Origin: Candidatus Latescibacterota bacterium
Lineage (GTDB): Bacteria; Latescibacterota; UBA2968; GCA-2709665
Assembly (NCBI GenBank): GCA_965222075.1
Contig: OZ244937.1
Coordinates: 4,672,001-4,736,000 of the forward strand
Direction: 5' to 3'
Length of the DNA: 64,000 nucleotides
In this document: positions 1 through 64,000 of the stretch, in pieces
How positions within the stretch are numbered: position 1 is the first letter of the stretch
Layout: every line of letters starts with the position of its first letter
Translations under genes and position numbers: made by a program
Notes under the pieces: generated by a model
The model's input: the letters and a program-made list of their open reading frames with translations, nothing else
The model's database searches: none
What the model was told of the DNA's origin: nothing

Positions 1-179
1 TCGGCGCCTGCCCGCGCAAACTCCCGGTGCAGCTCCAGCACCCCTTCGGGATAGTCCAGCACCCCCATCGGAATCTTCGACGCATAGCTCCCCAAACACC
101 GCCGTTCGAACTCCAGATAGTACCCTCCGTCGCACAGCAACGGCCCTTCGGCCAGACGTTCCAGAAATCCGGATGCCAT
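1..179 (-). CDS. Homocysteine S-methyltransferase family protein (N-terminus; runs off the window)
   Basis: Manual translation from ATG 179: MASGFLERLAEGPLLCDGGYYLEFERRCLGSYASKIPMGVLDYPEGVLELHREFARAGA. This has the DGG...E and P..V..LHREF..AG motifs of the BHMT/MmuM family. GAGGAGG RBS upstream. Confidence 0.8.
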   Translation of the reverse strand, partial: MASGFLERLAEGPLLCDGGYYLEFERRCLGSYASKIPMGVLDYPEGVLELHREFARAGA

Positions 180-374
180 GTCCTGCCTCCTCTTTTACAG
201 ATATCGGATAAAACACGCCCGCTTCCCAAATCTCCGCGGGTGATATTCCACCGGTAAAACGCCGCCTGGATCACACGCCCACCCAGGCCATCAGAAGACA
301 AAATCCGCGCTGGTCAGCAAAGTATCCTTCAAATCGCCCCGTAAAGGCAGGGCCTGCCCCACCCGACCCGCCTG

Positions 375-2753
375 CTACACCTCCACCACCTCGAACCGCT
401 CCCCTTCCCGCATCCCGTAAGCGCTGCCGGTACTTTTCCGGGACACCTCCATATCGCCATACGTCGCATACCGCCCTCTGGCGAGGCAGAGCGAAATAGG
501 TTCTCCGTCCTCCACGGTCGCAACCGCAGCCCTCCCGTCCAGCCCCAGCGCTCCAAACCCCACCTCCCCCGGCTCTGGATTGTGCAACAGCTCGAACCGG
601 TCGCCTCCACACACAACCTGAAGTGCCACGGCCTCCGCCGCCCCGTTGACCGGATGCCACACCGCCTGGACTTCTGGCGCAACCTCGCCTTCAAACGGCG
701 CGTACACCGCAACAAAAATCGCCCGGGAGCCGGAGCGGCTCACCTGCAAATACCCCCGGTAGGGCATCACCGCGCCCTCTTTCAGCGTCCCCCCCTGCCC
801 GTGCAACGCCTGAATCACATCCTCTTCGGGCGGGCACTCCGAAACGGTCACAGCCAACGGTACAGCCCCGGGGAGAACCACCTTCAGCCCGCTCGGATTT
901 TCTCCGTCGAACAGCCAGGTCGCCGTCACGTCTCCCCCCGCCTCGCCCTGCCTGCCCCAGCGCAGCGGCTCCGGCACGTCTACCGGCTGCATCTCCCCCA
1001 CCCCTTCCACAGACAGCCGGCCCGACCGGGCGTGCAGCGTCCACGTATACGCATCCAGATCCCCGCAAACCCGAAACAGATCCACCACCAGGGGTTTTCC
1101 CCTGCGCCTGGGCAGCAGGGCGATGAACCGTGAGTTGTGCGGCGCCAGCCCGGCCTCGGCCAGCTTCGGCCCCGGCGTGATGAGCCAGATCATCGGCTTC
1201 CCGCCCTCTGCCTGTTCCGCCACCTCCTGCACCGTATTGTGAGAAAGTGCGCTCCGTTCCCACAGCCGCGCCCATTCCGGGTTCCAGTTGTACCCCATTT
1301 CCGTAACCATCTCCAGCCCGCACGCCCACAGTCCCAAATTTAAATAATCCCGCTGCTTGTGCGCTGCCGGGACGTAGGGGCCGTAGTCGATAAACACCAT
1401 CGTCTGCGATGCCTTCTCCGCTCCCTCCCGCAGCGCCATCACCCCCATCCCCGGCAGGTGCAGGCTCTCAACCCCATAGTCTTCCCCCGCCCCATCGGCA
1501 GCCGCGTCCGGCGCCCGATAAAACAGCGAATACAGCGTTCCCCCCGCCAGGTTCTCCCCCCACATTTCCTTCAAATGGCGCAGCGCCTTCGGATCCCTAT
1601 AATTGATATAGGCGATCTCCGAGCAGAAAAAACGCGGTCGGCTGCCCACGTGGGAATCGTTCACCGCCGGAATGCTCCCGTCTGGAAAGGTGAAATCCAG
1701 AAACCAGGTATAACAGCGGCGCAGCAGGCAGCATTTTGGATTGGAATAAATATCCACCCCTGTATTGCCCCGCACAATCTCCGGAATACCCACCATTGCC
1801 TGCAGCAGCCCCAAAGTGTAATCGGGGGTACATTCGTAGAACGTACCGTCACCGTGAAAAATCCCTACCCCAGGATCCAGCAGATCCTCGTACATCTTCA
1901 CAATCGACCGCAGCGTCTCCCCGTCCTCCAACAGCGCCGCTGAAGCCGCAATACACCACCACGCCTCCCCGTGGTCCTGAATCGAGTAATGCCACAGATA
2001 GGGCGACACATCCTCCCCCACCTCGTACCCCTCCAGCGACCCCGCCCCCCCCTTCTTGAACCCCTCCACAAAATAGTCGCGGGCATACGCCACCAGCTCC
2101 CGGTCGATCCTCTGGCACTGCGCTTCGGACAGAACCCCGGAATCGCGCACCAGGTCGTAGGCGTGCAGCACCTGGTGCACGTGCCCGGCGTCGCGGCGTT
2201 TCCACCCGTCGATCTTGCCGTAGTAGGGATCGACCTCATCGTGCCACTCGTTCCGATTCACCCTGTTGATCCGATATCCCTGGAACACCTCCGCAAACCG
2301 TTCCACCAGGGTCCCCACCTTCTCCGCATACCGCCCGTCCCCCTCAATCTGGTACACAATTCCCGCGCTTTCCAACCCCTCCAGAATGTAATGGAGCCGA
2401 TAAGACCGGATCACCGCATGGATATTCCAGGTCTCCGACGCATCCTCCGGGTCCCAGTCCCACGTCGTCTTGCAGTCGGTGCACTGGAGCGTATCCCCGG
2501 TGTTGATCAGCGTGTACGCATACCACGGCCCGCATCCGCAGTGGGGGCAGACCACCGTAATCAGCGGCGTCTTATCCGGAACAAAAGAACGCAGGCGGTC
2601 CCGGTCCATATCCAGGTAACCATCCGCCTGCGCCTTAATCCCTGCATACAGATCCCTCGCCCAGGTATGGCGCACGATATTCTCCCTGGCCCGGGCGATA
2701 TCGCTCGCCTTGTACATCGTGCAGGGATACCGCGACGCCTTCGATTCGGCCAT
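375..2753 (-). CDS. Heparinase II/III-like (polysaccharide lyase-type) protein with N-terminal CxxC..CxxC
   Basis: 792 aa ORF. Helical N-half; PDGSIPAVNDS, HKQRDYLNLGL and SHNTV motifs typical of the Hepar_II_III C-terminal region. Confidence 0.7.
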   Translation of the reverse strand: MAESKASRYPCTMYKASDIARARENIVRHTWARDLYAGIKAQADGYLDMDRDRLRSFVPDKTPLITVVCPHCGCGPWYAYTLINTGDTLQCTDCKTTWDWDPEDASETWNIHAVIRSYRLHYILEGLESAGIVYQIEGDGRYAEKVGTLVERFAEVFQGYRINRVNRNEWHDEVDPYYGKIDGWKRRDAGHVHQVLHAYDLVRDSGVLSEAQCQRIDRELVAYARDYFVEGFKKGGAGSLEGYEVGEDVSPYLWHYSIQDHGEAWWCIAASAALLEDGETLRSIVKMYEDLLDPGVGIFHGDGTFYECTPDYTLGLLQAMVGIPEIVRGNTGVDIYSNPKCCLLRRCYTWFLDFTFPDGSIPAVNDSHVGSRPRFFCSEIAYINYRDPKALRHLKEMWGENLAGGTLYSLFYRAPDAAADGAGEDYGVESLHLPGMGVMALREGAEKASQTMVFIDYGPYVPAAHKQRDYLNLGLWACGLEMVTEMGYNWNPEWARLWERSALSHNTVQEVAEQAEGGKPMIWLITPGPKLAEAGLAPHNSRFIALLPRRRGKPLVVDLFRVCGDLDAYTWTLHARSGRLSVEGVGEMQPVDVPEPLRWGRQGEAGGDVTATWLFDGENPSGLKVVLPGAVPLAVTVSECPPEEDVIQALHGQGGTLKEGAVMPYRGYLQVSRSGSRAIFVAVYAPFEGEVAPEVQAVWHPVNGAAEAVALQVVCGGDRFELLHNPEPGEVGFGALGLDGRAAVATVEDGEPISLCLARGRYATYGDMEVSRKSTGSAYGMREGERFEVVEV

Positions 2754-2784
2754 ACCGTCTCCTGTAAAAAAAATAGAATCGCTA

Positions 2785-2958
2785 CTATATATGCCTGCCT
2801 TTGGCGGAAATCAAGCGAAACCGGAACGGGTAGTCCAGCACCCCCATCGGACTCTTCGACGCATAACTGCCCAGGCACCGCCGCTCGAACTCTAAGTAAT
2901 ACCCCCCATCCACAAGCAGAGGGCCTTCCGCCAGACGCTCCATAAACCCGGATGTCAT
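2785..2958 (-). pseudogene. Truncated diverged copy of the homocysteine S-methyltransferase 5' end
   Basis: MTSGFMERLAEGPLLVDGGYYLEFERRCLGSYASKSPMGVLDYP then unrelated FRFRLISAKGRHI*. 40 of 44 residues are identical to the CDS starting at 179. Confidence 0.85.
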
Positions 2959-2994
2959 ATCATCCTCCCCTCTTCTGTGTCCTTCTGTGGCGCT

Positions 2995-3933
2995 TCACTC
3001 CTTTCGCACCTCATAGAAAGGTACAAGAAGGGGTGAAAAGTCTTCCTTGAAAGGCACCCGTTGTTCGACATTTGCACCACACCAGTCGAAGACTGTGTGC
3101 CCTCGTTGCCACATCCAATTGATGGCCTTCCAGCGTACAAGAGAATATGCTTCCCTATCTTTAGCCTGGTTATGGCACGTATAGAGACCGTAGCAGCGAT
3201 GCCTGTCCCAGGGAATCAGCATGGCGGCTCTGATCTGGTCTTGTGGGTCCACAGTAGTGAACAAGCGTCCGCAGTCCCGATCGTAAATGGCATCAACCAG
3301 ATCAACATAGAAGTCGTGGGAAAATATGTGACCGTAGGTGGGCTCGAAAAGGGTGGCAAGTGCATCGGGATTCCTACTCTCCACTACCTGGTAGCCAAGC
3401 CCTTGGCCCTTTTCAATCTCATTGCGCGTGTGAGCTGTCAATTGATTGTAGAATTCGCGTTCTTGGTCTCGAAAAAGGCGATACGTAAAGAGCGGCCTCG
3501 CCTTCCAGCCTTGCCAGATAAACCATCGAATGTTGATGAATTCTGGCGTCGTTACGAATCGGACCTCTTCGTAGTCCCTGAAGAACTCAAGCAAAGCAGA
3601 GGATACATGGCGGTCCAATTCTGCTCGCATGCCGGGTCTGGATCTATCTTTGTGAATCAGAATGCCGCCAAAAGGAGTGCCCCTGGGCCTATTGAGTCGT
3701 TTGGCACTTGAGCCGTCCTCCTGGAAGCTTAGGCCGGCTATGAGTCGATCCTCTTCAAAAACCCCTACATATCGGATTCGACCGAAATGGCGGTCTATGA
3801 GGTCAAGCCATAAGCGAGAACAGAAGAAATGGCCTTCCGGAGATGACTCGTTCAGGTCATCCCACAACGGCAGCTCCGATGGGGCAAGAACCCGTACCTG
3901 CAATTCTGATGGGTCAACACGCTCGTCTTCCAT
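2995..3933 (-). CDS. GNAT acetyltransferase, FemAB/BioF2-like
   Basis: 312 aa with tandem GNAT folds; WDDL..S..GHFF, TRNEIEK and FDWCGAN...FKEDF motifs. Lower GC than the flanks. Confidence 0.7.
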   Translation of the reverse strand: MEDERVDPSELQVRVLAPSELPLWDDLNESSPEGHFFCSRLWLDLIDRHFGRIRYVGVFEEDRLIAGLSFQEDGSSAKRLNRPRGTPFGGILIHKDRSRPGMRAELDRHVSSALLEFFRDYEEVRFVTTPEFINIRWFIWQGWKARPLFTYRLFRDQEREFYNQLTAHTRNEIEKGQGLGYQVVESRNPDALATLFEPTYGHIFSHDFYVDLVDAIYDRDCGRLFTTVDPQDQIRAAMLIPWDRHRCYGLYTCHNQAKDREAYSLVRWKAINWMWQRGHTVFDWCGANVEQRVPFKEDFSPLLVPFYEVRKE

Positions 3934-3948
3934 CTTTTGGTCCTCCCC

Positions 3949-5781
3949 TTAAGAAACTTCAGCCCCTCCCCCTGGCCCCAACTCCAGCCAAACCTCATTT
4001 CCGCGAACCTCAAGCGTTCGGTAGAGGGCATTCCGGTTGGCCGCTGGAGGATCGCCCGTAAAACGCCACTCTCTCTCCGGCTCAAGGCGAATTCGGTAGG
4101 CCGCTCCCCGGTAGGTCACTTCAACGCCGGAGGAACCTTCCGAAACCGATGCCTCCTCCTGTCCGTCAAAGGAGATAACAGGCACTAAGATAGACTGTTT
4201 CGGCGGTCTGGGGTCCAGCCGGACGGAATATACCAGTCCTTCCGAAGTCAGAGAATAGGACTCCACGATTTCACCACAGCCTCCCATTTCACCACGATAC
4301 GTAACCTCGAAGGCGACCTCGTCCGTCGTCTCTTTGAGCACCTTAAGGGTGACATCCGAGATCTCAGCCTCAAAATCCGCAAGCCGATGTTCCTTTCCTG
4401 CTGCGTCTTTCCATGCAGGTCCGACGGCGAGGTCTCTGGACGGTCGGTTGACCCCGAAGGAGTATTCGGCACTGGCCGACAAGCTCGCCGACAGAGCGGT
4501 CTCCGGTCGAACGCCTTCGCGGTGAATGCGCCCCAGTCCCGTAGCATCCTTCTTGTGGTCCGCACGTGTGTCGATCTCGACGTGATAGCCCCCACACGTG
4601 GCGAAGACCTTGTGGAAAGCCGGCCAAAGATTGAAGACGTACCCGCCCACCTCAGCAGGCGTGATCCGCTCTTCGATCTCCTCATCGGCCAGATGATAGG
4701 CCGTAGCAAAAAGGCTGGCCGCAAGCGCGCCGTAGACGCTGTAGGGCCCGGCCGAATCGACCCCATGTCCCAGCGAAGGGTGAAAGCCCTGCTTCGTATG
4801 GCGGAAGGGGTTCATATCGATAATCCAGGGCAGGCACATCTGCACGGCCCTGCGCCCTGCCCGCTTGAAAATCCCCGCCGTCAACAGATCCCCCGCCTGT
4901 CTGTGATACGCAGCCTGGGTTTCACAGAGGCAGGCAAAGTGCCCCTCAACGAAGTGAAACTGGTTGCTCCGCCCTCCAAAAGGCATCTGCCCGGTGACCG
5001 ACTGGCAGAGAAGAGAAGTCAAAGCGCCTCTTTCGGATATCCAGTCCAGGTGTCCGCCATCGTAGCCGTAGTGGCGTACCAGGTCCAGCTGCTGTTTCAC
5101 GACAAGATCATAGGTCATCGGATCGTTGGGATCGCGGTACATCCCATAGGGGGTGAAATCTCTTGATAGGTATTCGATCGCCCCTTCAATGAGTTCCCTA
5201 TCTCCACCGAGCTTCAGGCTTCCCTTGAAGAATTCAGCAGTCAGTAAGAAAGCGACAAAGTTGTGATGGTGAATCCCACCTTTGACCGAGCCGTAGCTCG
5301 CACGCGGGTTGTGTCCCCGCCATATGGCCTCCCACCGTCTCACGCGCTCTGGATCCATCCTGTCTTTCAGCGCCCTGTGGGCGTACATCAGCTCCTTGAT
5401 CCAGAACTCAGGGAAGTACTGGACCTGGTCCAGGTGAGCCAGACGCTCCTCATATGCCTTGGCGCAGCCGTCGATCAGGTCTTCACACCGGCCTGTGGAA
5501 ATAAGCTGTCCGAGTGCGCCGATGAAGCGTGTCTGGGCGTGAACGAGCACCCTCTGCCCTTGGCGGTTGGTGGTGTAGTATTCATCCTGTGAAAAGGGAT
5601 CCAGGATGATCCCGTTTTCGTCCTGCCAGGTCGCCAGCGCCCGGACGATCCGCTCGGCGGCGTCCAGGCAGGTTTCACGGGTGACGCCTGTGGGCCGTGG
5701 GATCGGCGCCCGCTCGATGTCCTCCCGAAGCCGGGCCCACGTTCCTTTCAGTGGATAAGGCTCCATAAACCCGGATGCCAT
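3949..5781 (-). CDS. Hypothetical protein (possible alpha/alpha-toroid carbohydrate-active enzyme); first 7 codons match the Hcy methyltransferase start
   Basis: 610 aa ORF with GGAGG RBS, starting MASGFME. Function not recognised. Confidence 0.6.
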   Translation of the reverse strand: MASGFMEPYPLKGTWARLREDIERAPIPRPTGVTRETCLDAAERIVRALATWQDENGIILDPFSQDEYYTTNRQGQRVLVHAQTRFIGALGQLISTGRCEDLIDGCAKAYEERLAHLDQVQYFPEFWIKELMYAHRALKDRMDPERVRRWEAIWRGHNPRASYGSVKGGIHHHNFVAFLLTAEFFKGSLKLGGDRELIEGAIEYLSRDFTPYGMYRDPNDPMTYDLVVKQQLDLVRHYGYDGGHLDWISERGALTSLLCQSVTGQMPFGGRSNQFHFVEGHFACLCETQAAYHRQAGDLLTAGIFKRAGRRAVQMCLPWIIDMNPFRHTKQGFHPSLGHGVDSAGPYSVYGALAASLFATAYHLADEEIEERITPAEVGGYVFNLWPAFHKVFATCGGYHVEIDTRADHKKDATGLGRIHREGVRPETALSASLSASAEYSFGVNRPSRDLAVGPAWKDAAGKEHRLADFEAEISDVTLKVLKETTDEVAFEVTYRGEMGGCGEIVESYSLTSEGLVYSVRLDPRPPKQSILVPVISFDGQEEASVSEGSSGVEVTYRGAAYRIRLEPEREWRFTGDPPAANRNALYRTLEVRGNEVWLELGPGGGAEVS

Positions 5782-5809
5782 AATCCCCTCCTCCTGGATG
5801 TGGACGACG

Positions 5810-5950
5810 GACGATAGACAACAAAGGAATCGCCAGGCTCACCTCGTCCACCGAGTAAAAGGTCTCCAGAACGAATAGATCCACACCCACCTCGGCCTGC
5901 TGGCCCACCCGCCGCTCGAAAATGGATTTCCTGCGGTCCTCCTCTGCCGT
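5810..5950 (-). pseudogene. Internal fragment of a homocysteine S-methyltransferase
   Basis: Translates EDRRKSIFERRVGQQAEVGVDLFVLETFYSVDEVSLAI, matching the family segment F..Q...L.E.GVD....ETF....E. No credible start or RBS. Confidence 0.65.
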
Positions 5951-8900
5951 CTACTCCGACACCACGAACCCCGTCTCCTTCGCTGCCGTCCGGCCGCTGT
6001 TCAAATCGGTCACTTCCACCCGCAAATAGTGCCGTCCGGCCTTCGCCTCCCCCAGGTCCAGCTCCGTGTACACCGCCTCCGACGCCGCCAGGCCCGCCCG
6101 CTTGTACCCCCCCACGGCCACCTCCTCCTTTCGCCCCCTGCCCGTCAGCGTCTGCACCAGGCGCGAAATAATCCCTCCCACCTTCCGGCCCACCGTGTAC
6201 GCAACCCGGTATTTCGCCTGGCCGAATTCGTCTTTCTCCAAATTATAAACTTCATAGTAAACGAACACGCTCTGACCCGCGCGGTACGTCCGCGAAGGCA
6301 TCGGGATCACCTCCAGCCCCGCCTTGCCGAACCTGCCCTCCGTTTTCGCCTCGGCAACCCGCCAGGCCAGCTCCAGGTCGCTCACCCGCAGCCGATCCCC
6401 ACCGTACCCCTCCACCACCACCCGCTGCCGGTAAATCCCCAGCCGGCCGTCCATCCGGTCCTGCGCCTTCACCTCCAGCCGGTAGACCCCGGGCGGCACC
6501 TCCATCCGCACAAGGTCCGGCACCAGCGTTCCCCACTCCTTGGGACCGCCCGAAACCTGGAACGCCACCTCGCCCGTTTTGCGGTACACGGTATCCAGCG
6601 TTGTGGGAATTAGTGCGACCTGCCGTTTCACCACCCGCGTCACATCTTCTCCGGGCGCGTAGCGGCGCGGTGGGCGGGGAATTCCGTAATAAACCTCCAG
6701 CACACTGCGGCCGTCCCTTCCCCGAAAGTCCGCCAGCGAATAGTAGAAATCGAAGGGCGGAACCTCGTATTCGGGCACATAGTGGTCCGGAGACACCGAG
6801 GCCGCCACCGCAAACGTCCGCTCGGGCGCGTGCCGAACGAACCGGGCCATCTGCGCGGCGGAAACCTCCGGAGACATCGGCACGGGCGCATAATCGTAAA
6901 TCCCCTTGCCGAACTCATCGGTGAAGCTGATCTCAATCCCCCCATCCACCTGGAGATAGACCCAGGACTCCCAGGGCACGCCCCCGTGGTCTTCACCGGT
7001 CGCCGTCACCGGGCGGTAGTCGGTCAGCTTGGAGGAATCGTCCTGGAAAAGCTGCCCCCGCGCACGGGCGCTTCTACCGTCCGGCCCGAACGCAGCGACG
7101 GCCCGGTTGTTCTCGTCCGAACCGGCCGGGACGGCCTCATCCGAACCGTCCTCCCGGACATGCCGGCCCGCTCTGGCCTGGACGCCCCCCACCTCGTCCT
7201 GCCCCTCGGCAACATAATGCTCCCCCCGGCTGGGTCCGCCGCTCTGCCGCTCCCCCTGCACCGCCCGGTCCTGCCTGAGGTTCGCCACCGCATCCGTTCC
7301 TTCCAGTTCCTCTTCAATGGACATTTCGAACCCCAGATCGGCTTCGAACCCCAGCACATCCCTCTGCAACGAGAAATTGCGCACCGGGAACACCGGGCCG
7401 GTATACATCTCGCCAATCGCGGCTGTCCCGTACAGATTGGCCGCCAGCCGCTCTTTCACCCGAATCACAGCCAGATCTCTGGGAACGTCCATCATCCGTG
7501 AACTCGACCGGTGGTCCGGCTCTCCGAACCGGATGTACACGTCTCCCCGGCGGTCCCACGGCTGTTTCCCGCCCGAAAACGCCACAGAGGCATACCACAC
7601 CCGCCGGTAGTGTTCCAGCAGGCGCTCGTTCACCGGCGTCGTGAGGTCCGGATCCCGCCCGTTCCAGAACCGCCTCGAAAACGCCTCCCGCTCTACGCCC
7701 GATGTATGGGCGTACTCGGCCAGCTCCTCCGGCGACGCGATCGGGCTGATGTCCTCGTACAGGGCGCGGATCTTTGCGGGAAGCCGGGACAGGTAGGAGG
7801 CAAAAAAGCCCATCGCCATGCCTAACTCCCCTTTTTTCACACACGCCTGCGCCACAATCGGCATCAGCTCTACCGCATCCGGATACGCCTGCACGAACGC
7901 CTGCAGCTGCTCCAGAATCCTGTCGTAGTCCTTCACCTTTAAATAAGCCAGCCCCAGCTTTCGCTGTCCCTCCGGGTCGTTAGGCCGAAGGGCCAGGTAC
8001 TTCGTATACCACACAACCGCCTGCGCGAAGTCCTGGCTGAAATGGGCGTACCAATCTCCAATCAGCAAGTAGGCGTCCCCATACGTCGGATCCATCTTCA
8101 ACACCCGCTCGATCTCCGGCTTTGCATCGTGCTCATTCATCAAATACCGCGCCCGGGCGATCTGGTATTGCGCATCCACATAATGCCGATCCCGGATCAA
8201 CGCTTCTCTGAAAAAAGAGATGGCCCGGTACCGCTTATTGGGCAGTTCCATGTGCACCAGCCCCAGTCCGTAATACGGTTCTGCGTCTCCCATCTCCAGC
8301 GAAGCCGCCCGCTTGAAAGCCCATTCGGCCGCTGCGTACTTCCCCGCCTTGAGATACGCATGCCCCAGCTGCATGTGCGTATCTTGGTCCTCCAGACGCT
8401 GGTGGGCCACGGCCCGCATCCAGAAGACCGCCCCTGCCGCATCCCCCGATTCCAGGCGCCGGTGGGCCTCAGAATAGAGGGAATCCACCCCCTCCGGCCC
8501 CAGATCCAGCGCTTCGACCCGGTATCCGCTCCGGCTCGAAACCAGGCGCAGCGCCCGTCCCGGGTGCCAGTAACAGCTCAACCCAGCCCCGGGCCGGTAG
8601 AAATAGCCCACTTCAGGCACATAAGGGCCGGAGGCCGCCGGGCAGCGCACCAGCCGGTCCAGCACACTCAGGTCCCGCTTCCGGATCTTTCCGTCTCGAG
8701 CTTCCTGCCCAATCTTGCCCTCAACCCACGCGCGCAGCCCCTGCAAATCGGGCGGAAAATATCCCCCGTGCGCCCGGCCGTAGTCTGCAAAAAAATCCCC
8801 TAAAACCAGCATGTGCTCCCGGCAAACCGTTTCTTCAAACCCCGCCTCGTCCATCTCCGCAAACGCCCGGAACACGGCGGCATAGCCCAGGCAACTCCCT

Positions 8901-9742
8901 GTCGAAATTCCCGATTCCCCACCCTTTTCCCCCAGGGCTTCCATCCCACGCACCGCCTCTTCATAGCCCTGTCTTGCCTTCCAGTACTCCCCCTGGTGCA
9001 TCGCACGGTAGCCCCTCATCCACCAGTTCAACGCCTGGTGCATCAGCGGAAGCGCCACCTCCGAAGCCCGGTCTTCGAACAGCCCCGGCCCCTCTCCAGG
9101 CGCACCCGGTCCCCCCATTGCCCCGGCCGCTGGCGCCCGCCCCCCATCGGCGCCCACCCTTTGCGCCACACCGTCCACCAAGCACGAAATCGAACGCCCC
9201 GACCACCTGAGGGGGCCGGTCACCTGCCCGCTGATCAGCAGCGTGGCCCGCCCTGTTTCATCCACCGTCCACAGTCCTCCACCGTCCACAACGGCCAGCC
9301 GCCGGCCGTCGGGCGCAACCGCCATCTCAAGCGGGTTGAGGTCCTCAGGCAGCGGCCAGGAAGTCTCGCCTGAACCGTCCGCCGCCAGCCGCCAGATCCG
9401 GTTTTTAACCAGCGGAAGCTCACGACCCCCGCACAGATAAGATCCGAAAACCCCGTACAACAGGCCCCGCTCCAGATAGACCAGCCCCCGGTTGCCCGGC
9501 AAAAACCCGACGCCTCCCGGCCGGCCCGCATACAGCCCCACCCGCCGCGCCCCCGTCCCGTCCGCCTCCACCGTCCACACCGCCGTCATCAAAGCCTTCG
9601 CCTGACCGATCGGCACCGCCCGGGCCAGAACCCGCCCGTCCGCAGACCACACGGGGCCGGTCCTTCCGGGCGTCGGCGCAAACAGGCATAACAGCATCAG
9701 GACGCCCGCCCCAACCTGCAATTTGCATTTTATGGTGTGCAT
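5951..9742 (-). CDS. GWxTD-domain protein with signal peptide, beta-propeller-like N-terminus, pilin-like segment and TPRs
   Basis: Likely start ATG 9742 (GGAG RBS, hydrophobic signal). TPRs; FW..RDPDLTTPVNERLLEHYRRVWYA...PWDRRGDVYIRFGEPD is the GWxTD core; C-terminal Ig-like domains. Confidence 0.75.
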   Translation of the reverse strand: MHTIKCKLQVGAGVLMLLCLFAPTPGRTGPVWSADGRVLARAVPIGQAKALMTAVWTVEADGTGARRVGLYAGRPGGVGFLPGNRGLVYLERGLLYGVFGSYLCGGRELPLVKNRIWRLAADGSGETSWPLPEDLNPLEMAVAPDGRRLAVVDGGGLWTVDETGRATLLISGQVTGPLRWSGRSISCLVDGVAQRVGADGGRAPAAGAMGGPGAPGEGPGLFEDRASEVALPLMHQALNWWMRGYRAMHQGEYWKARQGYEEAVRGMEALGEKGGESGISTGSCLGYAAVFRAFAEMDEAGFEETVCREHMLVLGDFFADYGRAHGGYFPPDLQGLRAWVEGKIGQEARDGKIRKRDLSVLDRLVRCPAASGPYVPEVGYFYRPGAGLSCYWHPGRALRLVSSRSGYRVEALDLGPEGVDSLYSEAHRRLESGDAAGAVFWMRAVAHQRLEDQDTHMQLGHAYLKAGKYAAAEWAFKRAASLEMGDAEPYYGLGLVHMELPNKRYRAISFFREALIRDRHYVDAQYQIARARYLMNEHDAKPEIERVLKMDPTYGDAYLLIGDWYAHFSQDFAQAVVWYTKYLALRPNDPEGQRKLGLAYLKVKDYDRILEQLQAFVQAYPDAVELMPIVAQACVKKGELGMAMGFFASYLSRLPAKIRALYEDISPIASPEELAEYAHTSGVEREAFSRRFWNGRDPDLTTPVNERLLEHYRRVWYASVAFSGGKQPWDRRGDVYIRFGEPDHRSSSRMMDVPRDLAVIRVKERLAANLYGTAAIGEMYTGPVFPVRNFSLQRDVLGFEADLGFEMSIEEELEGTDAVANLRQDRAVQGERQSGGPSRGEHYVAEGQDEVGGVQARAGRHVREDGSDEAVPAGSDENNRAVAAFGPDGRSARARGQLFQDDSSKLTDYRPVTATGEDHGGVPWESWVYLQVDGGIEISFTDEFGKGIYDYAPVPMSPEVSAAQMARFVRHAPERTFAVAASVSPDHYVPEYEVPPFDFYYSLADFRGRDGRSVLEVYYGIPRPPRRYAPGEDVTRVVKRQVALIPTTLDTVYRKTGEVAFQVSGGPKEWGTLVPDLVRMEVPPGVYRLEVKAQDRMDGRLGIYRQRVVVEGYGGDRLRVSDLELAWRVAEAKTEGRFGKAGLEVIPMPSRTYRAGQSVFVYYEVYNLEKDEFGQAKYRVAYTVGRKVGGIISRLVQTLTGRGRKEEVAVGGYKRAGLAASEAVYTELDLGEAKAGRHYLRVEVTDLNSGRTAAKETGFVVSE

Positions 9743-9786
9743 CTTACAATTTCTCCAAACCACCCACCGCTCCCGGCGTCGGCTCC

Positions 9787-10620
9787 CTACTTTTCTCCTT
9801 GAACCCAGGGGTGAAACGGGCCGCCGACCGCCGGTTTGAACCGGGTATTCGGCGCCTCCGGATGACATCCCGTTGCCCTGCATCCCATGCCCAGATTCAG
9901 ACGTCTGAGGGAGGTGAGATGCTTCAACGCCGAAATATCGCTGAACGGATTGTTCTCCAGATTCAGATCAATAAGCAATTCCAGGTCCATCAGGGGAGAC
10001 ACATCGCCGATCTGGTTGTTGGACAGATCCAGGTTGATGAGCGAGGTGAGCTTTGCAATCGGCGAGAGATCCCGGATCTGATTGCCCGAAAGATTGAGCA
10101 CTATCAGCACCGGACGCCCGAAGGCCCGGGCGAACCTCTCGAAATCGGAAAAATCCACCCTCCCGTTTCCGTTCAGATCGTATCGGGAATCTTCCGATCC
10201 GAACGCCTCTGCAAACAGCGAAAAATCCGGAAATCCAACCATCCCACTGCCGTCAAAATCCGCGTCCCTCGCCGCCTGCTGGGCCGCTGTAAGCCCCAAA
10301 AATGGCGACAGATCCTGAATCTGATTGTCGGCCAGATCCAGCTGGCTCAACGAGGTAAAATGTTCGATGCCAGTCAGGTCGACAACACTCCGATCGGCCG
10401 CGTCCAGCCACCGCAGCCCGGACACATCCGTCGGCCGGATCTCGCCCGTGGGCCTCGAAATCGCCTCGCGAACGGCTGTTTCTAAGTTCAGATCTCCGAA
10501 CACCACCTGCTGCCGTTCCCTCACCCCGTCTGCCTGAGCCAGAACCGGAACGAACACAGCCCACAGAAGGCCCAGAACCCGAACCGCATGCCGATTTAAT
10601 AATCCGTGCGGAATGCCCAT
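9787..10620 (-). CDS. Internalin-like LRR protein with inserted dockerin/EF-hand pair (C-terminus possibly truncated or chimeric)
   Basis: Signal peptide, FGDLNLETAVR cap, LxxLxLxxNQIxDLSP repeats, and DADFDGSGMVGFPDF / DLNGNGRVDFSDF Ca-binding loops. Confidence 0.75.
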   Translation of the reverse strand: MGIPHGLLNRHAVRVLGLLWAVFVPVLAQADGVRERQQVVFGDLNLETAVREAISRPTGEIRPTDVSGLRWLDAADRSVVDLTGIEHFTSLSQLDLADNQIQDLSPFLGLTAAQQAARDADFDGSGMVGFPDFSLFAEAFGSEDSRYDLNGNGRVDFSDFERFARAFGRPVLIVLNLSGNQIRDLSPIAKLTSLINLDLSNNQIGDVSPLMDLELLIDLNLENNPFSDISALKHLTSLRRLNLGMGCRATGCHPEAPNTRFKPAVGGPFHPWVQGEK

Positions 10621-10630
10621 ATCACCATCC

Positions 10631-13054
10631 TCACAAATCGTACCGGAACAGCGCCTCTTTCTGAACCGACTGGCCGGTGGTCAGATCCGTCACCGTCACC
10701 GTCAGCCGGTTGACCCCGCCCTTGGCCTCCTGCAGGTTCAACTCGAAATACTCCCGCAGATCCGTCTCGGACCGCGCCTGCTCGGTAGACACCGATACCT
10801 CCGGCTCCCGGTTCCTAAGAAAAATCTGCCCCACGCTGGCCAGGAACCGGCCGAACCCCTTGCCCTTCTCCGGCGTGGACTGAATCGTATACTTCAGCCG
10901 GAATTGGCTCTGCCCGAACGCGTCCCGATTCAGATTGTAGATCTCGTAGTACACAAAGGGATTCTGATCCCTTCGGTAGGCCTTGGTGGGCATCGGAATC
11001 ACCCAGAAGTCGCCCTTCCGGTAGCGGTCCGCTCCCCCCTCCGCAGACACCGACCAGCTCAGTACCAGGTCGCTCATCCGCAGGCTGTCAACCCCATAAT
11101 CCGCTACCTCCAGCCGCTCCTTGTAAATTCCGGACCTGCCCGTACGCAGATCCTTGGCCTGCACCCGCAGCTCGTACGTCCCCGGCCGGGCCTCCAGCAG
11201 CAGCTGGTAGGGAATAAATTCTCCCTTTCTCCCGGACAGATCCCCAGACGCGCGGTAGGCCGCCTCCTCATTCTCCTGCAACATTTCCCCGGACGCCGGA
11301 TCGAACAGCGCTGCGGCATATCCCGCCAGCATCCAGGCGCTGTCCCCCTGCGCTGTTTGAGACAGACTTCCGGGCGGCATCCCGTAATAAATCTCCAGGC
11401 GGGTCTTCCCATTGCGCCCCCGGAAATTCGCCCGGTCGTAGTAGAAATCCAGAAACTGCTCCCGCCCCCCGGGCAGGTAGTGCTCCGGCGCCTCCTGCAC
11501 GCTGCGCTTCATCGTCGCCTCGGGCGAATGCTTCACCAGGCGGGCCATCCGGCGCGCCTCATCCGGGTTCGCCAGGTTCGCGGCCGGAATCGGCGCATAG
11601 TCAAACCGCCCGCCCCCTCTCTCGTCTGTAAACACGATCTCGATGCCGCCGGCCACGCCCGTATAAACCCAGGATTCCCACCGGACAAAGGTCAGGTCCA
11701 TCCCGCTGTCCATCCGCAGGCGGTCTTCCGCGAATGGCATCTCGTAGGGTTTCGAGTACACCTGCGCCAGGTACTCTTCATCCGTGGGAGAAAGCTCCTC
11801 AAACTCCAGCATCGGATCGTCTGTGACGTCGATCGACGAGACTTCGCCCTCCGTGAGGCCCGAAACGCCCGGAGGCGCGTACGCCGGAGCATCGATCCCT
11901 GGATTCACCTGCTGCCGGACCGGGTAAACCGGCCCCCGGTGGACCTCTCCGGTCATATCCACGCCATAGATGTCAAACGCGAGCCGCTCCTTGATCTGCT
12001 CCACATCCATGCTCATTGGAGGGGCAACCTTGCCCGCCCGCGACCGGTAGTCGGGCGGCCCGTAGCGGATATAAACCTCCCCCCGCCGGTCCCACGGCTT
12101 TGCCCTTTCCGAAAAATTCGTCCGGGCATACCACACCCGGCGGTAGTGTTCAAGCCGGCGTTCGTTCTCGCGGGTCAACAAATCCGGGTCTCGCGCCGCC
12201 CAGAAGCGCGTCAGAAATTCCCGCCGGGCAGCGCCGTCTCCCTCCGTCTCCCGGTACACGCGCCGCTCCTCTTCCGAAGCGATCAGGCCGATATCCTGGT
12301 AATAGCGCTGCCATTCCTCCAGCGGCAGGTGGGAAAAAAACCGTCCGAAGTACTGCGCGGCCAGGTCCACAGCCCCCCGGTCCAGACACGCCTGCGCCGC
12401 AATTGGAAGCAGATCGACCGGCTCTTCTGAAACAAGCAGACTGTCCACCCTGTTCGCGTCCATCTCCTCCAGCGCCCCGGTCCGGATGTAGGCCGATGCC
12501 AGCGCCCGCAGCACCTCCCGGTCTGTTGTGGGGTCGATCTGTAACGAACGCACGTAGGCCCCCAGGGCCCGCTCGTAGTCCTCTAAAACGTCTAAATGCA
12601 TCCTCCCCAGCAGCCGGTAAGGCCCCTCGAAGTCCGGGTACAGAAGGGCCGCCCGCTCCGCGTGGTAGAGCGTCTGCCGGGTGTAAGCCCCCCGCTCCCA
12701 CACCCCGCCCCCGCTCCAGTAGGAAACCAGCGCCAGGCCGTAGTGCGCCGGGGGAAAGTCCTGCCGGTCTGCAAGTGCTTTCTGGAAAGCCGCCTTCGCA
12801 CCCTCTAAGTCGCCCTGCCGCAACCGGGCGAAGCCGGCAAGCACAACCCGCCCCGCCGCCTGCTCTTCCAGAACCTTGCCGTAGGCCCGCACCGCCCGCC
12901 TCACCTGCCGCTCCCTTTCCCGGGCCATAGCCGCCTCATCGGCCGCTTCACCGCCATCCACTCTCCCCCCGGTCTCCGCATACGATGCCCCCACAGCCAC
13001 CCACCCCGCACAGCCCAGGCAGAAAAGCAGCCTCATAATATCCGTCCGAACCAT
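10631..13054 (-). CDS. GWxTD-domain TPR protein
   Basis: Signal peptide, TPRs, FWAARDPDLLTRENERRLEHYRRVWYA...PWDRRGEVYIRYGPPD. Start could be 13054, 13036 or 13111. Confidence 0.75.
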   Translation of the reverse strand: MVRTDIMRLLFCLGCAGWVAVGASYAETGGRVDGGEAADEAAMARERERQVRRAVRAYGKVLEEQAAGRVVLAGFARLRQGDLEGAKAAFQKALADRQDFPPAHYGLALVSYWSGGGVWERGAYTRQTLYHAERAALLYPDFEGPYRLLGRMHLDVLEDYERALGAYVRSLQIDPTTDREVLRALASAYIRTGALEEMDANRVDSLLVSEEPVDLLPIAAQACLDRGAVDLAAQYFGRFFSHLPLEEWQRYYQDIGLIASEEERRVYRETEGDGAARREFLTRFWAARDPDLLTRENERRLEHYRRVWYARTNFSERAKPWDRRGEVYIRYGPPDYRSRAGKVAPPMSMDVEQIKERLAFDIYGVDMTGEVHRGPVYPVRQQVNPGIDAPAYAPPGVSGLTEGEVSSIDVTDDPMLEFEELSPTDEEYLAQVYSKPYEMPFAEDRLRMDSGMDLTFVRWESWVYTGVAGGIEIVFTDERGGGRFDYAPIPAANLANPDEARRMARLVKHSPEATMKRSVQEAPEHYLPGGREQFLDFYYDRANFRGRNGKTRLEIYYGMPPGSLSQTAQGDSAWMLAGYAAALFDPASGEMLQENEEAAYRASGDLSGRKGEFIPYQLLLEARPGTYELRVQAKDLRTGRSGIYKERLEVADYGVDSLRMSDLVLSWSVSAEGGADRYRKGDFWVIPMPTKAYRRDQNPFVYYEIYNLNRDAFGQSQFRLKYTIQSTPEKGKGFGRFLASVGQIFLRNREPEVSVSTEQARSETDLREYFELNLQEAKGGVNRLTVTVTDLTTGQSVQKEALFRYDL

Positions 13055-13150
13055 CTCGACACCACTCCTGTCTCTGGTAACCGATTCCAATAAAACAGGG
13101 AGGACGATCAACCGACCGCCCCCCCTGTACGCATTCTCAACGCCCCCGTA

Positions 13151-14197
13151 TCAGAACGTGCCGCCCAGCGACACCCGGAGGGGTGAATCGAAGACCCCCT
13201 TCTCTTGGTGGTGGTAGGAGAAATCCAGCGACACCGTCTTGCCCGGCATCACCTTGCGTCTCAGACCCCCCCCCAGGCTCCATTTCTCAAGCTCCATGTG
13301 CGACCGGTAACCGGCCCGCAGAGCGAGCGTATTTTGCAGCCAGACTTCCGCGCCAACCCGGGTCACGGCCCGGTAATCCGTGATAAACGAGTGCTCTACC
13401 GACAGGGTGGCATAACCGGGGTCTCCCTGCCTCCCGAACACCTCCATGGCCCCGGCAAGAGAATATACCGTGGGCATCGAAGAAATCGTGCCGCCCTCCG
13501 TCGTCTTCACATTTGGCCCTAAGTTCTGGAACGCCATCGCAATCCGGACGGTCTTGTACCCGGTGTAAAAGAAAGTACCCACGCTGTAGTCCACCGTGGC
13601 GACCTTCTCAAGGTAGAGGTCCTCCTGCACCCATCGGATCTGTCCGCCCAACATGAACTTATCCGTCATCTGCTTGGCAAACATCGCCCCAATGGCGATA
13701 TCGCCCACCTGTGCGAACGTGCCCGACCCCCACGGCGCCGTGGGCGTGGTCACCTCAAACTTCTCCGCAGCGAAGCTGATCACATTAAACCCGATCACCC
13801 CGAAGCCCGCGTTGAACGCCAGCGCCCCCGACAGGAACTGGGAATTGGCCAGCCAGCGGGTATAATTGATCGCATAGCCCACACGCTCGATGTGTGCAAG
13901 CCCGGCCGGGTTCCAGAACGACGCGGTGATATCGTCCGCAATCGCTGTGTACGCCCCCCCCAGGGCCTCGCCCCGCGCCCCCTGACCGACCCTCAAAGAA
14001 ACAAACTGCGCGAGCCCGACCCGGCTGTCAAAGTAGGCCGAGGCGTCCGTTGGACTCACATGAGGATCGAACAACGAGCCGTCGCGCACCCCCGCCCGCA
14101 CATCCGGCCCCCCCAGGCCCGGCTGCGCTCCCGCCGGAAGCGCGGCCAGGCAGACAGCGGCAAGGGCGATCCCCGGGATCGTCCATTTCCTTTTCAT
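13151..14197 (-). CDS. PorV/PorQ-family (UPF0164) outer-membrane beta-barrel
   Basis: Signal peptide; GQGARGEALGGAYTAIADDITASFWNPAGLA hallmark; amphipathic strands; terminal Phe. Confidence 0.85.
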   Translation of the reverse strand: MKRKWTIPGIALAAVCLAALPAGAQPGLGGPDVRAGVRDGSLFDPHVSPTDASAYFDSRVGLAQFVSLRVGQGARGEALGGAYTAIADDITASFWNPAGLAHIERVGYAINYTRWLANSQFLSGALAFNAGFGVIGFNVISFAAEKFEVTTPTAPWGSGTFAQVGDIAIGAMFAKQMTDKFMLGGQIRWVQEDLYLEKVATVDYSVGTFFYTGYKTVRIAMAFQNLGPNVKTTEGGTISSMPTVYSLAGAMEVFGRQGDPGYATLSVEHSFITDYRAVTRVGAEVWLQNTLALRAGYRSHMELEKWSLGGGLRRKVMPGKTVSLDFSYHHQEKGVFDSPLRVSLGGTF

Positions 14198-14209
14198 AAA
14201 TACCTCTCC

Positions 14210-16594
14210 TTATTTGATAACCACAAATGTGCCGGTCTTGATCTGTCCCAGACTCGCTTCCGAGAGCGAGTGCACAGCGTAGAAATAGATCCCCGCACTC
14301 ACCTCCACCGTCATGGCCGGGTAGGGCCGTCCGTTCCAGGAGATCTCACTTCGAGACGCATCCAGTTTCCGGAGCACCTGCATCAGCTGCCCCGCCGAAT
14401 TAAAGATGTAAACATATGCCTTGGAGGGCACGTTCAGGAACCGGAGCTTGATACTCCCCCCGTACTCGTTCGTGCCGTTGGCCATGTAGGGGTTGGGCAC
14501 CACCACGATATCCCGCTCCATCCGGTCCGCCGCATTCACAAAGGGCAGCACCGGCGATCCCTGCTCTTTCTGGAGAAAGAAAGAATATCCCCCTTCCAGA
14601 CCGGCCTCGAGACTCTTCTGTACCCGGGGCGGAAGGTCCGCAAACGTCTTCGTCCCATCGTTGTTCGTCCAGGTATCGTGCCCCTTCGCGTAGGCCCGAA
14701 CCGAGTACCAGTAGGAGAACCCCGCGTTCGAATTCGGATCGGACCAGGAATAAATGCCCGGCCTCGACGACTCGCGGCCCTCCATGTAATAATCGACCTG
14801 GCCGACCGAGCCGATGCCCGTCTCACTCAAAATATCGTTTGGCCAGGTCGCATTCGGGTTGAATGAAGCGCCGGGCGGAGGGCTGCCCCCCGGCACGTCC
14901 ACGGCCAGAGCTAACGGCCCCACGGCCGTTAGCGTACCCCGCACCCCCCGGTAGACCCGGTACCCGGCGATGTCCTTCTCCCCGTAATCGGGATGCTCCG
15001 CCCCGTCGCTCTGCGCGGACCACAACACCTTAACCTTGGCGTTCTCGTCACTTTGCACAACCAGGTCCACGTCCGGCGGCGCATCCGGCAGGTCGTAGCC
15101 GCTCTGGTAGGCGAACAGCGCGTGCTCCAGGTGCTCCACAATCGCCTGCTCGCCCTCTGCGTGGTCCGCCTTGGTGGCCGTCAGCGCCCACTGCCACGGG
15201 TCAATCGGAGACCCGCCCGGCCCTCCGTATTCCGCCCCTGTACCCGCCACGTACGCCACCACCAGTTTCGCCGTCTCTCCCGCCGGAATCGTATAAGGTC
15301 CGTAAACCTGCGCATTGGTAAACCCGCCCACCTCGGTCGGGTTGCTCTTGGCGGCCGTGTTGGTGAGCATCTCGAAAATCTCCGCAGGCGTGTTCCCCTC
15401 CGCAGTCGGCTCGTCGAAGTCCGTCACCCCGCGCCAGTTCCACCAGTTCACATAGGCCGGCTGCTCCCCAACAGGCTCCACGTATCCCATCGCCCGGTCC
15501 TTCTGGTTGAAAGAGTGAATGCCTGCATCGTTCGCATAAGCCACCGGCGCCATCCCCACAAACGCGGGAGAAGCTAAGAAGTTATTGGGTACGGCCATTA
15601 CCTTCAAACCCGAAATCTCAATATCCTTATTCCAGGGCTCTCCGGTATCGTCGTACCCGGTAAACGGGCTGTTCCCGTCAAACTGGTAGGAAAGCTTCAA
15701 CCCCTTTGCCCGGTCTGCGCCGATAAAAACCGGACCGCCCGGGTTGCCGTTCTGGTAATTGTCCGCGTCCGTGTACTTGAACCAGTCGTCCTGCGTATTC
15801 TGGTGCAATGTCCACCACCGGACGCCCTCCATCCGCTCGCCGAACTCGCTCACATTCCAGGTGGCCAGCAGGGGTACATACACCTCCTCTTTGGTCGCAT
15901 CCCCCGTGTTCTCTAAATACAGCTCTACAATAATGAAATCGTCGAAGTCCTGAAAACTCCAGGTATAGGCTTTCCGGGTAACCGTGATATTCTGGCCGGT
16001 GCGCCACTTGCTGACCACGACCTCCTCGGGAAACGCGTCATCGGGCGTGTAGTCCCCCACGCGCCAGTTCCAGATTTTCCGAGGCGTCGCCCGCTCCGTT
16101 TCTCCCGGCACGTTTGCCCCAGGCCAGTAATTGCTCGACTCCGCCCCGAACGCCCCGCGCTCCTGCGCCCAGATCGTGGTCACCCCCAGGTGGCCCTCCG
16201 GGCCCTGGGAAGGGTCATAGACCATATCCACGATATCGTCGCTTTTGCTGCGAGGGCCCGACCACGACAGGTTGAAAGCGCCCCCTTCCAGCGACAGGAG
16301 CCAGGTTCCGAACGCGACCGCGTTGCCCCCCTTCCGGGTGTAATTGGAATAAGCGTTGGTGCTGGGCAGCGCATTCCACCCGGGGTACATGAACATATCC
16401 GGCTCGTTCGTAACCGACCTGCCTGCGTTCCACCCCGCCATCGTACCCGAATTATACCAGGACAGGATGATCCATCCCCGACCGGACTGGATGCGGGGAG
16501 AATCATCGTGCTCGGTCTGCCCCCCCGCATCCTGTGCCAGGAAGGGGAGGATGCACAACGCAAGAAGACAAGGTACAAGCTTCATGCCTTTCAT
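14210..16594 (-). CDS. Exported protein with T9SS-CTD-like C-terminal domain
   Basis: Signal peptide; FN3-like GYRVYR segment; C-terminal IVVVPNPY...FLNVP...YIFNSAGQL...WNG...SAGIYFY...GTFVVIK. Confidence 0.75.
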   Translation of the reverse strand: MKGMKLVPCLLALCILPFLAQDAGGQTEHDDSPRIQSGRGWIILSWYNSGTMAGWNAGRSVTNEPDMFMYPGWNALPSTNAYSNYTRKGGNAVAFGTWLLSLEGGAFNLSWSGPRSKSDDIVDMVYDPSQGPEGHLGVTTIWAQERGAFGAESSNYWPGANVPGETERATPRKIWNWRVGDYTPDDAFPEEVVVSKWRTGQNITVTRKAYTWSFQDFDDFIIVELYLENTGDATKEEVYVPLLATWNVSEFGERMEGVRWWTLHQNTQDDWFKYTDADNYQNGNPGGPVFIGADRAKGLKLSYQFDGNSPFTGYDDTGEPWNKDIEISGLKVMAVPNNFLASPAFVGMAPVAYANDAGIHSFNQKDRAMGYVEPVGEQPAYVNWWNWRGVTDFDEPTAEGNTPAEIFEMLTNTAAKSNPTEVGGFTNAQVYGPYTIPAGETAKLVVAYVAGTGAEYGGPGGSPIDPWQWALTATKADHAEGEQAIVEHLEHALFAYQSGYDLPDAPPDVDLVVQSDENAKVKVLWSAQSDGAEHPDYGEKDIAGYRVYRGVRGTLTAVGPLALAVDVPGGSPPPGASFNPNATWPNDILSETGIGSVGQVDYYMEGRESSRPGIYSWSDPNSNAGFSYWYSVRAYAKGHDTWTNNDGTKTFADLPPRVQKSLEAGLEGGYSFFLQKEQGSPVLPFVNAADRMERDIVVVPNPYMANGTNEYGGSIKLRFLNVPSKAYVYIFNSAGQLMQVLRKLDASRSEISWNGRPYPAMTVEVSAGIYFYAVHSLSEASLGQIKTGTFVVIK

Positions 16595-16619
16595 AATTCC
16601 CTTCCTTATTTTTGAGAGA

Positions 16620-16640
16620 GGCGGGCAGCCCTGCCCGCCC
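16620..16640. other. Intergenic stem-loop between the TBDR and CTD-protein genes
   Basis: GGCGGGCAG...CTGCCCGCC inverted repeat with no U-tract; possible mRNA stabiliser or processing site. Confidence 0.4.
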
Positions 16641-16663
16641 CAATGCCTCCGTTCAGACGACCG

Positions 16664-19600
16664 CTAGAAGTTGACTTTAAACCCCACGCCAACCTCCCGG
16701 GGCCTGCCCGCGTAAAGCGTCAGCTCTCTGTAATTCCCATAAGTCTCGTAATTGACATCGTTCGGCCTGGGCAGGAGCAGCCCCCACCGGACGTAGTCGG
16801 GGTAGTTGCCCGGATTCACGCTGTCGCGCTGGTTGAACAGGTTGGTCACCTCCACGTAGAAAATCGCGTCCCGGCTGCCGCTGCTCACCAGCGTCTTCTC
16901 CGCCTGCAGGTCCGCCCAAGTGCGGAGCGGCTTGTGCCGCTTCTCCACCTGCTTGCCCGGCGGCGTGTAATTCACCGGCAGCCCGCTCTGGATGCGCCAG
17001 ACCAGGTTCGCCCGCAACCCGCCGATAACGTGGAACCCACGCAGCCCGGGCCCGAAGTCCTTCGGGCTGTCATAATAAAGCGACAGGCTCGCCTGCGTCC
17101 GGCGGTCCTGGCTCTTGGGATTGTTCAACCCCCTGGCGCCCCACGTTGCCCAGTGCGCCCCCCGGAACCCTTCCGGTGCGCCGAAGGCCTTCTGCAGGTC
17201 CAGGAAATCCAGCATCATAAACTCGTGGAAGTCCGTGATCCCCCTCGCACGGCTCCGCCACCACGAATTAATCGTGCTGCCCATCTTCTCCCGTTCCGCG
17301 GGCGTGAAATGCTTGGGCACGTACTGCGTCCCGTTCCACTCCCAGTCGTGGTACTGGTCGGAGGCCACATACGCCGAATCGGGATAGTTCAGGACCCCGT
17401 GCGGACCGAACTTCTGCCAGGACGCCCACCCGAAGTTGATCGCCGCATTGAAAGAGAACAGGTGACTGAATCCCTTCCGCACGTGGAGTTCTACACCCTT
17501 CATATCCTGCTGCGAGTTGGGCCGTACGCCCCACACCCACGTCGACCTGGCCTCGGGCGCGTAAAAGTAGAAGCTGGACCCCCTGTAGTGACCGATCTGG
17601 CTTTTGAAGTAGGCCGCAACGCCCACGATATAATCGGCCGTAAAGTTCCAGTCCGCCCCCGCTTCGTAGGCTCTCGTCCGCACGAACTTAACCCAGGGTC
17701 CCATCGCCCGGTTCTGAGCGCGCAGCCCGTTGAACGCGTCCCACGGCTCGTGCTCATCCGGACCGCTGGCCAGCCACCGCTCCTGGAACACTTCATCGAG
17801 ATTGAACATTCGGGTGTAAAGACCGGCCGTAAAGTGGAAAGCGGACCGGTCGGTAATCGGGTGTGAAATCCCAAACCTCGGGCTGATTACGCCCGTCCAC
17901 ACGGGATCGATCGTGGGCATGTCCTGCTTCTTGTTCAGCCAGCGGTACTGCGGCGTCTGCAGCAGGTTAAGGGTATAGAATCGGGTGTTGGAGTAGAACG
18001 CATCCAGCCGCACCCCGGCGTTGAGGACCATCCCCTCGAACTCCATCTTGTCCTGAACGTAAAATGCCATCTGGATCGGATGGATCGGCGCGTTGACGTT
18101 TGGCAAATTGCCCGGCTCGTTAACATAATAGACCTGCCGGCTGGACGCTGTAGGGGCTATATACCGGTAATAATACAGATCATACCGGATAAGCTCCAAC
18201 CCGGTCTTGACGAAGTGCCCCTTCGTCACCTGGCTGGACAGGTCCGCTTTCAGACTCAGCCGGGTACGTTCGGCCAGGGTAAAGTCTACGCCCGTGGCCG
18301 GCCTCACGTTGAACCACGCGTCTAAGTCCTTCTCCGCAAAGGTGGGGACCGGGAACCCGAACTGATCCCGCTTGTTCGTGATATTCATCGTGTCTTCCAC
18401 CGTTGAATAGCGCGCCAGCTTCACCTCGTAAAACATCTTCGGGCTAATGGTGTGGGTCAAAAGCCCGTAGGTAATATTGTCCGTAATTCTGGCCTCCCCC
18501 GCGCCCGACCCGTCGGGCAGGAACACGTTCCGGCCGTTCGACGACAGGTTCCGACTCACATTGGTGCCCCTATTGAACCCTTCGGCCACGGAGTAGACCT
18601 CACCCACAGAAATCTTCAGGTTCGGGGCGGGGCGAAAGGTCAGCTTCAAATTGCCCCGGATGTCGAAAGGCGTATGCAAATCCGCAGCGATCAGCTGGTT
18701 GGGCTGCTTCGTCCATCGGGCCGTGCCGAAAAAACTCGCCCGGTCTCCCACAGGACCGGACAGGCCCCCTTCGATATACGATCCCTTGGCGTCCGTGTAC
18801 TCCACCTCCCGGTGCGCTAGCCCGATCTGGTCGTCCGCCGTGCCCTCCACGCCGTCCTCACCCGGATCCAGGACGACCGTCTCGGCCCGCCACTCACTGT
18901 CGTCCCACTGCATCTTACCCCGGTGGAAGGCGCTGTGGTAGATATTTCCCCCCCAGTGCCGCTTGCCCGGAGGCGTGTACCGGAGATCCGCCCAGCCCCG
19001 GAAATTCTTGCCCCCGTCCTTGGTTACCACGCTAATCGCTCCGGACTCCAGGTTGCCGTACTCGGCGCTGGCGCCCCCGGAGATCACCGTGATCTCCTGA
19101 ATGGCCGTCTTGTTGACCCCCCGAAACTGCCGGCCGTACACGTCGTTATTCTGCAGACGGATCCCATCCACAAGGAACGCCTCTTCCCGGGAATCGCCGC
19201 CCCGAATGATGCCGGCGTTGGTCAGGTTCACTCCCGGTTGCAGCGTCACCAGGTCTTCCACGGATCGCGCCATCGGCAGCGCCCCGATTTGTTCTGCGGA
19301 CATCACATAGTGGCTCGTCGTCTTGTCCGGTTCCACAGGCGGCCGCTCCGCCGTCACCACCAACTCCTCAGCTTCGATAGCCGTCTCCTTCAGCTGGAAG
19401 TTCAACGTCGTCGTGAAATCCGCCTGGATCCGCACACCTGTCTTGGTCACCGCGTTGTACCCGATCAGCGACGCCATGAGGGTGTACATCCCCGGATCGA
19501 TCGACAGAATCAGATAATACCCTTCCCCATCGGTTACCGTCCCCCGCCGGGTGCCCTCGATCACCACGCTTACACCCGGCAGCGGGTCCCCGCTGGACGC

Positions 19601-19720
19601 ATCCGTCACCCGACCGGTGAGCTTCCCGGTTGTGCCCGCAAACGTCCCGTCGTACACCGACATGCCCAGCAACAGCGCAAGCACAACCGGCGCAATCCAG
19701 AACAAACGGTATATCTTCAT
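16664..19720 (-). CDS. TonB-dependent receptor with N-terminal carboxypeptidase regulatory-like domain
   Basis: GTTGKLTGRVTDASSGDPLPGVSV, plug IRGG...AFLVDG and SGGASAEYGN; terminal VGFKVNF. Confidence 0.9.
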   Translation of the reverse strand: MKIYRLFWIAPVVLALLLGMSVYDGTFAGTTGKLTGRVTDASSGDPLPGVSVVIEGTRRGTVTDGEGYYLILSIDPGMYTLMASLIGYNAVTKTGVRIQADFTTTLNFQLKETAIEAEELVVTAERPPVEPDKTTSHYVMSAEQIGALPMARSVEDLVTLQPGVNLTNAGIIRGGDSREEAFLVDGIRLQNNDVYGRQFRGVNKTAIQEITVISGGASAEYGNLESGAISVVTKDGGKNFRGWADLRYTPPGKRHWGGNIYHSAFHRGKMQWDDSEWRAETVVLDPGEDGVEGTADDQIGLAHREVEYTDAKGSYIEGGLSGPVGDRASFFGTARWTKQPNQLIAADLHTPFDIRGNLKLTFRPAPNLKISVGEVYSVAEGFNRGTNVSRNLSSNGRNVFLPDGSGAGEARITDNITYGLLTHTISPKMFYEVKLARYSTVEDTMNITNKRDQFGFPVPTFAEKDLDAWFNVRPATGVDFTLAERTRLSLKADLSSQVTKGHFVKTGLELIRYDLYYYRYIAPTASSRQVYYVNEPGNLPNVNAPIHPIQMAFYVQDKMEFEGMVLNAGVRLDAFYSNTRFYTLNLLQTPQYRWLNKKQDMPTIDPVWTGVISPRFGISHPITDRSAFHFTAGLYTRMFNLDEVFQERWLASGPDEHEPWDAFNGLRAQNRAMGPWVKFVRTRAYEAGADWNFTADYIVGVAAYFKSQIGHYRGSSFYFYAPEARSTWVWGVRPNSQQDMKGVELHVRKGFSHLFSFNAAINFGWASWQKFGPHGVLNYPDSAYVASDQYHDWEWNGTQYVPKHFTPAEREKMGSTINSWWRSRARGITDFHEFMMLDFLDLQKAFGAPEGFRGAHWATWGARGLNNPKSQDRRTQASLSLYYDSPKDFGPGLRGFHVIGGLRANLVWRIQSGLPVNYTPPGKQVEKRHKPLRTWADLQAEKTLVSSGSRDAIFYVEVTNLFNQRDSVNPGNYPDYVRWGLLLPRPNDVNYETYGNYRELTLYAGRPREVGVGFKVNF

Positions 19721-19751
19721 CGAAGACCTCCTCTATACAAACAGCGGGAAC

Positions 19752-20462
19752 CTATTCCCCGCTAAAGTAAAACTTGATCCCGGCTCCGATATCCAGCAGC
19801 TGCAGGGGAAACGTCTCGCTCAACCCCCAGTCCTCCAGAGGCCGCAACTGACCGATCACAAAATTATAACGACCCCGAAGATCCACCGCCACATTGTCGA
19901 TCACAAACGCCTCCACACCCAACCCAGCGTTAAAACCCAGCGCATAACGCTGGTCTGTAAACGACTCCAGCTCCTGCGTCAACGCATTCTTCTGACCCGG
20001 CCACAACAGACCGCTCACCTGGTTCTTGTACCGGTAAAACCCACCTCCCACCGCAATATAAGGCGTAAAACTGCTTGCCCTGAACGCCTTCCCACGCTGG
20101 CCTACACGCACCAGAGCGTTGACCAGAAAGCTGTTGAAGCTCATGGTGCTGCTGGCGTTGGGACTCACATAATCCTTCCCATCCGTCCACGTAAACGTCC
20201 GCGTCTCCAGACTCCCCTTGTCGAAGTTGGTACGGTGAAACTCCACCTCCACCGTCACGTTCGTCGCAGGAACATAAGACAGGGTCATCCCAAACTTGTT
20301 GGCGTTGTTATACCAGTCTCTAAACCCGAAGGCCGGCACATTGTAATTCGCAAACGCCCCCACCCCCCAGCGCCCCACCACACTCTGCGCACCGGCCGAC
20401 CAGGCGGAGACGATTACAAGCAGGGCCACCAGCCCGACCACCTTCAAGCCCCTCATACACAC
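19752..20462 (-). CDS. Outer-membrane beta-barrel protein (OmpA/OmpW-like, small)
   Basis: Signal peptide; PYIAVGGG, LGFNAGLGVE and GAGIKFYF strands; AGGAGG RBS. Confidence 0.8.
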   Translation of the reverse strand: MCMRGLKVVGLVALLVIVSAWSAGAQSVVGRWGVGAFANYNVPAFGFRDWYNNANKFGMTLSYVPATNVTVEVEFHRTNFDKGSLETRTFTWTDGKDYVSPNASSTMSFNSFLVNALVRVGQRGKAFRASSFTPYIAVGGGFYRYKNQVSGLLWPGQKNALTQELESFTDQRYALGFNAGLGVEAFVIDNVAVDLRGRYNFVIGQLRPLEDWGLSETFPLQLLDIGAGIKFYFSGE

Positions 20463-20645
20463 CTCCTTTCCTTAAACTATACTAAACTTTGGACAATCCC
20501 TGTTGAGAAACAGCTATAAGAAAATGAGCAGGACACGTTAGATTATCCTTCAAATTGGTAACCCTCAAAGAGGAGGATAATCATGTCTGTCTGCGACCTC
20601 TGCGGCGAATTTCTCCAAACAAAACGCAAGAGAACAAAAAAATCC

Positions 20646-20778
20646 TTGACAGAAACTGAATTTCTATGTAGATAACTAATTGAGGCGTGTGCAAGGAGAT
20701 AGCTTATTAATCCCTCTGCACGCTGCTCGGCCCCCGTGGTCCGTGTCGCCAAACACATGGGATCACGGGGATTTTTTT
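20646..20778 (+). ncRNA. Candidate small RNA (promoter, two hairpins, U-tract)
   Basis: TTGACA 20646-20651; hairpin 20682-20728; hairpin CCCCGTGGTCC/GGATCACGGGG 20732-20770 followed by T7. Confidence 0.35.
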
Positions 20779-21004
20779 ATATATATCCTGCTATCAAACG
20801 CTCTCAGACGCTCTAAGAGGCTAAGAAGCTGATTTGGGATCGCGGTGATATGGATAAGCAGGACATGGAATCGCTGCTTACCTACATCGATGTCCTATAC
20901 TCACATCTGGATCGTTTCATTCACCTCCAAAATGATGTCTCTCAGTGAAAGACGCAATAGGGAAATTCCTGATTTTAGACTTCGAAATCTCTGAGCTGTG
21001 CCCG

Positions 21005-21985
21005 TCAACCGTGCGCACCGCACGAATCGCGCACCACAAGCCGGGGTGGAATCTGGACGTCCCGGACGGCGCGCTCCTCCCGCGCCAACCCTTCAAACAT
21101 CAGCCGCACCGCCTCGGTCCCGATCGCCCCGTAGGGCTGGGCCAGCGTTGTAAGAGACGGCAGCAAGATCGCATCGTACCGGTCATCTCCACACCCAACC
21201 ACCGCGATATCCTCCGGAATGCGAATTCCCCACCTCCGGGCCAGTTGATAAAATGAAAAAACCAGGCTTTCACCGGCCAGGAACGCAGCCGTAGGACGGT
21301 CTGGCATCTCGACCCACCGTGCCAGCGCCGCTTCACTGTCGGTCGCAATCCAGCTCCCGTCCGGCTCGATGTCCTGATCCCGAAGCGCCTGCAAATACCC
21401 TTTTCGTTGGTCCACCTGGGTGGCGTTCTCCGGCCTCTCTCCCACAAACCCGATCCGCCGATGCCCGTGTGCAATCAGGTGCGAGGCCGCCTCGTATGCC
21501 CCGCGTACGTAATCCGTGCGCACACAGGGCAGGCCCGGAAAGACGCGATTTACAACCACACACGGCAGATCAAACGCCCGAATCTGATCGGCCCATTGAT
21601 CTTTGTCCGAGCCGGGAATCACAAAAAACGCGCCGTCCACCTGCCCCTTGTCAAACAAAAAAATCAGGTTATCACTCGCTTCTGCATGCACAAGCAGAAG
21701 ACGATACTTCCGGTCCCGGAGCGCCTGATCGATCCCCCACAAAAGCATGGAAGTAAACGTGGACGTAATCTGAGGGGAAACCGAAGGCACAACCACTCCC
21801 ACCACGCCCGTCCGCATCGCCCCCAGGCTCCGGCCCCGCGCATCGGGCCGGTATCTGAGTTGTTTTGCAACCTCCTGCACCCGCCTCCGGGTCCGCTCGC
21901 CAACTGATTTTGTACCGTTTAGCGCATAAGAAACAGTGCTGATGGAAACCCCGGCTTCCCGGGCGATATCTTTAATCCCGGCCAA
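21005..21985 (-). CDS. LacI-family transcriptional regulator
   Basis: IKDIAREAGVSISTVSYALN HTH plus periplasmic-binding-like domain. Likely TTG start at 21985. Confidence 0.9.
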   Translation of the reverse strand: MAGIKDIAREAGVSISTVSYALNGTKSVGERTRRRVQEVAKQLRYRPDARGRSLGAMRTGVVGVVVPSVSPQITSTFTSMLLWGIDQALRDRKYRLLLVHAEASDNLIFLFDKGQVDGAFFVIPGSDKDQWADQIRAFDLPCVVVNRVFPGLPCVRTDYVRGAYEAASHLIAHGHRRIGFVGERPENATQVDQRKGYLQALRDQDIEPDGSWIATDSEAALARWVEMPDRPTAAFLAGESLVFSFYQLARRWGIRIPEDIAVVGCGDDRYDAILLPSLTTLAQPYGAIGTEAVRLMFEGLAREERAVRDVQIPPRLVVRDSCGAHG

Positions 21986-22001
21986 ATTTTGAACCCTGCC
22001 A

Positions 22002-22056
22002 ATCGAAACGTTTCGATGATTTTGCCTAATATAACATGCCAAAAATCCTCTGTCAA
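22002..22056 (-). promoter_or_regulatory. Sigma70 promoter and LacI-type operator (autoregulation)
   Basis: Minus-strand TTGACA (22056-22051), 17 bp, TATATT (22033-22028). Perfect 16-bp palindrome ATCGAAACGTTTCGAT at 22002-22017 with the central CG typical of LacI operators. Confidence 0.75.
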
Positions 22057-22157
22057 GCCATTTTTTCCTCGGTAGGCTGCTCTACACAAATACCCAACGC
22101 CCGAAATAGGGCGCCAGCACGCGGCTACCCACAATCTCCAGCCCCATCAACGCCACA

Positions 22158-22195
22158 TAAAAAGAGGGGCTGCAAACCGCTTACAACCCCTCTCA
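22158..22195 (-). terminator. Intrinsic terminator after ssb
   Basis: Minus strand GAGAGGGGTTGTAA-GCGGT-TTGCAGCCCCTCTTTTT. Confidence 0.65.
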
Positions 22196-22247
22196 TTACC
22201 AGACGGAGATCCCAAAAAACGGCCGGGCGGCCCTCTGCCCTGCCGTT

Positions 22248-22760
22248 TTAAAACGGCAGGTCGTCGTCTGCGCCTTGCGCAGGTGGCGATTCGGACAGCC
22301 CCCCCCCTTCCTGGGTCGAGCCAGCGGTGGAGACACCTGCCTGCGCAGTGCTCTGCGCTGCAGGCAGGCCTGCCCCCGTCGCGTAGGAGGAACCGGCGTC
22401 CATCTCCCCGGCCCCCGCATCCTCCCGCGAATCTAAAATCTGCATATCCCGCGCAACCACCTCGGTGGTGTAGCGCTTGATCCCATCCTGCCCTTCCCAG
22501 GCCCGGGTCTGAAGGCGGCCTTCGATGTAAATCTTGCTTCCCTTGCGGAGGTACTGGTTGCAAATCTCCGCGAGCCGGCCCCAGACCACGATCCGGTGCC
22601 ACTCGGTCCGCTCCTGGCGCTCACCGGAACTGTCCGTCCAGTTCTCGTTGGTGGCCAGGTTGTAATTGGTAACAGCGGTCCCGCCGGGCGTGTACCGAAG
22701 CTCCGGATCTGCCCCGATGTTACCAATGAGAATCACCTTGTTTACCCCTCTGCGTGCCAT
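22248..22760 (-). CDS. ssb: Single-stranded DNA-binding protein
   Basis: [27 protein letters not shown] and acidic tail DDDLPF. Start ATG 22760 with AGGAGG. Confidence 0.97.
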
Positions 22761-22984
22761 ACGAAACCTCCTTATGAAAGAATACAGACTGGCGTAGGGA
22801 TCATGGCACAATCCTTACCGAATGAACTGTTAAGCGAATATAGCCCCGGCCGGGGATTTTGTCAAGGGGGAAACAATTTGCCTCCAGCCCTTAACACCAC
22901 CCGGTAATGAGGCGTGAAGAGCGAGCAATAAGCGCAACTCTACCTCAAATCCCCCTTGCCTGTTGCATCCCTTGTACAGCCCCT

Positions 22985-23917
22985 TCATAAAAACCCCGGC
23001 ACGCTGAAATACCGCTCGCCCGAATCGCAGATCACCGTCACTACCCGCCTGCCCTCGCCCAGTTCCCGGGCCACCTGCAGCGCCGCCCAGACGTTGGCGC
23101 CTGCCGAGATCCCCACCAGCATCCCCTCTTGCCTGGCCAGCCGTCCGGCCATCTGAAAGGCATCGGCCTCCTCCACGCAGATGACCCGATCGATCACCTC
23201 CCGGTTGAGCACAGAAGGGATAAATCCCGCGCCGATGCCCTGAATATTGTGAAGCCCGGGCCTGCCTCCCGAAAGCACATTTGAGGCCTGGGGCTCCACG
23301 GCCACAACCTGCGCCTCCGGAAGTTGGGCCTTCAGCACCTCGCCCACCCCCGTAATTGTCCCGCCCGTGCCCACACCGGCCACAAAGGCGTCCACCCTTC
23401 CCTCCATCGCGTCCAAAATTTCACGCGCCGTCGTCTTCCGGTGGACCTCCGGATTGGCCGGATTGTCGAACTGTTGGGGCATAAAGGTCGTATCTGGCGA
23501 TTCGGCCACAATCCTGTGGGCCGCGTCTACGGCCCCCTGCATATCCTGCTCCCCCGGGGTCAGCACCACTTCGGCGCCGAAACTCAGCAGGAGGTCCTGC
23601 CGTTCTCGGCTCATGGAATCCGGCATCGTCAGCACCAGCCGGTAGCCCTTTGCAGCGGCAACCAGCGCAAGGCCGATGCCGGTGTTGCCGCTGGTCGGCT
23701 CCACAATGGTCATCCCCGGCCTGAGCCGCCCCTCCTGTTCGGCCGCGTTGATCATCGCGTAGGCAATCCGGTCTTTCACCGAACGCACGGGATTGAGTGA
23801 CTCCAATTTGACGGCCACCTCGGCCATACCGGCCGTCACAACCCGATTCAGCCGAACCATCGGCGTGTTCCCAATCAGATCCAGAATATCGTCCACCACC
23901 ACATTGTCCAGGGCCAT
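22985..23917 (-). CDS. cysK: Cysteine synthase A
   Basis: IGNTPMVRL, SVKDRIA (PLP Lys), EPTSGNTG, GVGTGGT, HNIQGIGAG, DSGERY. Confidence 0.92.
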   Translation of the reverse strand: MALDNVVVDDILDLIGNTPMVRLNRVVTAGMAEVAVKLESLNPVRSVKDRIAYAMINAAEQEGRLRPGMTIVEPTSGNTGIGLALVAAAKGYRLVLTMPDSMSRERQDLLLSFGAEVVLTPGEQDMQGAVDAAHRIVAESPDTTFMPQQFDNPANPEVHRKTTAREILDAMEGRVDAFVAGVGTGGTITGVGEVLKAQLPEAQVVAVEPQASNVLSGGRPGLHNIQGIGAGFIPSVLNREVIDRVICVEEADAFQMAGRLARQEGMLVGISAGANVWAALQVARELGEGRRVVTVICDSGERYFSVPGFL

Positions 23918-23948
23918 GGATGCGTCCTTTTCTATTAAAATGTATGAC

Positions 23949-24053
23949 TTGACACAATTTACAAATATATTTATATTTAAAATGAACCACTGAAACCACG
24001 AATGTGCCTAGGTGGTGAATATCGCCCCTGGTTATCTGCCAGGGGCGATTTTT
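23949..24053 (+). ncRNA. Candidate DUF3800-associated ncRNA, convergent with the DUF3800 gene
   Basis: TTGACA-17 bp-TATATT (23949-23977); ACCAC/GTGGT pairing; perfect hairpin ATCGCCCCTGG/CCAGGGGCGAT (24021-24049) plus a T-run abutting the DUF3800 stop. Confidence 0.6.
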
Positions 24054-24840
24054 ATTGGGGGTAACACACAACACCAAATTGATCGGACCGAGACGCAAAG
24101 GTATTGAGAATCGGAAACAACATGTTCATCCATGCTATGATTTTAGCAGAGTTGATGGATTCGGGGAACCTCGTGGGAAAAGATAATCTGTCCAGTTTGA
24201 GGAGCTGATAATAATAAGCGACAGTGGCAATCAAATCGCTGGCTTGGATAAAGTACGATTGGTTCGAGTTTTTGGGCAATGGATCTTCAATGAGTTTTGT
24301 GATCTTAGCTTCATAGTAAGTACCAGGTTGCAATAGAGACGGAATGTAGTTTATGCGTCGAACTCTTCTGGCAGTTCGCCTCATTTTACCGACCCTTCCC
24401 TCATCGGTAATGATTAAGAACTTGGACGAAGGATCAATTTTTCCCAGGTCGTTCTCAAGCCTTTGAATCGTGTACTCCATAGCATTATCGAAAATATCGT
24501 AGCCAGGCCCAGAGATCTTATCCTTATTGATTACCACATTCACTGTTTTCACGGTTAAAGTGGCAAGAAACTCGCAGAATTTTTCGATGATTTCTACTCT
24601 GGTTTTATCTTGAAAATCATATCGTTTATATGGAGGTTTGTCGAGTAAGAAGGGTTTGGTGTGCATTTCAAGCCGTATCGGCAAGCCATAAGTTTCTTTC
24701 AACTGTTTTCGGAACTGATACAGGGCGTTGAACGTATCATTCCAGACTTGATAATGGACGTATATGGCGGTCTGAACATAAAGCGGGGAAGATCCAGGAT
24801 ATCCGTCATCACCTGACTCATCAAAATAAGACAAATACAC
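24052..24840 (-). CDS. DUF3800 domain protein
   Basis: N-terminal YFDESG and C-terminal IQASDL motifs; markedly AT-rich; GTG start with GGAGG RBS. Confidence 0.85.
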   Translation of the reverse strand: MYLSYFDESGDDGYPGSSPLYVQTAIYVHYQVWNDTFNALYQFRKQLKETYGLPIRLEMHTKPFLLDKPPYKRYDFQDKTRVEIIEKFCEFLATLTVKTVNVVINKDKISGPGYDIFDNAMEYTIQRLENDLGKIDPSSKFLIITDEGRVGKMRRTARRVRRINYIPSLLQPGTYYEAKITKLIEDPLPKNSNQSYFIQASDLIATVAYYYQLLKLDRLSFPTRFPESINSAKIIAWMNMLFPILNTFASRSDQFGVVCYPQ

Positions 24841-24933
24841 GGTTCAGCACCCCTCCAATCCGCCGAGAAAGTCTATGAAAAGGGCGGGCCTATGCCTTTC
24901 TCCAAAGTTCCGCCTTCTGGAGGCGGGACGCTC

Positions 24934-25380
24934 TCACCTTTCACTGCTCACCTTCTCAATCGCCATCTTTCCCAGCCGCCGGATATCCTCCGCAATATCG
25001 GGGCTCTCCAGGTCCCTGGCCGTACACCACCTGTAGGCTTCCGCCTCGGTCTCACAAAGCTTCAGCCGACCGCCGGTCACACGGGCAAAATAAATCAGAT
25101 CGATGTGCTGGTGATCGGGTGCAATCTGTTCAAGCAGGATACACTCGGGCCGGGCGAGCACCTCAACATGGCCTATGCTGGACCGGGAAGAGAGGAGCGC
25201 CACCTCCAGACCGGCCTCCTCCCGAACCTCTCGAACCGCCGCATCGCAGGGGAGTTCGTCCTGGTGAATATGCCCCCCCGGAGGAAACCATTGCCGAAGC
25301 TGTTTGTGGTAAAGCAGAAGCGTTCGTCCGCCCAGAACAACAAACGTGGTCGCCGTAAAATCTCGAGTCACGCGAGACAT
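24934..25380 (-). CDS. NUDIX hydrolase
   Basis: WFPPGGHIHQDELPCDAAVREVREEAG Nudix box. Start ATG 25380. Confidence 0.88.
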   Translation of the reverse strand: MSRVTRDFTATTFVVLGGRTLLLYHKQLRQWFPPGGHIHQDELPCDAAVREVREEAGLEVALLSSRSSIGHVEVLARPECILLEQIAPDHQHIDLIYFARVTGGRLKLCETEAEAYRWCTARDLESPDIAEDIRRLGKMAIEKVSSER

Positions 25381-25468
25381 AAGGTTGTCTACCGTTTCAC
25401 CCGTGCTGAAGAGGAGGGCCTCAATTTGATTACCGACGTGGAAGTCCCCCGGATGTGGGCAGAAGGCG

Positions 25469-25966
25469 TCACCATCCCCCCACCTGCGTCCGATCCAGAA
25501 TATCTCTGGCCAGCATCTCAAACGCCTGGCCCAGCCCTTCCCTGCGGGCCTCCTCGCGCCTCTGTGCAGCGTCGTAGATCCCATAGCCCCGCAGCCTCTT
25601 CTCTTCCCAGAGCGCCTTCTTTTTTTTTGTATCGTAGCAGGTCATATCCAGAAAAACGGAAATCTGATACTGATCCGCCGTCTGTCCGTAGGTAAAGGGC
25701 GCCTCGCGCACCTCCACCACCGTTCCCCTCAGGACAACATCGGCCTGGTCTTCGTCCACCACCCGCAGCGCCCCGTCCGACACAAAGGCCTGAATCAAAG
25801 TGTCGGTCAAACTCTGTTGAATCCCCGGCTCCAGACTCCGGTTATCCAACAGGGGAATCGCCAGCGAGCGGATGCCCGATCCCCCTGTTGCGGATGTCGA
25901 ATAATACGCACAGCCGCAAAAAAAAAGGAACAACAGGCCGAATAAATTCCAGGCGTAACGGCTCAA
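25469..25966 (-). CDS. lptE: LPS assembly lipoprotein LptE family
   Basis: Lipobox-like FCGCAY; IRSLAIP..DNRS.EPG pattern; ends GGW. Confidence 0.7.
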   Translation of the reverse strand: MSRYAWNLFGLLFLFFCGCAYYSTSATGGSGIRSLAIPLLDNRSLEPGIQQSLTDTLIQAFVSDGALRVVDEDQADVVLRGTVVEVREAPFTYGQTADQYQISVFLDMTCYDTKKKKALWEEKRLRGYGIYDAAQRREEARREGLGQAFEMLARDILDRTQVGGW

Positions 25967-26406
25967 GACGATTCTCCTGCCTCTGAATGCTCTGACTCAG
26001 ACCCCTCTGCTTTTTTACCCTCCGCGTCGGGCGTCTCTGCCTCCGAGGCTTCTGTCCTCTCACCTTCCGGCACCTCTGCCTCCGAACCCTCCGCGTCCTC
26101 CACCTCTTCCGTTTCCGACGCCTTGTCCTTGTTTATTTCGTCCACATAGTTCATCCGCAGTTCGTAGAGGGTGTGCTCCAGCAGTCGGTTCTCATTCTCG
26201 TTCAGATTCCCCCGGGTCTTTTCATCCAGCATCCCCAGGAGATCGATGGCGTTCTTGGCCTGCGCAAGATCCCGCTCGACCTTCTGTGTGATTGGGTTCA
26301 TCACCTTCCCCATATGCTGATAGGCCGCCGACTGGAACATCATCACTATTTGCATAAAAAGGAACTCATTCAACTGCTCCGGATTGACAGATTCCTGCTC
26401 TGCCAT
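25963..26406 (-). CDS. DUF1844 domain protein
   Basis: AYQHMG..NP...ERDLAQAKNAIDLLGMLDEKTRGNL...E...L..LRMNYV. Confidence 0.85.
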   Translation of the reverse strand: MAEQESVNPEQLNEFLFMQIVMMFQSAAYQHMGKVMNPITQKVERDLAQAKNAIDLLGMLDEKTRGNLNENENRLLEHTLYELRMNYVDEINKDKASETEEVEDAEGSEAEVPEGERTEASEAETPDAEGKKAEGSESEHSEAGESS

Positions 26407-26554
26407 AGCGGTTCACCTCCTGGAGAACGTGAAACGTGAAATGTGCCACCCCGCCTTGCCCTATTCTCGGGACCAAGCCGAGGCCCTCTTCAGCCGGGAA
26501 CGATTGAAACCGACCAGGTATCGGAAAAAGGGCAGCGGCCTGCCATCCGCATTC

Positions 26555-27175
26555 TTACCCCTCCAGGGCATCCCTCAACCTCGCCAGTGCCACGTCCGTC
26601 TCCGCGTACCCCCGCACGATCCAGGCCTGTTCGCCGTCCCGCCGCAGCACCAGGCTGGGGAACTGCTTCACCCCCAGGCAGCGACGCAGCGCGAACGCCT
26701 CGTGCAGGTCTGAATCGGTCTCCGGCGAGACGAGGTCCCGCGCAAACCGTTCCCCATCCAGAGCCAGTTCCCCGGCCAGGGCAACCAGCGTCTCTAAATC
26801 CGAAGGGTTCCGGGCCTCCTGGTAGTAGGCCCGCTGAATGGCGTGAAACATCGCGGGAACAGCGTCCGGGTGCTGTGCCTTTGCCGCAAGCACTGCCCTG
26901 CAGGCGGGATAGGTGGACCGGCGGGGCTTGCACACCGTCCAGAAATCCCAGTTGAACCTCGCCCCCGTCGTCTCGGTCACCTCCCGCCAGTTGCGCTGAA
27001 CGTAGGCCTGGACCTCCTCCGGCATCGGCTCGTCCGAATCCTTCGCCAGCCCCCCCATCACATACACCAGGGGCACCTCCCGAGGCAGCGCCTCCGCCAC
27101 CGTCAGCAGCCCCGGCCGGAATCCCCAGCACCAGGAACACATCGGATCGGCCACATAGTACAGCACAGATGACAT
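26555..27175 (-). CDS. DsbA/FrnE-family thioredoxin-fold protein
   Basis: YYVADPMCSWCWGF and GVKQFPSL. Start ATG 27175. Confidence 0.88.
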   Translation of the reverse strand: MSSVLYYVADPMCSWCWGFRPGLLTVAEALPREVPLVYVMGGLAKDSDEPMPEEVQAYVQRNWREVTETTGARFNWDFWTVCKPRRSTYPACRAVLAAKAQHPDAVPAMFHAIQRAYYQEARNPSDLETLVALAGELALDGERFARDLVSPETDSDLHEAFALRRCLGVKQFPSLVLRRDGEQAWIVRGYAETDVALARLRDALEG

Positions 27176-27402
27176 CGCAACCCTCCCTCCAAACCGGTAT
27201 TGACATATTAAGGGTAAAATAACCCTGTGCATGCCACCTGTCAAGCCCCGGCTGGCCCGAAAAATAATACGGCCCCGGAGGGCGATGCCCCCAGGGACTC
27301 AAAATCCACTTGCATTTAGACGGGCAATATGCATATCTTGGAATGCACACGGGAAACGGCAACCACCGATTGTCCTGAAACTGCTGCTTGGAAAATAACC
27401 TT

Positions 27403-27622
27403 TCGGTAGATACCCGGGTCCAACTGTTCTTTTGCTGATGGCCTTTTTCTTGTTCGCCCAAGAAAAAGGCCCAAAAAGAAGGGCGCCGCTCAAACGCCGC
27501 GGGGGCTGCTTTTCCGCGAACTGCCCCTGTGGTGTAAGCAGGCGTTTCTGCCCTTCGGACCTTTTGGGCATTTTTGGGCGATGGTGCTGGAGGGATCTGC
27601 GCGGAAAAGCCCCTTCCCCCCG
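27403..27622. repeat. 220-bp structured repeat, copy 1 (MITE/REP-like)
   Basis: Colinear direct-repeat match to 32053-32272; contains a GGCCTTTTTCTTG...CAAGAAAAAGGCC hairpin. Confidence 0.9.
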
Positions 27623-27772
27623 CCCAAAGGCGCGGGCGGCGCAATGCGTGAGGGGGCGTGTACGGATTACAGCACAGGTCTGTCAACGCAATTTTCATCA
27701 TCATGGGTGCCCCAGAGGGTGCCTGACCTCTAAATAGGGCTAAATCAAAAATTCTCATCAAGGAGGCCGCTT

Positions 27773-28237
27773 GTGAAGATTGAAGTCAGTATCAACGGAG
27801 AGCGTCACAGCCACGACGTGGAACCCCGGCTGTTGTTCGTGCACTACCTGCGGGACGTGGTTGGGCTCACCGGCACCCACATTGGCTGTGAGACGAGCAT
27901 CTGCGGTGCTTGCACCGTCATGCTCAACGGGGCTGCCGTGAAATCCTGCACCCTCTTGGCCGTGCAGGCCGACGGGGGCGAGATCACCACCATTGAAGGC
28001 CTGGCGGAAGATGGGGAACTCCACCCCATCCAGGAAGGATTCTGGGAGCGCCACGGCTTGCAGTGCGGATTCTGCACGCCCGGCATGATCATCGCCGTCC
28101 ATCAGCTCCTGCAGCGCAACAAAAGACCGACCGAAGCAGACATCCGCCGCGGCATCGAGGGCAACCTCTGCCGCTGTACCGGTTATCAGCACATCGTGGA
28201 CGCCGTGCAGTACGCAGCGGACAAAATGAACGCATAA
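27773..28237 (+). CDS. coxS: Carbon-monoxide dehydrogenase-like 2Fe-2S small subunit
   Basis: [29 protein letters not shown]. Confidence 0.9.
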
Positions 28238-28249
28238 AGGAGGTTTGCC

Positions 28250-30580
28250 ATGCCCATCAGCAAATCGATAGGGGCTCGAATCAAGCGGCGGGAAGATCCC
28301 CGGCTGATCCAGGGCCTTGCCACCTATGTTGACGACGTCAAACTGCCCAACACGCTTCACGTGGTCATCCTCCGAAGCCCGTACGCCCATGCCCGCATCC
28401 GGAGTATCGATACGGGTGCGGCAGAAAACCATCCGGGCGTCGTGGCCGTGGTCACGGGTGAGGATATCAAAGACAAAATCGGTTCTGTCCCCTGCGCCAC
28501 CACCGATCCGGAAGGCTTTCCCGGCATCAAGGTACCGCCCCGTCCGGTCCTGGCGCAGGAAAAGGTCCGCTTCGTCGGCGAAGCCGTTGTCGCCGTCGTC
28601 GCCGATGACAAATACACCGCCCAGGATGCGGCCGACTTAGTCGAGGTCGACTATGATCCCTTAGCCGCCGTCGCCTCCGCAGAAGACGCCCTCAAGCCGG
28701 ACGCCCCTCTCCTGTACGAACAGTTTGAAACCAACCAGGCCTTCACCTGGGCGCTTGCAGGGGGCGATATTGACGCGGCCCTGCAGGAGGCGGACCGGGT
28801 CGTCAAACAGGAAATCGCCAACCAGCGGCTTGCGCCCAACGCCATCGAACCCCGGGGTGTCCTGGCCGACTTCCAGGCGGGCGACGGCCAGCTCACCCTC
28901 TGGTCTTCCACCCAGATCCCGCACCTGCTCCGCACGCAGCTCGCCGTCATGCTCAACTTCACCGAGAACCGATTGCGGGTCATCGCCCCCGAAGTGGGCG
29001 GCGGGTTCGGCAGCAAACTCAACGTCTATGCCGAAGAGGCACTCATCGGCTACCTCTCCATCCAGCTCAAACGCCCGGTCAAATGGATCGAAGGCCGCCG
29101 GGAGAACATTCTCAACACCATCCACGGCCGGGACCAGGTCGGCGAAGTCGAAGTCGCCGTCAAAAACGACGGTACCATCACCGGCCTCAAATACACCGTC
29201 ACCACCGACGTGGGCGCCTACTACCAGCTCCTCACCCCGGCCATCCCCACGCTCACCGGTCTTATGCTCTGCGGCTCCTACAAGATTCAGAACGTCTCCA
29301 TGCAGCTCGTGGCCGCATTCACCAACAAAATGGCCACCGACGCCTACCGGGGCGCGGGCCGGCCTGAGGCCACCTACCTCGTCGAGCGCATCGTCGACTG
29401 CGTTGCCGACGAACTCGACATGGACCCACTGGACGTGCGCCGGAAAAACTTCATCGGCAGCGATGAGTTCCCCTACACCACCGGCACGGCGCTGGCCTAC
29501 GACAGCGGCGACTATACCGCCGCCCTGGACAAGGCCCTCTCCATCGTTGATTACGATGCCCTGCGCAAAGAGCAGGCCGACCTCCGGGTGCAGGGCCGCT
29601 ACCTGGGCATCGGCCTCTCCACCTACGTCGAAATCTGCGGTATGGGGCCCTCTGCGGCCATGCCCGCCGGCGGATGGGAAAGCAGCACCGTGCGGGTTGA
29701 CCCCACCGGCAAGGTGACCGTATTAAGCGGCGTGTCTCCCCACGGGCAGGGCCAGGAGACCTCCTTCGCACAGATCATCGCCGACGGCCTGGGCGTGGAT
29801 ATCGACGACGTCAAAGTCGTCCACGGCGACACCGATGCCGTGCAGTACGGCATCGGCACCTTCGGCAGCCGGGCCACCGCCGTGGGAGGCGCGGCGATGG
29901 TTATGGCCATGGACAAGATCAAGGCGAAAGTCGTCAAAATCGCCGCCCACCTCTTAGAAGCCAATCCCCAGGACATCGTCCTGGAAGACGGCAAATACAT
30001 CGTCCAGGGAAACCCGGACAGCGCCCTCACCCTGGGCGATATCTCCATGACCGCGTACGTGGGCGTCAACCTGCCCCCCGACACCGACCCCGGCCTGGCG
30101 GAGTCCCACTTCTTCGAACCCTCCAATTTCACCTACCCCTTCGGCACCCACATCGCCGTTGTGGAAGTGAGTGTGGACACCGGAGAGATCGACCTCAAAC
30201 GCTACGTTGCCGTGGACGACTGCGGCAACATCATCAACCCCATGCTCGTGGAAGGCCAGCTCCACGGCGGCATCGTGCAGGGATTGAGCCAGGCCCTCTA
30301 CGAAGAGGTCGTCTACGACGAAGACGGGCAGATGCTTACCGGATCGCTCATGGACTACGCCTTGCCCAGGGCCCACAACTTCCCCAGGTTCGAACTGGAC
30401 AACACCGTCACCCCCTCGCCCGTCAACCCGATGGGGGTCAAGGGCGTGGGCGAAGCGGGCACCATCGGCTCCACCCCGGCAATCGTCAACGCCGTGGTTG
30501 ACGCCTTAAAACCCTTCGGCGTGCGGCACATCGACATGCCTCTGCGCCCTGAGAAGATCTGGAAGCTGATGCAAACCTGA
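28250..30580 (+). CDS. coxL: Molybdopterin large subunit, form II CoxL / xanthine dehydrogenase family
   Basis: GGGFGSK, active-site AYRGAGRPE (form II), KGVGEAG. Confidence 0.88.
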   Translation: MPISKSIGARIKRREDPRLIQGLATYVDDVKLPNTLHVVILRSPYAHARIRSIDTGAAENHPGVVAVVTGEDIKDKIGSVPCATTDPEGFPGIKVPPRPVLAQEKVRFVGEAVVAVVADDKYTAQDAADLVEVDYDPLAAVASAEDALKPDAPLLYEQFETNQAFTWALAGGDIDAALQEADRVVKQEIANQRLAPNAIEPRGVLADFQAGDGQLTLWSSTQIPHLLRTQLAVMLNFTENRLRVIAPEVGGGFGSKLNVYAEEALIGYLSIQLKRPVKWIEGRRENILNTIHGRDQVGEVEVAVKNDGTITGLKYTVTTDVGAYYQLLTPAIPTLTGLMLCGSYKIQNVSMQLVAAFTNKMATDAYRGAGRPEATYLVERIVDCVADELDMDPLDVRRKNFIGSDEFPYTTGTALAYDSGDYTAALDKALSIVDYDALRKEQADLRVQGRYLGIGLSTYVEICGMGPSAAMPAGGWESSTVRVDPTGKVTVLSGVSPHGQGQETSFAQIIADGLGVDIDDVKVVHGDTDAVQYGIGTFGSRATAVGGAAMVMAMDKIKAKVVKIAAHLLEANPQDIVLEDGKYIVQGNPDSALTLGDISMTAYVGVNLPPDTDPGLAESHFFEPSNFTYPFGTHIAVVEVSVDTGEIDLKRYVAVDDCGNIINPMLVEGQLHGGIVQGLSQALYEEVVYDEDGQMLTGSLMDYALPRAHNFPRFELDNTVTPSPVNPMGVKGVGEAGTIGSTPAIVNAVVDALKPFGVRHIDMPLRPEKIWKLMQT

Positions 30581-30653
30581 CCCCCTGTCCCTCTTCCCTG
30601 CCTCCGAATGGTCTTGCACAAGGCCAAATTTAAAAATTCCTGGAGATAATACC

Positions 30654-31526
30654 ATGATTCCCAATGCTTTCGACTACCATGCCCCCAAAACGCTCAAAAA
30701 GGCCTTGAGCCTCCTCAAAGAGCACGGGGATGACGCCAAAGTCCTCGCCGGTGGGCACAGCCTGATTCCTCTCATGAAATTCCGCTTTGCCGACCCGGCC
30801 GTCGTCATCGACCTCGGCCGGGTCGGCGGTCTCAGCCGTATCCGGGTCTCCTACGACGGCACGGTCCACATCGGCGCGCTGTGTACGCACTATGCCATTG
30901 AAAGCTCCAGGCGCCTCAAAAGCAAGTGCCCCCTTCTGCCTGAAACCGCCGCAGAGATCGGCGACATGCAGGTCCGTAACCGGGGCACCATCGGCGGCAG
31001 CCTGGTCCACGCCGATCCCGCCGCAGACTGGCCCGCCGCAATCCTCGCCCTGAATGCCGAACTCGACATCGCCGGCGCAGACGGAACCCGCACGGTTTCG
31101 GCGGGCGGCTTCTTTGTGGACATGCTCACCACCGATGTACAGCCCGGCGAGATCCTCACCCAGATCCGCATGCCAGCGCCCCCCGAGCGTTCCGGCGGCG
31201 CGTATATCAAAATGCACCAGTCCGCCTCGGGCTTCGCCATCGCCGGGGTGGCCGCACAGGTCACGCTCGACGGCGATGGGAACTGCGCCTCTGTTGGCAT
31301 CGGCGTCACCGGCGTCTCTCCGGTGCCCTACCGGGCCGGCGCCGTGGAAGACGCTCTGCGGGGACAAAGGCCCGACGAGGCAGCCATCCAGGCCGCTTCG
31401 AAACAGGCCACCAGCGGCGTTGAGGACTTCCAGGAGGACCACCACGCCTCCGGCGACTACAGGGCGCACCTGGCAAAGGTCTTCACCCACCGGGCACTGA
31501 CAAAGGCCGTGGAACGGGCCGGATAA
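30654..31526 (+). CDS. coxM: FAD-binding medium subunit
   Basis: LAGGHSLIP, QVRNRGTIGGS, ADPAAD. Confidence 0.9.
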   Translation: MIPNAFDYHAPKTLKKALSLLKEHGDDAKVLAGGHSLIPLMKFRFADPAVVIDLGRVGGLSRIRVSYDGTVHIGALCTHYAIESSRRLKSKCPLLPETAAEIGDMQVRNRGTIGGSLVHADPAADWPAAILALNAELDIAGADGTRTVSAGGFFVDMLTTDVQPGEILTQIRMPAPPERSGGAYIKMHQSASGFAIAGVAAQVTLDGDGNCASVGIGVTGVSPVPYRAGAVEDALRGQRPDEAAIQAASKQATSGVEDFQEDHHASGDYRAHLAKVFTHRALTKAVERAG

Positions 31527-31544
31527 ACCTGAACGAGGTCTCCT

Positions 31545-32045
31545 TTGAAAATCGAAGGCACGCACACCATCAATGCACCCCCCGAACGCGTCTACGAAGT
31601 TCTTACCGATTCGGCGGTGCTCTCCCGGTGCCTGCCTGGCACTGAGAAACTCGAACTTGTGGGCGAAAACACCTACGACCTTGCCATCAGCGCAGGCGTA
31701 GGCGCCATCAAAGGGAAATACAGCGGCACCGTCCGCCTGGAAGACCTGAAGTCCCCGACCCACTACCGCATGGTCGTGGACGTCAAAGGCAAAACCGGCT
31801 TTGTGAAAGGAGAAGGCGTCGTTGACCTGGAGGCCGAAGGCGAGGGCACCCTTGTCGCCTACAGCGGCACCGTCCAGGTCGGTGGCCCGGTCGCTGCCGT
31901 GGGCCAGCGCTTGCACAAGAGCACGGCCAAAATGATGACCCGCCAGCTTTTCGGCGCCCTCGCCGCCGAGGCCACCGCCGCCCCCGGCGAAGAGGTCAAA
32001 CACGGCATCATCCGCGACTTCCGGCGGGGCGGCCAGAGGAGATAA
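31545..32045 (+). CDS. coxG: CoxG / SRPBCC protein
   Basis: APPERVYEVLTD..VL..CLPG and QVGGPVAAVGQRL; position after coxM. Confidence 0.85.
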   Translation: MKIEGTHTINAPPERVYEVLTDSAVLSRCLPGTEKLELVGENTYDLAISAGVGAIKGKYSGTVRLEDLKSPTHYRMVVDVKGKTGFVKGEGVVDLEAEGEGTLVAYSGTVQVGGPVAAVGQRLHKSTAKMMTRQLFGALAAEATAAPGEEVKHGIIRDFRRGGQRR

Positions 32046-32052
32046 TTTCGGA

Positions 32053-32356
32053 TCGGTAGATACCCGGGTCCGACAGTTCTTTTACTGATGGCCTTTTTCT
32101 TGTTCGCCCAAGAAAAAGGCCGAAAAAGAAGGGCGCCGCTCAAGCGCCGCGGGGGCTGCTTTTCCGCGAATAGCCCCTGGGGTGAAAACGGAAGCTTCTG
32201 CCCTGCGGACCTTTGGGGCGTTTCTGGGCGGTGGTGATGGACGGAACCGCGCGGAAAAGCCCCTTCCCCCCGGACCTTTGGGGCGTTTCTGGGCGGGGGA
32301 GGCGAAACCGAACCTTCCCCCCGCCCCGAAGGCGGGGGAGGCGAAACCGAACCTTT
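32053..32356. repeat. 220-bp structured repeat, copy 2, with internally duplicated tail
   Basis: 32053-32272 matches copy 1. CGGACCTTTGGGGCGTTTCTGGGCGG occurs twice and GGGGGAGGCGAAACCGAACCTT occurs twice. Confidence 0.9.
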
Positions 32357-32405
32357 TCGCTCGCGCTGGGGAACTCATCGGAAATTTTCAACTTCTGAGG
32401 GATTC

Positions 32406-32771
32406 ATGCCCTTCATCAACTGGAACGACATCCCCACCAACGAACTCGCCCCCGGCATCCGCATCCGGGCGCCTTATGGTGAAAACCTCATGATCTCCCA
32501 CCTGGACATGGACGAGGGCGCCGTTGTCCCCCTCCACCACCACCCCCACGAGCAGGGCGGCATCCTCTTAGAGGGCCGGATGGAACTCACCATCGGTGAG
32601 GAGACCCGTGTTGTCGAAAAGGGCGAAGCCTACCTCATTCCTCCCCACGTACCCCACCGCGCCGTGGCTCTGGACGGTCCTGCCGTGGCTCTGGATATTT
32701 TCACTCCGGTCCGCGAGGACTACGTCGAACTCGGCAACCGCTACATCCCTCCTGCGGATGCCCGGAAATAA
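32406..32771 (+). CDS. Cupin domain protein
   Basis: PLHHHPHEQ...G...IPPHVPH; [10 protein letters not shown]. Confidence 0.88.
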
Positions 32772-32812
32772 AAAACGCTCCCGAAAAATGCATTCCCGGG
32801 AGCGTGTGTGTT
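32771..32812 (-). terminator. Terminator hairpin between the convergent cupin and ECF genes
   Basis: ACGCTCCCG...CGGGAGCGT stem with an A-run on the left (U-tract on the minus strand). Confidence 0.55.
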
Positions 32813-32845
32813 TATCTCCGCCTGCCTGAAGTCAAAACCGCTTTT

Positions 32846-35302
32846 TCACTCCTCGGCAACCAGCCGCTCGATCTCCCGCTTAAAATTCTCGTACGATCGA
32901 TATTGATCGTGTCCCGCCTGGCGGTAGCGGACGCCCCCTTTTTTATCCAGCACAAAAGTCGTTGGAATCATCTGAATGCGGAGCTTGCTGTGCAGATTCG
33001 CCTCGGCCGTATCGAAAACCTGGGGAAAAGACGTTAAATGCCGGTCCATCGCCACCTTCACAACCTCTCGATCGTTTTCCACACTGCCCATCCTTCCCAG
33101 CCGGGTGTGGATGCCGATTACTTCAACGGACTGGTCTTTATACCCTTTGTAAAGCCTGTCCAGTATCGGCATCTCCATAAAGCACGCCCCGCACCAGAAG
33201 GCCCAGAAATTCACAACCGCGACCTTGCCCTTCAAATCAGACAGGCTGATGGCCCTCCCCTCCAGGGTGTGCAGCGTAAAATCCGGAAACGGGAACTTGG
33301 GAATCGGCTTGTTGTCGATCTGAGGCTCCGGCAGCTTTTTTTCAAGCGCCTCGCGGAACCGGTCGTAGCCTTCGCCGGAGCCGTACTTACGTTCATACGT
33401 GCGTCGCATCCCCAACCAGATCTCGGAATGAAGCGGCTCCCGGTGGAGGCCCTGGGTATAATAGTCTATTGCCGTATCGAAATCACCTTTCCGCTCTTTT
33501 AGCTGTCCCAAATCCTTCAGCATTTCAAGCGACCACCACTTGCTCTTCACAAGATTACTCTGTGAAGGAAGGCTTTTGAAAGTGTAAAGCGCCCGCTCCA
33601 ATGCACGTTCGGCCTGGTTGTCCGCTCCCGTCAGTAAGTACAACTGACCCAGTGTCTGGAGGTACTGGAAACGGCGTTCCTCAATACGAGGCGGCGGAAT
33701 ATTGGGTTCTGATTCAATCGATTCAAGGGCTTTCCTGGCAAAATGAACTGCGGTTGATAAGTAACGCTTCGTCTCCTGTCCGGGTGGTATCATCATTCCG
33801 CCCAAAGATTGTGCAACCTGCCAGTACGCATGTGCGTGGGGGTTCCAGATTACGGCGCTGTCTACCATTGCATGGACGGTCGCACTGTCGGAAACGATGC
33901 AGTAGGCGTGCAGGGAGTGCAGAAAAGCGGTTCCGCGGTCAATATAGGTCGGGTATTCGTTCAACAGCTTTTCAAGCAACTCTACGGACCGCTGCGGGTC
34001 GTGCTGGGCACCCGTCGCCGCCATAGCCAACAACTTCTCCTCTTCCCTGGATTGTGTTATTTTCACCCCGGGAGGGTGGTGGTTGAAACGCCTTCTGGCT
34101 TGCCTGCGTGGATCGTGATCCAGGGTAAGGACCGTGAAATACCTTCCTCTGGGGAACTTTCCTTTGTTCAGCGTCACCGTATATTCGCCTGCCGGTTGTG
34201 GTCTGTACACCGGCATTGCAACGGCCATGCCTGGTCTGTCGTACACCTCCAGCTCAACGTGTGCGGACTCAGGAACCGTATAGGTAATCATAACCACCGA
34301 ATCCGTCGGTGCACCCGAAATTCCGAGCTTCGGCCTGGGCGTCTCGCTCCCGGCCTTCCGGGGCTTCCGCGCCTGTTGCGCACTGACCTGTAGCGCCGCA
34401 TCCTGCCCGGATACCTGCGCCTTGTCTCCGGCTCTTCGCCTCTCATCCCCTTCCAGTTCCAGCATCACTGTCGGTAGCCCTTCCGCTACCCTGAAGATGG
34501 TCGTCCGGCCGTACTGAATCACCGCGGAGATCCCCGTAAAATAAAGCGCCGTTCCCAGGGTCGCCGCGCCGAGCAGCCCCAGCGCCTTCCAGAGTGCGCC
34601 TGCCTTCAAAAAGCCGGACAGCCCTGCGCCCTGGGGCACCGATGGCAAAAAGAATGGCCCTGGCAGCGCAGCCATTACCTTTCGCGTCAGCTCAGATGTC
34701 GGTCGCTGCGCCTTCAGCGTCTCCTCTACAACCGGCCGCAGTTCTTCTCGAAGCTGATCCCGGGCCACCTGCAGCCTGCCGAGCACCGTAGTTTCCGGAA
34801 CCTCAAGCAACCCGGCGATCTCCCTGTACGTCATCCCCTCCATATAGTGCAGCAGCACGGCCTCCCGGTGCTTCTCCGAAAGTGCTTCAACCGCCCCAAG
34901 CACCCGGTTCCGCATCTCTTCCACCTCGTAAAGACTGTCCGGGGCCTGGGGCAGACGGACAAATGTCTCCGGCAGGATCTCGCTCTGAAGGGCCGCTTCC
35001 TCCGAACGGTCTAAATTGTCAATCGGCACGTCCGGCTTGCGTTTCTGAATCCACTTATTGGAAAGATTCACCGCAATACCCCGGACCCAGGCCGGAAACT
35101 TTCCCGGGTCCTTCAACGATTTCAGATGCAGATAGGCCTCTACAAAGGTCTCCTGGACAAGGTCCTCTGCTGAGGCAAAATTGCCCGTCTTTCCCACCAC
35201 CAGGGCATACACCGCCCCCTTATGCCGCTCGACAAGCGCTTCAAATGCGTCTTCATCGCCCGACAGAACTTGCCGGACCAGTGTGCCGTCAGCCCCGGTC
35301 AT
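32846..35302 (-). CDS. ECF sigma factor fused via a TM helix to Ig-like, TPR and TlpA thioredoxin domains
   Basis: AEDLVQETF (sigma2); LHYMEGMTYREIA (sigma4); hydrophobic ALGLLGAATLGTALYF; TPRs; VVNFWAFWCGAC. Confidence 0.85.
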   Translation of the reverse strand: MTGADGTLVRQVLSGDEDAFEALVERHKGAVYALVVGKTGNFASAEDLVQETFVEAYLHLKSLKDPGKFPAWVRGIAVNLSNKWIQKRKPDVPIDNLDRSEEAALQSEILPETFVRLPQAPDSLYEVEEMRNRVLGAVEALSEKHREAVLLHYMEGMTYREIAGLLEVPETTVLGRLQVARDQLREELRPVVEETLKAQRPTSELTRKVMAALPGPFFLPSVPQGAGLSGFLKAGALWKALGLLGAATLGTALYFTGISAVIQYGRTTIFRVAEGLPTVMLELEGDERRRAGDKAQVSGQDAALQVSAQQARKPRKAGSETPRPKLGISGAPTDSVVMITYTVPESAHVELEVYDRPGMAVAMPVYRPQPAGEYTVTLNKGKFPRGRYFTVLTLDHDPRRQARRRFNHHPPGVKITQSREEEKLLAMAATGAQHDPQRSVELLEKLLNEYPTYIDRGTAFLHSLHAYCIVSDSATVHAMVDSAVIWNPHAHAYWQVAQSLGGMMIPPGQETKRYLSTAVHFARKALESIESEPNIPPPRIEERRFQYLQTLGQLYLLTGADNQAERALERALYTFKSLPSQSNLVKSKWWSLEMLKDLGQLKERKGDFDTAIDYYTQGLHREPLHSEIWLGMRRTYERKYGSGEGYDRFREALEKKLPEPQIDNKPIPKFPFPDFTLHTLEGRAISLSDLKGKVAVVNFWAFWCGACFMEMPILDRLYKGYKDQSVEVIGIHTRLGRMGSVENDREVVKVAMDRHLTSFPQVFDTAEANLHSKLRIQMIPTTFVLDKKGGVRYRQAGHDQYRSYENFKREIERLVAEE

Positions 35303-35481
35303 AAGCGCTCCGCCTTTCAGGGGTAGGGTTCAAATCCGCTCCTGCATTGCTCCATTCCCAACTTCTACATGATAGTGACGCCAGAGGCCAAATCCTAAAA
35401 AAATAACCCTTCCAGCGGGGAAGAGCGCGCATCGCCCTGGATGTTGTACCGGCTGAAGCCGGAGGTAAAACCCGTTTTTTC

Positions 35482-35510
35482 TTGACACATCCTCCTTTGA
35501 AACCTATTTT
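35482..35510 (+). promoter_or_regulatory. Sigma70 promoter of the pheST leader
   Basis: TTGACA-17 bp-TATTTT directly before the T-box. Confidence 0.65.
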
Positions 35511-35516
35511 TTCTTT

Positions 35517-35845
35517 AAAGCTGTGACGGAGGAAAGTACGCTGTCCCCGGCCGGACAGGGAGGGGGCGCCCCGGATTGAGAGCGTCCCTGCGGTATGAGC
35601 AGTGGAAGTTCCCTCCCGAGCTGCAAGGCTGAATGCAATTTCAGTCCCGGGTCACCCCCGGTTTGTACCCGGTTTTGACTCGCGCCTGTCTTTGTTATTA
35701 GGCCACGCCGGTTGCTCTCGCCGTAAAAAGAGAGGGGCAGTACTGGCTGTCCGCAAAGCGGCGCTCCACCGGGGCGCAAATAGGGTGGTACCGCGGAAGG
35801 AAACAAACCCTTTCGTCCCTAAGCTGGATGAAAGGGTCTTTTTAT
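35517..35845 (+). promoter_or_regulatory. T-box riboswitch (Phe specifier), transcription-terminator type
   Basis: GCTGTGA/GAGC GA motif; AG bulge and GATTGAGA loop; GAAG-TTC specifier (35609-35611); AGGG-TGGTACC-GCG...CGTCCCT antiterminator (35782-35820); terminator ACCCTTTCGTCC/GGATGAAAGGGT plus T-run. Confidence 0.9.
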
Positions 35846-35916
35846 GTTTAGAAGCTGTTCATCGGTCGTGGCAGGGAAGTGACTGCCACACCCACTCATC
35901 AACCGGAGATCCCACG

Positions 35917-37482
35917 TTGCAGCAAAACACCCGAATCGACCTGGCGTCTCTCCACGCCCTCGAAATCCGCACCCTCCGCGCCTACCGGGACCGGAAGGAC
36001 GCCGACTGTTCCGATGCCGCCCTCTTGGAAGCGTCGGGCCTTGGTCCCGGCCAGCTCCGGCGGGCCGTCGAATGGCTGCTCTCCAAAGGCCTCCTGGAGG
36101 TCGGTGCCGAAAAGACCGTCGCGGCCGTATCGCTCACCGAACGGGGCGTTGACTGCGTAGAAAAAGGCGCAACCCCCGAAACCGCCCTCGTCTCCCGTGC
36201 CGCAGAAGGGCCTGCGCCCACCCTCAAAGAACTCCAGGCGGACACCCAATTCGACCGGGGCGAATGGGGCAGCGCCTTTGGCGGCCTCAAGGGGGAAGGC
36301 GTCATTCAACTCGAAGGGGAAACCATCCGGATCGCCGATGCGGACAAAGCCGCCTTTTACAAAGACCGGCTCATCCCCGAACTCTTCGGACGCTTTCCGG
36401 ACCCCGGCCAAACGGTCCTCCTCGCCGACCTCCCACAGGATATCCAGGCCTACGTTCAGGACCGCACCCGCAAACGGGGCAAGGGCAGGGGCCCCGTTCG
36501 CCTGGACGAACACCTGGAGCGGGCCTACCGCCTCACCCCATCGGGCGTCCGGACCCTGTGCAGCGTCATAGAGGCGAACCTCACCGGCGAAGAGGTCTCC
36601 CGCCTCACTCCCGACCTGCTCCAGAACGGCTCCTGGAAAGGCGTCACCTTTCGCCGCTACGACCTCTCCCTAAAGCCTCCGCGGGTGCTCATCGGGCGGC
36701 ACCACGCCTACCGGAACTACTTAGACGGCGTGCGCCGCAAGCTCCTCGCCCTCGGCTTCGAGGAAATGAAAGGCCCCTTCGTCGAAACCGAATTCTGGAA
36801 CATGGACGCCCTCTTCATGCCCCAGTTTCACTCCGCCCGGGACATCCACGATGCCTACTACATCAAAAATCCCACACATTCCAGAACCCCGGAAGAGCCT
36901 TACTTCACCCGGGTCGGCGGTGTCCACACCAGCGGCGGAGACACCGGCTCCCGCGGCTGGCGCTACCCCTTCGACCCCGACCGCTCCCGGCGTCTGGTCC
37001 TCCGTACCCAGGGAACCGCCCTCTCGGCGCGAACCCTGGCATCGGCCCCCAATATCCCGGGCAAATACTTCGCCATCGCCCGCTGCTTCCGTCCCGACGA
37101 CGTGGACGCCACCCACGCCGCCGATTTCTTCCAGGTCGAAGGCATCGTCCTGGGCGTCAACATCAACTTCCGTAGCCTGTTGGGCCTGCTCAAACTCTTC
37201 GCCCTGGAAATCGCCCAGTCCGATGACGTGCGCTACGTGCCCGACTACTTCCCCTTCACCGAACCCTCGGTGGAGCTCCAGGCGCAGCACCCCACCCTCG
37301 GCTGGATCGAACTGGGCGGCGCCGGCCTCTTCCGCCCCGAGGTCACGCATCCCCTCGGCGTCGAAGTGCCCGTCATCGCCTGGGGCCTCGGCGTAGACCG
37401 GATGGCCATGGTCGCCCTGGGAATCGACGATATCCGGGACCTCTTCAGCGCCGATTTAGACTTTATTCGCAACGAAAGGTAG
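35917..37482 (+). CDS. pheS: Phenylalanine-tRNA ligase alpha subunit, archaeal/eukaryotic type
   Basis: About 521 aa from TTG 35917 (GGAG RBS). Long N-terminal wHTH-like region; FWNMDALFMPQFHSARD, FFQVEG, YFPFTEPS, GLFRPEV, AWGLGVDR. Confidence 0.92.
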   Translation: MQQNTRIDLASLHALEIRTLRAYRDRKDADCSDAALLEASGLGPGQLRRAVEWLLSKGLLEVGAEKTVAAVSLTERGVDCVEKGATPETALVSRAAEGPAPTLKELQADTQFDRGEWGSAFGGLKGEGVIQLEGETIRIADADKAAFYKDRLIPELFGRFPDPGQTVLLADLPQDIQAYVQDRTRKRGKGRGPVRLDEHLERAYRLTPSGVRTLCSVIEANLTGEEVSRLTPDLLQNGSWKGVTFRRYDLSLKPPRVLIGRHHAYRNYLDGVRRKLLALGFEEMKGPFVETEFWNMDALFMPQFHSARDIHDAYYIKNPTHSRTPEEPYFTRVGGVHTSGGDTGSRGWRYPFDPDRSRRLVLRTQGTALSARTLASAPNIPGKYFAIARCFRPDDVDATHAADFFQVEGIVLGVNINFRSLLGLLKLFALEIAQSDDVRYVPDYFPFTEPSVELQAQHPTLGWIELGGAGLFRPEVTHPLGVEVPVIAWGLGVDRMAMVALGIDDIRDLFSADLDFIRNER

Positions 37483-37491
37483 AGGAGGCCC

Positions 37492-39168
37492 ATGCCCACC
37501 ATCACCGTCATCAAAAGCGACCTGGAACGCCTGGCCGGGCAGTCTTACACCCTCTCCGAACTCGAAGAGGCCCTGGAAACCGCAAAGGCCGAGGTCAAAG
37601 TGGAGGACGAAGACCGGCTCCGGGTGCAGCTCAAAGACACCAATCGGCCCGACCTCTGGTCTTCCGAAGGCCTGGCCCGGCTCCTGAAGGGCTGCCGTGA
37701 GGGCCGACACGACCCCTACCCCTTCTTTGGCGCGGACGAAGCCAGCGGCGAAGTCCACGTCGACCCCGCCCTCAGAGGCATCCGTCCCTACATCGCCGCA
37801 TTTACCTGTCGGGACATCCGGGTGGACGGAGCCGCGCTGGAGCAGCTCATCGAAGCCCAGGAGAAACTGGCCGACAACTACGGCAGGGGCCGCAGTGCCG
37901 TGGCCATCGGCATCTACGACGCCTCCGACATCCTCTTTCCGGTCCGCTACGACGCGGTCGATCCCACGACGACCCGCTTTGTCCCCCTCGAAAGCGATGT
38001 GGAAATGGACCTGAACCGGATTCTTCGCGAACATCCCACCGGAAAGACCTACGCCCACCTCTTAAGCGGCTTCGAAAAATTCCCCCTCATTCGAGACAGC
38101 CGGGGTGAAGTCCTCTCTATGCCCCCCATCATCAACAGCCAGTCCCTCGGCCGCGTGGAAGTGGGCGACACCTTCCTCTTCTGCGAGGCCACCGGCACCC
38201 GGCTCGACACCATCCTGCTCGCCACCGCCATCATGGCCGCCAACATGGCCGACCGGGGTGGCGTCATCGGCCCCGTCGCTGTTCAATACCCCTACGACAC
38301 CCCCCGGGGCCGCAAGGTCCGCTGCCCGGTTGATCTCACCGAACCGGTTGAGGTCGACCTTTCTGACATCCATAAAATCGCGGGCGTCGAACTGGATCCC
38401 AACCGCATCGCCGACGCCCTCCGCGCCATGGGATACCGCGAGGTCACCCTGAAAAGGGAAAAGGTCCACGCGAGGCCCGCGCCTTACCGGGACGACATCC
38501 TCCACGCGGTGGACCTGGCAGAAGACGTGGTGGTCTGCATCGGCTACGACGCCTTTGAACCCGAAATGCCGCGCGACTTCACCATCGGCAAGGCCGCGCC
38601 CGAAGAGGACCTGTCCGACCGCATCCGCAACCTGATGGTTGGCTGCGGATTCCAGGAAGCCTTCCTTCCCATCCTCAGTTCCCACAACGATCTCACCGCC
38701 CGCATGCGCAATCCCGACGCGCCCATCCTGGAAATCGAAAATCCGATGTCGGAATACTACAGCGCCGTAAGATACTCCCTCCTGCCCGGCCTGCTCCATA
38801 TAGAGGGCGTCAGCCGGCGGGCCATCTACCCCCACCGGGTTTTCGAAGTTGGCGAAGTCGCCGTTCTCGCCCCGGAAGAAAACTACGGCTCCCGTACCCA
38901 AATCCACTTAGCCGCCCTGGAGGCAAACGCAGAGGCCAACCTCTCCGGTATCCAGAGTTCCCTGGAGGCCGTCGCCTACTACCTGGATGTCGACTACACC
39001 CTCACCCCGGCCGAGCACCCCACCTTCCTGCCCGGCCGGGCCGGCGAAATCCGCAAAAACGGCCGGGCCTTCGGCGTCATCGGCGAAATCCACCCCGAAG
39101 TCCTGGAAACCTGGGGCATCGCCGTGCCCGTCAGCGCCTTCGAGGTCAACATCGACATCGCGGAATAA
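37492..39168 (+). CDS. pheT: Phenylalanine-tRNA ligase beta subunit, archaeal type
   Basis: 558 aa; MPTITV start, NRPDLWSSEGLAR, LSMPPIINS, YRDDILHAVDLAED. Lacks the bacterial tRNA-binding OB insert and C-terminal FDX-ACB. Confidence 0.92.
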   Translation: MPTITVIKSDLERLAGQSYTLSELEEALETAKAEVKVEDEDRLRVQLKDTNRPDLWSSEGLARLLKGCREGRHDPYPFFGADEASGEVHVDPALRGIRPYIAAFTCRDIRVDGAALEQLIEAQEKLADNYGRGRSAVAIGIYDASDILFPVRYDAVDPTTTRFVPLESDVEMDLNRILREHPTGKTYAHLLSGFEKFPLIRDSRGEVLSMPPIINSQSLGRVEVGDTFLFCEATGTRLDTILLATAIMAANMADRGGVIGPVAVQYPYDTPRGRKVRCPVDLTEPVEVDLSDIHKIAGVELDPNRIADALRAMGYREVTLKREKVHARPAPYRDDILHAVDLAEDVVVCIGYDAFEPEMPRDFTIGKAAPEEDLSDRIRNLMVGCGFQEAFLPILSSHNDLTARMRNPDAPILEIENPMSEYYSAVRYSLLPGLLHIEGVSRRAIYPHRVFEVGEVAVLAPEENYGSRTQIHLAALEANAEANLSGIQSSLEAVAYYLDVDYTLTPAEHPTFLPGRAGEIRKNGRAFGVIGEIHPEVLETWGIAVPVSAFEVNIDIAE

Positions 39169-39221
39169 GTTATGGGAGAGCGAATAGGGAAGGAAAAGCT
39201 GGCGGTGAATCGGTAAGCCAT

Positions 39222-39341
39222 TCAGGGCAGGTGTTCCAGGTCGTCCAGATCTTTATATCCACCAATCAGCAGGTACTCAACACCCCGGGCGTTGAGCAAT
39301 CTCAAGAACTCTTTGAAGTCGGGCGGTAGCTTTAGGTCCAT
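39222..39341 (-). pseudogene. Nucleotidyltransferase gene with a large in-frame internal deletion
   Basis: MDLKLPPDFKEFLRLLNARGVEYLLIGGY|KDLDDLEHLP*: the family N-terminus is joined directly to the family C-terminus. Confidence 0.7.
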
Positions 39342-39492
39342 AGTTTATCCGGCGTAAGGCCTCGATATGGCGCAGGCGTTCTTGAGGAGTTCGCGCAAGC
39401 CAGTAGACTTTTTCGTCTGAGTTATCAAAGAGAGGCGCAATCGAAAAGGCCGTCTTATCTATTTTGAGAGCCGATGAAGAGGTTGGGAGCAT
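39277..39492 (-). CDS. Small protein typically paired upstream of such nucleotidyltransferases (TA-like partner)
   Basis: IDKTAFS...YWLARTPQERL..IE.LR.INYG...RLQRVLE; overlaps the NTase start. Confidence 0.6.
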   Translation of the reverse strand: MLPTSSSALKIDKTAFSIAPLFDNSDEKVYWLARTPQERLRHIEALRRINYGPKATARLQRVLEIAQRPGC

Positions 39493-39613
39493 TTGGTCAC
39501 CTTCCTGTAATATTCGGTCCTCCGGATTGCCGTGAAATTTTCCGTAAAATGGAGTCAGCACCCGATTTTTAGAGGTCTTTTTTTTTAGAGCGTTCGAGAA
39601 GATTTTTGGAAGA

Positions 39614-39973
39614 CTATCTGTAAGAAATGCCCAGTCGGACCGCGGCCGCTTTTAATTTCCTGTCTGAAGTCCATAAGAATATGTTCGACAATCGGGCAGA
39701 AGCCAGAAGGTGTACATCGATCAGTCCGATGCCGACGCCTGTTAATCCGTTGTGTTCAATGAAATACAAGATTTCCTGCTGGTCCGCCGTAGAAGCCTGC
39801 GGAAGCGCCTGAAGTAAAGAGAGAAATTCCTGTCTGTTGCGGATGTTTCCGCAGGCCAGTTCACCGACGATAAAAGGATGGCACACCACTTCCGCTTCTT
39901 GCAGCAACGCCCGAAAGTGGGTGTTTCCCTCTCTGAGGTAGGAGACCCATATTGACGTGTCAACAAGGACCAT
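39614..39973 (-). CDS. vapC: PIN-domain toxin
   Basis: VLVDTSIWV, HPFIVGELACG, DVHLLASA, LWTSDRKL. Confidence 0.9.
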   Translation of the reverse strand: MVLVDTSIWVSYLREGNTHFRALLQEAEVVCHPFIVGELACGNIRNRQEFLSLLQALPQASTADQQEILYFIEHNGLTGVGIGLIDVHLLASARLSNIFLWTSDRKLKAAAVRLGISYR

Positions 39974-39975
39974 GA

Positions 39976-40173
39976 CTATCCGACTCTGGACCGTCGCCTC
40001 GGGACAGGTCGGAGCCTTTTTTCCTGGCCTTCAAGCTCTGCGAGTCTTTTGCTGCTTTCGCGGGCAATCAAAGCTTCAAGGCCAAGCCTGACCAGGGCGG
40101 TTTTCTCGTTGATACCGGTCAAACTGGATGCTTTGTGCAGCAGGGCATCATCTATATTCAGTGTTGTTCTCAT
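39976..40173 (-). CDS. vapB: VapB antitoxin
   Basis: MRTTLNIDDALL...KTALVRLGLEALI, directly upstream of vapC. Confidence 0.88.
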   Translation of the reverse strand: MRTTLNIDDALLHKASSLTGINEKTALVRLGLEALIARESSKRLAELEGQEKRLRPVPRRRSRVG

Positions 40174-40180
40174 ATGTATC

Positions 40181-40209
40181 AATATGCATTGATTATGCAT
40201 ATTTGTCAA
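40181..40209 (-). promoter_or_regulatory. vapBC promoter/operator
   Basis: Minus-strand TTGACA at 40209-40204; palindrome AATATGCAT-N5-ATGCATATT at 40181-40203. Confidence 0.6.
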
Positions 40210-40385
40210 GAGGTATTTCGTGTTTGTAAAAGAGACCCTCCGCATCTTGCGGAGGGTCGCAGTATGATACCGCCTATTGGACTCTCAGGTCAACCAACTA
40301 CTGATAATCCGGGAAGGACATAGGAAAGCCTACAGGCAAAGATCGGGGTGTCCACTCTTATACCTTACCGCCTCGCTAACAGGCT

Positions 40386-41387
40386 TCAGGTGACCGCGGC
40401 TTCATCTATGGAAAAAATCTGTTCAGAGTCGAGGGTCGCTCTGACACCGTTTGGCAGGATTATTTGAGGGCTTGTATGTCCGAGATCTACTCCTGTAAGG
40501 ATGGGAAAATCAAATGCCGATGTATAATAATCTATCAGTTCTTGAAGTAGCGCTTCCTGGATTTCAGACAGATTGTTGATTTTTCCGATAATCAGACCGG
40601 AGATCTCCTTGAAAAGACCCACTTGCTGGCATTGCGCAAGGGCCTCCTCGATATACATAAGAACCGTGTTTCCTGTGTTGACCTCTTCGAGATAAAGAAT
40701 CTTACCCTGAAATGAAGGCCAAAACCGCGTACCCGCCAATGTAAGCAACGTGTGGAGATTTCCACCTACGAGGGGACCCTCAACTTTGCCGTCTCTGAAC
40801 CAATGCCAGCCGGAATGCCCCTTCATCTTACGGGGACTGATTTCACTGGGAATGTCATCCGTCCAGGCACCGGGGGGGTTCAATGGACCCGGAGCAGCAG
40901 GGGTAAACAGGATGTCCTTAATCTTCCGAAGCGTATAACTCAACGGTTCCGGAAACTCGCTGAGCCCATCGATGATTGTCGGACCGTGGAACGTAGCGAG
41001 ATTAAGACGCGAGTGGATACCCATCAGCAGGGCCGTATTCGCACTGTATCCCATCACAATCTTGGGGGAACGTTCGATCAAATTCCAGTCGAGAAGGGGA
41101 AGGAGCGTATTTGTACCTGATCCTCCCGACAAACAAAAAATCGCTTTGATTTCTGGGTCGGCAAATAGGGTATTCAGATCATTGGCGCGTTGTTGAGGGG
41201 GAGGATTCAAATACTCGCGTTCTTGGAGCGCATGACTTGCCAACTGAACTTTCAAGCCGAGACTTTCCAGAGCGGCCCGTGCGCGGGAGAGCCCATTTTT
41301 TTGATGAAGATGAAAAGATGCCGCGGGCGAGGCAATACCCACGGTATCACCCGGTTTCAATCTCCGCGGCTTGATCGTATCACTCAT
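40386..41387 (-). CDS. S66 peptidase (LD-carboxypeptidase / MccF-like)
   Basis: LKPGDTVGIASP, GYSAN nucleophile motif, LYLEE, DLGHT. Confidence 0.85.
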   Translation of the reverse strand: MSDTIKPRRLKPGDTVGIASPAASFHLHQKNGLSRARAALESLGLKVQLASHALQEREYLNPPPQQRANDLNTLFADPEIKAIFCLSGGSGTNTLLPLLDWNLIERSPKIVMGYSANTALLMGIHSRLNLATFHGPTIIDGLSEFPEPLSYTLRKIKDILFTPAAPGPLNPPGAWTDDIPSEISPRKMKGHSGWHWFRDGKVEGPLVGGNLHTLLTLAGTRFWPSFQGKILYLEEVNTGNTVLMYIEEALAQCQQVGLFKEISGLIIGKINNLSEIQEALLQELIDYYTSAFDFPILTGVDLGHTSPQIILPNGVRATLDSEQIFSIDEAAVT

Positions 41388-41405
41388 GATCTCTCATATC
41401 TGTTT

Positions 41406-41553
41406 CAATACTGTGAACAGTTTTTGTAACTTATTGTTTTCTATAAATTTATGAAATTTGTAATCAAAATGGATAACCTATTGATTTTTAAAGACTTAGG
41501 AAAGCAATGTTTCCCGAATTAGGCCGAAATTGTAAAAAGTGTCCGAACTATTG
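41406..41553. mobile_element. AT-rich MITE-like remnant
   Basis: Imperfect 24-bp terminal inverted repeats (17/24) and two internal TAACYTATTGWTTT direct repeats. Confidence 0.35.
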
Positions 41554-41581
41554 TGTTTAAAACCGGCCTTGAATCGGTTTC

Positions 41582-41636
41582 TTATTTCAAAGATATGATC
41601 TCTTGTTGGGATGGACTGAGCCGGTCGGCAAAGCCG
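41582..41636 (-). repeat. 55-bp duplicate of the phyH-like gene 3' end (att-like)
   Basis: 52/55 identical to 44805-44859; both encode GFADRLSPSQQEIISLK*. Confidence 0.9.
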
Positions 41637-41734
41637 TAATTCCTTTCCTCGGATAGACGATGACCTTAATTGCTTGAAACCTTTTTACAGAAATCTTAAT
41701 CAAAGTCGGCAGGTTTAGACTGGGTAAATGGAAA

Positions 41735-42580
41735 CTAAATGACCAGGTCAAAGGGTAAATCGGCTATGTCGCGGAGGCGATTACCTGCCACCATTGTTTC
41801 CAAAGACTCTTGCACAGCTTCGTTTTGACTGTCCGTGGCGACCTGCATAAGTTCATTGAGGCCAAAATGGTAGACACAGTCAATATCACCAGTCCCTAAT
41901 GCCAGAGATGCAATCCGTGTCGGCATCGGTTCGGCTGTTACCACCGCGATATGTGGTGTGTGCCCTTTGCGGTTCCGGATTAAGTTCAAGCCTTCCGTAC
42001 GGGCATTCTGTGACCGATCACTGCGGAGTGTCAATTTGCATGAAATACTGGCATGTAATATCGGAGTAGGGGTCTGATGATGCGTCTGACGTAACGGCGT
42101 TAAGTGCGGTATACCTGTCTGATCTACAATCACATTATGCTGGTTGATCGTCTCGTCAGCAACAGGTATACGCGCAACGATGACATCCGGTTTGACTACA
42201 TAATCCCCCAGCGCTGTATGAACGTCCTTATTTTTCTGGACCAATTTGTTCAGCGTGGCTAAATGCCGATATTGGACAAATTCCGATATATCGCTATGGA
42301 CGGAGTAGAGCCAGTCGGCCGGACGCAGATGGGCAAGGACCTTCATGGCCGATTGAACATAATCTCTGACGGCTGTTTCGAACTTGCTGCCAGCGGTCTG
42401 ACCGCTGATTCGGCCAGTGCTAACGGGATAACCGAACACCTCAATGATCCCACGCGCCAACGAGCAACTGAGTCTGCTACTGGTATCGGCAATGCTGGGA
42501 ATCCGACCACGCTTCAAAAATATCGCCTCCAGACAGACTTCCCGTTGAAATTGCTCACGTAGTTTTACGATTTCAGCCAT
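41735..42580 (-). CDS. Type II restriction endonuclease, NgoMIV family
   Basis: PDVIV...HASISCKLTLRSDRSQNARTE; EPMPTRIASLALGTGDIDCVYH. Confidence 0.88.
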   Translation of the reverse strand: MAEIVKLREQFQREVCLEAIFLKRGRIPSIADTSSRLSCSLARGIIEVFGYPVSTGRISGQTAGSKFETAVRDYVQSAMKVLAHLRPADWLYSVHSDISEFVQYRHLATLNKLVQKNKDVHTALGDYVVKPDVIVARIPVADETINQHNVIVDQTGIPHLTPLRQTHHQTPTPILHASISCKLTLRSDRSQNARTEGLNLIRNRKGHTPHIAVVTAEPMPTRIASLALGTGDIDCVYHFGLNELMQVATDSQNEAVQESLETMVAGNRLRDIADLPFDLVI

Positions 42581-44082
42581 CAGATTTCAACTTTCCTGCC
42601 TGCGCCTGCCTGCGTCCCTCGGACAGGCAGGCCGATGCTTGCTCGGCAGGCAGGTGTGGGTTTGATGTAGCCGATGACATACTCTTGATGCATACGCTGT
42701 TGAATCTGAGAAGACTGATTGAGCGTAGCGCCAGCCGGGAGCATGCGACGGTTTCTGTCCAAATTTCTGATCCCGATAGCGGGAACCTCAAACCCTATCG
42801 CGCGTCCGATGTCGGCTAAACAATGACCCGTTTCGGTATCGCGCCCGCGCATGATGGAACTCCCTACGACTACAATTGCGGCCTTCCCGGGCTTGAGGAC
42901 ACGATGTATCTCACGCAGCACACGGGTCATCTCTGAGTAATACCGGTGTAACACTTTCCCTTTCTTGGCATCGTGCTGAGCGACTTTCTCTACAACTTGA
43001 AGGGTATCAGAAGGCAGGTCGTCGAAAACCATGCCAGCGGTTGATTCGCCACCAATCGTTCGGCTGCGTCTTTGGCCAAGATCATCCACCGAAAACCCCA
43101 TCCAGACCAGAGAAAATTTGTGGGCGCGCATGTAGTCAATCGCATTGGACGCATACGGCGGGGAGGTGACAATCAAATCGACACAATCGTCGGATAAAGG
43201 TAATCTCTGCGCATCGCCATGCTCAATAACGGGTCGTAGATGATCAGGCTCCAGGTCTGGTAGATTGGCAAGATTTCTCTGAAACCGGTGGTAAAATTCG
43301 TCAAATGCCGATCGTAGCTTCTTCGATATGAATTGGAGTCGAGAGCGCTGCTGATGTAATTGTTCTTTGCCCCACAGAAGATCACCTTTCATATTGTACA
43401 CAACCTTCGCTTGATGCGGTCGGGTGTGGGCTAAATCGAGTGCCAGGGAAACACCCCCTGACTTCGTGATGATAATCGCGGAGAATACGACCTCGAAAAA
43501 TGCCACGAGAGCTTCGACTGAACTCAGTCGAACGTCAGATTCACCCGGGATTCGACGAATCTCTCTCATGAGTGCGCACAGATCGCTCTGAGTCTCTTTC
43601 TCAAACCAATACTCGACAAACCTGGAGGTATTGACATCCCAATCTTGATGATATTCCTCTCTTAGTAGACGACGTTGATCAGGAGACAGCAGGGGCGCTC
43701 TGTTAAGTATCGCATTACCTATTTCCAGGACTTTCCGCTTATCGATCGGTGTCGTCTTTGCCTTCGCGATCCGAACAGCCAGGGGGTCCGTGTCGAAACC
43801 GATAGGCTGACGTTTTGCCAATAATGCTTCGACCAGTGTCGTGCCGGACCCCATCATAGGATCAAGCACCGCATCCCCAGGTTCGGTTAACGCGGCGATG
43901 AATTTCTGGGGCAGTTGAGGCGGATATTTGGCTGGAAATGCATGAAATTGATGCGACGCATAATTGCTGTTGGCCGAATGGAAATCGAGATCATCGGCCA
44001 GCAGCGCGATGAGTTTTTCACGGATCGTGCCGGGCATGATGGCTGGCGCTCTGGGAAATAGAGAAAGCTGTGTGGGTTGCAT
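42580..44082 (-). CDS. DNA methyltransferase, N4-cytosine type (motif I before SPPY)
   Basis: HAFPAKYPPQL, VLDPMMGSGT, DLIVTSPPY; stop overlaps the REase start. Confidence 0.85.
   Translation of the reverse strand: MQPTQLSLFPRAPAIMPGTIREKLIALLADDLDFHSANSNYASHQFHAFPAKYPPQLPQKFIAALTEPGDAVLDPMMGSGTTLVEALLAKRQPIGFDTDPLAVRIAKAKTTPIDKRKVLEIGNAILNRAPLLSPDQRRLLREEYHQDWDVNTSRFVEYWFEKETQSDLCALMREIRRIPGESDVRLSSVEALVAFFEVVFSAIIITKSGGVSLALDLAHTRPHQAKVVYNMKGDLLWGKEQLHQQRSRLQFISKKLRSAFDEFYHRFQRNLANLPDLEPDHLRPVIEHGDAQRLPLSDDCVDLIVTSPPYASNAIDYMRAHKFSLVWMGFSVDDLGQRRSRTIGGESTAGMVFDDLPSDTLQVVEKVAQHDAKKGKVLHRYYSEMTRVLREIHRVLKPGKAAIVVVGSSIMRGRDTETGHCLADIGRAIGFEVPAIGIRNLDRNRRMLPAGATLNQSSQIQQRMHQEYVIGYIKPTPACRASIGLPVRGTQAGAGRKVEI
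42595..42654. repeat. Nested CCTGCCTG...CAGGCAGG palindromic repeats inside the MTase 3' end
   Basis: 27-bp unit (42605-42631) inside a 33-bp unit; 60 bp total, in frame. Confidence 0.75.
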
Positions 44083-44095
44083 AACCGAAATCTCC

Positions 44096-44191
44096 CTAAT
44101 CCTTCAGGGTACTGCGTGACCTGTCTGCCGTGCGACGACAGGCAGGGATGACGATCCGTCGCGCCTCGGAGGTACCCTCGTAGATCTGCAG
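44096..44191 (-). pseudogene. Acyl-CoA dehydrogenase C-terminal fragment interrupted by a 27-bp palindromic repeat
   Basis: LQIYEGTSEARRIVI-[44146-44120 repeat]-SRSTLKD* matches the ACAD IYEGTSE...I.R C-terminus. Confidence 0.7.
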
Positions 44192-44213
44192 GCTTCACCC
44201 TGGGAACGCCTAA

Positions 44214-44564
44214 CTACCACTGCCTGATGATCACGCAGACGGTCGTCTTGTCCAGCAGGGCGAACTCCTTAGCCCCCCACGGTTTCTGACTGATCCCCTT
44301 GCTGTTTGGGTGAAGCATATCCGGCTTCCGGCTTGTCACCTCAGCATAGAACCCGTCGATATCGTCCGTCTCGATCCCGATCTCGGGTCGATCCTTTGCC
44401 GCAAACTCGGCATCCTCAACCAGGACCGCTTTGCATCCCTCCCGTTCCACCACCGCCAGCTTCCCGTCGTTATGACCGACCGTGAAACCGAGACAATCCA
44501 CAAAAAGCTCCAGTCCGTCCGCCATATTCTCGTAGAAGACCTTCGGAACCAGCCTGGTCAACAC
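44214..44564 (-). CDS. VOC/glyoxalase/bleomycin-resistance family protein
   Basis: FVDCLGF, IETDDIDGFY, KPWGAKEFALLD; AGGAGG RBS before GTG 44564. Confidence 0.8.
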   Translation of the reverse strand: MLTRLVPKVFYENMADGLELFVDCLGFTVGHNDGKLAVVEREGCKAVLVEDAEFAAKDRPEIGIETDDIDGFYAEVTSRKPDMLHPNSKGISQKPWGAKEFALLDKTTVCVIIRQW

Positions 44565-44804
44565 GGTTGCCTCCTTTCCCGTAACTGGCAATTTGCATCG
44601 CCGACGGGTTGGCGTTCCCAATTGGGACCTCCGGGTTTCCTCCCGCCTTTACGATCTGTTCTGTGATCTCAATGCGCTGGGCATCACGTGGCGCGCTCAC
44701 CATTTGTCGAAGATGGTGCAGGTGCCATCCATACGTCAATATAGTCGTACCCGCGGTGAAATTTGTTCACTATGCAAGACCGGATCGTACCTGCGGTGCG
44801 TTTT

Positions 44805-45548
44805 TTATTTCAGGGATATGATCTCCTGTTGGGATGGACTGAGCCGGTCGGCAAAGCCGGGGCTGAAACGCAGGTGCTGCCCGCCCCAATCGGGCATGTA
44901 GCCGATGCTGTAGCAATAGTAGAGGGTGCGGCGCGGTCGTCCGGAGACGTTCACCGTGGAGCCGTGGGTGAGCGCTTCGGTGAACAGGATGACGTCGCCG
45001 GCGCGCGCGGGCACCGCCCGCAGCGGGGGATTTTCATCGGGATGGCTGCCCCAGGGTTTGACGAAATTGCTCTTGTGCGCCCCGGGGATCACTGCGAAGC
45101 AGCCGTCGTCGGGCCCGCAATCGAGCATAGGGAAAACCGCCTTGGTCAGCGTCGACACCATCTGGCCGTTGCGGCAGTGATACTGGCACTTGGGGATGAT
45201 CGGGGTGCCGTGCATGTGCATCCCGGTATAGCCGCCGCCCCAACGATAAATGGTATAGGTGTGGTTGAGACGAAACGGCCCGCCAGTGACACATTCGACG
45301 ACATCGAGTAATTCGGGCAGTTCCATTAACGGCAGCAAGGCGTCGTCGCCCTCGATGATGTTGGAGATGTAGAGGTTCTCCGGCGTGCGCTCCTGGCCCA
45401 ATACCAGTGGCGCCGGATAGTCGCCGGGGTGCATTGTCTCGAAGCGATCCAGCACGGCATTACAGGCTGTGATCAACGCCGGCGGTACGATCTGCTCCAG
45501 GACGACATAGCCCTGCAGATCAAAAAGATATTTCTGTTCCTGGTTCAT
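44805..45548 (-). CDS. Phytanoyl-CoA dioxygenase (PhyH) family Fe/2OG oxygenase
   Basis: FDLQGYVVL, GCFAVIPGAHKS, AGDVILFTEALTHG, RRTLYYCY. Confidence 0.85.
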   Translation of the reverse strand: MNQEQKYLFDLQGYVVLEQIVPPALITACNAVLDRFETMHPGDYPAPLVLGQERTPENLYISNIIEGDDALLPLMELPELLDVVECVTGGPFRLNHTYTIYRWGGGYTGMHMHGTPIIPKCQYHCRNGQMVSTLTKAVFPMLDCGPDDGCFAVIPGAHKSNFVKPWGSHPDENPPLRAVPARAGDVILFTEALTHGSTVNVSGRPRRTLYYCYSIGYMPDWGGQHLRFSPGFADRLSPSQQEIISLK

Positions 45549-45641
45549 CTCGCCTCCCTGTTGCGCACGCGCACGACGATCCTGTGGACGGTATGTTCTG
45601 GGTTATCTTTATTTTACAGGAGGTGTCCGAGGGAAGATGGT

Positions 45642-45917
45642 GTGAATTTCAGCAACATCTGTAGACGGCACACAACAGGTCCGGGTCGCCGGTGGGATAA
45701 GCTCCTGAAAAACGTACCCGGGTTGAAGCCCGGTGAACTCTGGAGCATCTGGCGCAAATTGCGCACCCAGCGCAAAGGGGTGATTCCCGGGATGGACCCC
45801 GTATCGAACCTCATCCCCCTGGCACCCGAATCGCGGGAGGAATGGCTGGCCGCTCAACCAAAGCCCCCGGTGGTCAAACCAATGCGAGCGACCCATTTGG
45901 CAGGATTGTCCGCATGA
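45642..45917 (+). CDS. Possible small hypothetical protein
   Basis: Open frame from GTG 45642 filling the intergenic gap; no motif recognised. Confidence 0.3.
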   Translation: MNFSNICRRHTTGPGRRWDKLLKNVPGLKPGELWSIWRKLRTQRKGVIPGMDPVSNLIPLAPESREEWLAAQPKPPVVKPMRATHLAGLSA

Positions 45918-45939
45918 TGATTTCCAGACCGTAAGTGGC

Positions 45940-46353
45940 TTATAGCGTTACCCCGTTCCACTCCTCCTTACTGCAGGTAATATCAACCACATTCCCATCC
46001 GGGTCCAGCACCTTGAACGACATGGGCGGCTGCACAGACGGATCGATCGGATTGCGCTCTTTCACATTCTCCTTGGAAAACACGGCTCCCCACTCGTGCA
46101 GCCGCTTCCAGGTCTCCCCCAAATCGTCCACAATAACCCCGAAGTGAATGTACTCATTCCCCTCTTCCAGCTCAGGCCGCTCCATATCCTCGGGCTGTTG
46201 AATCAGCGTAATATTGCTCACCCCATCGCTCAAATCCAGCGCGTTCCCCTTCGGTCGGTACCCGATGAAGCGCCATCCGATCACCTCCTCGTAAAACTTC
46301 CGCGACCGCTCCATATCCCGGCATCGCAGGGCAAGGTGCCGTAACAGGCCCAT
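45940..46353 (-). CDS. VOC family protein
   Basis: LRHLALRCRDMERSRKFY, HFGVIVDD, DPDGNVVDI. Confidence 0.85.
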   Translation of the reverse strand: MGLLRHLALRCRDMERSRKFYEEVIGWRFIGYRPKGNALDLSDGVSNITLIQQPEDMERPELEEGNEYIHFGVIVDDLGETWKRLHEWGAVFSKENVKERNPIDPSVQPPMSFKVLDPDGNVVDITCSKEEWNGVTL

Positions 46354-46404
46354 CGCGCCTCCTTTCTACACTCTCACCGAGCGTGTTGATTCTGTATACA
46401 GGGG

Positions 46405-47391
46405 TCAGGTCAAAATCCCCGCCGCCCGCAGCACCGTCTCCTGTACCGCCAGTTCGTGGTCCAGCGGCCGGTCCGGCTGTTTCTCCCCCCGGATATCGGC
46501 CACCAATGCCCTCAGGCTCCCCACGTACCGGGGTTCCACTTTTACAGGTACGGTCTGCCACCCCTTTTTGTATCCATCCCGGTCCTCATCCAGGCAGAGC
46601 CGCAGAACCACCGGATCGGGCTCGAACGGCTCCAAAATTGCGCTGCCCCGCGTCCCGTAGACCTCAAACCGCCGCGACGGAAAGGCCAGTACCTCTAAGG
46701 ATGCAGACTCCAGCACCGCCATCCTTTTCGGGTATTCAAACACCGTGGCCGTATTGTCTCGAAACGCCGGTGCCGGCCCCAGATCGTTTCGCAGAAACGA
46801 CGTCACCCGGTCGGGCCTTCCCAGAAGCGCCACCACAATATCCATCAAATGGCAGAGCAGCTCAAACAGAATACCCCCCTGGTGCACGGCCAACCGGGAT
46901 CGTGTCTCCTGGTCCACGCAGGTCGACATCCGTCCCCGCACCGAAAAGATCTCCCCGAGCCTCCCCGAATTCGCCCAGTCTAAAATAAACTGGAATCCCG
47001 CGTTGTAACGGAACATATACCCCAGCTGCACCAGCAGTCCCTTTGCCCTTGCCATTTCGACCAGCGCCTGGAACCCGGCCCAGTCGTCCCCCGCCGGTTT
47101 ATCCAGCCAGACATGTTTGCCCCGTTCAAGCGCCTCCCGGGCAAACCCCAGGTTCTGAGCCACCGCCCCTTCCACTGCAATCGCCGCTATCGATGCATCG
47201 TCCAGCATTTCCTCCTTCGATCCGAACCAGTGAACCCCGGCGTAGGCCTCACCGGCCCCCCGCGTTCTGCGCACTTCCGGGTCCGGCTCGTATACCCCGC
47301 AGAATTCCACATCCGGATTCGCCTTCAATACCGCCGCCTTCCCCGAAGCATGTGAATGCAAAACGCCGTACTGAGCAAATTTGATCCGCAT
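46405..47391 (-). CDS. Gfo/Idh/MocA oxidoreductase
   Basis: GKHVWLDKPA, QLGYMFRYN, GGILFELLCHLMD. Confidence 0.88.
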   Translation of the reverse strand: MRIKFAQYGVLHSHASGKAAVLKANPDVEFCGVYEPDPEVRRTRGAGEAYAGVHWFGSKEEMLDDASIAAIAVEGAVAQNLGFAREALERGKHVWLDKPAGDDWAGFQALVEMARAKGLLVQLGYMFRYNAGFQFILDWANSGRLGEIFSVRGRMSTCVDQETRSRLAVHQGGILFELLCHLMDIVVALLGRPDRVTSFLRNDLGPAPAFRDNTATVFEYPKRMAVLESASLEVLAFPSRRFEVYGTRGSAILEPFEPDPVVLRLCLDEDRDGYKKGWQTVPVKVEPRYVGSLRALVADIRGEKQPDRPLDHELAVQETVLRAAGILT

Positions 47392-47509
47392 CACCATCCT
47401 CCTTTGTGCCAAACCATCGGAACAGGCGGTTGCCTCCGGCCCCTGACGCTAAAACGGCGTCCGGACTCCCAGGTCCGCCGCAGCCTCCTCCCTCAGCTGC
47501 CTCCGGGCC

Positions 47510-48196
47510 TTACATAATCCCAAACCGATCAAACGCCTGCCGGGCCGGCATCCCCTCTTCAATCGCCTTCCGGACCAGGTTCTCCCCCCGCACCTTTTCG
47601 ATCGCCCGATGGATCAGTTCTGCTTCATGGTCCCCTGGGACCACCACCACGCCGTCCATATCCCCAAAAACGAGGTCCCCCGGACAGATCCGTACCCCGT
47701 TTGCGAACTCGATCGGACAGCGGTAGTCGATCACCCGCCCCCGGACGCCCTGGTCCTGCGCATAGCGCCCGGCAGAAAAGATCGGGAAATTCAACCTCAG
47801 AATCCCCCGCGTGTCCCGGCTGAACCCATCCAGCACAGCGCCCGCTGCCCCCAGCTTCATCGCCCTGATGCTCATCAACTCTCCCCACAGCGCATATCGG
47901 GGCGACGCCCCCGTGCAGATATACACCTCGCCCGGCTTCAGATCGTCCAGCGCTTCAAACATCACCCCGAACGGCTTCTCCTCGTCCAGGTGGCCCACCT
48001 TCTGTCCGGCGCAGTCCGCCTCCAGAACCGGCATCGCCCGGCCCACAACGACCATATCGTCCCGCAGTGGCTGGACCTCCGGCGGCAGAAACTGGTGGGT
48101 CAAGCCCACCTTATCCATCGCATCCCCCACCACCGCAGTAAACAGCTCCCGCTTCATCAGACCGAAAAGCTCTGCATCCTCATTCCAGGTTGGCAT
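47510..48196 (-). CDS. RraA / HMG-aldolase family protein
   Basis: AVVGDAMD, ALWGELMS, DGFSRD, PGDLVFGDMDGVVVVP. Start ATG 48196. Confidence 0.88.
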   Translation of the reverse strand: MPTWNEDAELFGLMKRELFTAVVGDAMDKVGLTHQFLPPEVQPLRDDMVVVGRAMPVLEADCAGQKVGHLDEEKPFGVMFEALDDLKPGEVYICTGASPRYALWGELMSIRAMKLGAAGAVLDGFSRDTRGILRLNFPIFSAGRYAQDQGVRGRVIDYRCPIEFANGVRICPGDLVFGDMDGVVVVPGDHEAELIHRAIEKVRGENLVRKAIEEGMPARQAFDRFGIM

Positions 48197-48218
48197 CTCC
48201 GCTCCCCCCCAAACCGTT

Positions 48219-51185
48219 CTATGAAAACCGCTCGAACCAGGTCTGCGCGACCCGGAACATCTGCCCCGGCTCAAAGTCGTAAGCAAACCCTTTCGAATAG
48301 TCCAGATCGTCGATCATTCCCCGGACGAAATCCACATCCCCCACGTCGATCAACGTCCTGTCTCCTTCGCGGGTCACCTGTGCGACCCGGTAGCAGGCAT
48401 CCCGCTCGTTGTCGTTTTCGATCGAGAGGTAAGACCCGATCAGTGAGCCTTCGGCTGGAGGTTCGGCCGCCGTCCAGATCTTGCCCGGCGCTCGCTCCAA
48501 CACGGTCCCCGTCCAGACTCCGGAAGCCCGCCGGATTGCCCGGTCCTTTGTGCCCAGCACCCTGCCGCCTGTCAGCATTGCCCACTGCGCCGTGCCGTCG
48601 ATCTCGGAGTGGACACCGAAGATCCCGTCGAAGTCGAGTCGTCCGTCCACCCGCACCTGAGTCCGCCCATCTCCAAAGACCACGGTGTCCGACCGCCCCT
48701 CCGGCAGGTGGACCCGGATCGCCCGGAACCCGATTCCTTCGCCTCCCAACACGGGAACTTCCTCCACACGCTCGACCAGCCGGCTCCCCCTGTAGGCCTC
48801 GATCAGACTCAGAAAGCCGGACACGATAGACCCCTCCCCCTCCTGCGCAGCCACCCCATAGGTCAGCCGCCTCGGATTGCCCACCTTGTTCTGCGGCGGG
48901 TCCCCGTGACACAGGGCCACCTCCCCAGGCGCATCGAACAGGCTCCAGCGCACGTGCACATCCGTCACCATGGGCTTTTCCGCTTGCTGAAAAACCTGCC
49001 AGGTATCCCTGACCGTCCAGTCCACCGAAATTACCTCGTCCGGCTTCTGGCACCGCCGCACATCGTAGAGATACTGGAAGCCGCTGCCCGTATAGTTTTC
49101 CACCTCGCCGTCGTAAAACTCCCCAAAGGCCACCCTTTCACCTGCATAAGTACCCTGTTTTTGCGGTAGCAGGTCCAGCCCCCCGGTCTCCACCTCCCCC
49201 TCTGCGGCGTGGAAAAGGTAGTGGTGCGCTCCACCGCCCGAAACGCGAAAGAGATCGACCGCGTAAAAATCGTCCTCCGAGATACGCACCATCGCGCTGG
49301 TTCGACCGTAAACAGAACACTGGGGGTAGACATCCGGCGACGACACTCCGATGGCCTGCACCTCTTCCGAGAGCCCGATAAAACCGACCTTTCCCGAATA
49401 GGTCCCCCTCTGCCGGCTGCGGTCTACCATCACCGTATTGTGCGACACCGTATGGTTGGTCCACCCTGCCCGCTTCGGCCAGATCCGCGCATGTTCGGGG
49501 TATCCCAGGTCGGGCAGCAGGTCCATCCCGAACCCGTAAAGCCCCAGGTTCAGCCGGTCGGCGTGGCCGTGGCCGGTGTTCCGGCCGTAGTAGACCCAAA
49601 GCGTGCGTTCTCTCTCGCCCTCCCCATCTCTGAACAGCGCCAGGCCGTAGCCCGTCATCACATCCGTATCCAGCCGGAGGGGGCCGTGCATATCCACGAT
49701 TTGGGCCACCCGTTTCCGGATCGCCTCCGGGTCGGCGTCCGTGACCTGTCCCCGGATCCTGGACAGGTCGCCTTCTACCAGGTCGTGCGCGGCCTGTGCG
49801 AAGATCGGATCTCCGAACAGCTCCAACCCCTCCAGGCACTGCTCAACGGTCAGCCCGCCCAGGCCAGGCCCCCCCGTATTCCCCGTATCCCCGATCGAGG
49901 GCACGAAACGGCCCAAGGCAGTCAGCCGGATTGGCGCCAGAAACATCTGCCGGTAGCGGGTGTAGTCTCGAATGCGGTGACGGGTGTAGGAGGGCCGCGC
50001 GTCCAGAGTCTGGACCAGCGCCTTCATCCCTAAGGGCCACCGCAGCCACCCCAGGCTGTAGCCGGGCGCGCCTTCCGATCCCACCCCGTCCCGGTCGATC
50101 TCCCCGGCGAAAAGCTGCGGGATGTGCCCCCCGTCCGGCTTCTGACCCCTCAGCACTCCCTCCCGAAACACCCAGTCGAGCCAATCCTCCGTATCCTCGG
50201 CATCCAGGGCAATAGCCAGCATCGCCATTGTCGACTGGTCGCCCGGCTCGTTGTGATGGATGTCTCCGGCCACAATCGCTTTGATCCCTTCCCTTATCAC
50301 ATGCGTTTCAAAGTGTCGGCAGAGCGCCGCAACGCTGTCCTGCTCCGGCAGCCCGTGCGCCTTCTGCTTCGCGTCCAGAAAGGCGAACAACGGGTCGTTG
50401 TCCTTCCAGACCGTCCGCACCATATCGTAACACTCCGTAAACGCCTTCAACAGGTTGGGCTCCCATATCCGTCCGAAAATTCGCCCTCTCCCGCTCAACC
50501 CATCCGAGTTGAAAAACCCCTGCTTTGCCCAGAACGACCAGTCCATATCCGGATATACATCCGCAATCCGCGCAAGCAGCAGCCCCGCCTTGTGGGCGTA
50601 TGCCGCATCTCCGGTGAGCAAGAACGCCTCCCGCAGCCCCGCGCACGCCGAACTGATCTCGGACCAGATCCCGTAGTGCGCATAGACGCCCACCAGTTTG
50701 AACGACGCGCCCGTCTCGTCCGTCCACCCCATCCCGTCGTCCACTCCAAACCGGTGCAGCGGGTCGTCCGGGTGCGGGTGCCCGGTATTGAACAGCAGCC
50801 TCCGGTCCGCACGATCCGGATCAAAAGCCCCGTCCGGTCCGACGCCACTTCTGTAAAACGCCTCGAAATCGTTCGTCGGGAACCGCCCGCCGCAGGTTGG
50901 GCACCGGATCTTCCACGGGTCTGCCAGCACGTCCACCTCAAACCGCCCCATCCCATCTCTGCACACCGGACAGCCCACCTCAACATTCGCATTCGTACTC
51001 CGGCCGATCATCTGTCCGGTCACCAGCCCCCAGAGCGCCTCGTCGTCCATCTCCACCCAGCGTCTTGCCCGTTCTACCGCCCGGTCCAGCTGGGCCTCCG
51101 CCCAGTCGAACCGCTCGACGTTCCGCCGGGCATTCCGGATCTGCTCCGCTGTCACAAAATGTCCCCCGCCCGCGTCTGTAGCCAT
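48219..51185 (-). CDS. Heparinase II/III-like protein with N-terminal CxxC..CxxC
   Basis: GHGHADRLNLGL, PDLGYP, SHNTVMVD. Start ATG 51185 with GGAGG. Confidence 0.78.
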   Translation of the reverse strand: MATDAGGGHFVTAEQIRNARRNVERFDWAEAQLDRAVERARRWVEMDDEALWGLVTGQMIGRSTNANVEVGCPVCRDGMGRFEVDVLADPWKIRCPTCGGRFPTNDFEAFYRSGVGPDGAFDPDRADRRLLFNTGHPHPDDPLHRFGVDDGMGWTDETGASFKLVGVYAHYGIWSEISSACAGLREAFLLTGDAAYAHKAGLLLARIADVYPDMDWSFWAKQGFFNSDGLSGRGRIFGRIWEPNLLKAFTECYDMVRTVWKDNDPLFAFLDAKQKAHGLPEQDSVAALCRHFETHVIREGIKAIVAGDIHHNEPGDQSTMAMLAIALDAEDTEDWLDWVFREGVLRGQKPDGGHIPQLFAGEIDRDGVGSEGAPGYSLGWLRWPLGMKALVQTLDARPSYTRHRIRDYTRYRQMFLAPIRLTALGRFVPSIGDTGNTGGPGLGGLTVEQCLEGLELFGDPIFAQAAHDLVEGDLSRIRGQVTDADPEAIRKRVAQIVDMHGPLRLDTDVMTGYGLALFRDGEGERERTLWVYYGRNTGHGHADRLNLGLYGFGMDLLPDLGYPEHARIWPKRAGWTNHTVSHNTVMVDRSRQRGTYSGKVGFIGLSEEVQAIGVSSPDVYPQCSVYGRTSAMVRISEDDFYAVDLFRVSGGGAHHYLFHAAEGEVETGGLDLLPQKQGTYAGERVAFGEFYDGEVENYTGSGFQYLYDVRRCQKPDEVISVDWTVRDTWQVFQQAEKPMVTDVHVRWSLFDAPGEVALCHGDPPQNKVGNPRRLTYGVAAQEGEGSIVSGFLSLIEAYRGSRLVERVEEVPVLGGEGIGFRAIRVHLPEGRSDTVVFGDGRTQVRVDGRLDFDGIFGVHSEIDGTAQWAMLTGGRVLGTKDRAIRRASGVWTGTVLERAPGKIWTAAEPPAEGSLIGSYLSIENDNERDACYRVAQVTREGDRTLIDVGDVDFVRGMIDDLDYSKGFAYDFEPGQMFRVAQTWFERFS

Positions 51186-51442
51186 TGCCGATCCTCCGTT
51201 TTTGTACCGCTCAACGCTCAACTCACGACGCTTGACCCTGACTCCTGACGCACACAAGATACATCCCCCCAGCGCGGGGATCAATCCATTTCACACCCCC
51301 CGGTTGCGCTCTTTCACCCCCCCGGAGGCATTCCCCCCTTGCGTTTCCAGGCCCGGTGAATTATCTTGCCGTCGCAACAGGGGATATTGTATCTCCTCTG
51401 TGAAAGAGACAGAATGCATTTACGTCAAGAGAGGGAAACCGT

Positions 51443-52840
51443 ATGGCCTACAAAAGCCGATTTACATTCCGCACCCACGGGGGCGTATGCGCGGGCGAAC
51501 AGTGGATTTACGACCACGACGAACCCATCGCCCGTCTGGAAAATAAAACCATCGAACAGCCCGAGCAGAATCTGCGCTATTTCGACAGCAATCCCAAACC
51601 GGTCAACCTGCAGGATCTGAAGCTGGCACCGGGAGGCCGCCCCCTCGTCTGTGGCGTCCAGCTCTACTGGGTCTTCCAGCACCGGGTGCTGGCCACCACC
51701 AAACTGGTTGACGTGCGGGTCCACGGCCAGGAAACCGACTGCCTGATCCTCACCGTCATTACCCAGGACCCGGGCGGCGTGGCAACCTCACACCGTGTCC
51801 TCACCCTGACCTACGACACGAACCTGGCATCCTATATCTATGACTTCAAAGCCCACCTGGACATCCACAGTCCCGAAGTACTGGATCGGGATGAAACCGC
51901 CTCTTTGGAATACTGCGATCCCTGGTACAACGACATTCCCGGCCCCACGGTCGAATTCCCCGGCATGTGGGAGAAGAAATACACCCACCTCCTGGCCGAA
52001 AAATCCGACGGAAAAATCTGGCAGATGCCGCTCAATCACATGGCCACGGGCATCCCCAGTCCCCGGTCCTTTAAAAGGGGCGGCCTGTTTGTGCTGGCCT
52101 ACGATCCGGGCAACAACCCCGCCTTTGAATTCGTGGGCGAAACCGCAGACCGCACCTCCGTGGGCGTCTGCAACTGGGGCTACGACATCCACCTTCGGGG
52201 GCACTACACCCGCGACGAACTCTACGCCCCCCTCTGTCCCCACTTCCGCATCCGCCTCTGCCCGGACGAAAAGGTCAAACAGATGCGGGAAGCGGCGGAA
52301 CCCGTTCCACCGGTCACCTACAACGGCTTCGAGGAACTCCCCCTCTACGAGCGCTCCACCAGCTTTGCCAATGGCCTCCGCCTCAACGAGCCCACGCCCG
52401 ACAACACCGACCCCTGGCCCTGGCTGCCCGAAGGCGAAGGTGCGGAATGGTGTAAAGAGGGTGGCCGCTTGGACAATTTCTCCCTCAAAATCTCCAAGAC
52501 AACGCCCGGCCCCACCGAGTGGATCATGGACCGCGAGAGCGAGGGCGCCTGGACGCAGCGGTGGACCTCTTCCACCGGCTTCCGGATCACCGCCTACATC
52601 AAAACAGACCGGGTGGAAGGCCGGGGCGCCTGTCTGGCCGTGCGCTGGGGCGTGTACAACTATGCCGAGCGTTACCCCTACATCTGTTCACAAAAACTGA
52701 CAGGCACCAACGACTGGGCCAGGGTCAGCGTCGAAATCCACGGCCCGCCCCCGCCCGACATCAGCGCAGTCCACATTATCTGCAGGCAGGACGGCAGCGG
52801 CACCACCTGGTTTGACGACCTTGAAGTGGAGGTCTTATAG
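51443..52840 (+). CDS. Hypothetical protein with C-terminal CBM-like jelly-roll
   Basis: 465 aa; AYIKTDRVEG, LTGTNDWARV, GSGTTWFDDLEV. Confidence 0.6.
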   Translation: MAYKSRFTFRTHGGVCAGEQWIYDHDEPIARLENKTIEQPEQNLRYFDSNPKPVNLQDLKLAPGGRPLVCGVQLYWVFQHRVLATTKLVDVRVHGQETDCLILTVITQDPGGVATSHRVLTLTYDTNLASYIYDFKAHLDIHSPEVLDRDETASLEYCDPWYNDIPGPTVEFPGMWEKKYTHLLAEKSDGKIWQMPLNHMATGIPSPRSFKRGGLFVLAYDPGNNPAFEFVGETADRTSVGVCNWGYDIHLRGHYTRDELYAPLCPHFRIRLCPDEKVKQMREAAEPVPPVTYNGFEELPLYERSTSFANGLRLNEPTPDNTDPWPWLPEGEGAEWCKEGGRLDNFSLKISKTTPGPTEWIMDRESEGAWTQRWTSSTGFRITAYIKTDRVEGRGACLAVRWGVYNYAERYPYICSQKLTGTNDWARVSVEIHGPPPPDISAVHIICRQDGSGTTWFDDLEVEVL

Positions 52841-52868
52841 TCTTAGAACCTCGAAAATGGAGAACCGG

Positions 52869-53771
52869 ATGAGAGAAACCGTGGGATTTATCGGGCTTGG
52901 CGCCATGGGCAAAGGGATGGCGCTCAACGTCCTCAAAGGCGGGTACCCGCTCCGGGTTTACGATATACGCCAACAACCGGTGGATGAGCTCGTCGCAAAC
53001 GGCGCGCAGGCCGCTGAGAGTATACGGGACCTTGGCGGCCGGTGTACCTGGATTGTGCTTGTCCTCCCGGACACATCGGTTGTGGAATCCGTCCTGTTCG
53101 GCCCGGACGGGCTCAAACCGGCGCTTGGCTCAGGGCACATCGTGATCGATTGCGGAACAACCCACCCTGTTTCCACACGACAGACGGCGTCGGTGTTCCG
53201 TAAAGGTGGGATCGACTTTCTGGACGCTCCGGTCTCGGGGATGAACCCCCGCGCAGAGGCCGGCACGCTGACCATGATGGTGGGAGGAGAGGAGGATGTC
53301 TACAAGAAAGTCCACCCCCTCCTGGAAACGATGGGAGAACGCATCGTCTATATGGGACAGTCCGGCAACGGCCAACTGACAAAAATGACCAATAATATTC
53401 TCCTGAACATATCCTGCGCCGCCATGGCCGAAATACTCCCTACCGCAGTCAAAATGGGGCTCGACCCGGAAAAAATCTGTTCCGTAATCAGCGCGGGAAC
53501 CGGACAGAGTCACGGCTTCGACTTCTTCTCCCGCCTGGTGCTCCGGAGAAACTTCGAGCGTGGATATCCGATGCAAAAAGCCTACAAAGATATGGAGGCC
53601 ATCGCGGAAATCGCCGCCCGGCACCAGATCCCCCTGCCGGTAACGTCCGCCGCTTTGCAAACCTACAGGATGGCCCTGGACCAGGGGCTTGGCAACGAAA
53701 ACAAAGGCGCGATGATCAAAGTCTGGGAAACCGCGATGGGCGTCGAAGTCAGAGGCACCGATAAAGCGTAA
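52869..53771 (+). CDS. Beta-hydroxyacid dehydrogenase (GarR/MmsB family)
   Basis: GFIGLGAMG, FLDAPVSG, GTLTMMVGG, GQLTKMTNN. Confidence 0.9.
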   Translation: MRETVGFIGLGAMGKGMALNVLKGGYPLRVYDIRQQPVDELVANGAQAAESIRDLGGRCTWIVLVLPDTSVVESVLFGPDGLKPALGSGHIVIDCGTTHPVSTRQTASVFRKGGIDFLDAPVSGMNPRAEAGTLTMMVGGEEDVYKKVHPLLETMGERIVYMGQSGNGQLTKMTNNILLNISCAAMAEILPTAVKMGLDPEKICSVISAGTGQSHGFDFFSRLVLRRNFERGYPMQKAYKDMEAIAEIAARHQIPLPVTSAALQTYRMALDQGLGNENKGAMIKVWETAMGVEVRGTDKA

Positions 53772-53893
53772 GTGGCACATCTATCCCATACCCCGGGAGA
53801 AAAACACCATGCAGATATTCGAAACCTGCGACTCCCTCCTCGAATGCGTCAAACAGACCGCAACACAGGACAAAACTGAAGAGCGATGTTTCG

Positions 53894-55150
53894 ATGAAGA
53901 CAGAAACTGACGTCCTGGTCATCGGAGGGGGCGCAATCGGCGTCTGCTCGGCCCACTACCTCAGCGAGCAGGGGCGAACCGTCGCCATTGTTGAAAAAGG
54001 GGACATCGGTTCGGGAAGTTCGTACGGCAACGCCGGCCTGATCGTTCCCAGCCACAGCACCCCGCTGGCGGAGCCCGGGATGATATTTAAGGGAATCAAG
54101 TGGATGTTCAACTCCGAAAGCCCGTTTTACATCAAACCCCGCTTCAACTGCGACCTCATCTCCTGGCTCTGGAAATTTTGGCGTGCCTGCAGCAAGCGGC
54201 AGATGAACAGGTCCATACCGGTCATCCGGGACCTCAGCCTGGCCAGCCTGCGGTTGTTCGACGAACTCGCCGCGATCGAAGGCCTCGAATTCGGGTACGA
54301 AACAAGGGGCATGCTGGCCGCGTTCAATACCGAAAAGGGGCTTGAGGGCGGCGTCGAAGAGGCCCGCCTGATGCAGAAAAACGGCCTTGAGGTCAGAATC
54401 CTGAACGCCGATGAAATCCAGGAACTGGAACCGGGAATCCGAACCACTGCCATCGGCGGTGTGTACTATCCGCAAGATGCACACCTGATTCCCCATCGAT
54501 ATGTACGTGAACTTGCCCGGCACATTGAGCATAAGGGGGGGGGAATTCATACCTCCACAGAGGTGCTCGGTTTTGAAACCTCAGGCCGAAAAATTACAAC
54601 CGTCAAAACGACCCGGGGCGATTTCTCAGCCGAAGAAATCGTCCTGGCCGGCGGTTCGTGGTCGTCCGGAATCGCCCGGGACCTCAAGATCAAGCTGCCC
54701 ATCCAGCCCGCCAAAGGCTACAGCGTCACATTCAAGCGGCCGCCGGGCTGTCCACGTATCCCCTTTGTGCTTGCCGAGGCCAAAGTCGCCCTCACCCCTC
54801 TGGGCGATACCCTGCGCTTCGCCGGCACCCTCGAGCTGGCCGGCCTGGATCTTTCCATTAACATGCGCCGCGTGCAGGCCATCCTCAAGGCCATCCCCGG
54901 GTACCTGCCCGACATTCATCCCGAAAATCTCGAACTCATCGAAATCTGGCGCGGGCTGCGCCCCTGTACCCCGGACGGCCTCCCCTTCCTGGGGCGTCCC
55001 ATTGCCTACGACAACCTCATCCTCGCGGCCGGCCATGCCATGATCGGCATATCCTTATCTCCTATCACGGGCAAGCTGGTATCCCAGTTGGCGGCAAACG
55101 AAAAACCGTCGATCGACCTGGCCGCACTCAACATAGAGCGCTTTGATTGA
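53894..55150 (+). CDS. FAD-dependent D-amino acid dehydrogenase (DadA family)
   Basis: IGGGAIG, SSYGNAG, PAKGYS, GLRPCTPDGLP, GHAMIG. Confidence 0.85.
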   Translation: MKTETDVLVIGGGAIGVCSAHYLSEQGRTVAIVEKGDIGSGSSYGNAGLIVPSHSTPLAEPGMIFKGIKWMFNSESPFYIKPRFNCDLISWLWKFWRACSKRQMNRSIPVIRDLSLASLRLFDELAAIEGLEFGYETRGMLAAFNTEKGLEGGVEEARLMQKNGLEVRILNADEIQELEPGIRTTAIGGVYYPQDAHLIPHRYVRELARHIEHKGGGIHTSTEVLGFETSGRKITTVKTTRGDFSAEEIVLAGGSWSSGIARDLKIKLPIQPAKGYSVTFKRPPGCPRIPFVLAEAKVALTPLGDTLRFAGTLELAGLDLSINMRRVQAILKAIPGYLPDIHPENLELIEIWRGLRPCTPDGLPFLGRPIAYDNLILAAGHAMIGISLSPITGKLVSQLAANEKPSIDLAALNIERFD

Positions 55151-55167
55151 ACGCATAAGGGAGGCGG

Positions 55168-56160
55168 ATGATGGGAGAAATAGAAAAACAGGAGGCGGTA
55201 ATAAAAATCGAGCCGCCGCTGACGGAGGATCTGACAGAGGAATTGCTCGATTTCTGGGAGGCGATCTTCGAAGTCCCCTGTGATGGCTATCGAAGCATTC
55301 TCAACGGTTCGGAACGCGACGACAATCACGACATCTTCTACCTGCTTCGAAAAGGCAAGGAACTGGGCGGCACCTCCCATCTGACAATCTCAAAAGCGGA
55401 CCCCCGGCTGGGCGGCCTCGGCGAAGTGGCAACGCCCTCTGAATTTCGTCGACAGGGAATTGCCACCGCACTCTGTGCGCATACGCTTGAGGATTTTCGC
55501 ACGCACAATGGCCAGGCCTTTTTTTTGGGAACGGTAAACCCCGAGGCCGCCCGGGTCTACCACCGGCTTGGCTGGCGGAAACTCGCCGGAGCCAACGTTA
55601 TGGCCTTCATCGCAAATGGAGACTCGCCTGAGGCCTTTCTCGTAGACTATTTCAGAGAGGGCGGCCCTGCCGAAATCGCGCCGTCCGCACCCGCCGATCG
55701 CATACCGATGATCCCTCTGCTGCTCTGCCCTCACGACTGGAAGGTACTGGACGCCAATGTGAGCATGTTTTCAACCCGATACGTGGTACAAAATTCATGC
55801 ATGGGTCTTTATCCCCGGTACGAGGCGCTTGCTCAGGACGGCCGAGGCGCGTGGTTTGCCCTGCATGCGAATCAGGGCCGTGTGGTCGGCCTATCATCGG
55901 CCCGCCTGGACGAATCGGGTCACTGTCAGGTAGACGGGTTTACCCATCAGAGTCACGCGGATTCCTGGGAAGACCTTATGGCCGCAGCCCTGCGCTGGGG
56001 CGCCGACCGGGGCGGGGGCCTGTGCTGTGCAATCGTGTCGGTCGAAGACGAAGACAAACGCGTCCGCTTCGAGTCCCTTGGGCTTCAAGAATCCGGAGCG
56101 GGCGGTGCATTCAACCTGGGCGACAGACAGGTGCCCTCCATCCGCCTGGAAAGGCAGTAG
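55168..56160 (+). CDS. GNAT acetyltransferase (tandem)
   Basis: VATPSEFRRQGIA acetyl-CoA motif; AARVYHRLGW. Confidence 0.8.
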   Translation: MMGEIEKQEAVIKIEPPLTEDLTEELLDFWEAIFEVPCDGYRSILNGSERDDNHDIFYLLRKGKELGGTSHLTISKADPRLGGLGEVATPSEFRRQGIATALCAHTLEDFRTHNGQAFFLGTVNPEAARVYHRLGWRKLAGANVMAFIANGDSPEAFLVDYFREGGPAEIAPSAPADRIPMIPLLLCPHDWKVLDANVSMFSTRYVVQNSCMGLYPRYEALAQDGRGAWFALHANQGRVVGLSSARLDESGHCQVDGFTHQSHADSWEDLMAAALRWGADRGGGLCCAIVSVEDEDKRVRFESLGLQESGAGGAFNLGDRQVPSIRLERQ

Positions 56161-56164
56161 CTTC

Positions 56165-56323
56165 ACGCGCATTCAAGACCTTGATACGTCACACTCGCGA
56201 GGTCGGATTCGACGGCGGCCTGCAGATCGACCACCAGCAGCACTACAACGCCGCCGACGAACATCAGAAAATCGCTATTCGGTCGGATACGTCAAAGCCC
56301 TCATCGCCGCGCTCAAGGCCTGA
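56165..56323 (+). pseudogene. Frameshifted C-terminal fragment of a mannonate dehydratase (UxuA)-like gene
   Basis: REVGFDGGLQIDH...HQKIA in one frame, then YSVGYVKALIAAL* in another. Confidence 0.5.
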
Positions 56324-56337
56324 AGAAGGAGAGACGG

Positions 56338-58218
56338 ATGGCGCCTCGAACACCCCGTTCCCTGTCCACATTCTGCCGGAAGAAGCTGCCGTTGATACAG
56401 GATCGAACCGATGGCAAACGGCTTATCAACACGGTCGTCGCCATCGTGGAAACCGATCGGTGGAACTCCTTTGACAGATTCCACGAAACCACCCGGACGC
56501 TGGTGGACCGGTACAGTGCGGCGGGCGCAGCCGTGGAGGTCGCCTCCCTCCAGACGGGCGGCCGGATCGGTTCGGGCCGCTGGATTATCCATGAAGCCGC
56601 CGACGTGCGCAGCGCCACCGTAGACGTGATCCGTCCCGTGCGTCGGCGGGTGCTGGACTACAGCGAGAACCCCTGGCACGTGATCCAGTGGAGCGGGGCC
56701 ACGCCCCGCAACGGAATGGTGAACGAACTGGTTATCGTAGACGATTCGAAAAAACTCGAACGCATCCCCCCCGATGGACTTTCCGGAAAAATCGTACTGA
56801 CGCGCCTGAATCCGCGCAGTCGTCTGCGAGAGCTCGCTCAGACAGGGGCCGCAGGGGTCATCACCGATCAACCGGTTGAAAATCTGCCCAATGCAACTCC
56901 CTGGACCAAGTTCGGTTGGGGCGGCATCCCCATCGGAAACGCGGCCTTTCATCTGGTCGGCCTCGTCCTATCCGCGAATGAGGGAAATAGACTCCGCAGG
57001 CTGGTAAAAACACACGGTAGCCTGACCCTGCGTACGAAAGCCGACATTCGAAAATACGTTGGCACACACGACATCGTCAGCGGTCTCGTCCTCGGCGAAG
57101 ACAGACCGCAGGAAGAAATCTGGGTCCTGGCGCACAGCGGCGAACCGGGCGCCATTGACAACGCCTCGGGCGTTGCCCTCTGCGTTGAAATTGCAACGGT
57201 GCTTGAAAGCCTCATCGCCGAAGGGTCGCTCCCCCGGCCAAAGCGCACCATTCGGCTGCTGAACGCCTACGAATGTTACGGCTTCTTCAAATACCTGGAA
57301 GACATCGAGCGTCCCGTGCCCCCCCTGGGCGGCCTGAACATCGATTCCGTAGGCGCCAAGCCCAAAGTCTGCGACGCCCGGCTCGAATGGCACAACACCA
57401 TCCCCATGTCTGCCGGATTTGTGAACAAACTCGGTGAAACCATCGTCCGGTCCGCCCTCCAGCGCAGAAACCCCGGCTACAAACTCTGCGTCGAACCCTT
57501 CGTATCCACCTCGGACACCCTCATCGGCGACCCCAAATACGGCTTCCCCTGTCCCTGGATCACCACCCACCGCCAGGCCCGCAGCTTTGACGCCTACCAC
57601 ACCTCGGCCGATACCCCGAACCTTCTCAGCCGGGATGGCCTGGCCCTATGCGCGACCGCCGCAGCTGGCTACCTCTACTTCCTGGCAAATGCCGGCAGCC
57701 GGGAAGTCGTCGAACTGGCGAGGGTGGAAACGGAAAGAACACTGGAACAGCTCCGGCCTTCGCAAAAGCAGCTCTCACCGGTCCAGGTCAGCTACATTTG
57801 CGAAGCACACCGGGTAAACCTTGAAAAACTCCAGAACTGGATATCGGAAAAAGACCACGATCAAGTCCTGGCGCATCTGTCCACGTATGAACGCCAGGTA
57901 CGCGAGGCCGCCCGAAGCGCAGCCCCAAAAAAGACGCGGTCCGGGAGGCGCAGCATCCCCGGTTCCCGGCGGGTGCCCCATCGCACGGCCCTGCTCTCGC
58001 CCGATCTGAGCAACACGCCGCCTCCTCTCGCTGCGCGGATCGGCAAAGCCCGACTCTCCCCCTGGGCCCTGTTCTGGGCGGACGGCAGGAGAACCCTGGC
58101 GGAAATCGCCGAGGCTCTCACCTGTGAGTATCAGCGAGAGGTCACCCTCGAACAGGTAACCACCTTTTTTGAGGCACACGCCGACCTGGGATATGTAGAA
58201 TTGGCCGAACCGTCGTAG
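56338..58218 (+). CDS. DUF4910 / M28 peptidase-like protein with C-terminal wHTH
   Basis: LAHSGEPGAIDNASG, YHTSAD, WADGRRTLAEIA. Confidence 0.75.
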   Translation: MAPRTPRSLSTFCRKKLPLIQDRTDGKRLINTVVAIVETDRWNSFDRFHETTRTLVDRYSAAGAAVEVASLQTGGRIGSGRWIIHEAADVRSATVDVIRPVRRRVLDYSENPWHVIQWSGATPRNGMVNELVIVDDSKKLERIPPDGLSGKIVLTRLNPRSRLRELAQTGAAGVITDQPVENLPNATPWTKFGWGGIPIGNAAFHLVGLVLSANEGNRLRRLVKTHGSLTLRTKADIRKYVGTHDIVSGLVLGEDRPQEEIWVLAHSGEPGAIDNASGVALCVEIATVLESLIAEGSLPRPKRTIRLLNAYECYGFFKYLEDIERPVPPLGGLNIDSVGAKPKVCDARLEWHNTIPMSAGFVNKLGETIVRSALQRRNPGYKLCVEPFVSTSDTLIGDPKYGFPCPWITTHRQARSFDAYHTSADTPNLLSRDGLALCATAAAGYLYFLANAGSREVVELARVETERTLEQLRPSQKQLSPVQVSYICEAHRVNLEKLQNWISEKDHDQVLAHLSTYERQVREAARSAAPKKTRSGRRSIPGSRRVPHRTALLSPDLSNTPPPLAARIGKARLSPWALFWADGRRTLAEIAEALTCEYQREVTLEQVTTFFEAHADLGYVELAEPS

Positions 58219-58231
58219 GGGCGTAGCGTGC

Positions 58232-59830
58232 TTGAATTACGGAATGCGGATTGCGGATCTCTACCCAATGGACAAATTGACAAACGTCAACACCACCGAC
58301 ATCCGGGACGCCATTCGTCTGGGCTGCCAGACCATGTGCAGCGTTTTTGACGCCGATAACAACAACATCCCCTTTTTCGGCTCCCGCGTGCGTCCCAAAG
58401 CCAGATTGAGCTTCAGTTCGGTCCACTCGGAATCCCACGTCCCGGGCCGCCATCTGAACGCCCTGCTCAATGCGGAAGACGCCGCCGGGATCTCCATCGA
58501 CGAGGAATGCATCGACAAGCACGCCCGTGCCGCCTTCTTCTCCTACAGCGGCCCTGTGCCCCTGCCCTTCAACCGCGACAAAGTCGATGGTCCCCTGGCC
58601 AACTTTACCCCTCACAATGTCCGTGAGGGGTTCCACGCCCTCTATCCCCTGGCGCATTTTCGGCGATCTGCTCGGGCCCGTCAACTGGCTGAGGCGAGCA
58701 TCGACACCATTTTCAAACGCTGGAGCCCCGACCGGGGCTGGGACTACGCCTACCTGGAAGGTGAACTGGGCCTGAACGTTCGCAGATCTACCTTCATCGT
58801 CGGTCTGGCCCGTTCCATCGGCCCGCTGGTCAAACTCTACCGGACAACCGGCTGCGAACCGGCCCTGGAACTGGCGATCGTCCTGAAAGAAAAAGCCCTG
58901 GAATTCTTTAACGAGGACGGCAGCTACGACCGGGAGGGGTTCGGGTTCCACACCCACTCGACCACCTGTGTCATGTCCTCCCTCGCCCAACTCGCCGACC
59001 TGACCCTGGACGCCCCTCTGATGAACCGCGTGCGGACCTTTTACGACAACGGACTGTGGGAGATCCGGGATGAACTGGGCTGGGTCATCGAAAGCAGCAG
59101 TGACGAGGCGCCTCCGGACCGGGGTGAAATCAACAACACCGGAGATATTGTCGAAACCGCCCTCATCCTGGGGCGATGGGGCTATCCTGAATACTACGAA
59201 GACACAGAGCGCATCCTGAGGGGCCACATGCTCCCGGCGCAGTTGCGCGACATCTCCTTCATCAAGAACCCGCTCAATCCCGAAGGCGAAGACGGCAAGC
59301 GGGACGTGGCCGAACGGCACCTGGGCGCCTTCGGTTTTCCCGCCCCTTACGGGCACGAACCGATCGATGCTGAATCGGTAAGTTTCAACATGGACATCGT
59401 TGGCGGAGGCGTCGCATCCCTGTGCGAAGCCTACCGGGAAATCGCCCGTTCTGACCGGGCCGGCCACCGGGTCAACCTGTTCTTCGACCACGAAACCGAA
59501 GCCCTCAAAATCGAGTCTCCCTACACCCACCCGGCCTTGAGCGTCAGGACAAAACGTCCCGGGCCGCTCTTTGTCCGCCTCCCCTCCTGGGCAGATGCGC
59601 AACAGGTCAAACTACGGGGAACAGGCGAACCCCTGCACACAACCAGCGGTTATCTGTTCATCGCCCGCCCTCCGCTCAATCGCCCGCTCACCTTTGCGTT
59701 CCCTTTGCCCGACCGGGAAATCACCCTGACCCATCGCACGCGACAGATACGGGTGAGACTTCGCGGTGACCAGGTCATCGCAATGGAAAACTTCGGCGCC
59801 GATTTGACCTTCTTCGACCCGCTGGATTAG
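58232..59830 (+). CDS. Alpha/alpha-barrel protein, GH127-like (putative)
   Basis: HVPGRHLNALL, HTHS, GEINNTGD, and C-terminal VRLPSWA beta-sandwich. Start may be ATG 58268. Confidence 0.55.
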   Translation: MNYGMRIADLYPMDKLTNVNTTDIRDAIRLGCQTMCSVFDADNNNIPFFGSRVRPKARLSFSSVHSESHVPGRHLNALLNAEDAAGISIDEECIDKHARAAFFSYSGPVPLPFNRDKVDGPLANFTPHNVREGFHALYPLAHFRRSARARQLAEASIDTIFKRWSPDRGWDYAYLEGELGLNVRRSTFIVGLARSIGPLVKLYRTTGCEPALELAIVLKEKALEFFNEDGSYDREGFGFHTHSTTCVMSSLAQLADLTLDAPLMNRVRTFYDNGLWEIRDELGWVIESSSDEAPPDRGEINNTGDIVETALILGRWGYPEYYEDTERILRGHMLPAQLRDISFIKNPLNPEGEDGKRDVAERHLGAFGFPAPYGHEPIDAESVSFNMDIVGGGVASLCEAYREIARSDRAGHRVNLFFDHETEALKIESPYTHPALSVRTKRPGPLFVRLPSWADAQQVKLRGTGEPLHTTSGYLFIARPPLNRPLTFAFPLPDREITLTHRTRQIRVRLRGDQVIAMENFGADLTFFDPLD

Positions 59831-59850
59831 AGACAGGGAGACGATACCCG

Positions 59851-61557
59851 ATGGCAGACCAACCCGGCTGGCGTTTCAGGGCCGGCACCTTATTCGAGAC
59901 CGAAAAACAATCCGCTTCAGGCTCACGCGGCGTGGTGGCCGCGAACAACCCCATCGGCTCGGCTGCAGGCGCTGAAATCCTCGCAATCGGCGGCAACGCG
60001 ATAGACGCCGCAATCGCGGCCCTCTTCACCCTCAATGTGGTCGAACCCCAGATGGTCGGCCTCTTCGGCGCTGGATGGATAAATATCCGCCTTGCAGACG
60101 GCGCAACCGTCATCCTGGACAACTACGCCCATGCGCCCGCTGCTGCTACCCCCCACATATACAGGCCCGTCTCCGACACCTGGCCCGATTACATGCAAAC
60201 CGAGGGCAGGAAGAACAAAATCGGCTACCTTTCGGTCGGCGTCCCCGGCGCCCTGAAAGGCTGGGCCGAAGCCGTCGAAAACTGGGGCCGATTGGACCTG
60301 AAAACCGTCATGCAGCCCGCCATTCGGCATGCGGAACACGGCTTTCGGGTCAGTCAGTACTTGAAGGACTCGATCGTAGACCAGCAGCAGGACATGGCGC
60401 GGTTCCCTGCAACAGCGCGCACATTTTTCCCCAACGGACACCCCCCGGAAACCGGCGACCTCATCCTCCAGCCGGACCTCGCGGCCTCCCTCCGCACAAT
60501 CACAAAGGAAGGACCAAACGTCCTCTACGGCGGCGTCCTGGGACAAACGATTGCCGACGACGTCCAGAAGAACGGCGGCATCCTCACCCCTGAGGACCTG
60601 CGGGCGTATCGCACTGTTCGCCGCGAACCCATCGTCACCACCTACCGCGGATACGAACTGACCCTGCCCTCGCCCCCCTGTTCCAGCGGCGTACACATCC
60701 CCCAGATCCTCAACATCCTCGAGGGCTTCGACACCGCATCCCTCGGCTTCGGCACCGGCGATGCCATCCATCTCCTCGCCGAATGCTTCAAAATCGCCTT
60801 CGCCGACCGGGCCGCTCACGTAAGTGATCCCGCCGAAATTGACGTACCCGTCGAATGGCTGATCTCGAAAGATTATGCGGCAAAAAGACGCGCCGGCATA
60901 GACATGGAGCGGGCGGTCAGCCCCGATCCCGGCGTTGCCCCATCACCCGAATCGGCCTCCACCACACACGTCACGGCCGCAGACGCAGACGGCAACATCA
61001 TATCGATCACGCAGACGATCAACGAGGGATTCGGCTCCAAAGTCACCGTGCCGGGCACCGGCATCCTCCTCAACAACACCATGGCCCTCTTCGATCCGCA
61101 CCCGCGCCGTGCAAACTCCGTGGCATCGAACAAACGGATGGTCAGCAGCAATTCACCCGCCATCATTACAAAGAACGGCCACCCGTACATGGCGCTTGGC
61201 ACCCCGGGCGGCGTGCGCATCTTCCCCAGTGTCGTCCAGGCCATCGTCAACGTCATCGACCACGGCATGACCCTTCAGGAAGCCGTCGAAGCGCCTCGCG
61301 TATGGACGCAGGGCCAGCATCTCGAAGTCGAATCCGCCGTACCGGACCCGGTCCGCAGCGACCTCTCCGCCCGGGGCCACGACATCTTAGAGGTCAAAAC
61401 CGTCGCCGGTGGAATGAACGGCGTCATCTTCGACACAGGCACCATCACCGGCGCCGCCTGCTGGCGCGCCGACGGCGCCCCCATCGCCTTAAGCGGCGGC
61501 CCAGTGCGCCCCGGCGTACGGTTCGAACCGACCGCAGACCGGAATACCAAACCGTAA
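59851..61557 (+). CDS. ggt: Gamma-glutamyltransferase family protein
   Basis: GGNAIDAAIA, VGVPG, TTHVTAADADGN (catalytic Thr), LGTPGG. No signal peptide. Confidence 0.9.
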   Translation: MADQPGWRFRAGTLFETEKQSASGSRGVVAANNPIGSAAGAEILAIGGNAIDAAIAALFTLNVVEPQMVGLFGAGWINIRLADGATVILDNYAHAPAAATPHIYRPVSDTWPDYMQTEGRKNKIGYLSVGVPGALKGWAEAVENWGRLDLKTVMQPAIRHAEHGFRVSQYLKDSIVDQQQDMARFPATARTFFPNGHPPETGDLILQPDLAASLRTITKEGPNVLYGGVLGQTIADDVQKNGGILTPEDLRAYRTVRREPIVTTYRGYELTLPSPPCSSGVHIPQILNILEGFDTASLGFGTGDAIHLLAECFKIAFADRAAHVSDPAEIDVPVEWLISKDYAAKRRAGIDMERAVSPDPGVAPSPESASTTHVTAADADGNIISITQTINEGFGSKVTVPGTGILLNNTMALFDPHPRRANSVASNKRMVSSNSPAIITKNGHPYMALGTPGGVRIFPSVVQAIVNVIDHGMTLQEAVEAPRVWTQGQHLEVESAVPDPVRSDLSARGHDILEVKTVAGGMNGVIFDTGTITGAACWRADGAPIALSGGPVRPGVRFEPTADRNTKP

Positions 61558-61622
61558 CGAACCTATGCCCTGCATGGGCAACCGTAGGGGCGCCCTTTCA
61601 CCCTGATAGTAAGGAGTCCCCC

Positions 61623-62717
61623 ATGAAAATCACCGGCATCACCGCCACCCCCATCCGTGTCCCGCGTCCCGGGACCTTCACCAGCAGCCTGGGCCGCAGC
61701 GTCTACACCGAAAACGCCGTCGTGGAAATCGAAACCGACGGCGGCATCACCGGAATCGGCGAAATATGCAGCATCTGGGACCGAAAGGGCCGGGGCCAGG
61801 CTGAAGACATCAACGACTTGCTCGCCGAAGTCCTGGTCGGCCGCGACCCCTTCCGCATCGCCGAGATCCATGCGGTCATGGACGCTCTTCTACACCGCTC
61901 CTATCCGGCCAAGGCAGGCGTTGACATGGCCCTTTACGACATCGTCGGCAAGGCCCTGGACACCCCCGTCTACAACCTGCTCGGCGGAATGGTCCGCGAC
62001 CGTGTGCTGCTCAGCCACTCCCTCTCTATGGGCGAACCGGAGCAGGTGGCCCAGCAGGCCGCGGACCTGGTTAAAAAAGGCTACAAAACCGTCAAAGCCA
62101 AAATCGGCATGGACCAGCGGGCGGACCTGGCCACCGTCGAGGCGGTTCGCAAACGCATTGGCGATGACATCGTCCTGCGTGTGGACGCCAACATGGGCTG
62201 GCCCAACCCCAAAGAAGCCGTGCGAAACATCAAAGCCCTCGAACCGTTCCATCTGGAACTGGTGGAACAGCCTCTGCACTTCAGCGACCTGGAAGGCCTG
62301 CGCCATGTGCGTGAGCACGTGGACACCCCCATTATGGCCGACGAAAGCGTCTGGATCCCCGGCGACGCGATCACCTGCATCAGGGCCGGCGCCGTGGACA
62401 TATTCAACGTCTACCTGGCCGAAGCAGGCGGCATCTACCCCGCCGCCCAGATCTTCGCCATCGCCGAAGCCGCCCGCCTGCCCTGCATCATCGGCAGCAT
62501 GCCCGAACTCGGCATCGGCACCTCGGCGCAGGCCCACTTAGCCTTTGCCATGCGCAACCTGGGCTACGGCAGCGACGTAAACGGCATTGTCTACCACGCA
62601 GACGACATCATCAACGAAACCCTGCGCATCGAAGACGGCTACATCCTCCCGCCCCCGGGTCCCGGCCTGGGCGTGAGCCTCAACCCGGATAAAGTTGAAA
62701 AATACCGGATAAAGTGA
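61623..62717 (+). CDS. Mandelate racemase / muconate lactonizing enzyme family
   Basis: KAKIG, RVDAN, EQP, ADES, GPGLG. Start ATG 61623 with AGGAG RBS. Confidence 0.9.
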   Translation: MKITGITATPIRVPRPGTFTSSLGRSVYTENAVVEIETDGGITGIGEICSIWDRKGRGQAEDINDLLAEVLVGRDPFRIAEIHAVMDALLHRSYPAKAGVDMALYDIVGKALDTPVYNLLGGMVRDRVLLSHSLSMGEPEQVAQQAADLVKKGYKTVKAKIGMDQRADLATVEAVRKRIGDDIVLRVDANMGWPNPKEAVRNIKALEPFHLELVEQPLHFSDLEGLRHVREHVDTPIMADESVWIPGDAITCIRAGAVDIFNVYLAEAGGIYPAAQIFAIAEAARLPCIIGSMPELGIGTSAQAHLAFAMRNLGYGSDVNGIVYHADDIINETLRIEDGYILPPPGPGLGVSLNPDKVEKYRIK

Positions 62718-62760
62718 CATCTATCTGAAAAACCGAATATCATGATCGAAGAGGTACTGA

Positions 62761-64000
62761 ATGTCAGACAGACCTGTCCGCGTTTATCCCGAACACTACA
62801 CGCCTTCCGACCTCGATTTCGACCTGGACCTGAGCTTCGAAGAGCGTTCAGGGATCGTACACAATCCGCCCGACATGCAACTCATCTCCGGAGCATGCGG
62901 AACCTGGACGCTTCGCATTGAAAACCGGGCCTGCGACCTGAAACCGGGCGGGGTCATCGCCCTGGTGCGCTTCAACTACCAGATCGCCTTCAACCTGCAA
63001 ACGGACAATCCCCCAAGGCGCGACTACTGCACTCTGGAAACCAACAGCAGCGCGTCCCTGAAGCTGGTAACCTGGCGGGACTCGGTCAACCTCCTCAACA
63101 TCGTTGTAGCATCCGGCGTCTTCAAAAAGGGCGAAACCTGCACCATCCGGATCGGCGACCGCCGTCAGGGCAGCGTGGGCTCAGAAGTCTTCTGGTCCAC
63201 CACCGACGCCGAATTCCTCCTCGCCGCAGATGTCGACGGCACCGGTGAGTTCCACGGTGTCAGGAACAACCCCTACCGGTTCAGCGTTATCGCCCGCCCC
63301 GAACCTGACCTGCTGCGGCTCCTGGGCCCCACAGTCGCCAAAATCGGTGAACCCTTCGCCCTGCACTTAGGCGTCTTCGACCAGAACCGCAACCTCGTTG
63401 AAAGCTATCAAAGACGCATCCAATTCGAAATCCCCCAGGGCGTTGACGGCCTGCCCCCTTCGTATCGATTCTCCCCCGAAGACCGGGGCCTGAAGATCTT
63501 CGAAAATATCCGCATCCACCGCCCTGGCGTCTACCGCATCGGCCTGAGCGGAGGTGGCGTCGAAGGCCGCTTTCTCAGCAACCCCGCCGTGGTCAGCGAA
63601 CAGCCCGAATCCTGCGTCTACTGGGGCGATGTCCACGCCCACGGCTGGGGCGACTCCACCATGCACCTCATGTATCTGCGGACCAAAAAAATGGACCCCC
63701 TTTCCCGCCACCAACAGGGCCGCCGGATCGGCCGCTTCGACTTTGCCTGTCCGGCCTCCATGTCCATGGACCCCACCAAGCGGGAGGAGATCTTCGGTGC
63801 CTACCGGGAGGCCTGCGAGCAGATGGACGAGCCGGGCCGCTACGTCCCCTTCCTGGCCTACGAGGCCCACCCCAGGGCCGGTGACCGGCAGGTCATCTTC
63901 AAAAACTATAAAAACGAACCTATCCCACCGCCTTCCCGTGGTCCGATGGATGAACTGGTAGCAACCTACGGTGACCGGGACGACGTCTTCCTGCAGGTCC
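62761..64000 (+). CDS. DUF3604-like PHP-domain protein (partial, runs off the window)
   Basis: Manual translation from ATG 62761 (GAGG RBS): IRIGDRRQGS, SNP, VYWGDVHAH, YVPFLAYE. Confidence 0.7.
   Translation, partial: MSDRPVRVYPEHYTPSDLDFDLDLSFEERSGIVHNPPDMQLISGACGTWTLRIENRACDLKPGGVIALVRFNYQIAFNLQTDNPPRRDYCTLETNSSASLKLVTWRDSVNLLNIVVASGVFKKGETCTIRIGDRRQGSVGSEVFWSTTDAEFLLAADVDGTGEFHGVRNNPYRFSVIARPEPDLLRLLGPTVAKIGEPFALHLGVFDQNRNLVESYQRRIQFEIPQGVDGLPPSYRFSPEDRGLKIFENIRIHRPGVYRIGLSGGGVEGRFLSNPAVVSEQPESCVYWGDVHAHGWGDSTMHLMYLRTKKMDPLSRHQQGRRIGRFDFACPASMSMDPTKREEIFGAYREACEQMDEPGRYVPFLAYEAHPRAGDRQVIFKNYKNEPIPPPSRGPMDELVATYGDRDDVFLQV

Follow-up and report, generated by a model that had tools for sequence, protein, structure and literature searches.

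How an archaeal-type phenylalanyl-tRNA synthetase (PheRS) came to stand behind a bacterial tRNA-sensing leader, and whether that leader controls it, are the questions raised by a locus of a Candidatus Latescibacterota genome. The locus occupies positions 35482 to 39168 of the window, by which we mean the whole 64,000-nucleotide stretch of DNA that was analysed; all features described here lie on its forward (+) strand. It is, in our view, very probable that a T-box leader controls the pheS-pheT operon found there, and that this operon encodes the only PheRS of its host, an enzyme of archaeal type. The host genome measures 5.36 Mb and is 97.6% complete. A first-pass annotation had taken the host for a diderm, and BamA, which matches with 535.6 bits, bears this out; LpxC was not found in the search of the same genome. 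The genome holds one PheRS, one T-box, which is the pheS leader, and one tRNA-Phe, with anticodon GAA, discriminator A73 and an encoded CCA.

The locus begins with a sigma-70-like promoter (35482..35510) that matches 10 of 12 consensus positions: a -35 box TTGACA at 35482-35487, a 17-nt spacer and a -10 box TATTTT at 35505-35510. One promoter-like site was found against 0.2 expected from shuffles, and CTTGAC and TAT-rich boxes are kept in those rows of alignment A1 that extend so far upstream. Behind it lies a class I transcriptional T-box leader RNA (35514..35823), which matches RF00230 over its full length when an E-value threshold is used (model positions 1-219 of 219; 82.4 bits, E 2.9e-18), though below the Rfam gathering score of 93. 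For this reason Rfam's default settings, applied to the window in full, reported nothing, and it took the E-value threshold to bring the leader out. The deficit is due to inserts of 57, 19 and 9 nt, and the shorter leaders of relatives reach 97-111 bits, above the cut-off. Since default thresholds miss the leader, T-boxes are likely to be under-annotated in the Latescibacterota order to which the host belongs.

Stem I (35520..35621, in the register of the Rfam alignment) contains a K-turn region (UGUGAC 35522-35527 with CGA), an AG bulge (35554-35561), a distal loop (35570-35581) and a specifier loop, whose 5' side is GAAAGUA (35532-35538) and whose 3' side, GAAGUUCC (35605-35612), reads GAA-G-UUC-C. 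The specifier codon UUC for phenylalanine (35609..35611) stands in the codon register of the Rfam model, is complemented by the anticodon GAA of the sole host tRNA-Phe, and is invariant, as TTC, in 21/21 aligned leaders. Stem II (35624..35707) has a lineage-variable apical insert between its two strands, of 70 nt in the window and 19-98 nt among the 21 leaders. It is followed by a Stem IIA hairpin (CGG...CCG) and IIB pseudoknot (35709..35734), the latter pairing CUCUC (35715-35719) with GAGAG (35730-35734), and then by an extra 7-bp hairpin (35735..35752), which lies between the pseudoknot and Stem III, falls outside the Rfam consensus and shows as an insertion in the RF00230 alignment. Stem III, again placed by the Rfam alignment, occupies 35761..35777.

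In the antiterminator (35782..35820) a 7-nt bulge, UGGUACC, separates the helices AGGG/CCCU and GCGGA/UUCGU. The conserved T-box sequence AGGGUGGUACCGCG (35782-35795) includes the core GGGUGGUACCGCG (35783-35795), and the core sequence GGGTGGTACCGCG is invariant in 21/21 leaders. The UGGU of the bulge (35786-35789) lies opposite A73-CCA of tRNA-Phe and is complementary to this end, the CCA of which is encoded in the gene. The intrinsic terminator (35807..35843) consists of an 11-12-bp stem (35807-35837) followed by CUUUUU and forms part of the minimum-free-energy fold; it overlaps the 3' strand of the antiterminator at 35812-35817, so that the two structures are mutually exclusive. The first-pass description of a complete T-box with a UUC specifier, a UGGU bulge matched to the ACCA end of tRNA-Phe and a mutually exclusive terminator thus holds in each of its elements, and the covariance-model search that it had proposed as a check returned the full-length match given above.

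The operon itself is formed by two genes. The first, pheS (35917..37482), encodes an alpha subunit of 521 aa from a TTG start after GGAG; it matches NF003210 with 532.5 bits (cut-off 350) over residues 11-520 of 521 and carries PF01409, and its relatives align from residues 1-7 on. The second, pheT (37492..39168), starts 9 nt past the pheS stop and encodes a beta subunit of 558 aa, in which a B5 domain and the beta-chain core are recognised. The archaeal model TIGR00471 pheT_arch (cut-off 282.65) gives it 499.7 bits, whereas with the bacterial model TIGR00472 pheT_bact it stays at 112.3 bits, short of the cut-off of 402.65. Among solved structures the highest scores, 201-235 bits, go to chains 2cxi, 8s8b and 3l4g, which we take to be archaeal or eukaryotic PheRS; bacterial chains reach 45-55 bits. 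Downstream of pheT, a search of 39100-39650 gave no terminator-like site. The archaeal architecture that the first-pass annotation had read from the subunit lengths is confirmed by the NF003210 and TIGR00471 scores, and a grouping with bacterial types, which would have told against it, was not seen with either the NCBIfam models or the solved chains. A second, bacterial-type pheS or pheT was sought in the host genome and none was found. As the sole PheRS of a 97.6% complete genome, the archaeal-type enzyme presumably charges the host tRNA-Phe.

The place from which the bacterial genes disappeared can be identified. The ancestral order rpmI-rplT-pheS-pheT-zapA-rny survives intact in G079, a genome from the host's class; the corresponding site in the host reads rpmI-rplT-(128-aa ORF)-zapA-rny and is emptied of pheST. 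The empty rplT-zapA site and the lack of bacterial-type pheS and pheT support replacement of the bacterial PheRS by the archaeal-type enzyme. In a survey of 151 genomes of the phylum, 49 of which belong to two families of one order (f1 and f2) and 102 elsewhere, pheT_arch was over its cut-off in 45/49 genomes of the order and 0/102 elsewhere, and pheT_bact in 0/49 and 100/102, respectively. T-boxes, searched for with stricter filters that lose weak matches, were present in 19/19 genomes of f1 and 21/30 of f2, together 40/49, and in 1/102 genomes outside the order, there on leuS. At the level of loci, 37/43 Latescibacterota-like pheS genes have a T-box upstream. The first-pass annotation had asked whether the pairing might be routine in the lineage: it is so within the order, the trait being order-wide rather than confined to a single genome, but not beyond it.

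These distributions suggest a history in which, on the stem branch of the order, the rplT-zapA site would have lost its bacterial pheST, and another locus would have received an archaeal-type pheST that most resembles the ones found in other bacteria. Since the Phe T-box occurs in both families, it would most simply have been present on the archaeal-type pheST already in the common ancestor of the order, and would later have been lost in part of one genus. The co-occurrence of T-box gain and enzyme gain is placed on one stem branch, and no finer. As to the donor, the closest relatives of the enzyme are archaeal-type PheRS of bacteria, with about 50% identity, labelled Eiseniibacteriota, Nitrospira, Armatimonadetes and Spirochaetaceae. 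In a PheT tree (FastTree only, midpoint root; 11/150 representatives excluded as <500 aa or >640 aa) the window protein falls inside a clade of bacterial archaeal-type proteins, adjoining rows labelled DPANN archaea, with few labelled rows, a taxon having been obtained for 4/20 clusters looked up. With bacteria as nearest relatives, the immediate donor was probably a bacterium and the inter-domain step older. The inter-domain replacement proposed in the first-pass annotation therefore stands as regards the displaced bacterial enzyme, but the last transfer was probably from one bacterium to another.

Was the T-box recruited within Latescibacterota, or did leader and archaeal-type pheST arrive already coupled from an unsampled bacterial donor? 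We regard the second course as possible but the less probable of the two. Both traits appear on the same stem branch, the operon has a promoter of its own at a new locus, and there was little to recruit from, given the single leuS T-box in the rest of the phylum and a host genome without any other. However, archaeal-type pheS was found to be preceded by a T-box at none of 37 Nitrospira-labelled loci (0/37) and none of 42 metagenome loci outside Latescibacterota for which 350 nt or more of upstream DNA was available (0/42), where the loci of other bacteria were scanned with our own model R1, and with Rfam at 3 loci; and archaea, the ultimate source of the enzyme type, are not known to use T-boxes. 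The relatives recovered were the best 80 of at least 563, so that the donor group may simply be unsampled. Were leader and enzyme to have come together, riboswitch-run aminoacyl-tRNA synthetase operons would move between phyla as plug-in units, a T-box could be joined to an enzyme type from a domain without T-boxes, and the extra hairpin, together with the C that follows the specifier, would mark a distinct T-box sub-lineage. In the same scans, weak minus-strand R1 matches at L128 (E 0.13) and L163 (E 0.77) were dismissed as chance, and motif matches at L184 and L165 were not confirmed by Rfam.

Whichever way the two were joined, the fold of the leader is backed by covariation in an alignment of 21 leaders (MAFFT) from two families. 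The share of paired cells in this alignment is 88%, and falls to 40-47% with slid partners; 35/60 pairs of the antiterminator form and 38/62 of the terminator form are changed on both sides, values reached by 0/500 shuffles. In Stem I, both-side changes are seen in 5/6 pairs of helix 3, 3/3 of helix 4 and 7/8 of helix 5, and in Stem III (helix 10) in 5/6. Stem II (helix 6) keeps its three closing pairs and has 68% of cells paired, its inner pairs being largely non-canonical, as in the Rfam model. Stem IIA varies little, and the IIB pseudoknot (helix 8) has both-side changes in 5/5 pairs with only 72.8% of cells paired; MAFFT misaligns part of family f2 around IIA/B, where 73-75% of cells are paired. 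The extra hairpin (helix 9) is paired in 98% of cells and has 5/7 pairs changed on both sides, one of them A-U in 11 rows and G-C in 10. The terminator is paired in 98.3% of cells, with both-side changes in 3/11 pairs, and its hairpin and U-run were seen by eye in 36/36 printed leader sequences. The antiterminator pairs (helices 11 and 12) never vary in the 21 leaders, so that covariation is uninformative on this helix. RNAalifold also proposed to pair the specifier UUC with GAA/GGA from the 5' strand of its loop, and 183-188 with 302-306; both were rejected in favour of the covarying Rfam architecture.

This conservation makes it very unlikely that the leader is decaying or has lost its function, leaving pheST to constitutive expression by read-through. 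Such a reading could appeal to the score of the window leader, under the Rfam cut-off, and to part of genus g6, where the T-box is gone and pheST retained (in L035 by a clean deletion of about 330 nt); the absence of a T-box from 9/30 f2 genomes and 6/43 loci does mean that the control is dispensable. Yet specifier and core are invariant in 21/21 leaders, compensatory changes preserve every variable helix across the two families, the terminator included, and the promoter boxes are conserved. RNA-library contigs with at least 99% identity overlap positions 35529-35719 of the leader as well as portions of both genes; they come from two runs of one study, show no transcript ends, levels or terminated leader, carry no meaning in their gaps, and, with DNA carry-over possible, are no more than a weak hint.

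The proposed mechanism is that of an ordinary Phe T-box, whose dependence on tRNA is inferred by homology with studied T-boxes. Transcription would begin at the promoter (35482-35510), and Stem I of the nascent leader would read the anticodon GAA of tRNA-Phe through the specifier UUC. When this tRNA is uncharged, its free ACCA-3' end would pair with UGGU and stabilise the antiterminator, allowing RNA polymerase to read on into pheS and pheT. When it is charged, the more stable terminator would form, and transcription would stop about 70 nt ahead of the start codon. Canonical T-boxes have a purine 3' of the specifier; the base is C in 20/21 of the leaders aligned here. This C, and the three frames offered by the motif GUUCC, speak for a very unlikely reading, that another tRNA is sensed through a shifted frame (GUU Val or UCC Ser) or that the leader acts on translation, against which stand the Rfam register with UUC in codon position, the regulated genes, which encode PheRS, the match of the U of UGGU to A73 of tRNA-Phe, the terminator with U-run retained in all aligned leaders, and a GGAG before the TTG start about 60 nt past the terminator, outside the switch. 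In the part of the TBDB paper that deals with specifier frames (PMC7778990), frames -1 and +1 needed consideration in some leaders; the specifier frame of the window agrees with its '+0' rule.

The locus brings Latescibacterota, an uncultured phylum that has outer-membrane genes, into the range of T-box regulation. It also provides a clear natural example of an essential enzyme of foreign origin that appears on one and the same branch as its tRNA-sensing control, with the native pheST excised from a conserved ribosomal-protein cluster. A bacterial riboswitch of this kind reads the tRNA alone, and the evolutionary type of the synthetase under its control would make no difference to it. We found no paper joining 'T-box' and 'Latescibacter', or 'T-box', 'phenylalanyl-tRNA synthetase', 'archaeal' and 'specifier', and no lineage-level account of the pairing of a T-box with archaeal-type PheRS, although the supplements of TBDB and Wels et al. 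may list further phyla.

The closest counterparts of the leader are the Firmicute pheS T-boxes of class I transcriptional type (RF00230), such as the Bacillus subtilis pheST leader. Compared through RF00230, the window leader shares with them a Stem I with K-turn, specifier loop and distal platform, Stem II, the IIA/B pseudoknot, Stem III, a UGGN bulge, competing antiterminator and terminator, a UUC specifier and PheRS as target. It differs in its host, a Latescibacterota bacterium with BamA, in the archaeal type of the enzyme, in being the sole T-box of its genome, in the extra covarying hairpin (35735-35752) and variable Stem II insert, and in the C instead of a purine after the specifier. 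The first-pass term 'Firmicutes-style' is apt only in the sense of a canonical class I transcriptional T-box, and not as a statement of origin.

The enzyme has its counterpart in spirochaetes. In the part of Andam and Gogarten (2011; PMC3191353) that covers Spirochaeta, Borrelia and Treponema, archaeal-type PheRS with alpha subunits of about 513-528 aa and beta subunits of about 514-573 aa replaced a bacterial enzyme of 340 + 800 aa, both subunits having been acquired together, and serve as a clade marker. Subunit sizes, replacement of the bacterial enzyme, joint acquisition of the two subunits and a clade-marking trait are common to both cases as far as that account goes, and a Spirochaetaceae-labelled protein stands in the bacterial clade of the PheT tree that holds the window enzyme. 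The phylum is another one, however, and the nearest relatives of the window enzyme are bacteria, not Thermococcales. Table 3 of a 2008 survey (PMC2494555) gives T-boxes in 0/6 Spirochaetes genomes. Sporadic T-boxes beyond Firmicutes and Actinobacteria do appear in that survey (Wels et al. 2008), on leuA in Geobacter and Pelobacter, on ileS and glyS in Deinococcus, and on ileS and trp genes in Dehalococcoides. In these examples, as in the window, one or a few T-boxes per genome occur in phyla otherwise without them, which implies lateral spread; there, as far as the survey's examples extend, the targets are native and of bacterial type, whereas the target in the window is a xenolog whose gain coincides with that of the T-box.

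The two open reading frames at 35917-37482 and 37492-39168 (forward strand) encode a phenylalanyl-tRNA synthetase (PheRS) of archaeal type. The first, pheS (521 aa), has a TTG start with GGAG 8 nt upstream, and its product matches the archaeal-type PheS model NF003210 over nearly its full length with 532.5 bits; the second, pheT (558 aa), reaches 499.7 bits on the archaeal-type beta subunit model TIGR00471 and 112.3 bits on its bacterial counterpart TIGR00472, far below the cut-off of 402.65. These scores bear out the archaeal architecture that the first-pass annotation had claimed for proteins of about 521 and 558 aa. The best solved relatives of the beta subunit are chains 2cxi, 8s8b and 3l4g (201-235 bits), with bacterial chains at 45-55 bits. 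Across the genome (5.36 Mb, 97.6% complete) no match attains the TIGR00472 cut-off, and this pheS is the only pheS match, so that the search for a second, bacterial-type pheST came back empty. The leader upstream is likewise the only T-box in the genome.

This leader lies in the intergenic region before the gene pair, behind a sigma-70-like promoter (-35 TTGACA at 35482-35487, 17-nt spacer, -10 TATTTT at 35505-35510, forward strand). A 310-nt match to RF00230 at 35514-35823 of the same strand covers all 219 model positions (82.4 bits, E 2.9e-18), and the proposed complete T-box is borne out. A whole-window Rfam scan at the gathering score of 93 bits did not report it, because the model leaves three inserts unaligned, one of 57 nt at the apex of Stem II, one of 19 nt following Stem IIA/B and one of 9 nt within the loop of the antiterminator. 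The anatomy is canonical class I, with Stem I (35520-35621, containing the K-turn region, specifier loop, AG bulge and distal loop), Stem II (35624-35707), the IIA/B pseudoknot (35709-35734), Stem III (35761-35777) and an antiterminator (35782-35820) with a 7-nt bulge, UGGUACC, in which UGGU occupies 35786-35789; an extra 18-nt hairpin (35735-35752) stands outside the Rfam consensus. The terminator stem (35807-35837), followed by CUUUUU, reuses 35812-35817 of the antiterminator, and the two forms are mutually exclusive as first claimed. Read from its sequence, the leader would work as an ordinary Phe T-box of class I.

On its 3' side the specifier loop has the sequence GAA-G-UUC-C, and the model register gives the codon UUC (35609-35611), the '+0' frame under the rule given in TBDB (PMC7778990). 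The single tRNA-Phe of the genome (2641047-2641122 of contig G000:C1) has anticodon GAA, discriminator A73 and an encoded CCA, so that the codon-anticodon and UGGU:ACCA contacts are both satisfied, in agreement with the earlier reading of specifier and bulge. The leader is accordingly matched in specificity to the PheRS genes, pheS and pheT, that it is predicted to regulate. The D-loop of this tRNA-Phe looks bacterial (AGUUGGUA; by our count, position 20 is U), although its charging enzyme would be the archaeal-type PheRS; under PheRS identity rules, position 20 may be relevant to this enzyme.

The fold was evaluated in 21 aligned non-redundant leaders, with pairs counted on the canonical architecture. 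Standard pairs occupied 88% of cells, compared with 40-47% when partners were slid by 1-3 columns; changes on both sides were found in 35 of 60 pairs of the antiterminator form and 38 of 62 of the terminator form, and none of 500 shuffles attained the values observed. Stem I, the IIB pseudoknot, Stem III and the terminator covary. The antiterminator pairs are invariant, and covariation is therefore neutral on that helix. The extra hairpin at 35735-35752 is 98% paired, with five of its seven pairs covarying, and is an addition specific to the lineage. The inter-strand region of Stem II ranges from 19 to 98 nt. Canonical leaders typically have a purine after the specifier; the C found there in 20 of the 21 leaders departs from that.

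To place this pairing in the phylum we used 151 genomes drawn evenly, the window's own included, a sample rather than a census and one in which RNA searches ran with stricter filters. In f1 and f2, two families of the order that includes this genome, RF00230 found a T-box in 40 of 49 genomes (19/19 in f1, 21/30 in f2), against 1 of 102 in other families. Archaeal-type PheT passed its cut-off in 45 of the 49 and in none of the 102, while bacterial-type PheT at E up to 1e-50 occurred in 0/49 and 100/102. Two of the four f1 and f2 genomes under the archaeal cut-off hold fragments, and two (82% and 90% complete) have no match; outside these families the archaeal model gave only cross-hits of at most 125 bits, to ORFs of 790-840 aa. 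The sole T-box of the sample outside the order (124.5 bits; locus L114, 1066-1309, equal to G079:C1:305565-305808) sits on leuS in G079, a genome of the same class with bacterial-type PheRS, and its specifier position reads GAA-CUC-G, CUC being a Leu codon. The closest public loci (PheS 65-95% identical) are titled Candidatus Latescibacterota, with a few Gemmatimonadota or 'bacterium', and a T-box is present in 33 of the 41 nearest genomes, nearly always in a single copy.

Scanning upstream of pheS with R1, a model of Stem III and antiterminator, detected the T-box at 37 of 43 Latescibacterota-like loci (a contig end truncates one of the 37) and at none of 37 Nitrospira-group-titled loci encoding archaeal-type PheS (50-54% identity). 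Of the metagenome loci with PheT relatives from the sister clade (the best 80 of at least 563), 43 include the N-terminus of pheS together with 350 nt or more of upstream sequence; one has a T-box, its PheS being 70% identical to ours and its leader of f2 type, and the 42 loci of other lineages have none. Together, the sample counts and these negative scans make the pairing a trait of one order: it is routine there, not the oddity of a single genome, and was not seen elsewhere among the loci searched.

The six remaining loci (L034-L038 and L008) have no leader upstream of pheS (about 1050-1500), so T-box control is dispensable. In L035 the neighbouring upstream gene and the start of pheS are retained, and about 330 nt including promoter and T-box are missing; in the other five the upstream DNA is unrelated. 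All six are secondary losses. Contigs from two metatranscriptomic libraries of one study match leader positions 35529-35719, and portions of both genes, with at least 99% identity; since such contigs are blind to transcript ends and levels, and DNA carry-over is possible, they hint only weakly at transcription. DNA run X1 has a second contig, which aligns to conserved T-box segments alone (35605-35635 and 35774-35798) and whose loose ends carry f2-type leader sequence; this indicates that a second Latescibacterota species with a shorter leader co-occurs there.

The replacement of a native enzyme is supported by gene order and by the lack of bacterial-type pheT or pheS elsewhere in the genome. 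In G079 the order is rpmI-rplT-pheS (339 aa)-pheT (795 aa)-zapA-rny (locus L196, G079:C2:20500-31500), with the bacterial-type enzyme. The corresponding reverse-strand cluster of the window's genome (G000:C1, about 2595500-2605000) reads thrS-infC-rpmI-rplT-zapA-rny, with a 128-aa ORF between rplT and zapA in place of pheST. Native pheST is, on this comparison, removed from a conserved site; some 2.1 Mb separate that site from the archaeal-type operon, which has a promoter and leader to itself.

As to its source, a FastTree phylogeny of 149 PheT rows (the window's protein, 9 added ones and 139 of 150 representatives, the other 11, below 500 or above 640 aa, being excluded) places the Latescibacterota proteins in a clade of 35 rows (support 99) together with sequences labelled Eiseniibacteriota, Armatimonadetes and Nitrospira. 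This clade is nested in one of 52 rows (support 92), where Spirochaetaceae, WOR-3 and 'bacterium' labels also occur. Both archaeal-labelled rows (Aenigmarchaeota, Woesearchaeota) fall outside the 52-row clade, in a tree whose root is arbitrary and taxon labels few. With bacterial labels inside and archaeal ones outside, the immediate donor was probably a bacterium. The step by which bacteria gained this type of enzyme from archaea is older, as described in spirochaetes (PMC3191353). The proposed inter-domain replacement under a bacterial leader is supported with that shift of donor.

The host was described as diderm, which a BamA match of 535.6 bits backs. LpxC had no match in the single-contig, 97.6%-complete genome; the outer membrane may be without classical lipid A, or LpxC may be divergent. 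Beside the operon, an 818-aa ORF (32846-35302, reverse strand) carries, in a single frame, ECF sigma regions 2 and 4 within residues 23-189, TPR repeats at about 590-636 and, at the C-terminus, a redoxin/AhpC-TSA domain (671-800). It may be a fusion of sigma, anti-sigma and thiol-redox parts, or a pair of genes read together; a terminator-like hairpin with T-run (35406-35426, reverse strand) lies between its start and the T-box promoter. Just downstream of pheT, on the opposite strand, are a VapB antitoxin (89 aa) and a PIN-domain toxin (119 aa) at 39614-40245, and an LD-carboxypeptidase gene occupies 40386-41387.

The survey of Wels et al. (2008, PMC2494555) lists T-boxes in Firmicutes, Actinobacteria, Chloroflexi, Deinococcus/Thermus and two Proteobacteria, with none in six Spirochaetes genomes (its Table 3), and Latescibacterota is not among the phyla named in the main text of TBDB (PMC7778990). 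In the library searched, no publication was found joining T-box (riboswitch) with Latescibacter, or T-box and specifier with archaeal and phenylalanyl-tRNA synthetase. The first-pass observation is confirmed and its interpretation stands with two corrections, the breadth of the trait and the identity of the donor. The novelty lies in the host phylum, in a target of archaeal type, in the gain of leader and enzyme on the same branch, and in minor structural peculiarities.
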